The notes beneath the pieces are model-generated. The model ran no database searches, had not been told where the DNA came from, and saw only the letters and a list, made by a program, of their open reading frames with translations. Below are positions 1-60,837 of a stretch of 60,837 nucleotides of DNA, in pieces; the first letter of the stretch is position 1, and every line of letters starts with the position of its first letter. This DNA comes from Vezdaea acicularis (taxonomy: Eukaryota): contig JAPEUI010000097.1 in NCBI GenBank assembly GCA_026025075.1, forward strand, positions 1 through 60,837. Direction: 5' to 3'. The translations under genes were made by a program, and so were the position numbers.

Positions 1-3000
1 GAGTTCTGCGTGGACACTGGCTCCGCGTTGTCCCTAATAGATGAAAAAGCGTTAGAGACGCATTATCCGTCATTAAAAGTACACGTCATCCCTAATCATA
101 AAAGCATCCAAATATCGGGCATAGGTAAAGGCCCAATAACTAATCGTTATGTCATGTTACCCCTGTCCTTGCCCACAACTAGTAGCCGTCACCTTGACAT
201 ACTAGGGGAAGTCCATATCGTAGAAACCCTGACGTGCCAGCTCCTTATAGGAAACAACGTCCTTCGCCCTAATAGGATTGAAATTAACTGGGGCAAAGAC
301 GGCATGTCTGACTATCTTCGCATCGGTGACACCCTTGTGCCCCTCAACGTGAGACAGGAGAACGCCATCCCTAGACGGATGCCCGTTTTTGCCTCTGTAG
401 GATACTACCTGGCCCCGGGGACAGGCCAGGCGGTCAGCACCATGACCAAGCACCCTCCACCCAGGGATGAGGACGGGTTCCTGTTCGAGCCGAAAAACGT
501 AATGGATTTGGGCACGCAGTCTTGCCTTGCTAGCCCAAATGCCCTATTACTCTACGCTACGCAACCCTTACCTGTCAGTAATTTCGGCTTGACCGGACAG
601 AAAATAGTAAAAGGGCAGCTCTTGGGATACGTGTGTCCGTATAGGGATAAGGAAAAACCCGCTTCCAGCGTCATGGTCAATATGACGCAGGTGTTGTCCC
701 ACCCCCTAAAGGGCGATCCTCGAGAGATGCCTCCCCCTCAGGCGGGACAACCCGAACCCACTATCGACAATCGACAGATGGGGCAGATCAAAACGGATGA
801 CCTTCCCTACCTGATACACTACCCCGCCGAGGGCGCCACGAAAGCCGACATTTCCCCCCACTGGGGCACAGAATATAACGCTCGCGTTAACAGGATAATC
901 GACAACCATGCTCGCCTTTTCCGCCCCAGCCTGGGCATGTTCAACGATGGCGTAACCATGCCAATTCCGTTCCGTGACCCCAAGGACATAGGGGGCTTGA
1001 AGCAGGCGCCGTATGGGTTATCCCGAAAAGACAAGGAAGCTATGGACGGTATCCTGGATCCGTTGCTCAAGGACGGCCGAATCGTTAAGGTCCCCCTGGG
1101 CGCCCCTTCTGCCGCCGCATCACCGGCCTTTGTAGTATGGAAAGGTGAGAAACCACGGGTAGTGGTCGACCTCCGTAAGGTCAACACGAAATTATACCCG
1201 GACGCATACCCCTTGCCCAAGCAAGACCAGATCTTGGGAGCTCTGGGTGGCTCTATCGTGTTCTCGAGCATGGACGTCACAAAGGGGTTCTTCCAGCAAC
1301 CCATTGACCCCGTTGACCAATGGAAAACGGCCTTCGTGACCCCGCATAGGGGGCATGAACAGCTAACCGTGTCAACAATGGGGCTGGCTAACTCTCCTGG
1401 GTTCTTCCAGCACCGGATGGAAGCCTTGTTTGGACGGTTCCTCTGGCAGTTTGTCCTAGTATACGTCGACGATATCATCGTCTTTTCACGCTCACTGGAC
1501 GATCACTTGCGCCAATTAGACCAGGTGCTCAGCTTGCTGGAGGCGTCAGGGGTCACCCTGGCGCTGTCCAAATGTCACTTCGCCTACCCCACCCTCGTGG
1601 CGCTAGGGCATCACGTCTCCAGGCTTGGTCTGAGCACTGTCCAAGAAAAGACGGACGCCATCAGGCAACTGGCGTATCCCACAAACCTACGACAGCTCGA
1701 AATCGGTCTAGGTTTCTTTGGATACTACCGAAAGTTTGTACCAGGTTACTCAGACATCGCGCAACCTCTCCTCCAGCTTAAAACAATAGGGTTCAAGGGG
1801 GGCCCAACAAAGGGGAAGGCGCGGCAGAACTACGCGGACAAGCGCTCCGAGGAAAAAGGAGCATTTGACTTTGATATCAAGTGCCAGGCAGCCTGGGACA
1901 AGCTGAAGGATCGACTCTGCAACGCCCCGACGTTAGCCTTCCCCGACTTCACTAAAGGCTTCATCCTATACTGCGACGGTAGCAAGGAAAGAGGTTATGG
2001 AGCCGCCCTTCACCAAATCGGCCCAGACAAGGTGGAGCGCCCAATCCTCTTTTTGTCCAAACAGCTTAATGCGCCAGAGCGAAACTATTGGGCAACAGAA
2101 CTCGAAGTAGGCGCCCTGGTATGGGCTCTCAAGAAGCTCCAAGCATACGTTGACGGTAACGAACTGACCGTGTACACGGATCATGCAGCAATACAGGGCA
2201 TCTTCCAATCAGATGGGCAGGGTAAGAGAAGCAACCGTTTGAACAATTGGGCTTTATTCCTGTCCAAATACAGGGGTCAAATGACCATAATACATCGCGC
2301 AGGGAAGGTTCATAGGAACGCGGACGGGCTGTCCAGGTTGCCCGTATCCACATTCACCACGAGCGTCCTGCATATAGACGACCAGTTGAGGAGGGCGATA
2401 ACCAGTAACTTGGCAAAAGACAAGCACCTCAAAGCAATCTACCACGCGATAAAAGAACAGGTCAAAGCTACGGGGTCACATGCAGACGGACCAAGCACGA
2501 CGAGGGAGACATTCCGCTACGATAAGGATACCGGGCTACTGTACTTTATTGACCATGACAGACATGAACGCCTCTGCATCCCTGAGAAAGCGCAGGCTCT
2601 CATCCTCACGTGGGCACACGACAACCGGGCTCATCCAGGGGCAAATCGGACTTATGACTTCCTCCGACAAAATGTTTATATGCCCCGAATGAAACGGACA
2701 ATCGCCCGTTACGTTCAGGGATGCCCAGCTTGTGCGGTCAGCAAACCAACAAGGCATCCCCCATACGGCGACCTCCATCCCATCCAATCCCCTCCAGTGC
2801 CATTTGCTGTGCAAACCATGGACTTCGTGGGTAGCTTACCACAGTCCTCCAAAGAAAGTACGGCGATCCTCACCGTAACGGACAAGTTCAGCAAGGCTAT
2901 AAAGCTGGTGCCGGGACGGGATACGTTTACCGTCGTCGAATGGGCGGAGGCGTACTTCCGCCTCGTCTATAAGGACTGGGGCGCCCCCCAGGTCATAATA

Positions 3001-3864
3001 TCTGACCGGGACGCGAAGTTCACCAGCTACTTCTGGAAGGCGTTATTCAAGAGAGCTAACACACGTCTAGCCATGACAACAGCTTACCACCCCGCTGCGG
3101 ACGGTCAGTCTGAGAGGACGAATCAAACGGTGGAAATTGCCTTGCGCTGCTTGCTCGCCGGACTAGAGTCAAAGTCAGCATGGGAGGACATTCTGCCTGA
3201 TGTGGAATTTAGCATCAATACCTCCACAAACGTTTCCACAGGATCAACACCATTCGAGTTACTCTATGGGGTTGAAGCCAGGACAGCGTTCTCCCCTCCC
3301 ACAAACATCAATGTCGGGGCCGACTCTTTTGTAGAGGACAGGATACAACGGCGACAGGACGCGGCAGACGCGGTACAAATGGCACAAGCCCGTATAAAGA
3401 TATACTTCGATTTGAAGCACTCCCCTATCACTCTGTCTGGCTCCGTGTACCTTTGCCTGGCAACAGGCATAAAGAAAGGCTATAGGTTGGCCGGAGCGGG
3501 CAAACTGTCCCCAGTAAAGATGAGGCCGTTCTGTATCAAAAGCAAGGTAGGACGCCTAGCCTACGAGATTGAATTGCCACCGGAACTCCAGGACATCCAT
3601 CCAGTCATCTCGGTGACACACCTGGAACAAGCGCCCGACAAGTCGTTGACGCAGGGCAGGAAGCTGCCACCCCCGGGTCCTCTCCTGGTGGACGGCCAGG
3701 AGGAATGGGTTGTCGAACGGATATTGGGCCAAGAGAGACGAGGACGAAAGGACTTCTATAAGATCAAGTGGGAAGGATACGACGGCACAACCTGGGAGCC
3801 CGCAGAGAACATAGCAGCAGACGTCCCTCAGCTGGTCCAGAAGTTCAAAAGGACACAGCGTTAG
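1..3864 (+). CDS. pol: Retrotransposon Pol polyprotein (aspartic protease, RT, RNase H, integrase, chromodomain); frame open from base 1
   Basis: VDTGSA protease motif; RT motifs SMDVTKGFFQ, MGLANSPG and YVDD; RNase H motifs YCDGS, ATELE and YTDH; integrase HHCC (AHDNRAH...CPAC) and D-D-E (MDFV, SDRD, GQSERTNQ); C-terminal chromodomain EEWVVERIL...YKIKWEGY..TWEP. Confidence 0.97.
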   Translation, partial: EFCVDTGSALSLIDEKALETHYPSLKVHVIPNHKSIQISGIGKGPITNRYVMLPLSLPTTSSRHLDILGEVHIVETLTCQLLIGNNVLRPNRIEINWGKDGMSDYLRIGDTLVPLNVRQENAIPRRMPVFASVGYYLAPGTGQAVSTMTKHPPPRDEDGFLFEPKNVMDLGTQSCLASPNALLLYATQPLPVSNFGLTGQKIVKGQLLGYVCPYRDKEKPASSVMVNMTQVLSHPLKGDPREMPPPQAGQPEPTIDNRQMGQIKTDDLPYLIHYPAEGATKADISPHWGTEYNARVNRIIDNHARLFRPSLGMFNDGVTMPIPFRDPKDIGGLKQAPYGLSRKDKEAMDGILDPLLKDGRIVKVPLGAPSAAASPAFVVWKGEKPRVVVDLRKVNTKLYPDAYPLPKQDQILGALGGSIVFSSMDVTKGFFQQPIDPVDQWKTAFVTPHRGHEQLTVSTMGLANSPGFFQHRMEALFGRFLWQFVLVYVDDIIVFSRSLDDHLRQLDQVLSLLEASGVTLALSKCHFAYPTLVALGHHVSRLGLSTVQEKTDAIRQLAYPTNLRQLEIGLGFFGYYRKFVPGYSDIAQPLLQLKTIGFKGGPTKGKARQNYADKRSEEKGAFDFDIKCQAAWDKLKDRLCNAPTLAFPDFTKGFILYCDGSKERGYGAALHQIGPDKVERPILFLSKQLNAPERNYWATELEVGALVWALKKLQAYVDGNELTVYTDHAAIQGIFQSDGQGKRSNRLNNWALFLSKYRGQMTIIHRAGKVHRNADGLSRLPVSTFTTSVLHIDDQLRRAITSNLAKDKHLKAIYHAIKEQVKATGSHADGPSTTRETFRYDKDTGLLYFIDHDRHERLCIPEKAQALILTWAHDNRAHPGANRTYDFLRQNVYMPRMKRTIARYVQGCPACAVSKPTRHPPYGDLHPIQSPPVPFAVQTMDFVGSLPQSSKESTAILTVTDKFSKAIKLVPGRDTFTVVEWAEAYFRLVYKDWGAPQVIISDRDAKFTSYFWKALFKRANTRLAMTTAYHPAADGQSERTNQTVEIALRCLLAGLESKSAWEDILPDVEFSINTSTNVSTGSTPFELLYGVEARTAFSPPTNINVGADSFVEDRIQRRQDAADAVQMAQARIKIYFDLKHSPITLSGSVYLCLATGIKKGYRLAGAGKLSPVKMRPFCIKSKVGRLAYEIELPPELQDIHPVISVTHLEQAPDKSLTQGRKLPPPGPLLVDGQEEWVVERILGQERRGRKDFYKIKWEGYDGTTWEPAENIAADVPQLVQKFKRTQR

Positions 3865-4167
3865 CTGTGTCGTATTCCCCAAGAAATACTCGAAAGGGGC
3901 TACTATCTTGAGATAGTTACCCCTATATTGATATCGCTTACGAATTCGCTTATTTTAGATAGTTAATTTAACTTGCGCTGAGCTGTAGCTCGCTTCACCT
4001 CACCTCACCTTTCGTTGCTACACCTCATCTATCCTTCATTCTTACACCACCTCACCCTTCAACAAGGTGATCCTCTTGACCTCTATAGCACTACCGCGGG
4101 GCTTGCCCCTTCGTAATAAACATACCGTTTAACATACCGTTTTATCACCTCAGCCTGTCCGGTTACG

Positions 4168-5862
4168 ATGGCCCCCGGTGCAATGGCTTCGTTGCATACA
4201 AACGTCCCGCCAGTCAAGTGGACCAAATATGACTTTAAGCCCGTCCAAAGAGCTTGGCCTCCTGCCTGGAAAGATCGTCACATTGAGGGCGCAATCTACG
4301 CAACTTTTGGTCTATTCTCTAGCCCTTCCGACCGTGAGATGGCTAGGAAACTTTTCGCGATCGAAAACGACCCAAACGACTGGCCTTGTCGTGCGATTAG
4401 ACGCGGCTGGAATATCAAAAAGCAGCCAGAGTTTGACGACAACATCGTTGAGCTCTTCAAGGAGACATTTCCCACCTGCGATAAGACTGATGGTCAGATC
4501 GGTAGAGCACTGAAACAAGACATCCTGATCAAGAATAAGATCCTCGTACAGGCTCTCAAGGAAGACGGCATCGAGACCAAGCTTCAATACCGATTGTCCT
4601 GGGAACACGAAGCTACATTGGTACGATACCCCATCTTCAACGAAGCAGAAGAAGGGACAGGAGCATATGACGATCCTCTCGCAACGGTACCCGAGTTTGG
4701 CAATTGGGCAGACGCATTGAATGTGACAAAAGTCAAGCACCAGCGCGAGATGATGTCCGCCATGGCTCTAGGATCACCTTCACCATCCGAGACACCCAAC
4801 AGCATAGGTCGATCAGAAGAAGAGTACAATAACACGGTATCGGACAAGATAGCTTGCGCAGATGCAAACGTGGCTATTCAAAGCGTTGAACCCATCCTGT
4901 CACCAGTACAATCAACCATGGCGCCACCTGGTCAGATCAGACGGTCCACAACGCATCAGCCAGTATCTTCTGCCATTCGCTCCATGTCCATAACGTCATC
5001 AAAGTCATCGTCCTCGAGCTCAAGCGGGTCTGAGATGATAAACGCCGTTGTAACGGAAGCCCGAGAGGAAACAAGGGAACCAGATACATATGTGAAGCCA
5101 GACAGATTGTCCGTACCGCGCACAAGACCGTTGGCTGCGACATCACCATCTCCCGCGCCGACAGCTACGCCGTCCAAGCCCATCGAGCACGTGTCCACTG
5201 CTCTCACCCAGGTCTCAACTACGGGACGCACCGCTAGGGCAGGAACCAACCCTCTCTGGACCCCGGGCGCTCAATTCCCCGCTGGAACATGGCAACCTAC
5301 TGACGGACACGGCGATAAAAACGGTACCAACTGGCTTCTGTATGACCCGAGAGGCCCCTTGCCTATACTAGACTCGCGAGGATACTCGGCGGACAACAGG
5401 AGACTGATGACCTTCCCGGTGTACGTTAACCTGAGCGACAGAGCTACGGGACATGTCATCATGTCGATGGTATCCTACCGGATGAAACTTAAGTATTGGC
5501 CAAATAACTTCCGAAAGGACGCTCGGCTGGCCAGGAACTATGTATCAAGAGGGGCAGGATTTTTCTTCGTGGACGGACGAGTCGGGGCGGTGGACACCAT
5601 CAAGCTGCTAGGTGCTGATTTTCATGGCAAAATCCCAAAACACTACAACCTGCCGATTGGAAGCGCCCAGTCGAATGATCAGCTGCAGGACCTTCCCTCC
5701 GATGACCTTGCAGTGGCAGACTGTTTTCTTCCCGGCTCGGCATCCAACATAGACGGGACACAACCATCTGTTGGACCAGGACGATATGCCGTGCCTAACT
5801 TTTGTCGTCGCCGTCACCCCCCCGGCTCCAGGACAAAAGGATGCAAGCATCCGGATAAATAA
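4168..5862 (+). CDS. Extra ORF (ORF3, 564 aa) inside the retroelement, function unknown
   Basis: Long ATG-initiated ORF between the pol stop and the PPT. Two globular-looking regions separated by an S/T/P-rich linker. No obvious signal peptide or TM helix. Confidence 0.7.
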   Translation: MAPGAMASLHTNVPPVKWTKYDFKPVQRAWPPAWKDRHIEGAIYATFGLFSSPSDREMARKLFAIENDPNDWPCRAIRRGWNIKKQPEFDDNIVELFKETFPTCDKTDGQIGRALKQDILIKNKILVQALKEDGIETKLQYRLSWEHEATLVRYPIFNEAEEGTGAYDDPLATVPEFGNWADALNVTKVKHQREMMSAMALGSPSPSETPNSIGRSEEEYNNTVSDKIACADANVAIQSVEPILSPVQSTMAPPGQIRRSTTHQPVSSAIRSMSITSSKSSSSSSSGSEMINAVVTEAREETREPDTYVKPDRLSVPRTRPLAATSPSPAPTATPSKPIEHVSTALTQVSTTGRTARAGTNPLWTPGAQFPAGTWQPTDGHGDKNGTNWLLYDPRGPLPILDSRGYSADNRRLMTFPVYVNLSDRATGHVIMSMVSYRMKLKYWPNNFRKDARLARNYVSRGAGFFFVDGRVGAVDTIKLLGADFHGKIPKHYNLPIGSAQSNDQLQDLPSDDLAVADCFLPGSASNIDGTQPSVGPGRYAVPNFCRRRHPPGSRTKGCKHPDK

Positions 5863-5947
5863 GCCAGCAGCGTCCCGTCAGTCAACAGATACAACGCGTT
5901 CAACGGTATTCCCTAGTCAGCGTCGTTTGCCACCTCTATAGTCAGAG

Positions 5948-6505
5948 GTGCAGTCAGTGGAAAGCCAACCAATAGAACGCCCGAATACCGCCACGCGTGT
6001 ACCAGCAAAGAAACGTGTGACATCAACGACAACGGCAGCGACAAGTGGACGACAGGCTTCATCTCCTCCTAAAGGCAGTTCATTGCGTCTGAGCAAGGTG
6101 TCAAAAAAAGCGCTGTTTGAGGAGTCAAAAGCTATCAGAGAAGAAGTACGAACTCATATGGCACGTCTGGAAGAGCTTAACCGTCAGTTGGAATCGGATA
6201 CAGCTCCGCTGAGTGCTCAAGAGCAACAGCGTCAGCGTGAACCTGCCCCTGCTCCGTCCTCTTCACCCCCTCAGCGTGTCCTGCCACAGACGATCAGCTT
6301 CCAACCAATCAACGAGCCCGGCCCGTCTGTACGCCCTGATCATAGACGTTCCTCGACTCAGACGTTCGATAGCATCAATGCACGTTCCCCCAGTATGGCC
6401 ACAGGTCGCGACAATCGGCAGGAGGACAATAGAGAAGAGGAAGCAGCGTCGCCAACCGATGACCTCTACGCTAACTCTCCAAGGCCATCCCCTCCGAGAG
6501 GTTAA
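5948..6505 (+). CDS. Extra ORF (ORF4, 185 aa, low complexity with coiled coil); possibly the broken C-terminus of ORF3
   Basis: Coiled-coil-like LFEESKAIREEVRTHMARLEELNRQLE; stop ~50 bp before the PPT. The frame is also open from 5753 to 5938, upstream of a single TAG at 5939-5941. Confidence 0.45.
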   Translation: MQSVESQPIERPNTATRVPAKKRVTSTTTAATSGRQASSPPKGSSLRLSKVSKKALFEESKAIREEVRTHMARLEELNRQLESDTAPLSAQEQQRQREPAPAPSSSPPQRVLPQTISFQPINEPGPSVRPDHRRSSTQTFDSINARSPSMATGRDNRQEDNREEEAASPTDDLYANSPRPSPPRG

Positions 6506-6571
6506 CTCCGCCATTACACTTCAACTCTGCTACAGGATATCGGGACGATATCTTTTCGGGAGGGGGCAATC

Positions 6572-6858
6572 TGTTGTGGGACAGCGGGATAGGGGCAGGA
6601 GCAGGAGCAGGTACGCTATATACTAACAGACGCAGCTTCTTTATAGCGCCTGCCCATAGGGGCAGCGCTATAAGGCATGCGACTGCCCTACAACGGACAG
6701 CGCTTACCGCGCTGTCCTGACCGGGCAGTCGTGACCGGGCACGTGATGGCCCATATATATAGCGTATCCTCCTAGATAGAAACAAGGCAATTCTTTCATC
6801 ATAAAACTGTACCAGGACGCCTTGTCCTTGCAGTGTCTGGACACCCCGTGCCCTGACA
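6572..6858 (+). repeat. Putative 3' LTR (~287 bp)
   Basis: Starts TG just after the PPT and ends CA; imperfect terminal inverted repeat (TGTTGTGGGAC vs GTGCCCTGACA); TATA-like ATATATA at ~6753-6761; CATAAA at ~6800; internal stem-loops. Confidence 0.55.
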
Positions 6859-6859
6859 A

Positions 6860-9200
6860 TGCCACAGCGCATGCAGGCTTGTCTAAAGGCAAAAGAAGGT
6901 CATATTTACAAATAATAGTGTAAGACGTCGCAGTGGCCTTCTCAATGGCCTGCCAGCGGAGCTATGGCAGGCTAAGCAAGATGAGCGCCGCTTAAAGCCT
7001 AGTTCAAGAGCAGCGCGGGTTGAATCCATTACCTATATATGCCGATGGCGCTACTCCGATGGCTCGTCATCAAATTGTTTCTTACTATATGCTATAGCTA
7101 GATCCTACGAGATTTTAATATATCTATATGACTTCATTGTCTATATATCGCCTCATTTAATCAGGCGATTGCTATTATATCCGCAGCATATCATTATATC
7201 TAGCTATTGTAGCCCGTGTACGCTCCACTAAACGTACGCCCCCTTGCCGCAGGCAGGACGCAGATGTCGTACGCCTGTCACGCTTTCAGAAAAAAGGCAG
7301 AGCTTGTGCCCACTCTTATAAGTAGCAAGGCAGGCATTTAGACTATTTATATTCCTAATTCTAAGCTATAGCAATGCGTAGTAGTGCCATAATATCAAAT
7401 TGAAATTGTCGCCTTCAATTGTTGCAAAACAATCGTTTTGAAACTTTTTCTCTCTTTATGTACAGTACAGTAATGAAATGTTGTAAAATAGACATGTCTA
7501 TTATATTTAATTTCAAAAAAATGCCTTCTCTAATTCTTCTTTTATTGTCATTGTAGAAATTACTGCGTTTTTCTTATAGATTGAGTATAAGAACGCTGTG
7601 GCATCTTTTTAAAGCGCACTGACTCGCCTTAGACAGCTGTTCTTGCTTAAACGCCGGTGGCGCTTAGGAGATGCTTAATCAGCTTGCTCCTCATATATTT
7701 ATCAAGTCAGTTCCGCTAGGGACGCGGCATCAAATAATCTTGAATCATAGCTAGTTCTTGAAATCTATTTATATAATCGCAATCTGTTCATTATATCACT
7801 ATATCTTTATATCCATATAATCCAGTGATACCGTTAGCTATTGCCGGCGGCCCGCCTACCTCTATAGCCTATTCAACATGCAGTAGCATTGCAGGCGGAC
7901 CGCAGATGGCGCCCAGCCTACCACGCTCTCAAAATCAGAAGCAGTTATTATGCTCATTCTTACATTGAGCATATTTATGATATTAATAATAAGTTAATAT
8001 TTTCAATATTTATGAATGAACTTTATATTATATACTTAATATTTAAAAATATATTTCACCAGCAGAACTACTACATCCAACAGTCAAAATTTTATTCTAT
8101 CAGACAAAAAATATTATATCTGTAACATAATTGTCACTAAATGATATAAAATTATAATTTTTCAATCTTCAATTATTAATTGATATTTAGAAATTTTAGA
8201 ATAAGAAAATTTAAGACATCAATATATTTAAAAATACAAAATGTATCTAATCAGAGTTAAAACTTACAAACTATGTCATAATATATAAGCAAAATATTTG
8301 CACATTAAATGTCCACAAAATTTAATACATGTGATTAATTAATAGAAAACTTTTTTTTTCAAATTTTTTGCATATTATTTTTTATTATATGTTTTTATTT
8401 TACATCAACTACATTGCAAATATACAATCTATATTGTTTTACAAAGATCAAGTTTAATTAATGTTGAAGGATACAATAACTAAACTTGAATTATGAAAAA
8501 ATTAGAATTTAAACATGCTAAAAATATATATATATACATATACGTGATAAAAAAAACTCAATGTATTATTTTCATTATTATTACACATACAATTGATAGC
8601 TAAGACAAAATCTTGTGCATAGTAATTTTTGCTTCTAGGATATATTATTTGGTCTTTGGTGGTTATAATTATTTAATGAATTTGTAATTTTGAAATATTA
8701 TTTATCAATTTTAATTATCCTAAGAAATATATATATATATATAATGTATTTTTCAACCAAATATAATTAATAATAAAAATGTTCAGTTTCAAAAATTCTA
8801 TATGATTTGAAACCTTAGAAATCTTTTTGGCCTTGCTCAAAATTTTATTTTTTGATGGAAATTTTGAAATTTTGAGAATTTTCAAAATCCTGCCCAAGAG
8901 CTTTGAAAAAAAACTTGAAATTTGTGAAGATTTTTATGAATACAAATTTTCAGCACCTGCTTCCATCAAGGTGAGATGGCTTATTTGGCATTCCTGCCCA
9001 AAATCCCTGAAATTTTGTCTTCTTTTGTTTGGAGGTGTTTAAATCAACAGGTTGAAATTCCGTTTGAAAACCCATCTCAACGCGAATTTTTAAATGTGGT
9101 CTAAATACCACTAATGCATGAAGGAAATAATTGCATATTCATAAACAATAATATGCTTAGGATGTTCATGATAAGTTGAGTATCTGACGCAGATCATTAC
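6860..9200. other. Degraded repeat-like DNA: TpA-rich tract followed by a very AT-rich island (~7930-9180)
   Basis: Abrupt compositional shift relative to both the retroelement and the gene block; no credible ORFs; many TA runs; CpG nearly absent in 7930-9050. Confidence 0.7.
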
Positions 9201-9716
9201 GTTGTACTAAAGGAATCCAGCACCGTGCCTCCCAGATGCTGTCGACACCCAAGGGGCCCACACGATCCCCGAAATTACCCCGTTAACTATCCAATATTAC
9301 CAATTGACAACATAAGTAGTTGTAGGGCATATGATATACGACGTAAATATGGTACGGCGATATACTACGATAAAAGCAAGCAGGAAGTTTTACGCTTTAA
9401 TAATGAATATCTGGGGGACTAGTGTAGTTAGACGTAACACTGAACAACCCCCCTGCTTCATTTGAATTTTGCCAGTGCTACTCCTGCGCAAACGTATAGC
9501 CCGCCCTTACGTGGAATGCCCGCTCATGAAATAAGATTATAAAATAAAGCCAACGTTACAGCCCTGCGCTAGGTCCCGCTAGACGATATCAAGGGCCATT
9601 ATCATCTACAGTGCAAAAGCTGTGTGGAATTACAGCGCAATGCAACCGCCCAAAAAAGCAGCTAAGGACAGAAGAAGAAACTCAATTCAGGAATACGGGG
9701 TTGAGAAGCTAGTAAA

Positions 9717-12042
9717 TCAGCGTGTACTGGATGCGGAAGTCCTCGGCAGAGGGATAGCCTCTGGAGGTACTAGACCCTCAGGAGGCACTCCTCCGACAAT
9801 TGATTTCTTGCGCCCGAATATAGTGCGCGTCCGTGATTTGTCGCGAGGTTTCTTTTCCTTCGGTTCCTCCTTCTTTCCACCTCGTCCCTTTCGCTCCTCT
9901 TCGTCCGCATATTTCGACTTATAGATCCTGCTGAACTTAGCTTAAAAGGTCTCCTATTGTACGAGGTCCAACTTACCAGCTATTGCCGATCATGCTCACA
10001 CCCTTGGCCTCAGCCATACGATAGAACTTAGCAGCTTTCTTCAGATCCTTCTTACACCCAATTCCCTGGGTGTAGCAGAAGCCGGCTTCTGTCATCGCAT
10101 CACCATCTCCCCACGCTGGTTGATCTATTAGCCTCTCCGATATATTATATGTACATTTCGTACACTCACATGCTGCGATCTCGAAGCAACGAAGTGCTAG
10201 ACCTTTGTCTTGTTCGATTCCCCAACCATTCATATGACTGACGCCAAGCTCATAGATACTTAATGCAAATTGAGCTCGCCTTGTCTTCCGTTCATTGTAA
10301 TCTCCCATCTTGCCTTCCTTAGTAAGCTCCTCATCCTCCGCAACTTCTAGACTTGCACAATCAGCCGCTTTCCTGAGCCATTGCACCCCCTCTCGCTCAT
10401 TCTTTCGCATTCCCCAGCCGTGCCGACAGGCCAACGCATAAAGAAGCATTGCGGTTGGATTATTTTGCTTCGCAGCGATGCGTAAATGGTAAGTGGACTC
10501 CTGAAACGACCCACTCTCGTGACATGCGATACCTTTTTCGAGATGCTCTTCCGCAGATATATCCGTAGATATGGCATTTGAATGATTTGATCTCGCTTTG
10601 ATGGTAAGACCCGAGCTTACAGAAGGCGAAGAGGGATGACTTGAATGCCCTTTAACTTGCATTGAAGGCCGCCGTTCGTCTGCATAACTGGTGTTAGGTC
10701 GCTTGATTTCTGGCGTGCGAGGCCTTAGTGTCTCCTGTGACTTTGCGGCCACTTCGCGTGGCGGTGAAGGAGGTGATAGCGGTCGCTCGACAGTCCTGGG
10801 CGTCGGGTGATCAACGTTACTACCTGATAAAAGTGGTGTAGACCACTGGAATTGGCGTTGCTGGTTATCCTCAAGGAACATCAGCGAATTTCTCTGTAAC
10901 ATTCTTCCGCGCGGCAAGTCAAAACGGGAGTAGATGTACGAAGGTACCGGCCCAGAAGCGTCTTGGCTGTCGACGTAATCGTCACTGTTCATGCTTACTG
11001 GGGTATGTATATCTTCGGTAAAGATGTATGGCTGGTTACCGTCCGTAGAATCTTGTCTGGACGGCATGTCAGATGACGGACGACTGGCTCTACTCATTGG
11101 CCTTGAAAAGTTGAAAGGCTGCTTAGCTGTGCGGCCGCCGCCAATAGAGTATTCGGAACTGATGGATGGTGAGCGAGGGGGTCCCATTACGGGAGACATA
11201 GGAGAACCGGGGTTTGAAAGTCCACTGCTTGAAGATAGCTTTCGCGGAAGTGAAACAAACGAAGCACCCATCGACGCCGCATCGTCATCAGAACTCTCTG
11301 CAGGTACTGATCTAATGCTTGATGCTTGGCGACGTGTTGGAGATCCTGGAGGTGCCAGCGCGTTTGAATTGTACCGCCGTGAGCTTAAAGAGTCTCCGGA
11401 TGGACCTCTCTGTAAGCCATTTACACGTTGTGAATCGAAGCTTCGCTTCGGCCTCATGCCCAATGATAAATCTTTGTAGTCTACACCTTTTTTACTTGTA
11501 GGATACGTTTCTGGGGAGTTGCTGCGCCGAGGAGTAAAGATGGGAGGTGCCGGTGGAGCATCTAAGGATTTCTTTCTCCTCGCCCGCAGATCTGGCATAC
11601 GCTGTATATCGTTGGCGTCTGGAATAGGTATTCCACTCAATCGAGGATGTATGGATACTGGTCTATTGGGCGGCACTGCCAGCTCTGTCTTCATGGCCAG
11701 CCCCCCATCATCAGTGGAGCGAGGAACTGACTTCTCCGGAAAGGACTCTGCATCTGCAGACGCTGAGCGAAAGAAACCGGGTCGATTTTGCGCCAGCGAG
11801 TTGGCTATTGTGATCGGTGGAAGGCGGCTAATGCGTTTGCCATTTTTCGCGCTGTCATCCAATTGCTTTGCTAAGAGTCGACCCTGAAGCGCAAAGGCAT
11901 CTAACGGCGATAATTCTGGAGGTATATCGCCATCGACGTGCGGTCTTCTGGGTGAAGGAAGCCCCCGGGAATGTGCTAACCCGCTTTTCGAAGAATTGTG
12001 AGATAACGATCGCAAGTCCACGTAGTCAGGTCGCGACGTCAT
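9717..12042 (-). CDS. Sel1-like-repeat protein, Nif1/Dsf2-like cell-cycle regulator
   Basis: S/P-rich N-terminus; C-terminal Sel1 repeats (AMLLYALACRHGWG, IYELGVSHMNGWGIEQD, EAGFCYTQGIGCKKD); introns 10116-10169 and 9928-9976; TGA at 9717-9719. Confidence 0.85.
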
Positions 12043-12803
12043 TTTTGCTAATGGGATGCGGCCGGTTCGGGGAGGGGCGTGGTACTTTTAGAGTTTATTT
12101 CGGGCTTAAATTTCCTGACAATAAGAGGCGTTGGCGAAGATGACTGTGATTACAGCCCATGAGAAAGCTCTGAAGAGCTATCTGGTGCAGCGAAGGAATC
12201 GGACTGGAGCTTGAATGCGGATCTGGCGGTCAATGGAGGGAGTGTTTGTCCAGGTGATCGGTTGTCAAAGAGAAAGTCTTTAGACGTGATCGGACAAGAA
12301 TTAGCGACAGTCGTAGCACTATTCACGTCGGGGGTACAAGACTTTGTGCGATGGGAATCCCATTGACTCCGTCGTGGTGGTTGAGGATGGGAGGAAGGGT
12401 GCAGATGAAGCCAACCTAAAACGACAAGCAGCGGGACCCCTGGATGGCTGACGGATGGCGCGACTTCAGCCCTGCTCGCGGCAAGAATCGCCCGTAATGC
12501 CGTCCAAACGGTCATGCACCAAGGAGCCTCCAGGTGGGAGATACAGCTTCCACGACGGAGAGACCCGGCTGGCCGACTCGTAGAGCGTGACGATATTATT
12601 CGTACAGGGACTCGAGGCTTTGGAGGAGGTTCATTTGCGGCAGATTGCGGGCATCTATCAGAAAGGGGTGGCCAATCGGCAGTAGCGAGTACGCCAAGCG
12701 AGGACCCGCATTCGCGCAGACAATGAACTTAAACCGTTCTGGACTATGCTCGCCGTTTGATTTCTACCCTTGATAATTGTAATGTACAATAAAATACGAA
12801 AGG

Positions 12804-15467
12804 TCATTCCGCTTTATTACCGGCGAACCTGCCTGTAAAGCTACCCATATCGCGACGAAAGAACTTTCCAATGTTCCTGAGGTTATCGTTCAGGTTCGCC
12901 GTGGGAGCGCCCTCCGCGCCTACTTGAGGTGGGGACATAGCGCCTGCGGGCGTCTTTCCACCAAGTGTTGGAGTCCCAAGCCTATCAACCCCGTCTCTTG
13001 CGGCGGACATGATTGCGCTGCCAAACGTACTAGGGTCGAAACGGCCCTGCAAACCTGGTGTCGCAGCGTGACCGATTGTAGTTCCTACATTCGAGCTCTG
13101 TATCAGCAACGGGGTAAGTAGTGGCGAATTTTGTTGAAGTTTGTCTACTTGAGAAGCGCGGTGTGCTTGGAATAACTCAACCAAGTGCGGCTGGTCGGCT
13201 TTCCGAATTCCTTTAAGTTCGAGGATCTTACGAAAATTGTTGTCGGATTTGTCGGCGATATGTATGAGGTAGGCTTGGACTAGACCCTCTGGTGGTGAAG
13301 CTCGAACTTGAAGTGTTTTGAGCAGCTTATCGATCTTGGTCATACTCTGACCGACACGTTTGACGAATCCTGGCGGTGCGCTTGTCCCAGGCTCGGAGCC
13401 CATTGTCGGAAGTTCTTCGAACCCCTTCTTGAGGGTGTACGAGTCGAGAAGCATCTGCTCAGCGCCTACTTCGGATAGGGGTCGGCACTGTACGATATTT
13501 CCAATATAGAGATTTGCAAGTAGTTCGACCAGATTATCGCAGAACGCGCGCGCATACTGATGCTTTGATAACAACTTCAAGATACCCGCTGAAGTTGCCT
13601 TAATCTGCTGGAGGAGCTCTCCAACGTAGGAGCTTTGGTCTGCAACGCTATCCAGTTTGCTCCATGACGTATTACGCATTTCTCGCCATCCAGGCTCACA
13701 AGCCACTTCTACCTTGTGAACGAGCCCACGCAAAGCAGCACTGGCTACGCCCATAAAGGTATCCGCCTGACTTTGTAAGTCGACCTTTGGTCGGAGTTCT
13801 TCGTCTATACGGCCTTTAATCTTGTCCTCGAGTTGTGTGCAGGTTGTGTGGCAATAATCAGCAGTATTCAGCACCAAAATGATGTCTTCTAATGGAGCAT
13901 CAGGACCCCCAGACCTACTCTGCAAAGCATACAGCAGAACTTGCTCGGCGTATAGGTCGAGGTACTTCGCAAATATAAGGGAAAGTTCCAGCAATCTTCC
14001 TCCTGTAGATAGCTTTGCGCATTGCGCCAAAGTAATTCTATAAAAGTGGAAGAGTTCCATAGAAGAAGGTATAACCGCTTGGGCTGAGAAGTCCTCGTCA
14101 GGGGGCCGTAAAGGCTGCATTCGATATTGAGGGATCATTACGGCAAGTTGCCTAGAATTTTAGCGAGACACTGTAAGGAAGATGTGATGACTTACTTGTC
14201 TTGCGATTCGACCCAGACACTTAGATAGGGTTCGAAAGCTTCCGATATAGCTCTTCCAAAGACAAGTGGCAGGTCATCTCTAGAACTCATGGTGTCGATA
14301 GATGCACGAGACTGATGGGTGAGCTTTCGTGAGTCAGAAAAGGAGGACTGGGATAATCTAAAAAATGAGTGTCATACTTCATTGCTGAACTTTCTCTCAA
14401 GGCCTTGTTCGAAATCTAGGGTTTCTTGAAGACATGATAGAAGGAGGTTGACATCCAAGCTCTGTCCATCTGTCCTTCGCATCGCACGCGAGAGGATACC
14501 CCTGAAATCCTCTCTTGTGCCTTCGCAAAAGGCGTTTGCCAACACCTCATTGACCCTCCATGATATTGGAAATATAGCGGCATGCTCGTCGTCATATGTT
14601 TTCAACATGCGTTTAAACCAAGAATATCTCCTCGCTATATTGTCAAGCGATCCTGCCTCGTCATTCCCCCGAAAGACTCGACGATATTCGCGGAGTTGCG
14701 TATTACAATACCAAGTGATTAGTCGCGATCGAGCATTATCTCCTAAGGCGTCCATCACAAGACACGCTTCGGCTAGCATGCCCTTTCGAGATGCAACCTC
14801 CCCCTTGGCAAAGGAGATCTCGAAGTCCTCACAAACTTGCTCTAACAACTCCCATTGAAGATCTGCAACATTACTGCTCAGTTTGGCGATCTGATCGATA
14901 GAGCGGTATGACTTGAAATGGGCAATGAGCTGTATTACAGCTTGTAGAAGCTGGCCACACTCGCGATATTGTCGAGTCTTGCTGAGACCTCGCAGCTGCT
15001 CGTACGCAGTTGTCAGCATCTGCAGCCTCTTCAAAGCTGTCATCGACAGTGTCAAATTCCGCTTCGTCCCATCGAGCCGTTTGATATCTGCCGTCATCTT
15101 CGTGATCGCCTGCTCTGTTTGTACCGCCCTTTCTCTGACACTCTCGATTTTCTTGAATAGCTCTCCCAATTCTGCTTTTGCCGCCTGAATTCGCTTGACA
15201 CTTTCGACATCAGATCTCGACTGCGAGGTGACGAACTTAGCAAGGTCCTCGTCGAGCTCATCTTTGTAGCTTCGTAGAGCTTCCGAAGTTACTGAGACTG
15301 AAGAAAGGGCTGACGGATGTGAGAATAAAGCATTGAGGTGATCGATGGGGCTATAATCATCTGAAAAGATTCAATCAGTCAAAATTTTCACCAGAAGATG
15401 TTGCCTGCATAGCCTCACCGGAATCGAGAGCATTGACAGCCGTGGAAATGCCGTTCACCTGCGGCAT
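12804..15467 (-). CDS. VPS53: GARP complex subunit Vps53
   Basis: DYSPIDHLNALFSHP; ITKMTADIKRLDGTKRNLTLSMTALKRLQML; EAGSLDNIARRYSWFKR; GAEQMLLD; several GT-AG introns. Confidence 0.95.
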
Positions 15468-15774
15468 GGAGAATGGAAAGCTCCGGCATCCGCCTTCTTT
15501 GCACGTTCTCAAGTGAGCTCATCAGGTAGAGCTAGTTCTCCATAGAGATGAGTTCTTGCTTCGGAAGACTGGTGGGAAGCTGATTATATTTACTTTGTGC
15601 CATGCGAACAATCGTAGGGGTATTTCCGATATAAAGTACGGCAAGTTTTACGTCGCAAAGCGCAAAACTCTAGAAGCGGCGGAGCCGATAGCGTTCGGTG
15701 GCGGTCCCGTATGCTGAAAATCTTAACATTGTCGCAACTCGCACAGTCGCTCTGAACTGTGAAATATGGGGAAT

Positions 15775-17266
15775 ATGTCAAGTGACGATCAGTATTTCCT
15801 TGATCAGGTCAGTTGGCCAATGAGGAAATAGTATGGAAATCTGCATTACTAACTCTTTACATAGCTTTCCGCCATACCAAATGATGTCAAACGCCATTCA
15901 CAGGATGTCGTGGAGTTCATCAACAGGCATATTGAGTGGGTGGCTTTGAATTTGAGGGAGGGTCTATCAACATCACCATGGATACCCGAATCACACAGAC
16001 CTTCGCCGCCGAGGAGAGCTATACCTCTACCCCGATCACGACCGACGTGGTTCGAACGGGTACAGGCCTGGTTATATAAGAATAAAGTCTTGACGGCCGT
16101 CGTATGTTTAACTGTAGGAGGTACAGTGGTGTATATCTACCATAGGCAGAGGTATTATGGCAAGAAGCGTAGAGCCCGCCGCGCCTCTAACGGCGCGAGA
16201 AAGGAGGTCGTTGTCATCGGCGGATCCTCCAACGAGCCCATCGCTAAGTCACTATCCTTCGATCTCGTAAGGCGCGGCTTCATTGTCTACACCGTCGTAA
16301 ATTCGCGCGAGGAAGAGCAGACTATCCGGAACGAGAAGTGTGAGGACATTAGGCCTCTGTATCTGGATATCGTGGATGTTCGTTGACCCATTTACTGACT
16401 TTCCCCTCCCTTAATACAACCCCATGAGATCATATGACAACTAATGCTTGAACCAGAAAATGAGCGCTCAAATGGCCATCTCGGACTTTCGCCGCACTCT
16501 CGAATCCCCGCGGCAAGCGTTTCCCGGCGCCTCTCCACACAACCTGCACCTCGCTGGCGTAATCATGATCCCGGATACATCCTATCCATCTGGCCCTGTT
16601 GAAACTACCATGCTAGATGCCTGGCACGACGCTTTAAACGTCAAAGTACTCGGCACAATCGCTACACTCCAAGCTCTCCTTCCCATAATAGGCGCCTACA
16701 AATCTCGCATCCTTGTCTTAACGCCTAGCATTATCCCCTCTCTTTCTCCACCCTTCCATGGTATCGAAAGCTCTGTCATCGCAGCCATCGAGGCGTTTAC
16801 GCAGAGCTTAAGGGGTGAGATCGGCGCTATTGGTGTTGACGTGCTGCAGCTCAAGTTAGGAACATTTGACTGCAGCGCCGTAGGTGGGCGGCGGCAGGTA
16901 GCAACGCTAAATGCGCCTAGGGCTGAAGCCTTATCTTGGAGCCCCGTAGCGAGAGCTACATATGGCGGGAATTACTATGCTTCCTCCTCCGTCGTCGGGA
17001 TGCGCACGGGGGTTGGAGCCTTGGCACAACGGGCTTGTGGGAGTCATCTCCGAGAGCTGCATGTAGCGGTATTCGATGCGCTGACACAGAGGAGGCCGAG
17101 GAGAATCTGGAGGGTGGGGCAAGGGAGTGTAGCATACGATCTTGTGGGAAGATGGATGCCTGAGCGGGTTGTGGGGTGGATGTTGGGATTGCAAAGGGTT
17201 CCAAGGGAAGAGTTAGGAGAGGGAATGGAGGTTGAATGGGAACGGGTGGAAGAGGCTGGGAGGTAG
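15775..17266 (+). CDS. DUF1776 family protein (SDR-like fold, single TM)
   Basis: MSSDDQYFLD start; TM segment followed by KKRRARRASNGARKEVVVIGGS; LAGVIMIPDTSYPSGP; GSHLRELHVAVFDAL; GQGSVAYDLVGRW; two introns. Confidence 0.8.
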
Positions 17267-17841
17267 AACCGTGGTGTAGATTTCTGAGATTGGAAATCCG
17301 CCCTTTGGAGAAGACTTGAATGACTGAAAGCGAGAGACGGGTACTGATGGGTCAGATGGTGGTGGGACTTTTCTCTCCACTCCGTGGGGAAATGTATGGG
17401 TCTGATTAAGGCGTTGTGTGGTCATCTGGAGGCGTCGAGTGCAGTGGCGGATGGATAGCGAATCCGGAATAAGTGTTTTGGCTAGAAGCAAAGAGATTCT
17501 TTGCTCATTTTCGTATTGTTATCTCGCTCCCTGAGTCTAAATGCAATTTCCGTGAGCTGCAACCACCATATTACACATCGGAGAGCTTTCCCTCGGAATT
17601 TAGAATGGACGGGTTTTGAAAAGGCGAAAAGGGACCAGATGACTGCTTCTCTTGACGAGGTGGCATGAAGTCACTGTGGCAATGAGATCCATTGGTATGA
17701 GAGTAACAGAAGGAAGTCCTGTCAATCAGGGGTACTTGTGCATCAGACATCATAGGGTGTCTGCCATAGAAAGCAGCGCTCACCACGTCTTGAGATGGAA
17801 ATTCAATCCGAAACTCTGCTCTTGAGTTAGTTTATGACATT

Positions 17842-18769
17842 TTACCTATCTCTGTCAAAATTCCTCCTCTGCCGACCGTGAAAACTCCGGCCTCCTCTAC
17901 CCTGCCAGCCTCTCCTTCCCCCCTTCTCGCGATCCCTTTCTCTCTCCCGTTCCTCTTCCCGTTCGCCTTGCTCCGCGCGGGCTTGTCGCTCTCGTTCGAC
18001 TTCGGCGGGGTCGCGTCTGACCCTTACCGTGGGTGGCGGCAAATTTGCCGGCCATCTAGGGTGAGCTCCGTACTTGCATTGTCGTCCATCAGGACAGAAG
18101 CCGGCTAAGTAATAACTACAGATCTCTTTCCGGATGTGCTTCTTGGAGCAGCGTGGGCCGAGTGGGCAGAACCCCTTTTCATAATGCGGGCAAGGGTCAA
18201 GGCGAGCATCGGTGTCGATATGCAGATATAAGCATTCCTCACCACTGGCGCACCATTGATTCCGGGCAAATTGATTACACTCGGGCATTTTTCGCCTGTG
18301 TGAAGGAACGAGATTCTTGTCAGCGTAATGTTCTCATACAGAAACCTCTGTAACGAATGAAGAGTTGGCGGAGGGTTATGCCCATGAGCCACTCACAGAT
18401 TGAATTCATGTAAGAACTCACACGCATCACCTTTCTTGCATAGACCTCGGAGCCAATGCTTACAGACTAGACTGCATTCAATGATTAGCCATGGGATCGT
18501 CTAGGTTCTTGGACAAGTTCAAGGCAAGGTGCGTACTTGTTGAACGATGTTGAGGCCGCATGCTTGTCGGGGCAGAGATTCCCTTGGGGGCAGTGCCCTT
18601 GAATAAAGGCCTTGCAGGCGGGCCGTTCGGGATCCAGACCGAAACGGTATTCTCGACGCAGGAATTCATTAAAGGAGAAGTTATATTCGGCGCGCGTAGG
18701 CGGATCTAGAATGGGTCGGACTAGCTCAGCCAAAGCCGGAGCATCATGAGTGGCTTTAGCCGTGGCCAT
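17842..18769 (-). CDS. YTH1: mRNA 3'-end processing CCCH zinc-finger protein Yth1/CPSF30
   Basis: Five CCCH fingers ([59 protein letters not shown], etc.); [12 protein letters not shown]. Confidence 0.93.
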
Positions 18770-19355
18770 AATTGCAAGAGACGCAATGAGAAGCCTTTGG
18801 TTCAAAGCATTACCTTTGTGGCCGACGGGTGAGTGGCACCGCGGCGCTCTGGGGCAAGATGATGCATAATGTGACTTGAGAATTAGATTCTATGTGAATG
18901 ATCTGCGGACTGGCGGCATCTTCCATGGCTAATGAGAGCTCAGTATCTGCAGGGGGAGGGGATTTCCACCTTGGCTTCGAAGCGCGAGAAGCGAAGTTTT
19001 TTGCGCGAGCTATGTTCAACGATCGGACCACAATCGAATTCCAGTGTCTGAAACCTGAACCCTTTTAATTTTTGGTCATGAATTTACTTGTAACAAGGGA
19101 AGTCTGCTTGGGTGGCGACACAGCTGGCACAAGCTCCAAGGCAGCATTTTGGCATTCGTAAGCCCCGCTTCGAGTACGTTCTCCCTCACCGAACTCCGAT
19201 GTTTACCTTGTTCCTCACAGTGTAGAAATCCGACCTGCATTGACGTTACAAGCAACGCTCTTTTGTTTCTCATCTTTTGGTTTTGATTCACGAGATACCA
19301 TTTTTAGTGTGAGCCTCAGTCCCAATCTGTCACTATTGTTGAACCTGGACGTGAG

Positions 19356-20742
19356 ATGGCTTGGGAATTCGAACCTCTGATTTCGCAATATTCCCATTTG
19401 AAAGACAAGAGGCGCCAAGATGAGGCACTCCGGACGCTACAAAAAGTCGCTTCGCTGGTCAAACCAATTATGCGCGCGCACAATTGGCGTGTGGGGACGT
19501 TGGCGGAGTTCTTCCCCCCAGAATCAAACCTCTTGGGTGAGTTTTACATTGTAGTAGCTTGGTTAAGGGGGGAGCGGTTAGTAGCTAAGTGTGTCTGTCA
19601 GGCCTCAACGTAAACGGGGGTGAAAAGATCTTCCTCCGGCTCCGCCATGCTGGCGATGAGAACCAGTTCGTAGGCATGGAGCAAGTTGTAGACACGATGC
19701 TGCACGAGTATGGTTCCCCACATCCCAAATATCAGAACCCCAACTCTGTGAAGCATTAGCTAAGCGTTCTAGGCTATCCCACATCGCCTTTGGCCCGCAT
19801 GACGCGAGCTTCCACAAGCAATGGGACGAGCTTCGCGCCGAGCATGCCAGCCTCATCAATAAAGGCTATACTGGGGAGGGTTTCCTGTCCGACGGGAAGG
19901 TCCTCGGTGGGAGTGGGCGCATTCCCCTTACCGAAGCACAGCGACTTACCCGCATCGCTGCTGAGAACCGGCGCGACTTCAACAAACACTCTGGCCAGCG
20001 CCTCGGCGGAGCCCCACCAATTCCCGGTCCGCAAAAACGACGTGACTTGCGGAAACTCATGGCTGAGGCTGCGGAAGCCAGGTCGCGGGGCATTACGAAG
20101 GGCTGCGCAAGCGATATCAGGGATGAGAAGACGACGAGGAGAATTGCGCAGCAGGCGGAGATAGGGAGTTTCAAGACGAAGGCGGCGGAGGATGAGGCGA
20201 ATGAGATGGCTATCTGGGAGGCTTATCGTGAGCTGAATGGGGACATCGTGGATGACCTTTCTAACCTTGATACCATGCCCTCCGTACCAAGTGAATCGAC
20301 CCTGAGCTATGGAGAGGCTTCTCCGAAAAGGTATCCTCCAAGTATCTCTGCACCGCCAACAATCGGCAGTAAGACTCTTCCCCCATCATCGAACGCGATA
20401 TGGGAATGTCCCATCTGCACCCTTCAAAACCCAGCGGACTTCCTCTGCTGTGACGCGTGCACGACCGAGCGACCTGAAAGCGTGACGCTGTCTATGGTAT
20501 CAAAGACAGCCCCCCCTCGATTGGGCAAGGTGCCGAACGAGAAAGTCAGCAGGAGCTCTGGCCCTGCCTGGTCCAATGACATATCACGGTCACAGACCGA
20601 TACGAAAATCGGTGCCAAGAGGCCTGTAGCGAAATTTGAGGTGCCCACGCCGAGGAATTGGTGCTGTCTTTTTTGCGGAATGACGATGGAGGCGCAGTGG
20701 TGGACATGTAGCCGGTGTGGACAGATGAAGACGAGGTCTTAG
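19356..20742 (+). CDS. WSS1: WLM-domain DNA-protein crosslink metalloprotease Wss1-like, with C-terminal RanBP2-type zinc fingers
   Basis: ASLVKPIMRAHNWRVGTLAEFFP; LLGLNVN; TMLHE|LSH (HExxH split by an intron); WECPICTLQN..CDAC; WCCLFCG...WWTCSRCG. Confidence 0.88.
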
Positions 20743-21154
20743 GCGTATTTGGGTGGCTGGGTGGCTGGAAAAAGGGGCAAGCTTGAAGTGTTTTGAGCGA
20801 ATGTTCTAGAACTAGCTTATGGCGTCTACGTCTGGGTAGACTTTGCATGCGGATTTATCACAAGCACTCTGGCGCTGGGTTCCTGATCGGTCTTAAGCGT
20901 TGGGGTGCGTTCAGTATTACCTTCCTGAAAATATACATGTTTTGATGAAAGAGCCTATCGCATGTATTAAGTTTGATACGGTTGATTCTACTGTAATCTC
21001 AAAATATTGCCCTTGACATGAGGTTACTTACCAACACGCCTCTGACTCCATTCAACCACCACTGCCGAATCCCTCACGCCTGAAGTATAACATGATCCGT
21101 AGCCAATGTATCCCAAGATTGTAATGAAAGCTACTGATCCGAGTACAACCCCGA

Positions 21155-22637
21155 TCAAGCAGCAGGTACGCCCTCCTTCTCCATATCCTTGAGGTACTTA
21201 TCCCAGATACTGACCTGGCCGCTGTAGAAGTCAATATGCGCATCCGCCAACCCACCGAGCGTATCCTTGAACTCTGACGTCTTTATCCGTCCAAAATCTG
21301 CCACCTCGTGCACGACCTCCTCATCGAACATTTCTGAGGTTGTCTTTGCGGCTTCAACTTCTCCGGTCAAGACATTAATCCTGAGCTCCAGTTTCCGTAC
21401 GCGTTCTCGCCTTGCCTGCTCGTGGTCAACGCCCCTTACATCTTCAATCTTCGAGCGGAGAAAGCCGCCAGGCCCCGTAAGGCCGGAAGAACCGTGCGAA
21501 GAGGCTAAGAGGTCCCGCTCAGTGGCCGCTTTGGTGAGATATTCGGTCAGGGCTTCAAAATCGAGTTGTTTCTGGTCGCGGAGCTTGAGGAGAGCGCGGG
21601 CGGTGGCGACGTAGGCAGTCATATCTCGTAGAGAGCCGAGATAGTTCTGATCAACGTGCTCCTTCAGTGTCTTGAGGCCACCGGCAGTAGCTTCGACGGT
21701 GCTGGAGAATGCTTCTATAGGCGTTTCGATGCCTGGCTCTAGGTTAATTAGTTTGCGAAACTGTGTCTCCAATTCAGTATAGTCGCCCTCAAGGTCAGCT
21801 CCTCGGCGGGCGATGCGGGAGATGACTTTTTCGACGTGTGACAGGTCTTCTTCGAGCTTATCAAGGTTTTCGCGCACTTCGAGGAAGCGCTTGTCGGGTT
21901 TGTGTACTTTGGAGAAGGCGTTTAGGAAAGTGTCGGTGAAATTATCGAAGACCCCACCACTTTGCTCAGATGAGGGAGAGCCTACTCTTTGTGGCCGAGA
22001 GGCCATCTGTGCATTCCAGTCGTTACTCTCGAGGAAGATTATTAGGATGGCGCTGCGTCGGAGGCGGGGGTGGAGAGTGAGGCGAGTAAGGAACCGGTGA
22101 AGTGAGTGAGCTCTTCTGGAGGTGAAGTCGGGTCCAAATCGATCACCTCTAACGTACTCCATCTTATGTTTGTCGGGTAACGGAGGAACAGCGCATTCGG
22201 GATATTCTCTTATTAGAGTCTTCTGGAGGAATACGAAATCAGTAAAGCGCCGTCGGACTTTGCTGGTAGGCTTTTGGAATGACTTGAAATCAGTCTATAG
22301 TATATTGTCAGCACAACTCAGTGCTCTATTGCTTCATCAGTGACCATACGTGAGTTGTGACCTGATAGGATACAAAAACGTCCTTCGTTCCATCGTTCTC
22401 TTTCTGCGGACAGTCTACTTGACATTGGAGAACGCCATCCTCAACTCCAGCAAGGTCCAATGCATCTCCCCCCCGTCCTATCTGTGAGACTGTCGTATCC
22501 GCCGATCCTTTTTGGCTTGAGTGTTGCTTAGGGGTGGACTGCTGCTCCCCGTTCTGTCCAGCGTTTGATGGTCTTGATCCGCCGTCACTTCCAGTACCGT
22601 TACGCCATTGGATCTCATCGAAGTCGTCAGGATCCAT
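21155..22637 (-). CDS. SNX4: Sorting nexin-4 (PX-BAR)
   Basis: PQKENDGTKDVFVSYQVTTH; VRRRFTDF; VPPLPDKHKMEYVRGDRF; RDQKQLDFEALTEYL; one intron ~22296-22350. Confidence 0.95.
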
Positions 22638-23008
22638 TCTAAAATTACACTAAGGTCAATGGACTCGCTGGGAGGTACTCTGGGAATCTTTCAGTCTGAA
22701 GGTCTCCTATTGTCCTTATTGGTATTGTCCGGAACACTGTGTGCATAGACCTTCGGCATGCGTAATGGTGCTGTGGGATTAACCGGCACGGCTTAAGCCG
22801 TCATCAATACGGCACACTTCAGCGACCCAGCAGCGCAGCCACCAGAAGACACGTGTAAATAGGGGGTGAACGTCGAGTTCCATATTCACGATTGTTTGAT
22901 GACTTAATGCCACACAGTTCATAGACTAAGATTTCTAATGGTACCCTTGGGAATGACGATTGACAGTTTCTAGGCCGATTTGCTTCCAGCGGCCGAGATC
23001 TCTTGAAC

Positions 23009-24123
23009 TCAAGGCTGTAAAAGACTTTCGACTTTCAGCCTAAAGCTTCGTCGATCGCTCTCCAACATTGAATTATTGTTCCTCAAGGCTGTTTGTAAGT
23101 TTTTGAACTTGTTGGAGTCGACATCCGGATAGCTCCCAGACACAAGACCAGACAACAAAGCCTTCTTAGTTTTCTCGGAGACTGGTTTGAACTTGATCTC
23201 CTCCGATCGTCCTGCAGCTATGAGGCCTTTCAGCACCTCTTTAGCCTTTCCCTGATCTTCAGAATTGCTGAAGTCGACCCATGAAGATGTCATTAGGCGT
23301 TCGGTTAGCATTTCCGTAGTTTGAACCGGAAAGATATCTCTTTCCGCGAGTCTTCGGGTCTTGTTGTTGATGGCAGCAATTGTTCCTGAGTGGGTCCCTA
23401 TAAAACTAGGCATTTCTGACTGTAGACTTGTTATTGATACACTCGGCATGTAGTTCTTCGCCTGATTCTCGTTGTCTTTCGCATGTCGCTCCTCCTCAAA
23501 GTACTTTTCAAGAGCTTCTTCTTCTAGTCCGGGTTTGAAATCATCCTGATATTCTTTGACGCTGAAAGACGGTCGCTGACGGGATGCCCCTCGAACATTA
23601 CGCATCCCTGTGCCACGCTTTGATCCCCGGGCTCCCGCTCTCACCATACGACCTGCGTTCGCGCCTGCAGCTCGTCCAGTGGGGCGACCTTTATTGTAAT
23701 CATATCGGCCATTACGGATAGAACTGTCCTGAGAGCGCCCAGACTCTGCTCCACGATTGAATTTGGGACCCTCCCAGTTGATCTCTCGACCTCGACTGGG
23801 ATCGTCGCGACTCGCGGTGATGCCCCTCGGATGGGTAGAGCCGCCTTCATGTGTGATTGTCTGTCTCAAGGGCTGAACGCGATTCTGTGTATCGCCAGCA
23901 GCATTGCCAAAGTGAGAAGGTGTTGGGCGTATCTTGCCTGTAGAGTAGTTAGAGCTTCGCGACAGGACTAAAGTAGATAATAGAATTTACTCTTGTCGTA
24001 TCCACCATATTGAAAATACCCAGATATGGAAAATTGCCGGACAAACGCTACAGTAGACTCAATGGCTTCAGATTGCGATGGTTTTGTTAAGATAAGTGCT
24101 GTATGGGCATGGCGACCAAACAT
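23009..24123 (-). CDS. Hypothetical protein, possibly mitochondrial
   Basis: Exon 1 MFGRHAH...RQFSISG (presequence-like) joined by a GT-AG intron (~23938-23990) in frame to the 286-aa ORF; R/G-rich middle region. Confidence 0.6.
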
Positions 24124-24567
24124 CTCGATATCTCGAACTGCTGGTCACCTAGAAGTCTTGCAAAAGTTCCTACTAAAATCTTCGAATATTGCTACAGCTC
24201 GCTCGGCTACCTACCGTCAGCCACAGACCACTACACCTCACAGCACGTCACGTGTCGAGGATTCTGGACGTTAACCCTCTAGGTCTGGGCGTTTCCATAA
24301 ACCGCTAGAGCCTTAGCCTTTCAAATAGCATAGCTGTAGGGGGACAATTTTCTACGCAATCTGGTCCAGCGGTACGACAGTAAGACATTGATTGAGCGGC
24401 ACAAATGGATCTGATTCGCTGATGCTTTGATCTTTAACCGAAATATCACCCATTCAGACGCTCCTTCTCACCAAAATATCGAGCAAAGCAGAACTCTCGC
24501 ATTTGCCCGTGAAACAAAGTATCTGCTCAGAAATCGCCACAGTACTACGTTGCGACCTTCACTCAAT

Positions 24568-24804
24568 ATGTTGCGCCGTCCACCAACCATTATTACCTTG
24601 ACTGCTGAAGATGTCGCAGCCTATAGCAAAGCTCAGGCAGCTCGTGCAGCTACCAGCTCAGCAGAAGGAACCACAACTCAATCAGATGATCAGAACAATG
24701 CTATTGATCCAAACGATGAGCTCAGGCCATTGCCAGGAGATAAGGCACGGATTGTGCGTACAAGAGAGGAGAGAATCGGTGTCAGTATGGGGACCAGAAG
24801 TTGA
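24568..24804 (+). CDS. CDC26: Anaphase-promoting complex subunit Cdc26
   Basis: Diagnostic N-terminus MLRRPPTIITLTAEDV; 78 aa; C-terminal TREERIG. Confidence 0.85.
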   Translation: MLRRPPTIITLTAEDVAAYSKAQAARAATSSAEGTTTQSDDQNNAIDPNDELRPLPGDKARIVRTREERIGVSMGTRS

Positions 24805-25447
24805 GTGAGGCTCAGGCCAACTTCAAAGAGTATTGGGCTTTCAGCTTGTCGATATTGGATACTAGAAGAAGTTTGTCCCATTCATCTTGCCGAATGAGCC
24901 TACAAGTAGTTGTGCTAATCTTACTAAAAGTATTCCAGTCAATGGTGGGAATTGTTGACTCAACGATATTCCAATTTCTCTCACAATATGCTCCAAAGCT
25001 CTCAATCTCACGAGTCTCTTTGCACTTGCTCGATGAGACCTTCTACTCGGAAGTTCTCAGTGATACCTCAGGGCCCGAGTCTAGACTTCAATCACTCAAT
25101 CCTCTGAAGAAGGGATAAGGATCTGGCTGGCCCGAGCGCATGGGTGAACTTATGGTTCCGTGCGGGGAAAGCTTCCCCGCACCCACTAATTCCTCGTCGC
25201 ATACCTGCGGGATTTAACGTTTGCGCTGAATTAAGATTTCCCGATACATTACGCCATTGACTTGTATTGAGCCCGCCCGAGGTTGTTAAAGCCAAGGCCA
25301 TAAGGAGGCTTTGTGCCTTAGGATGACCGCCGGAGATTTGACCGTTATCGAGAAATCTACTTCCGGTCGCGCAACACCCCGCCCCGTAACTCTGTCTTCC
25401 ACCTACTTCGACTCTCCTTTTTTCTAGGTGGCGCCCTGCCTCTTAGT

Positions 25448-26986
25448 ATGCTTTGTCTCTCTTTCTCCAGCCGGCAGATTCAGCCAGCCACCCTGACCTT
25501 GACCCTCATACTACTTCTTCCACAGCTTGTGCTACTTGGACACGCTAAGGACAGCGCAAGGCGTAGTTCTCCAGATAGCGACGCGACAGAAGCTGCAATC
25601 GCACTGCGCGGAGGTGTGGTTGAATCTGTTCACGATTCAACAGATCTGCTGGTTCGTCGCGCAAACCCTTTCAGGAGAGTAACATCCCATGGCTCGTCGC
25701 TTGGAAGGATATCATCCCATGGGTCGCTAGCGAGCATACCAGAAGACGAAGAATTGCTGCAGGATGAGTATGATGAATTTGGCGACCTTATTTCGACTGT
25801 TCATGAGGACGACGAAGAGGCTGGATCTATAGGGTCAAATGAGGAACCTCCAGTTTGGGATTTCGAGGAAAATGATCAAGGTGTAGTATCTGGGGATTTG
25901 ACAGCAGATTTAGAAGCTCTTTCATTAAATGCCGAATCAGTTGGTGGCGTAAGCGGGGCCCCCTCAAACAGCATGCCAACAAGCCCCTTCGGCCGACCAG
26001 AATGGGAGTATCAAGACCCAAACCCATTCGCCGATTACGAAGCAGGTGGAGATCCTGATCCACCAAACGCCAAAGCACTTGGGTTTGGTGCTGTTACTTG
26101 TGCAAATATCCTTCCATGGTGGCCTGACGCTCTGCCAGCACCATTTGATGCTGTAAATTATTATAGCAGCCTTCTCGAGTTGTGTGCAGCTGAAGAATTT
26201 GGTGGAAAGCATGATGCTAATCTAGGCGGCGTTTGCGACCCAGCAGATTCTCCACCGAGCTTTGCACTTATTAAAGAGCTTGCAAATCCAGCCTTAAGCA
26301 TGCGGACTGCATTGCGGGTCCATTGTGCAGTGCGATGCCGCTGCCTCGGAAAGAATAGGCGAAAGAATCGAGGGAAGAGAATCAGTCTTGGGCCCAAGGT
26401 ACTAATCGAGACTGCAGGTGGAGGATATGTTGCCATCCTTGGCGATCCGAAAAACAGGGAGTCACTCCAAACTCTAACCATCGTTGCGCCGTCAGAGCGA
26501 GGCCTACAAACCATCGGAGATGGGAGTGGCAGAAGGAGGGGATCGTGTCGTAACTTGGGCGTTGATGGTAGCTGCAAACTGCGACCTGAGCCCGTAGCCC
26601 GAGCGCAGTACATTGAAGCGCTCCCAACGCCTACCCCAGGACACCGATTACCAACCCCTGCACAGCTCGATCTTGGAGGGGAGCGCTGTGCTGGCTCCTG
26701 CAGCAGCTTCTCCAAAGATTGCCGTGGCGATGGGTTTACTAAAGGATGTGGGTGTTATATGGACCTTTCTAAGGGCGAAGATCATTTCAATGCTGTGGCA
26801 TCCTGCTGGGTTAAGCCCTCTGATATACGGAAGTCTATTTTTGGGCCTAGGGGTATGAAGAGAGCTGCGCCGGAATGGGCATGCCCATGTAATTCTAGCT
26901 ACGTATCTGAAGCATGTTGCTTGAGCGATTTAGGAATCGTTTGGGAACCAAAAGAGATGCAACTGGGTATGCTAAAGGCCCTCTAG
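25448..26986 (+). CDS. Secreted acidic and cysteine-rich protein, unknown function
   Basis: Hydrophobic signal-like segment (LTLTLILLLPQLVLLGHA); dibasic RR/KR sites; D/E-rich region; many Cys in the C-terminal half ending CPCNSSYVSEACC; no intron needed. Confidence 0.75.
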   Translation: MLCLSFSSRQIQPATLTLTLILLLPQLVLLGHAKDSARRSSPDSDATEAAIALRGGVVESVHDSTDLLVRRANPFRRVTSHGSSLGRISSHGSLASIPEDEELLQDEYDEFGDLISTVHEDDEEAGSIGSNEEPPVWDFEENDQGVVSGDLTADLEALSLNAESVGGVSGAPSNSMPTSPFGRPEWEYQDPNPFADYEAGGDPDPPNAKALGFGAVTCANILPWWPDALPAPFDAVNYYSSLLELCAAEEFGGKHDANLGGVCDPADSPPSFALIKELANPALSMRTALRVHCAVRCRCLGKNRRKNRGKRISLGPKVLIETAGGGYVAILGDPKNRESLQTLTIVAPSERGLQTIGDGSGRRRGSCRNLGVDGSCKLRPEPVARAQYIEALPTPTPGHRLPTPAQLDLGGERCAGSCSSFSKDCRGDGFTKGCGCYMDLSKGEDHFNAVASCWVKPSDIRKSIFGPRGMKRAAPEWACPCNSSYVSEACCLSDLGIVWEPKEMQLGMLKAL

Positions 26987-27170
26987 TCCTAGAATATACT
27001 CTTTGGTAGCCTCTAGGCGTTGGCTGGTACATGAAGAGTGTACGGGTCTCGACAAACCTGTGTATAATGCATTCAACCTAGGCTACCGAATACTTCTTTG
27101 CAGGTCTCATCCCTCTTGGAAACTCAGGGGTAATTGAGCAGACGTACCCTCGCTTGACTCAGAATTGCAA

Positions 27171-28133
27171 TTAACCTTCGAGCGTCTTCTTCACGCCATC
27201 GACGATCTTCTTCACTTCCGCCACCCCCCTTTCCGCGACTTTTTCCATATCTTTCTCAGCCTTTCTTCTATCATCGGTTTTTGATATGGACATCTGCTTT
27301 AGCCTTTTCTGACACGATTGTCTTGCAATTTTCACACCCATTTGCGCCATGTCCCCTGCCAATTTCGCTGCCACGCTAGCCTGCTGCCGTGATTCCTTGG
27401 TTGGCGCCGGAATGGGTAGGTAGAGTTCTTGTGTATTTGTGGGATTCGATGGGTTGGGCTGGGGATTCAGAGAATGCGAGGAGGCTAGGAGGGCTTGTGT
27501 AACAGGCTTCACGTACTGTTCAGATTCATGGTCAGCTCAACCACTTGCCACATAATGTGGCCTTCTTGGGAATGCATATAGAGAGAAAAGGAAATAGTGT
27601 AAGTACCTCTCTATCTCCTACAAGAATTACTATCCCTCTTCCACGTGGGACGATTTGACACAGGTCACTAAGCATTATCATCTCTTTCTTGGCCTCATTG
27701 ACTTTCCGATCTCCAACCCTCGTAATCGGCACTTTCAACCCTTCTATGGTATTGACACTCAATCGGCCACCCGTGCGGAGCGCGCCAAGGTCACGCTGGA
27801 GCTTCTCGATTGTCTTCGCAATTGCTGCTTCAAAGGTTGAGAAATCGAAGGCATCGTCGGACTCCCGGGGCTGCTTCGCCACAGAGATCGATGACTCATG
27901 AGAACCGAAGACTTTCTTTTGCTTCTTGAGGAGAAGAGATGTCGTATAGAATGATCGTGACGGTGGTATGGCTTGTAGGAAAGGTGCAATTGATATTAGG
28001 GTCAAGGTACACCTAATACAGTCAGTTATGTATGTGCAACACGTAATTTTACGCACTGTAGCTGGGGCCTATGAGTTGCGAATAATGGGTAACAAGAAAG
28101 GCCGTGCTGGCCTCTGGATAAGCGCACAACCAT
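27171..28133 (-). CDS. RRF1: Mitochondrial ribosome recycling factor
   Basis: Presequence-like RSFYTTSLLLKK; LQRDLGALRTGGR; LSDLCQIVPRG; LNPQP...PIPAPTKESR; two introns (first donor GTGCGT). Confidence 0.85.
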
Positions 28134-28243
28134 GGTACATTGTTGAGATCTCTATCGTCAAACTCACAACTGGGGAAATTCAATTTTCCGAGGCTGTAAA
28201 TTCCCAATCGGAAAAAGGATTTTCCAACAGCTCCTGTTACCTA

Positions 28244-28431
28244 CCAACGCTATGAGCAAAAATAGTTGAGACACCAAAAAAATTAGCGAGGTATCTTACC
28301 TGCAAAATTGGGGGAGAGGGTACCTCGCTTCTAGACAAATGCGAGAGAGGTAAAGTACCTGACCACACTGATTTGGTGAGAAGATACCTCGCTTAGGTTT
28401 TGCGGTTCCAATTTTTTTGCTCACCGCATGC
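28244..28431. mobile_element. Putative Tc1/mariner-type MITE (~190 bp)
   Basis: ~50-bp imperfect terminal inverted repeats (TGAGCAAAAA...AGCGAGGTATCTT vs AAGATACCTCGCT...TTTTTGCTCA) with an exact 13-bp inverted core; TA on both flanks; no ORF. Confidence 0.6.
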
Positions 28432-28629
28432 TACCCCCCGGCTCACCAGCTTTGATAGAGAAGATAAGTTTGAAGGAGATACATAATGAGCTTGCTATGC
28501 TATAGTATTTCAACTAATCACTGTATCATTGAGCCTTAAGGAAGCTCATCTACGATGATTGTCAAATGGTTGCCTCGACTACAGTATAGCCATCACACGC
28601 GTTTCTTGGACTAGGCGACCTCTTCCTTT

Positions 28630-29482
28630 CTATTCGGCTACGAATTCCTGCCCAAAGTACTCGTCGAGGAAAGCCACCATAGGTTGTCCACTTACTGAGA
28701 TATGTGCCTTTCCGTTGCAACTGAGAGCGTCCAGTGTATCCCTACCCTTTTTGGTTTCAACGGCTTTTGCGGTGGCCTTGAGATCACCGAAGACCACAAT
28801 TATATCTCGGAAGCGATTCAGTAGTGGGATAGGGTCGGCATTAACGTGTAGGTTCAGCCTTGCAACAAGATCGAAAGGCTGTGTAATAGGGAAAAGAATT
28901 GGGTCCGCGTCAAGAGCAGTCTTGAGTTGTCGGATTAGAGCAGGTATCTCGTCATGATCCTCAACCGGAAATATCGGGACGAAATGATCCTGATTCATCA
29001 TCCTAACCAAATATTCAATAAGCTGAGGATACAATGTCTGAGGGCAAATCGCTGATTATACTCAGACTGCAGTTTTGTCATAGGGTACTTGCCGTATCCT
29101 AGACAATTGCCTCCGTCGAAAAGGTAGACAATTACAAGGTCTTTCCCTCCAGTGTATTCCTCTACCCGCTTGCAACGCTCGAGAACAGCACTCATTCCTC
29201 CAGCAGCATGCATCTCTGTAGAAGAGACGAGTATTATTCGAAGGGCGCGATAGATGTGACCCGGCAACCTTGTGCCGGGAGTGTTTGCAACCAGTGAAAT
29301 ATCGTGCGTATTGATTGGACAGTTACTCTCTATTGCCCATCGTGAGCGCCTGCCTCACTAGAAGTGAAGCATAAAGTAAGCTCACCAGACAGTTGCAAAT
29401 CGTCAAGAGGCTTCAGAATAGGTACTAGCGGCGCCCAGGTTGGACGCTTGCACAGTGAGACACAATAGTTGCTAGTCGCCAT
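28630..29482 (-). CDS. Fungal hypothetical protein (~245 aa), possibly Spo16/ERCC1-like
   Basis: Three exons joined in frame via introns 29330-29385 and 29004-29061; motifs YTGGKDLVIVYLF, MTKLQSE, VPIFPV and C-terminal AFLDEYF. Family assignment is recollection only. Confidence 0.55.
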
Positions 29483-29849
29483 ATCGAACAGGAGTCAAGA
29501 GTCTTTAGAGTGATGAGCTGTGTATTTTAGGAGTAGAATATCTAGTATACAAGCATCTTGTAAAGTGAACCGAACTTCGGATGACTTTCCTATGCAGCGC
29601 CCACAGATACCCATGCACGCCGAAGCACTCCCTATTCTCTATCACACTGCCAGGAGTGTCAGGCGCATACGAACCTTGACCAGCCAACCCTCCTGCAAGG
29701 TGAAAACGTTTCGCGAAAAGATTCTGAGCAATTGTCCCCCGTCCTCGAGGTTTTGAGTAAGACAAAAATGAAGTGAAATTGATAGATCATGGCCTGGCGA
29801 ATGCGAGTTCATAACATCGTCATCTTGCTTCAACGAGCTCCTACCGCTA

Positions 29850-30752
29850 CTACTCCTTGACACGTTCCCTAGACTTCTCTTTTACGACGCCTTTTTCTTT
29901 GGTGGCCGTAGGGTTGACCTGTGTGCTAGGTGCGTCGGCCTCTGCACTTGACTCAGGAGGAGTTTCCTGCGCAAGACCGAGCAGACCCTTTGTCCGGGCG
30001 AGCCAGCTCTGAGAATGCTTCTCATCCTCCTCCTCCTCCTTCTCTTCTAATTCCCATACTGATTTGGGAAGGATATGGGCCGGTTGCTTGGAGCTATCTT
30101 TTTTCTCCGCTCGTAGCCGAATAACTTCTTTCTCCAACGCTACGAGCGCCCGACGTGCATTTCTCTCGCTTTCTTCCAGCTCAACCAGCCTATCCGCAAC
30201 ATCTTCTCTCCGATTATTTTCCTTTCTACGTGATCTGAACGATTCAAATACGATAAGTCCTCCGCCAACCATAAAGAGAAAGGCTTCGCTGATGAAATTA
30301 GCTCCTGAATCTATAGCCTTGGCTTCAGATAGGGGCCGTATTCTTGGTTTGGGTGTAGGCTTTAATTTTTCTTCTAACTTAAGCTTGTCTTTGTTTTTCG
30401 AAGTCTCCTCCGCCTTCGTCTGTGCCTCTGTCTTCACTGTTGGAACCTCATGCTTGTGTTTCTTCGCTTGAGCTTCCGCTGCCTCCTTGACCGCTTGTCG
30501 TTCAATAGCAGCAGTATCCTGAAGAAGTCCTAGACGGAGGCGCATATCCAGACGGTGAAGTGTTTGAGCGAACGCAATGCATATCCTTCGAAATCTAGCA
30601 TGCTCTCTAGCTTGAGCTTTGATCTGATTCTAGATCGTGAGAGGTTGGCGATTAGTCTACTTCTTATCAATTGCATAGGCTGAGCATACTGCTATCGGCT
30701 TGGAAAGAGTCCTGATGACTAGGGAAGATAGCTTGAGAGTTATACTCGACAT
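29850..30752 (-). CDS. OPA3: OPA3-like mitochondrial protein
   Basis: LKLSSLVIRTLSKPIA|NQIKAQAREH; IRPLSEAKAIDSGANFISEAFLF; coiled-coil tail; one intron. Confidence 0.92.
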
Positions 30753-31399
30753 AATGACCCATTGGCAGCAGTGTATCCAGCGGGAGTAGCACGGGTGTTG
30801 GCCCGTACACTTTTAAAAAAAAACATCCATGGCAAATATTAAAGTGAAGAGGCGTTACTTATAAGACCTGCCTAATAACCAATCATTGCTGGGCAGCCAT
30901 TGTAGAAAATATGAGGGAATCACTATCGATTGGGTTCCGTCCAACGTTATATCATCACGGATTGGGAGTCATCGGGGACGGCATCAAAACTCGCCTAATC
31001 CTACCCTGTCGTTCTGGCGCGAGTGGTTTAAGCGAGGTACGGTTGCTCCGAGTACCAGTGTTTTGTTTACATCTTTTAGCCGAGCTCTACTCGATTATCT
31101 TTTCGAGATGAGTGTTGAGAAGCCCACGGGTCATATAGCTCTTTGAGATCTTACAGAAGTGGACAATAGGCTCGTATCACGTAGTACCAGGCTATTGTAT
31201 TATCCCCTCTGTACGTACACTGGCTTTTGACCGGGTGCCGAACCAGACTTTCAGCCTGGTAGTCAGCTGGTGGGGCAGCTTCGTCTAAGTGTGCAGGTCA
31301 ATCAAACCAAATCTAGGTAACCTTGCGACAGATTGCTCTATTTGATGACTGCTTGGTCTGGTTCTTCCAAGAGAGTGCAGTTTTGCTATCGGCTTCAAC

Positions 31400-34300
31400 A
31401 TGCAGGCCCTCTCGCCCCGCTCGGCGAACATTCAAGTGAAGCCAGGCAAGAAAGATCAGCTGGAGGCAAAGGCTGCAGCAGTACGAAAGGCACAGCGAGA
31501 GAGAGAACATCCACCGCAGCCGCCCGAAGAAATTCGAGAGCCGAATAATACTAGAGGGGAGCCCGGTCTTCGGTACAGAACCGGCAAATACTTAGGGAAA
31601 GGGGGCTTTGCTGTATGCTATGAAGGCGAATTGCTTGACCGGCAATCAAGATCAACGGGGCAAAAATATGCTTTGAAGATTGTCAAGAGTCAGATGAGCC
31701 AAAAGAAAATGGAAGAAAAGGTAAAGAATTCTCCAAGCAGAGTTAATTTTCTGCCATTGATAATTCATTGCAGTTTCGGACGGAACTTCAAATACACTCC
31801 AAGATGCACAATCCCAATATTGTGGAATTCCATAGAGCATTCGCCTTTGGTGATAGTACATTCGTTGTCCTAGAGTTGTGTCCTAACGGGTCTCTTATGG
31901 ACATGGTTAAGAAGCGCAAATATCTGACTATACCAGAAGTACGACGATATGTTATACAGATGTGCGGCGCTATCAAATACATGCACCAACGAGACGTTAT
32001 ACACCGGGATTTGAAGATGGGGAACATATTCTTAGACGAAGGTATGAATGTCAAAATTGGAGACTTTGGATTGGCTGCGCTCCTTATCACAGAAGGTGAG
32101 GCAAATTGTGTCCGACGAAGCACTCTCTGCGGCACGCCAAACTATATTGCTCCCGAGATTCTGGAGAAGAATAAGAAAGGACATGATTACAAAGTCGATA
32201 TATGGAGTCTGGGCATTATCATGTAAGGTTTGCTCTGTGGCTCATCGTCGACTTACTGACGTTCTGAGACAGCTTCGCTATGCTTACCGGATTTCCCCCT
32301 TTCCAATCGAAAACGCAAGAAGAAATATATCGGAAAGTCAAAGCCCGCGAGTACGATTGGCCATCCCAAGATAGATGCGCGAACGAAGTTCCTTCATCCG
32401 CAAGAGATTTAGTTGCCCAATTGCTCGTCGAAGCCGAGGAACGACCGTCTCCGGACGACATAGTCGGACATGTCTTCTTTACACGTGGAATGATACCAGA
32501 ACAAATACCGACCTCTTCGGTTCACATCGCACCTGATTGGTCTTCAACAGATTCTCGGGTATCTTCTGCTGCGCTATGGAAAACTCAATGGTCCTCACTC
32601 TGTAAAGACTGCGGTGTCGGCATGATGAACAAAAAGCAAGCGTACAACAATTTAGGGGATGTATCAGCCACGACCTTTAAGGAATGTAGGCTGGAAGAGA
32701 AAGCGGGATTGACTCCAGTCGTTCCATTACCGCCAGATATGGTTTACAGGCCATTCCCTCCAAACGAAAGCTGGCCGATGCTCGTTACGCCTTCTCTTGA
32801 GAGCGACTCTCTGGAGATTGCTCGCTCTTGTAGTCTTAATCCTGCAGTTTCTACTAATGCAAGGCATCCAGGTGTCTCCTTTGCATCCTCACAGTATGCA
32901 GAAGCCAGGAAGAAAGGCGTTCACACACGTGAGCCTGTACCTGTCACAGCGCTCCCATCTATACCATCTGCCAAGCCAAAGACACTCGCCATATCAAGAA
33001 GTCATGCAGCAGTCCTCCGGGAGCGAGCTCGACCCAATCCAGCTTCGTTGGATATGCATTTGCAAAACTCGGTAAAACTGGACATTCCTGTCAAGGCGAA
33101 GCCTGATTCAGAGGTACAGAAAGCGTTAGACGGGGGATCTGGTCTGCTTAGTGAACCGCCGCAACGTCTCCAGTTGAAGAACAGAGACTTAGAATGGGAG
33201 AAGTCACGAAAGCCTGTCAATGCGCTTCCCCGATCACGAACTGTAAGCGGCGGACTAAACAAAGCAGCGAACGGAACAAAGACACGCCGAGATATTCCAC
33301 AAAGGTCTGCATCTTCTGTCACGCTAGGCGCAGAGTTGAAGTCGGAAGTTAGGACACTAGCGAAAGTGCCTGAAGGAGGACGACGTACTAGATCTGGAGC
33401 GGTGAAAGAGGTGTCTAAGGCAAAGGCTAAGCCCGAGAACGTAGCAAAGGAGCAAGACTTGGCTGAAAAGCCCGAATCGGTTCAGGGAAGATCGACCGCT
33501 CAATATAAACCGTCAGAAGGATCTGCCCGCAAAGGCTTTCGATCTATCCTCATAGGTCCTCGAGAATCGTCTGTCGTACTGCCTAATAGCTTCCCAGCAC
33601 ATGTCTTGAGACATTTGGAGGTTGTAGAGGAGAATCTCACGCGCGCTCTCGCGAATCGCGAGGGCGATCCCTTCACTGCCCTGCGGGTAGAAGAGCACCC
33701 GATTGTGGTCAAATGGGTGGATTACACCAACAAGTTTGGAATCGGCTACATCCTGAATGATGGGAGTATCGGATGTTTATTCAACGCTGATGATCAAACT
33801 CCATCAACATGCATTGTGGTGCGGAAAGCCGAAAGACACGTAAGGAGGAAGGACATTGTGTCTTATCCCGACAGGCACCAAATTATACCGATACAAGATG
33901 CTCAACCTGTCGAGTTTTTTGAGAATCGTGGTCCTGAAGGAATAAAGCAAAAATGTGTGCCTCCATCCGATTATAAAGTCGTTCCAGGTGATGGTCCAGC
34001 ATCGGAGAAGCCTGGCCCAGGTCGAAATTCCTATCACGGCAAGAGAAAAAAGTTCCTCACCCTGTGGCGTAATTTTGCAAATTATATGGTCAGTGCCCTT
34101 GGAAAGAGCGAGGAGGAAACAATAGCCGATCCAGGAGGGTACGGACAAGACACTTCTGGCCCGTTCATCAAGTTTTACCAGCGTTTTGGAGATGTGGGAG
34201 TGTGGGGTTTTGGTGATGGGTCATTTCAGGTGAGTTCTAGCTTTCTGGAGTCCCTGACCACTCTTCCGGTACTAATCGTTCCGTAGTTCAATTTTCCTGA

Positions 34301-34712
34301 CCATACAAAGGTCGTAATATCCAAGGATGGGAAGCATTGCGACTTCTACTACCTTCCCATCAAGGCAGCCGTTGATCTGAAGCATGGCATACCAGTCCCA
34401 CCAGCCATGTTAGACAAACGTGGCTGTCTCTCCCAGCCCACTCAGATATTGTTGCATGGTTGGAGGGACCTCGAAGAATACGACTTCCAGACTATTGTTA
34501 AGGCCAACCACTTTGAGAGCAAGGCAGACTTCATTCGAAAAGTCGTGGGAATGTGGGCTAAGTCGGGAGGAATTGGCTGTGTTCCTGAAGGAACAAGAGT
34601 CAGTTGGAAAGGTCACCGAGAGCAGCGGATGGACGGCAAAGAGGACAAGTTAGTCTGGGTCTCGATCGGCGCTGCTGGAGGGGATGCTCCGAGATTCATT
34701 CAAGGTGGCTGA
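31400..34712 (+). CDS. CDC5: Polo-like serine/threonine kinase (Cdc5/PlkA)
   Basis: LGKGGFAVC; HRDLKMGN; KIGDFGLA; TLCGTPNYIAPE; polo-box motifs VVKWVDYTNKFGIGY and FQ|FNFPDHTK; three introns. Confidence 0.95.
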
Positions 34713-35781
34713 AGGTCAGTCTCTTTATCTACGTTAAAGGGTGTCTGGTTGAATTCTGGCGTCTTGTGCGTCCAATAATAGACATGATGAGCGACCTTAC
34801 GCAGAATGGCATTTTTAGCGGCGCTTCCTAAGGCAAGCTTGCATCTGGCAAGCAGCCGATGATGTATTCCTTGATAATGACAGCGTTTCTCAGCCGTATC
34901 AGCATTATCATTTCAATAACAAGAGAGACTTAAAAAAGATTTAGCTACCGCTTCTAACAAAGGTTGCCTCTCAAGTCTTCAAACCGCTGTTCTCATATCC
35001 AGTCGGGTGAAAATAGGCTATCAAATCTATGCGAAATCACTGAAGGTCGGTGGACTGGTGCTATATGGGCTTTCAGGGCGTAGCGTTACTGCTGGGTTTG
35101 TTCACAAAAGAATACACCTTGAATGTAGTGCTGCTTAACGGAGCAGAGCTTCCGACGTAAAGAGATGAAGCACGAAAGGGAGGGTTACGAGAGGGGAACG
35201 GCAAGATAACTGTTGCGAATTACTCCCTCTTTGCGTTGTCGCATAGCGATGGACTTAGTGTGCTGCCCATAGTCTTGGAGCATTAATGGTATGTGACGAA
35301 CGGGCAGACAGAAACTTCGTCCCGTTGTGCAGTACAGTCACTGGTAGCGAACTTTAATCAGAAATGATTCCAGATTTCTAGATTATCATTCTTTCTATTC
35401 GTCTTGGGACCCGGTCTCCTCCACATGAAGATCCCGATCATCCAATCAAATGACTCGGCTTTGTTTTGACTTCGGGAATCCGCCAAGGACCCCGCATTGG
35501 GACCCCGCCTTCATCTACGTAATCAACCTAGTACCATTGAATTCTCTAGCTCTACAGCACTTCACTTGTCCAAATCCAACTTCTACACGCGATTTGTTAG
35601 TTCTACAGACCTACCCTTTTAGCATTCTTAGGTCAAATTTGGCATTGCCCAACGTCATATTATCCTTCGTGTCTTCCAGTGCGAGCATTACCTTCTCCAC
35701 CTCCTTTCTTGTTGACAATTACACTTCATTTCGACAACGGTTGACAGCAAACCAAACGGCAGAACCCTACTTTCATTGAGT

Positions 35782-36340
35782 ATGGACCACGGCAATCAAG
35801 GCGGCAGTGGCGGCAACTACGGTGGTGATGACTACCAAGGTGGCCATGGGGGGGGCAACCAAGGTGGAGAATACGGTGGTCGACAAGAAGCAGGGGGTTA
35901 CGGTGGAGGACAAGGCGGTTATGGTGGCGGACAAGGCAACCAGGGTGGCTATAGCGGCGGCCAAGAAGGCGGTTATGGAGGACAACAGGAGAGTGGGCGT
36001 CACGAGGATGGCCGAGGAGGAGATTATGGGGGCGCGATTCAACATGCCCAGCAACACGCTGGTTCTAGCGGCGACGAAGGTATCTTCGGGCAGGCAATGA
36101 GCTTCCTAAATCAGAACAAGCAAAATGTGGAGCAAGGCGATGTGGACGAGCAGGGCATGGTGGGAGCACACCAGGCTGTTTATGGCGGCGGGGTGAGTTG
36201 AACCCAGCTACTTAGTCTGAGAGGGATAGAATGGCTAACACTTGAGGGATGATCAGAACAATCAACAGCACGACTCGGGCACAATGGGTTCTGCCGCTGC
36301 TATGCAAGCTTTGAAGATGTTCACCGGTGGTGGTGGCAAC

Positions 36341-36382
<42 letters not shown>

Positions 36383-36664
36383 TCTGGTGGTGTTGGTGGC
36401 ATGCTGGGCGGTCTCATGGGCGGTGGCAATTCCAGCGGAGGAAGCGGCGGCCAGAACGCGTTTGTCGGCATGGCAATGGGCCAGGCAAGCAAGCTGTTCG
36501 ATCAGCAGCAAAGCCAAGGGGGCACAGCGCCCGGAGCCAACAAGCAGGACGTTGTCAACAAGGCGGCAGAGATGGCGATGAAGATGTATGTGAAGAACCA
36601 GATGTCAAGTGGGGGTGGAGGCGTGAGCGGATTGATGGGTATGGCAGGCAACTTTTTGAAGTAA
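35782..36664 (+). CDS. Gly/Gln-rich low-complexity protein (fungal 'beta-flanking'-like family)
   Basis: GGY/GGQ-rich N-terminus; conserved-looking helices MGSAAAMQALKMF, FVGMAMGQASKLFD and AAEMAMKMY; phase-0 intron 36193-36256. Confidence 0.8.
36341..36382 (+). repeat. (CAGCAA)7 coding microsatellite, poly-Q14
   Basis: Direct read of the sequence. Confidence 0.95.
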
Positions 36665-36866
36665 GCGCTACGAACATAGGAATGGGGACCAACCGATATG
36701 GCATAAAAGAAAGGTGGTATACGATATATATCTAGAAATCATAGCGAAGAGCTCTAACCTCTTAAACAAGGAAAAGAACATTGATTAGAACGGCCTTTCA
36801 CTAAAGCGCGAGCGGTGTAGTCCCAATACTAGTACACCAGTGTTTCCCAGCATTAACTCTATCGTC

Positions 36867-38298
36867 CTACTCGATTTCATGCGCTTTCCTCCTCCGGATA
36901 AGTTCCCCTAAGGGGACATCCTCTTCCCTCCATTCCGCCTCCTCATCAATCCCAAAATCCGCCAATCTCTCTCCATCGTCGTTCCGCCAAACAAGGACTT
37001 CCTCCCCACCGATATGCTCGACCTGGCCTGGCCTATGATCAGATTTAACCTCATCATCCGCCATATCACTCTCACTCTCATAGTTGTCCTCTTCTGCACC
37101 TCCAAATCTCTTCTGATCATCCATCTGCCGTTTTCTGACAGCCTGCACCCAGCTTTCAGCTCCTTCTCCTTCTTCTCCATGTGTAAACGGGTCTCTCACA
37201 TCGCCATTCATAGGCTTTCTTGACATGCGATCGGGGTCTGGTGGCGGCCATGCAAAGTCGCTGTCCTCAAATCCATTGACTTCGAAGTCATACCCGCTCT
37301 TTACTGATACTGTACTTGCGAACGGCCACAGCCAAATTAACGGATTGCGCGAGCCTATTCCCTCTGCTATGTTTTTATATATCCCAATATCGTATGGGAA
37401 CTCGTATCTCTTCAACCGCACTCGCATGCCATTCGGCCCATCAACAAAGCCGTTGTTGAAGCGCGCCCGCCGTGCGAGTGTAGCATGTCGCTCGATCTCC
37501 CAGTTCTCGATTGTGGTTTGATTCAGCACAAGGTTCCAGATTGTGCGGACGAGGAGGATGAGCAGAACTATGAAGGTGGGTGTAAGGGTTATAAGGAGCG
37601 ACATGAGGTGGACGAGTTGGAGAACATTGGGACCGAGGTAGCTTGGGAGGGCCCGGTTTAACCAGAGATCGTGCAGATGCGGAAAGAGGAGGTAGGTGAG
37701 ATAGGCTAGGGAGACGTTGGTATAGACAAGGAAGCGGATGAAGTGGGGAAGGGTAGTATAGGAGACGCAGTTATATGTCCAGGGGCAATGATGGTCCATT
37801 CGGGGGATACATCTAGGAGAGGTGAGTACAAGGCTTAGGCTGCAAAGGAACAGGGCGCTACGACGAGGGAAAAGAGGCATGATTCAAAAGTGTGGGACGT
37901 TGGGAATAGTACCTGCCACATATCTTGCAATGATGGGTTCTTGGTGGTTTCACAACTTCGCACTTTCTACACCACTTCCTCCGTCCATTATGCAACTCTT
38001 GCTTCTCGTCAGACCGTTGCCCATCTATACTGGCTTTTGCTTGCGCTTTATATCCATCTGCATCTTCCAATATATCCCCAGGAACCCAGTCCTTAGGCAC
38101 GAACCCTGGGTTCGTGGCGCAACTTTTGTAATATGTAAAAAGCAAACACGCGACAAGTGTATTGAAGATCAAGCTCTGCCGCCGTGAGGGCGGACCTGGT
38201 GCTAGGTATGCAAATAAGAATTGGGATGAGAATGCAAGAAAAGAGATCAAAAATAGAACCGCAGGTATGGCAAGTTTTTGGGGAGAGGTGAGGGGCAT
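36867..38298 (-). CDS. PFA4: DHHC palmitoyltransferase Pfa4
   Basis: WCRKCEVVKPPRTHHCKICGR|CIPRMDHHCPW; NQTTIENWEIERH; FPYDIG; WPPPDPDR. Confidence 0.93.
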
Positions 38299-38744
38299 GG
38301 TTGGTTTTGAGTTGATGTAGCGAGAAGAAGCGCCATGGAAAGATGGCGAAGGCTGAGTAATGTAGGTGAGATGAGTATTGGATGTAATTCTTCTCGGCTT
38401 CATATCGATTTTGTCACGAAAGAATTTTATGCACTTGTTTAATCGCAGCATCATGCATAGGCAAGTAAGCCTCATACACGAATTAGAATTACTCCAAACA
38501 GTAGATCCTAATCAGACATCTCTGCTCTCTGTGCGTCGATTGAATATACAAGCCTCCCGTCGCATTACACACATCCCTCTTGTCCACGCGCTCCTTAGAC
38601 CAACATATGCACAAATGTCAGACGTCTGTTTATCTGAAACAAAATCTTAGATCCAACGGATAAATCTAACACTCCTCAGACATGATTTGGCAGTTTGACA
38701 GGGGTGAACAGACATCCTGACATCAGTTCATTTATCATCTCTCT

Positions 38745-40311
38745 CTAACCGCCGAAAACCGAGCTGCATCCCCAGTGGTTCTCAACTCCCAACGGGCCGG
38801 GCTGCTTCCATCCATCATCCACAAAGGAGAAGAAAGTCGCCACGGTACCAACCGTCCCTTTGATTCCCGTGATGGCTGTTTGCTGCTCCGCAATGCCTGG
38901 AACTGCAGCACCGTTGGCAGATCCAGCGTTGGGCCAGCCAGTCTCCAAGATGTATGCAGTTTTACCAGGGCAGAGACCCTTCAAGAGGTCGAGTTCTGAG
39001 GAAGCAAATGAGCCTGCCTGATCAGCAGTGGTAGCCGAGTTGAAGTAGGGATGTACGTTGCAGCCAACAACATCGACGACAGCGCAGATGGTGCTCGTGT
39101 TCTCCTGGAGGATGTTCAACGGCTCAGAAGTTGTGATAGGGCCGGAGTATCCGCTGAAAGCAGACTTGCAGTAGCTGATATAGGACGCAAGGTCTCCAGC
39201 AGAGCAGAACCCGTTGAAGACGGCTTCATTTCCAACCACGATCATCTCAACCAGATCCCACTGAGCCCATGCTTGAATAGCCTGGACCTGACCCTTGGAG
39301 GCTTCAATGCCGGTGGCATCAATGTAAATACCAAGAATCAACTTGATTCCGTGTGCCTTGGCCGCATCGCCAACATTTTGCAGACCTGAGCAGTCAGTGC
39401 TGTAGATACGGACTGCCGTGAAACCCAAGCCAGCAATCTTTGCGATATCGGCGTCAACTTCAGAGGCGCCCTTGCAGCCACCACTATTCTGGTATGGTGA
39501 ATAGGTCATCGCCCATAGGCCTGAAGCACCGGCAGAAGGTGTGGGAGCAGCCCGCTTGATCATGGCTTTAGGAGGCGTTGGAGTTGGTGACTTGAGGCAG
39601 GCTGTGCAGGTGGAGTTCACCGTGGAAGTCGTGTAAGTGGTGGAGGCGTTCTTGGTCGTGTATGAGTATGCCCCTTGATGGAAGTCTCGAGTTAGTACAA
39701 TTTGCTCTTCATCATCCCGACCAAGACGTCGTCCTCAGATTGCCTAGACATGAAATATTCGAATACTTACAAGATGGCGATGCCGTCACGTAGGCCGTAT
39801 AAGTGACCACTGTAGCAGCAGGGCAGGTCGGGCATACTAAGGAAGTGCTCGTGCTGGTGGAAGTCGCGGACTTCACGGTGACTGTCGTCGAGGAAATCGG
39901 GAGTGTGCTAGTCACCGTGGTAGTATAAGTGGTACCGCTGCTAGTATACGTGCTGGCGAAGCAAGTGGTCGTGTAGGATGTTGCAGTACTCGTCGTCGTG
40001 GTGTTGGAATAAACGTAAGACTGCGTACTATACGATGAAGTCGACGGGACAGCGGTGACGGGGCACACAGTGGTGTACGCGGGGATGGTCGAAGTCACGA
40101 CGACAGTCGACGAAGCAGGGCAGCTGATCACGGTAGGAGCGCAGCTCGTGATAGTATATTGAGTGGTCGTGTAGATAGTCGAGGTGGTCAAAGCTGGGGA
40201 CCCTGTGCCCATTGCACCCCTTTGCCTGAGATGAAAGGCTTCATGACCGTGGTGAGCCTCCGCAGAAACCAGAGCCACGGACGCCGCAATGGCTAAGATT
40301 GAAAGCCTCAT
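38745..40311 (-). CDS. Secreted GH17 beta-1,3-glucanase/glucanosyltransferase (BtgE/Scw11-like)
   Basis: Signal peptide; S/T-rich region with TITSCAPTVISCP; GH17 motifs WAMTYSPY, VRIYSTDC, VVGNEA (acid/base) and ILETGWP (nucleophile); one intron. Confidence 0.92.
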
Positions 40312-42314
40312 GTTCACACGACGTTCGTCTGAAGATCAATTAGCTTGGGAAAGTAGCCGTGATGGCGAATTAAATGTAATGACAGTTGTCTGATAACGAT
40401 TGCCCGCTGAAAGAGTGAAGCGGTGGTCTGGCAGAGAACGTGAGGGTCGAAGGGAAAGAGAGACGAAAACGTGAAGCTCGTCGCTAACCTTGAGAAGAGA
40501 GAATACACGAAGGGAGAGGAGGACAATAAGAGACTGACTGCCAAGGGTTAGGGGGGTTCCCCGTTCCGCCGGCGCTGGCGGAAAGTCCCAGGGTTCATTT
40601 TGCGGGCGAGCAGCGAGCGCTCTCGACAGCGCCAGCAGCATGGCGTTCCACTAGCTGAGCTTCCCATCACGGCCGCCTTAGTATCCGCCGTGACAGGCAA
40701 AGGACAATGATAGGCCGCGGGAGGGAAGGAGATCTCCCCCATCTGGTGGACAAAAGCAGTCCAGGAAGCAACGGGCGGCGTGAGGTGAGGGAGCGGAGCA
40801 CTCCAGGGCGGATAGGGCTAGCTCTGCAATTTTCCGCGCCGACGTCAATCTCCTGCGCTCCGCCCGCCAAGAGGAGCTCCAGGAGCTGACCGCGAATCCG
40901 CCCTCGCCTCGGCTGCCAATTACCGGCGCGGCCGTGCACCGGCCCAAACTCCAACAGGCAAACCTCCAATCCGGCCGTGGCCTTCTTTAGGCAATTGGAG
41001 GGAGAATCGGGTCGACCAGGATCAGGCGCGGTCCAGCAGCGAATCCTGGCTCCGCAAGGGATCCAGCACCGCAGCAGACGATGGGGGAGGACGGCGCCGC
41101 GCAGCCTCGCCGCTTTTACTGGGCGGCATGAAATTGGCAATTTCCCGCTCAACCACAACAACAGAGGCGAGCTGCCTATCTACAGAGAAGCGTTGGAGGT
41201 TCTAGAAGTCACGCGTCCAGATGTCGGCGTCTACACGACGATCTATTAATTTGCATGAGAGAGGATCGTCTTTGCAGCGCGGCAATCCTGAGAGTCGTCG
41301 TTTAAATATGGCTGAGCTGGTCGGACGGGTGTCGTCGAAGGGCATCGACAGGATCGCAAAAGAATCCGAAATGAGAACGATAAGCTTGAAACCCGGGGTC
41401 GAGATTACCCCCAAACCAGACCGCATCTGCAAATCGAGGGTAGGGTTTGGCGGAGGCGGGGGTCAAAGATAGCACATACTGAACATGACGGGTTCGCAAA
41501 GCTTTACTTTTGGCTCGGAATAACAAATTATGATGTGAAACTGATTTTGCTCCCTAATCACCGATCGCGATCTCCACCGATACGCTCGAGAGCCTAATGG
41601 ACAATGTCAGTAACCCCGTGAAGAAACCGTAAGCAGGCGCAGCATACTTCCAACATGACGACTGAATTGCCCCGAATAACCTGCGCACCGAACAGAAGTC
41701 AGCATCAGCCCTGCAGCTCTGCGTCCCGCAAGTATCCCTTTCCACGTACCACCATCCCTAACGGTACTTTACCACCACCGTCTTTTTCTTCGAACGAATC
41801 ATCAAGGACGATATTCAAGAAGACCTACGAATTAAGATCATCAGCAAAACCTATGGTGATCCAGACTTTTTTGACTCACATCGTATCCCCGAAGTACGCC
41901 AATGACCTTGCGACTTCCATTCAGTTGTACGAATAATCGTTTGTCGAGGTACTAGAATGTAATTGAAAGTTTAGAATGCATGTAAAATATTAAATCTCGA
42001 ACGGCTTCGCGAGGAACGCGGTCGAATGCATGGAGTGATACGCACCTTCTTTAGCTCTGGCTGAGCTTGAGGCATCTTGAATAATTGCCCGTACTCACTC
42101 TAGCTTATATGAGCCTTAGAGGTCTGACTTGAAGGTTTGACTCTTTCTTGGTGGGGTGTTCGCAGATGACGGAAATTGCCGGCGTTGGTCCTGCGGCTCT
42201 GACCTCTCGCGAGAGCCTACAGAATGCGTCTCTTATAAAGGTCGTTTAAATGTACCGGTGAAGGTCACTCTGAAAGGTTGAAAGAGCACAGAGTATGCAT
42301 TTAATGGCTTTACA

Positions 42315-43668
42315 ATGAGCTCTCTGTTTGGATCACGCCGGAAAGGCCGTAAAGTTGGTCAGGATGAGAATAATCAGGATGAGAATAATCAGGATGAAAA
42401 GAACCAGGATGAAGTTGATGAGCGGGGACAATCTCAAGGTCAGTACTTGCATTTCGCAGGTCATGAAAGCTCTTCTAACGGCATCAAATATTTCCAGGCG
42501 GCTAATGATTCATATAGATAATATGCGCGCAACCAAAAATCGTTCAGCCACAGCCTCAAGCGGCTTCTCCAAACTAAAAAAGAAGTCTTCCCTTCGACTT
42601 TCTTTTGGACCAGGTGAGATGAGTGGCGCCGAATCCGAAGAGGAATCCCATACAATCTTTACACCAAAGAAATCAACGCTTAGTCGGCAAGCTATTGAGA
42701 AGAATGCTCTTCGCAAGTCTCTGAGCGCTTCGGGCATTAGAGCGGACCGTTTGCCAAGTCGAGAAGGGCGAGTTGAAGACCGTCCTAGCTATAGCAGAGA
42801 TTACCTGGCGGAGCTGAAGAGCTCTACACCCACAACGCCAAAGGACCTTCAAGGTCAGTCCGAGACCGAAGAGGAGCCAGAAAAATCTGTGCTTGACATT
42901 GTTGCAAAATTTGGGACCCCGGCTGACGCTGAAAACGCGTCAATTATTCCAAGCGAAGCTGAGATTCAGGAGAAAAAGGAGAGACGGGCAAGACTAGCCA
43001 AGGAGCAACAGTACATATCTGTTAATGGAGAAGAAGAAAGCTCCCTCCAACCATTCAGGAAGCATCCTGAAACGCGACTGGTGCACGAGGATGAAGACAT
43101 CGCTGAGGGTTTCGACGAATTTGTTGATGATGGGGGTTTAGCTTTAGGGAAGAAGCTTGAGCGACAACAAGCGAAGAAACGGAGAAAAGAAATGGCGTAT
43201 ATGATCGAGGAAGCTGAGAACAGCACAGAAGAGGACACCGATGACTCAGAAGCTGAGCGAAAAGTAATATATGAAGCTGTGCAGACCAGAGCTGGGGCGT
43301 TTGGGCCGAATGGTACTACAGTCGAGCCCCCCACAAGGCCAAGAACACCGCCAAAGATCACACCCATATCGACTCTCGCCGCTATTCACGAACGAATGAA
43401 GGCCGCACTGGAAAGCATGCAGAAATCGCGCGCGCAAAAGATAAAGGCGTTGGAAGAACTCACTAAGGAGAAAGAGGAAATCTCAAGAAGGGAAGAAGAA
43501 ATCCAGAGGCTGCTCAAAGAAGCGGGAGAGAAGTACGAACATCTGAGGGAAGAGGCCGGACTGGCACAATCCACAGCGCAACCTTCTGGGTCAGCTTTGC
43601 AGAATGGCATGGACAGAGGACTAGAAAGTATTGGCAACAGTCCATTACAGGTGGAAGATCAGTTATGA
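42315..43668 (+). CDS. NTR2: Nineteen complex-related protein 2 (spliceosome disassembly factor)
   Basis: FGSRRKGRKVG; LRLSFGPGE; RPSYSRDYLAELKSSTPTTP; IPSEAEIQEKKERRARLAKEQ; DEDIAEGFDEFVDDG; intron ~42439-42518. Confidence 0.85.
42360..42413 (+). repeat. 15-bp coding tandem repeat (QDENN)
   Basis: CAGGATGAGAATAAT x2, CAGGATGAAAAGAAC, CAGGATGAA. Confidence 0.9.
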
Positions 43669-43948
43669 AACACCTGTAATTGAAGTGATTCTTGCTGTGA
43701 TATTCATGGATGGAGATTACGCCATCAACATCCCAAGAATGACCTTATAGCCTAGGTTCTCGACCTCGCCTTGGACGCTATTCTATGCGAAACCCCTCCG
43801 GATTCCTACAGTAATCATCGAGCCGCGGTGTAGTTTCATCATAGCGGTCTCCCTCTGGCCCGAAAAGACTAATTGACCGATTGAATGTTGATGACTTGTC
43901 GGATAAGTTGCTTCTTTAATTTTGGTGCATATAATACAGACGGCAGGT

Positions 43949-44563
43949 TTACCGTGGCTTCGCTCCAGCTACACCTGCACCAATAACGCTAGGCAAGTCT
44001 TCCTGCCCGATGGTGAACAACAAACCAACAGCCCAAGCAATCGCTCCTGTTATTGCGATCCCAAATCCAGCCAGCAGGAAGAACGGTACACTAACATCAA
44101 TCTTCTGACATGCTGGACCGCCCCAGTGGGTCTTCGAGATTGAGCCAGAACCGGGATCTATATAAATGGTTGCAGTACATTTGCAAGCGAAGCAATCAAT
44201 CCCCTTCCCCCCTCCAGATCCTGTAGTGTACTTGAGATAGACTTCGCCGTGCCCCGAGCAATTATGCGTTGCACTAAAGGCATCTTCATATGAACGGTGG
44301 CACACCGGGAGGATGCCAGCTGGGAGAACAGAGGGGAATGAGGGTGAGAAAGTGGATGAGGATGACTTCGTTTTGGAGCTGGGGGCAGATTCCGTCTCAG
44401 ACATGCCTGATAGCGGCTCCTCGGATCGACGATGATTTGCGTCCTATAGAGCAAGTTAATTCTGAGGTTGACAGAGCCTGCTGTAAGCTATTGGATAGAG
44501 ACTAACCGCACATGCGCCCATCAGGAGCTCTCCGAAGAGAAGTAGACCGTAAATGAATCTCAT
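43949..44563 (-). CDS. DUF3844-domain membrane protein (short form, ~183 aa)
   Basis: Signal exon MRFIYGLLLFGELLMGACA spliced in frame to ATHNCSGHG...CFACKC...HWGGPACQKIDVSVPFFL + TM + QEDLPSVIGAGV. Confidence 0.8.
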
Positions 44564-44978
44564 CTTGAGAAGCACCAGAGAACTTCTTCTGAGTTCAGGT
44601 CTCGGTGTGGAAAGGTCAGACTATTGAAGCTAGACTAGACTGTTGATTCGTCATGAGGATAACGATGTGAGTACCACAAAAGTGCGTTCATTGTGCGTTC
44701 GGGTGCCCGCACCAACGACCGCTTTCGCATCCAACTGCATCGAAAGCGGTATCACAAGCCACCAAAGGCTGGTAGATCTCTTTAGTCACACTTCAGTTTA
44801 TTGCACCGCCTTGCCCCAAGAGTCCTGTTGTAGATGCTTAAATTCAATGGTACTCCACGCCTTAGATCTTAGGATTCTTCTCTTCGGCTACAATCAGTAT
44901 CAAACCCTGTTGAGGGCGTCCCATCATACGCCATAAGATCCTACCGCGGTGGCCAAAACCCACCGAATTTCTTAACGA

Positions 44979-46464
44979 ATGTTCAGGCCTCCGCTAACTC
45001 GGTTTTCAAAGACGCTACTTGTCCCAGGCCGACTTGGGCCCTTTCATGTTCGTTATGCGCATAGTATTAATGTCCAGAGAGTTAAGCTCTTACGACCTTC
45101 GACAAGGTAAGATATCCTCTACCAATAGTCTTTCTCCTCCTGACATCAGCTTCCCAAAGAACCAGAACGTTTTTTCTGGCACTTGCCAGCTACGTTCTAT
45201 ACAAATACCTCACTATCCCCCCAGCTCGCGATCCTGAGGAGTTCCGTCATATTGAAGGCAACGAGCAATTGAGGCAAAAGAAGCAGGAGTTCAGGCAGAA
45301 AGAAATTGAAAAGTATGGCCTTGAAAAAGCGGAGAGATCCCACAAAGCTCGCGATTCCGCCATGACGATAGTCGAGAAAGAACAGGCGATCATGAAGTCG
45401 GGAAATACTGAAGATCTTCCGCAGGGCTGGTTCATACCACTTGGCCTCGCATTCCAATTGCCACATACTTATTATAAGGGAAGTGATCCCGAATGGCAAG
45501 AGTTCATCAAGTTCTCCCAAGATAGCCAAAGGGTTGAGAAAGTCAAGCGTGTGTTTCAATCGTCCCCCTTTCTAAGTCGCCTGCTCACTTTAAATTTCTA
45601 GGAGATCTTGCTGCCATCCTTGGAGATGCGGCAAATCGAGACAAACAATTTCAGCTTAAGTTCGGCAGTCCTTTGAATGTGCACAGGTATTGGCTTGATA
45701 TGGACTATCCCGATGGCCCTCCTCCTAGGTACATGCGCTTCGGGTAGGTTTGCTTCTCACCTCCTATTTCTCTTCAGGTAGACGTTGTTAACTGTCCCCA
45801 TAGTCTATTCATCTCTGACCATGCTACCTTCACATATCGACCTGTAACGCCTTGGAACTACTTTCGGTTCTACCAGGCTCTTTCGCCAACCCCATTAGCG
45901 AAGTCTTTGTACGCTGGCCATGACGCCCTAGTTTCACATCAATTGAAGAAATTAAAGGGTCTAATTCTGCCTGGCCCAAATTCGGAGCAAAAAAGAGGGA
46001 TGGGAGTACAATTCGGGGCGTCCGATTCTAATAGAGCGTCAGAAGGAGATCTTCATGCAACTACAAGCACACAGAGATCACTGTCTCCCCCAAGTACTGA
46101 GTCCAGTTCTCAAAGGGCAAGTACTGGTGCTTCCGACGGAAGGGAAGCCCTTCGGAATTCAAGCGATGGAATTATTCTCCCCATCCCCTCCGCATCGATT
46201 ATACCAGAGGGTCTAAAGGTCGAGATGAAACCTGGTGTCTCGGCCTTTAAGAAACAGCTCGTGCGTTCGTGGCGACCCGCAAGCGATCAATCTTCATCGG
46301 GCTGTATAATGGTAACGGGACTCGTCGAAATTGCAGGCCCTCACGCTGTTGCAGTATTTGACGTTAAAGGCCACTTCAATCCTAAGGTCGACCAGTACGA
46401 ACATGTTTCGGCCAATATGAGAAGGTATCAGAGGCGATCGCAGCCTCCAAAGGGTGGTGCATGA
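44979..46464 (+). CDS. Fungal hypothetical protein with presequence-like N-terminus and one hydrophobic segment
   Basis: MFRPPLTRFSK; FIPLG...YYKGSDPEWQEFIKF; WLDMDYPDGPP; GCIMVTGLVEI; three introns. Confidence 0.7.
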
Positions 46465-46968
46465 CCAATCACTGCTCGATTTGTCGTGCATTTAGCGAGT
46501 AATGGCGTTAGGTGGAGAAAGATTGCATGGTAATGGCTGGGCGGAGCTTTAGGCAAGAAGTATGCTGTGGATTTCATGGAGCTCATTTGGTAATTGCATT
46601 TTCTTGTAGCTCATGTCGGTCTAGTCCCCAGGAACCTTCAGAGAACCATCACATCTTTTCGCTAAATGGCGAAAGGAAACTCTCTTAGAGCGTAAAATTT
46701 TCATAATGCAATCTTTCATTTGATCGTGTTAAAGTCTCAAAAACAATAACGTGACTTTAACGACAGTCAACTAGAGCTTGAAGGCCAAGTGTTGTGTGTT
46801 GGCCCTGACGTGAGATATGGTGGCCACATTTCTGTGTTTTTTTTCTAAAACTCATCGCACCAGCTCTTCCTTACACCAGCAAAGAGTCAGGATTACCGCA
46901 AACTAAAGCTAGCTCTTTCTACTTGACATTATTTCGATTCGAACAGAGTCCTTCTATAAGAGGCAATC

Positions 46969-48546
46969 ATGGCGTCTCAAACAGCTCTACGAAGTCAACT
47001 CTCAAAGGATCCCGTCCATCACGACACTCTGATGACAACGGAGGGATCGCCCACACCAACTCCATACCAGACACGAGTAAACACGCCCGAGTGCGAAACT
47101 TGTATAATCAAAGATAATACAATCATGTCTGGTAATGAAATAGTAGAGGCCCTGAAGAAAGAGCGTTTGTCTTCCGAGAAAGCCACCGACGGCGACCGAT
47201 ATCTCGAGGCTCCTGTTCAGAACAGCACCGCCATTGGGTCCACCACTTCTGTGTCAACGCAGTCCAAATATCGTTGGCTATTCGCCTACTTTCTTATCAA
47301 CCTCAGCCTGACGGTCTGCAACAAGCTCATCCTAACAAAGGTACGTGAAGTCTTCTGTCAAGCAATGAGGGCAGAGCTATTCGTGGGTACGATCTCTGCT
47401 CTCTGCTTGCCGGTAAGGACTGGGTTTAGCCCTAATCTGGTATTATCTTACTTTACCGCCTTTTACCGTTTGTGGCACATAAGTGCACTCTTGGTTCTAA
47501 ACTATCTTCTCTTGTCTCTCCCTTTTACAAACCGTTGTTCTGCGTCCTGTTTGTCATGACTACAGCTTTTCATTTACTTGAGGGTAAAAGCACCAAAGGG
47601 AACGACGCACTAACTCTCACACAGCTGCCATTTCCCTGCCTCCTCACCTCTGCTCATGCTCTTGCTGGTTGCATTGGGTCAATATTATCAATGCAGTTTG
47701 GTGTCTTCACGCCGCGTGAACTTACGTTCAAAGAAGCCATCATGGTCTTTACCTTCTCGCTACTCTATACGTCAAACATAGCTAGTAGTAACTGCTCTCT
47801 GTAAGTCCGAACTCCTAAACGTGCAGACGCCTAGACTAATCCTGTTCTACAGGTCACTCGTTTCAATCCCTTTTCATCAAGTCATACGCGCATTAACTCC
47901 CGTTTTCGTTGTTCTGATCAACGTACAAATGCTCGGCTACTCGTACAGTAATATGACGTATCTCACTCTCATACCCACCATCCTTGGAGTTGCCCTTGCT
48001 ACATATGGGGACTACGAATATACAACACTTGGCTTCAATCTCACACTGCTCGGTACGTTTCTTGCGGCTCTGAAAACCGTGGCCACCAACTACATTCAAA
48101 CAAGTAGCTTCCTCCGGCTCTCCCCTTACGAAATACTCTTCTTTTTATCGCCGCTTGCGTTCGTAGAGTCATCTTTCACGGCATGGTCTAATGGGGAGGT
48201 CTCCACGTTTTTTACGGATTCATTTCCCACGCTCGACCCGTTACACACTCTTGCAATCATACTTAACGCCGGACTCGCTTTTTCCTTGAACGTCATTTCT
48301 TTTGAGGCGAACCGTAGAACAGGGGCGCTCACAATGACCGTGGCCGCCAACGTTAAGCAGATTTTGACCGTTGCTCTGGGAATTCTCTTCTTCCACTTCG
48401 CCTTAGGATTCGGAAATGTTCTGGGGATCGCCCTGACGTTGCTCGGCGGTGCCTGGTATGCCCGCGTCGAGCTCCGGAATGGGTCGCCAAGGCGTCGTCC
48501 GCTTCCTGCAGGTGTGCCGGGGATTCTGGCCGGACATAATGTTTGA
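46969..48546 (+). CDS. Triose-phosphate/nucleotide-sugar transporter (TPT, DMT superfamily)
   Basis: WLFAYFLINLSLTVCNKLIL; FPCLLTSAH; LYTSNIASSN; VSIPFHQVIRALTP; LAALKTVATN; GALTMTVAANVKQ; ~280-nt first intron. Confidence 0.9.
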
Positions 48547-48906
48547 GTGTTTGAAGGTCTCCAAATTATATGCACGCGGGCTCTGGCTCTCAATTTCCTT
48601 TCTCTTCCGGGCGATTTGTTTTCGGGGCGATCTCTTTTGTATGATCTGGTTACCAATAACGGAAACCCGTTATTTGCAGTATTTCAGTATTAGCTGAAAT
48701 CTAGCAGTTGGTGGGATCCTTAGTGATGAATTGAAATTGACCATTCTGAAGTGACCGAAACCACGAAGCATTGCACGTATCGTCCACCATTTTACTGATG
48801 GTGCCTTCTGACTAACTCAAACTATCATTTCATTTCATTAATTCTCCCTATAACTGCCCGTCCCATGACACTTTCTTTTCCTAGGCCTTCCCCCTTGCCT
48901 CCGCCT

Positions 48907-49459
48907 CTAGCGCCGGTTCTGTAACGCCGTCCCAAAGACATACAAGCCATAGACGCTGAGCACACTCAACCCAATCGGAACCGGCTTCTGCGTCCTGATC
49001 GCATTCGGAACACTGACGCCTGCGAGAACGATGCTCGCAAGGAGCGAGAGCTCGACTCCGTAGGAAGCACGGCTTTGGAGACGGTAGCCACCTAGTGCGT
49101 ACTATGGAAACGAGAGCATTAGTACAGAATTTGGCTACTGGGAGAGGGAGAGACTGGGGAAGCATAGAGGTGAGGTGCAACAACGTAGGGAGGCAGAAGC
49201 AGAGCTTACGAGCGCGCCAACGGAACACCCGGCGACGATGGAGGGGATGGAGCCAGACTTGACATAGCCCACCGTGCCTCCCGCCGCGTTGAGGAAGCCG
49301 AGGACGTAGGCGGTGGTTTCGATGCCCTGGTGTAGATGTTAGCGGTATGTCCGCAAAGAAGAAAAAGACCCCTTCCCCAAACGAGAGCTGCGCCAGATGA
49401 AGCTTTATTCTCCTGCGCGCAATTGCGGCGAAGAAGACGGGATTGGGAGGACTTGCCAT
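48907..49459 (-). CDS. TMEM14-family small membrane protein
   Basis: Spliced product M-GIETTAYVLGFLNAAGGTVGYVKSGSIPSIVAGCSVGAL|YALGGYRL...YGVELSLLASIVLAG; first intron GC-AG 49327-49456; TAG at 48907-48909. The listed 192-aa ORF is mostly the wrong frame. Confidence 0.88.
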
Positions 49460-49885
49460 CTCGAATTAGCTGTTCCCGGTCAATCCTTTGGAATTGGGTT
49501 GTGAAAACGAAATTGAGTTATGAAATTGAGCTTAAACTTGTCTGTGACGTGAGTGTAGAAGAGTAGAAAATGTCCTCACCTCACACCAAGCTGTGCATGG
49601 ATGGATAGGTGGAGGTCAATTAAAGCTCGGAAGCTCCCCCAACCCCGAGCTCCGCACCCCCGGAAACCGCGCGTTCGGTCACACGCGCCCGCCGTCGCTG
49701 CCGACGTCCCCCCCTGCGTGCAGCAAACTCTTGGCGCAACGTTGCCTTTCTGGGTGTCGACATCTACACCTTCATAGCACCGCCAATCCCTCCCTCGAAA
49801 CTCTCTCCCACAACAACCTCACCTTCTCCCTCACCACAGCCCCTCGCCCATCCCATCACCACCCCCCTCAGCAACGCAAAAAGCA

Positions 49886-60837: not shown

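Follow-up and report, generated by a model that had tools for sequence, protein, structure and literature searches.

A sense additional gene probably lies between pol and the candidate 3′ LTR of a chromovirus in Vezdaea acicularis

The window analysed here is a stretch of 60,837 nucleotides of Vezdaea acicularis contig JAPEUI010000097.1, and the features near its start are collected in Table 1. The window opens within pol, and the positions of gag, the 5′ LTR, the PBS and the target-site duplication fall outside it. An ORF scan found the pol frame to be free of stops over 1287 aa, and the open-frame check bore out the end at 3864 given in the original prediction. Pfam matches within this frame were RVT_1 (residues 383-538), RT_RNaseH (649-757), Integrase_H2C2 (860-916), rve (934-1031) and SH3_Tf2-1, together with Chromo (PF00385; residues 1236-1284; E = 4.9e-10; score 39.6 against a cut-off of 25.1). 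The domains run in the order RT, RNase H, integrase, with the chromodomain at the C-terminus of integrase, as in chromoviruses. We take the element to be a chromovirus and not a member of the Athila or errantivirus lineage. Its closest pol relative is P0013, with 84.9% identity across 1287 aa.

Table 1. Coordinates of features at the locus, all numbered within the window
Feature	Position	Strand	Basis or remark
pol, Ty3/Gypsy chromovirus (protease region, RT, RNase H, integrase, SH3-like, chromodomain)	1..3864	+	5′ end cut by contig end
Non-coding spacer	3865..4167	+	303 nt; stops in all three frames (three-frame translation)
Extra gene, part 1 (ORF3 up to the frameshift)	4168..5799	+	ORF, homologues, alignments; no Pfam match
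T4 run with one surplus T, +1 frameshift	5800..5803	+	comparison with all contigs aligned there
Linker coding stretch in frame 2, joining both parts in intact relatives	5801..5938	+	translation
In-frame TAG (Q in P0005)	5939..5941	+	frame check, alignment
Extra gene, part 2 (ORF4)	5942..6505	+	ORF; fused to part 1 in P0010 and P0005
Polypurine tract candidate, GGGAGGGGG	6558-6566	+	role assigned from position alone
3′ LTR candidate, 287 nt, TG...CA, with TATATATA at ~6757-6766	6572..6858	+	contig depth, discordant ends

The original prediction placed two sense ORFs downstream of pol, of 564 aa (ORF3, 4168..5862) and 185 aa (ORF4, 5948..6505), and both were found at these coordinates. Sense coding capacity between pol and the 3′ LTR thus stood, but the count of two did not: ORF3 and ORF4 are parts of one ancestral gene of ~770 aa, broken in the window copy. 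The relative P0010 covers both parts in a single unbroken frame of 768 aa, and P0005 likewise reads through. In all six contigs covering the site (runs X1-X4), which make up its full depth, one nucleotide is missing at 5800 relative to the window copy, and ORF3 ends early, at 5862, because of the +1 frameshift there. Past 5800, frame 2 agrees with residues 545-577 of P0002 and with P0005. The public gene model masks both the extra T and the TAG with a 151-nt "intron" (5791-5941), for which the AG of the TAG serves as the acceptor. By eye, the spacer upstream of the gene holds TATA-like strings and, at ~4141-4153, a pyrimidine tract followed by AG, which are candidate promoter and splice-acceptor signals.

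The coding region is followed by a purine tract and a repeat, and the PPT/LTR junction that had been proposed ~2.7 kb past pol was seen in that place, with the tract ending at 6566 and the repeat starting at 6572. The polypurine tract candidate does not abut the repeat; the 5 nt CAATC (6567-6571) separate them before TGTTG begins. In run X1, contig depth rose from 18.7-38.9 over 4006-6408 to 120.9-216.6 over 6409-6942, and summed contig depth was 4- to 7-fold higher over 6572-6858. Loose contig ends behind 6858 came from 5, 4, 5 and 5 contigs in X1, X2, X3 and X4, with a flank agreement of 0.51-0.57: the repeat terminates at 6858, in many different contexts. On the contig of P0002, the sequence of 6707-6859 recurs in inverted orientation and meets another copy of the gene exactly at 6858/6859, and one contig (6256-6598) passes from the gene into the LTR candidate. 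Within the window there is no second LTR copy, and the only repeat of at least 40 nt is a tandem array at the far end. Since the 5′ LTR, PBS, gag and target-site duplication all fall beyond the window, we refer to the 287-nt repeat as a candidate LTR of pol. An LTR beginning near 3900 was rejected, as the contigs showed no rise in depth there or across the spacer, and no repeat partner was found within the window.

Next, we considered the make-up of the encoded protein. Part 1 consists of an N-terminal helical domain (residues ~20-200), an S/T/P-rich linker (~201-365) and a beta-rich conserved domain (~366-525), and the STPGQN fraction over ORF3 residues 201-400 is 0.48-0.56. ORF3 had been described as a helical, Trp-containing N-terminal region, an S/T/P linker and a second, hydrophobic region (~366-525), all of which we saw. 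In ORF4 we saw a stretch of basic residues, a conserved motif for which a short helix is predicted, and a region rich in P and S; its tail is acidic. Compared with P0002, the N domain is 95.6% identical, the linker 81.2% and the C domain 91.9%; for P0010, which is 44% identical over 538 aa, the corresponding values are 51.9%, 30.9% and 60.6%. Between ORF4 and P0010, identity is 64.7% in the motif region and 38.2% across the entire ORF4. Homologues at 35-88% identity retain the frame, with conservation that follows the domains, and we therefore regard the ORFs as more than frames left open by chance. Coding capacity is maintained across diverged copies, with long open frames persisting in lineages at 35-50% identity (768 aa in P0010, 634 aa in P0007) and domains better conserved than linkers, while the window copy itself is broken. 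Shortened relatives also occur (P0008 and P0011, 240 aa; P0012, 164 aa). All of the sequences, about a dozen, come from Vezdaea acicularis or from metagenome contigs and form a very small orphan family, in which two conserved domains are linked by fast-changing low-complexity linkers. Isolates of a related species have been reported (PMC13616976). Three paralogues lie in the same assembly, on contigs of 34-405 kb (M1824_002356, 405 kb; M1824_001077, 40 kb; M1824_001509, 34 kb), and some or all of the same-assembly paralogues may be ordinary host genes.

At E values up to 1, Pfam gave no match for ORF3 and, for ORF4, only a sub-threshold match to DUF4554 (E = 0.32). An Imm74 match (E = 0.011) in one of ten family members was taken as chance. 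A profile search of the PDB returned no matches at E up to 10, and the ESM Atlas held nothing usable for the C domain or for P0010. AlphaFold2 runs on the domain alignments reached mean pLDDT values of 30.8 for the C domain (8 sequences) and 38.9 for the N domain (9 sequences), and because of these values the models were unfit for fold comparison. Family-alignment scans of JGI metagenome contigs and IMG/VR yielded pattern matches, none of which was upheld by tblastn. In agreement with the original prediction, ORF3 has no signal peptide or transmembrane helix, its highest 19-residue Kyte-Doolittle mean being 1.02. An env-like ORF was ruled out by the corresponding maxima in P0001, P0010 and P0007 (0.99-1.07) and by the lack of an env match in Pfam. 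A gag or capsid protein was likewise rejected: there was no Pfam match to gag or a CCHC knuckle at E up to 1, and hhalign, comparing alignments A2, A3 and A4 with gag regions from nine related gag-pol proteins, a set outside which the element's own gag lies, gave a probability of 0.1%. More generally, Pfam and hhalign recognised no gag signature in the gene and no transposase, RT or other enzyme signature. The RIP index TpA/ApT is 0.88 in pol and 0.61 in the gene, both in the unmutated range, values that have no bearing on RIP avoidance.

We then asked whether the gene is linked to pol. It occupies 4168-6505 on the pol strand, between the pol stop and the PPT-like tract and repeat. Among the 32 of 991 contig pieces listed, some at 94-96% identity connect pol with the spacer and the spacer with the gene (3680-4128 in X1, 3558-3887 and 3983-4257 in X4, and 4175-4522), the first three covering spacer sequence. 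Mean depth in X1 was 36.6 over 14 pol bins and 28.2 over 9 gene bins, although depth in these Logan contig runs, which all come from one study, is a poor proxy for copy number. At any single position, X1 held 4-7 contigs in the gene and 2-4 in pol, and each sample contained several gene variants at about the depth of pol. For both the pol relative P0013 and the gene relative P0010, the listing gives one contig, 9431 nt in length; on this circumstantial ground they are a probable second pol and gene pair on a single contig. Among the best 120 of 738 near-length pol matches and the best 120 of 506 shorter ones, there was no named Vezdaea pol. The original interpretation is partly supported: its proposal that a cargo gene sits inside the element gained independent backing from the discordant repeat end at 6858, the bridging contigs, the similar depth and the probable second pair.

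On balance, we read 3865-6571 as the 3′ internal region of a chromovirus LTR retrotransposon that carries one sense gene of ~770 aa before the PPT and 3′ LTR, leaving function aside, and we put the probability of this reading at nearly 0.6. That the gene is an internal gene of the element is, taken by itself, likely. The chromovirus is probably ~9 kb long, and the gene is probably a sense additional ORF of a known kind that encodes a new orphan protein.

We consider it unlikely that the gene is a passenger, that is, a transduced host gene or a de novo gene inside the element that is useless to it and decaying. The state of the window copy, with a frameshift and a stop beside an intact pol of 1287 aa, would suit such a passenger, and the gene may be dispensable in cis or decaying. 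The shortened relatives point the same way, as do the paralogues on large contigs, a possible host source, and occasional ORF capture downstream of pol is on record in the available parts of two papers (PMC6431247; PMC7264820). However, the accessible text of the latter has transduced ORFs in one or a few copies (PMC7264820), whereas here each sample holds several variants at pol-like depth, and the persistence of long frames in P0010 and P0007, with domains conserved above linkers, also argues against a useless gene.

It is quite improbable that ORF3 and ORF4 are instead a fast-evolving, lineage-specific host gene beside a 3′-truncated chromovirus, with 6572-6858 an unrelated solo LTR. Four annotated paralogues at 35-52% identity resemble a gene family, the locus is publicly annotated as an ordinary gene, the 5′ LTR is outside the window, the purine tract does not abut the repeat, and the downstream area is a nest of other repeats. 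Against this, pol, spacer and gene are contiguous in the diverged contigs at 94-96% identity, the 4-7 gene variants per sample have pol-like depth, and the top pol relative and a gene relative are both listed with the 9431-nt contig. A purine tract also stands shortly before the repeat. Insertion of another mobile element's gene between pol and the LTR, or a misjoined assembly, is highly improbable. In its favour, the contig begins within a repeat, its source is a metagenome-assembled genome, and LTR copies do insert into the gene (as on P0002's contig). Against it, 3700-7400 holds no direct or inverted repeat pair that could bound the gene, the longest being 22 nt at 82%; both junctions, from pol to spacer and from spacer to gene, recur in independent Logan contigs; and neither a transposase nor an RT or gag signature was recognised in the gene.

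As an internal gene of the chromovirus, which is the reading we prefer, it would need its own mRNA, because stops in all three frames part it from pol. Such an mRNA could arise by splicing, as a subgenomic RNA, or be transcribed from a promoter within the 303-nt spacer, a route of expression like that of the env and accessory genes of retroviruses. We picture the product as a soluble adaptor without enzymatic activity, which would work in trans, either on the cycle of the element itself or on the way the host controls that cycle. If the 9431-nt pairing is right, the gene diverges at a far higher rate than pol (identity of 44% and 85%, respectively), and because it would outpace pol, a host-interaction factor, regulatory or counter-silencing, would be favoured over a structural one. 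We put forward such a host-interaction function only tentatively, as less likely than not, by inference from these comparisons. The original prediction had suggested an anti-silencing, anti-RIP or targeting factor as a candidate role. Rather more speculative, and in our judgement improbable, is a clade of Vezdaea chromoviruses whose accessory gene arose within the lineage, evolves at several times the pace of pol, is expressed from a subgenomic RNA in the manner of complex retroviruses, and acts against silencing or heterochromatin, or steers integration together with the chromodomain. Among the best-supported differences between copies (18 of 1344), third codon positions account for 7 of 8 in pol but only 5 of 10 in the gene, a pattern that fits weaker constraint as well as conflict.

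In complex retroviruses, accessory genes such as tat, rev and bel lie 3′ of pol, encode small or disordered, non-enzymatic proteins that evolve fast, and are expressed from spliced RNAs. By analogy, we use them as a working model of how the Vezdaea gene might act; we see no homology and claim no membership. Retroviral accessory genes are also mentioned in the available part of PMC7264820. The same text describes additional ORFs in sense orientation, situated after pol and ahead of the 3′ LTR (aORF-3S), in Ty3/Gypsy elements of plants and insects; examples are the env-like ORFs that Athila/Calypso and gypsy carry (PMC7264820). The Vezdaea gene has the same place and orientation, forms an ORF apart from pol for which an mRNA of its own is required, and likewise appears to exist in many copies and not one. 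It differs in that its protein has no signal peptide, transmembrane helix or env-like feature, its host is a fungus, and its detectable relatives are confined to one genus.

Within fungi, the closest parallel in kind is brtn, an additional gene of Boty-like (BcGypsy1) elements in Botrytis cinerea, in whose LTR elements other additional ORFs are also predicted in the accessible text (PMC8365987). Both are extra genes of unknown function within a fungal Ty3/Gypsy element, but brtn is antisense according to the title of Zhao et al. 2011, cited in PMC8365987, whereas the Vezdaea gene is on the pol strand, a comparison made by description only. LTR retrotransposons of bdelloid rotifers have captured extra ORFs, as far as the available sections of two papers go (PMC5408684; PMC6431247). 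Like the Vezdaea gene, these lie downstream of pol, in the place of env, and they can vary among related elements. However, several of them have known domains, for example a GDSL esterase/lipase or a DEDDy exonuclease in the part of the text at hand (PMC6431247), and the Vezdaea gene has none. The class of additional ORFs after pol is already known from other kingdoms, and the phrase "undescribed system" in the original prediction was too strong, with ORFs in sense orientation after pol and before the 3′ LTR described already in the portions of the literature available (PMC7264820; PMC6431247).

A survey of fungal LTR retrotransposons treats them, in the part available, as gag-pol machines (PMC3248453). 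A conserved, element-borne extra protein would, if true, be a fungal case of a retroelement shifting toward retrovirus-like complexity and would offer a handle on how such elements cope with fungal genome defence. Should the host-interaction proposal also hold, this would be the first sense, non-env accessory factor of a fungal LTR retrotransposon in a host arms race, a priority that applies within the literature searched. Orphan "genes" of this type in metagenome-assembled genomes of lichen fungi may be transposon cargo; in the public annotation, the gene and its paralogues stand as ordinary hypothetical proteins, the broken copy having been patched with an invented intron.

The frame open from the start of the window to a stop at 3862-3864 encodes 1287 aa with Pfam matches to reverse transcriptase, RNase H, the zinc-binding and core domains of integrase, a Tf2-type SH3 domain and a C-terminal chromodomain, a content by which we assign it to the pol of a Ty3/Gypsy chromovirus whose 5' end is cut by the contig end. 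The features on which the original prediction was built, namely this stop, two sense ORFs behind it and a junction at TGTTG, are all present where it had placed them. In the database, the window's gene model (P0001) is a hypothetical protein of the lichen fungus Vezdaea acicularis, annotated on a metagenome-assembled genome.

Features between pol and the candidate 3' LTR, and regions of the encoded protein
Feature	Position	Strand	Remark
Spacer between pol and gene	303 nt, before 4168	+	stops in all three frames
First sense ORF	4168-5862	+	564 aa
Second sense ORF	5948-6505	+	185 aa
GGGAGGGGG then CAATC (candidate polypurine tract)	GGGAGGGGG at 6558-6566	+	3' of second ORF (sixty-six bases on, as reported)
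TGTTG...GACA stretch (candidate 3' LTR)	6572-6858	+	from sequence
Helical N domain	residues ~20-200		
S/T/P-rich linker	after N domain		
Beta-rich domain, strongly conserved	residues ~366-525		invariant blocks, e.g. FPVYV, YWP, GAG..F.DGRV
Second linker, short basic helical motif, P/S-rich stretch, acidic tail	in that order after beta-rich domain		

Two separate ORFs had been predicted between pol and the LTR; both frames exist, but they form one gene that is broken here. One relative of the gene, P0010, is a single unbroken ORF of 768 aa spanning both parts, and another, P0005 (86% identical), is open across the junction. All six metagenome contigs covering position 5800 lack one base where the window has four T; without the extra T, frame 1 continues into frame 2, resembling P0005 and a third relative, P0002, up to a TAG at 5939-5941 that is Q in P0005. 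By these alignments, the window copy has shifted frame by +1 and also contains a nonsense codon, although the extra T, lying in a T run, may be an assembly error. P0001 (728 aa) links both ORFs through an intron at 5791-5941, which is 151 nt long with a weak donor (GTGCCT) and the AG of the TAG as acceptor, and which its relatives lack. Since the relatives are open throughout where the window has a frameshift and a stop, this intron is best explained as a patch put over both by the annotation. A broken gene beside an intact pol tells us only that the window copy has lost the capacity to make the full protein. The linker joining the gene's two parts is not equally long in all copies. About 17 residues at the beginning of the window's second ORF are absent from P0005, and one contig each in two runs (X1 and X3) appears to skip 199 nt at 5850-6050.

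We examined whether this gene is internal to the element using Logan contigs from four moss-metagenome runs, all of one study, aligned over 1-8000; the best run shares 0.52 of sampled words with the window. In run X1 the summed contig depth, which is not a copy number, was flat over pol (25.8-54.1 over 1-3738) and over the gene (18.7-38.9 over 4006-6408), and rose to 120.9-216.6 over 6409-6942. Among the outcomes that, by the original prediction, would undo its reading were a 5' LTR matching sequence from ~3900 and a separate nested element: the contigs of the four runs show no depth increase near 3900, and nothing resembling nested-element ends occurs in 3700-7400. Loose ends fall directly behind 6858 in every run (5, 4, 5 and 5 contigs), and their flanks agree by only 0.51-0.57, indicating that the repeat terminates there in many different contexts. 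The same end recurs in P0002 (ENA contig, 2107 nt), whose gene is 88% identical to the window's and whose tail is the translated reverse complement of 6707-6859, joined at the equivalent of ~5899 so that the inverted LTR abuts exactly at its 6858 end; this junction reflects either the insertion of an LTR element into the cargo gene of another copy or an assembly join at a repeat.

Among the 32 of 991 contig pieces listed, pieces of 94-96% identity span 3558-3887, 3680-4128, 3983-4257 and 4175-4522, and one of 98% spans 6256-6598, so diverged copies hold the order pol, spacer, gene, repeat. At single positions in one run we found 4-7 different contigs in the gene and 2-4 in pol, and the gene is therefore multi-variant like pol. 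In a search of 5.8 billion proteins, pol matches P0013 best (84.9% over 1287 aa; runner-up 53%). P0013 and P0010 each lie on one contig, 9431 nt long in both cases, which on this circumstantial evidence is most simply a common contig holding a near full-length element. No other copy of pol, gene or LTR occurs within the 60,837-nt window. Weighing against the reading, besides the origin of all runs in one study, are three paralogues on contigs of 34-405 kb in the same assembly, which may be host genes, and the lack of an annotated Vezdaea pol among the matches listed in the pol searches. With the 5' LTR outside the window, the evidence is indirect; depth, the 6858 terminus, the bridging pieces and the 9431-nt contig together make it probable, at roughly 75%, that the gene is cargo of the element, as originally proposed.

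By HMMER over 1.84 billion representatives, the gene's protein has 7 relatives, and its family comes to about a dozen sequences with 90%-cluster members, all from V. acicularis or from ENA or Logan contigs; scans of JGI metagenomes and IMG/VR yielded no further members. Identities for the N domain, linker and C domain are 95.6%, 81.2% and 91.9% to P0002, and 51.9%, 30.9% and 60.6% to P0010; conservation of the domains well above the linkers argues for a real protein under purifying selection. We found no Pfam or PDB match and no Atlas look-alike and, as the original prediction had stated, neither a TM helix nor a signal peptide. AlphaFold2 models from 8-9 sequences had pLDDT of 31 and 39, too low for fold comparison. 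A gag-like protein was also considered and rejected, since nothing in it resembled the gag regions of nine related gag-pol proteins.

What is observed of the gene is its position and strand, its unity, the conservation of its domains and its multi-copy state; it shows no env, gag or enzyme signature. Because stops in all frames part it from pol, it would require an mRNA of its own; the spacer contains, by eye, TATA-like strings and a pyrimidine tract with AG just upstream of the ATG, so the message could start at an internal promoter or be a spliced subgenomic RNA. The product would resemble a soluble modular adaptor. Compared with the window, P0013 is 85% identical (reverse transcriptase 92%, integrase 87.5%) and P0010 44%; if the two adjoin, the gene would have diverged to 44% while pol held 85%. 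Genes in conflict with the host typically show such fast divergence beside a slow neighbor, and on this ground, arguing by analogy, we tentatively favor an accessory factor with a regulatory or counter-silencing role, at well below even odds. The main alternative is a functionless passenger gene.

In plants and insects, extra ORFs placed between pol and the 3' LTR, in either orientation, make up a known class (PMC7264820), and ORF capture downstream of pol is noted in several groups (PMC6431247; PMC5408684). For fungi, a survey of LTR elements names gag and pol as what they usually contain (PMC3248453); the Boty elements of Botrytis carry brtn, and further ORFs of unspecified kind are predicted in other elements of B. 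cinerea (PMC8365987). Brtn is antisense, whereas the Vezdaea gene is sense, and our search of open-access main text brought up no description of a sense ORF without env character in a fungal chromovirus. The class as such is already known, and here it carries an orphan protein. Several chromovirus polyproteins among the pol relatives at 35-44% identity (P0041, P0050, P0068 and others) have long low-complexity tails after the chromodomain or inserts in integrase, and the contigs of many pol relatives, at 8-13 kb, are long for gypsy elements in fungi.

Directly after the LTR, 6859-7476 is other, more abundant repeated DNA (X1 depth 125-238) with a second terminus at ~7318, where the flanks are discordant, as 6 contigs of X3 show. 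Stretches 6889-7325 or 6903-7343 are left out by contigs, and joints from 7310-7318 return into 6734-7134. The pattern resembles a solo LTR-like insert (~440 nt) inside another repeat, in a nest of insertions. A very AT-rich block at 8001-9000 (GC 0.18-0.23), with RIP indices not clearly RIP-like (TpA/ApT 0.81), separates this nest from the gene-bearing remainder. About 20 ATG-to-stop ORFs of 190-690 aa on both strands at 9973-59857 suggest ordinary gene-dense host DNA past the element. At the contig's right end, 60702-60813 is a tandem array of an 18-nt unit in 5 copies 83-100% alike, including CCTCCATGCTATGCAGAG.
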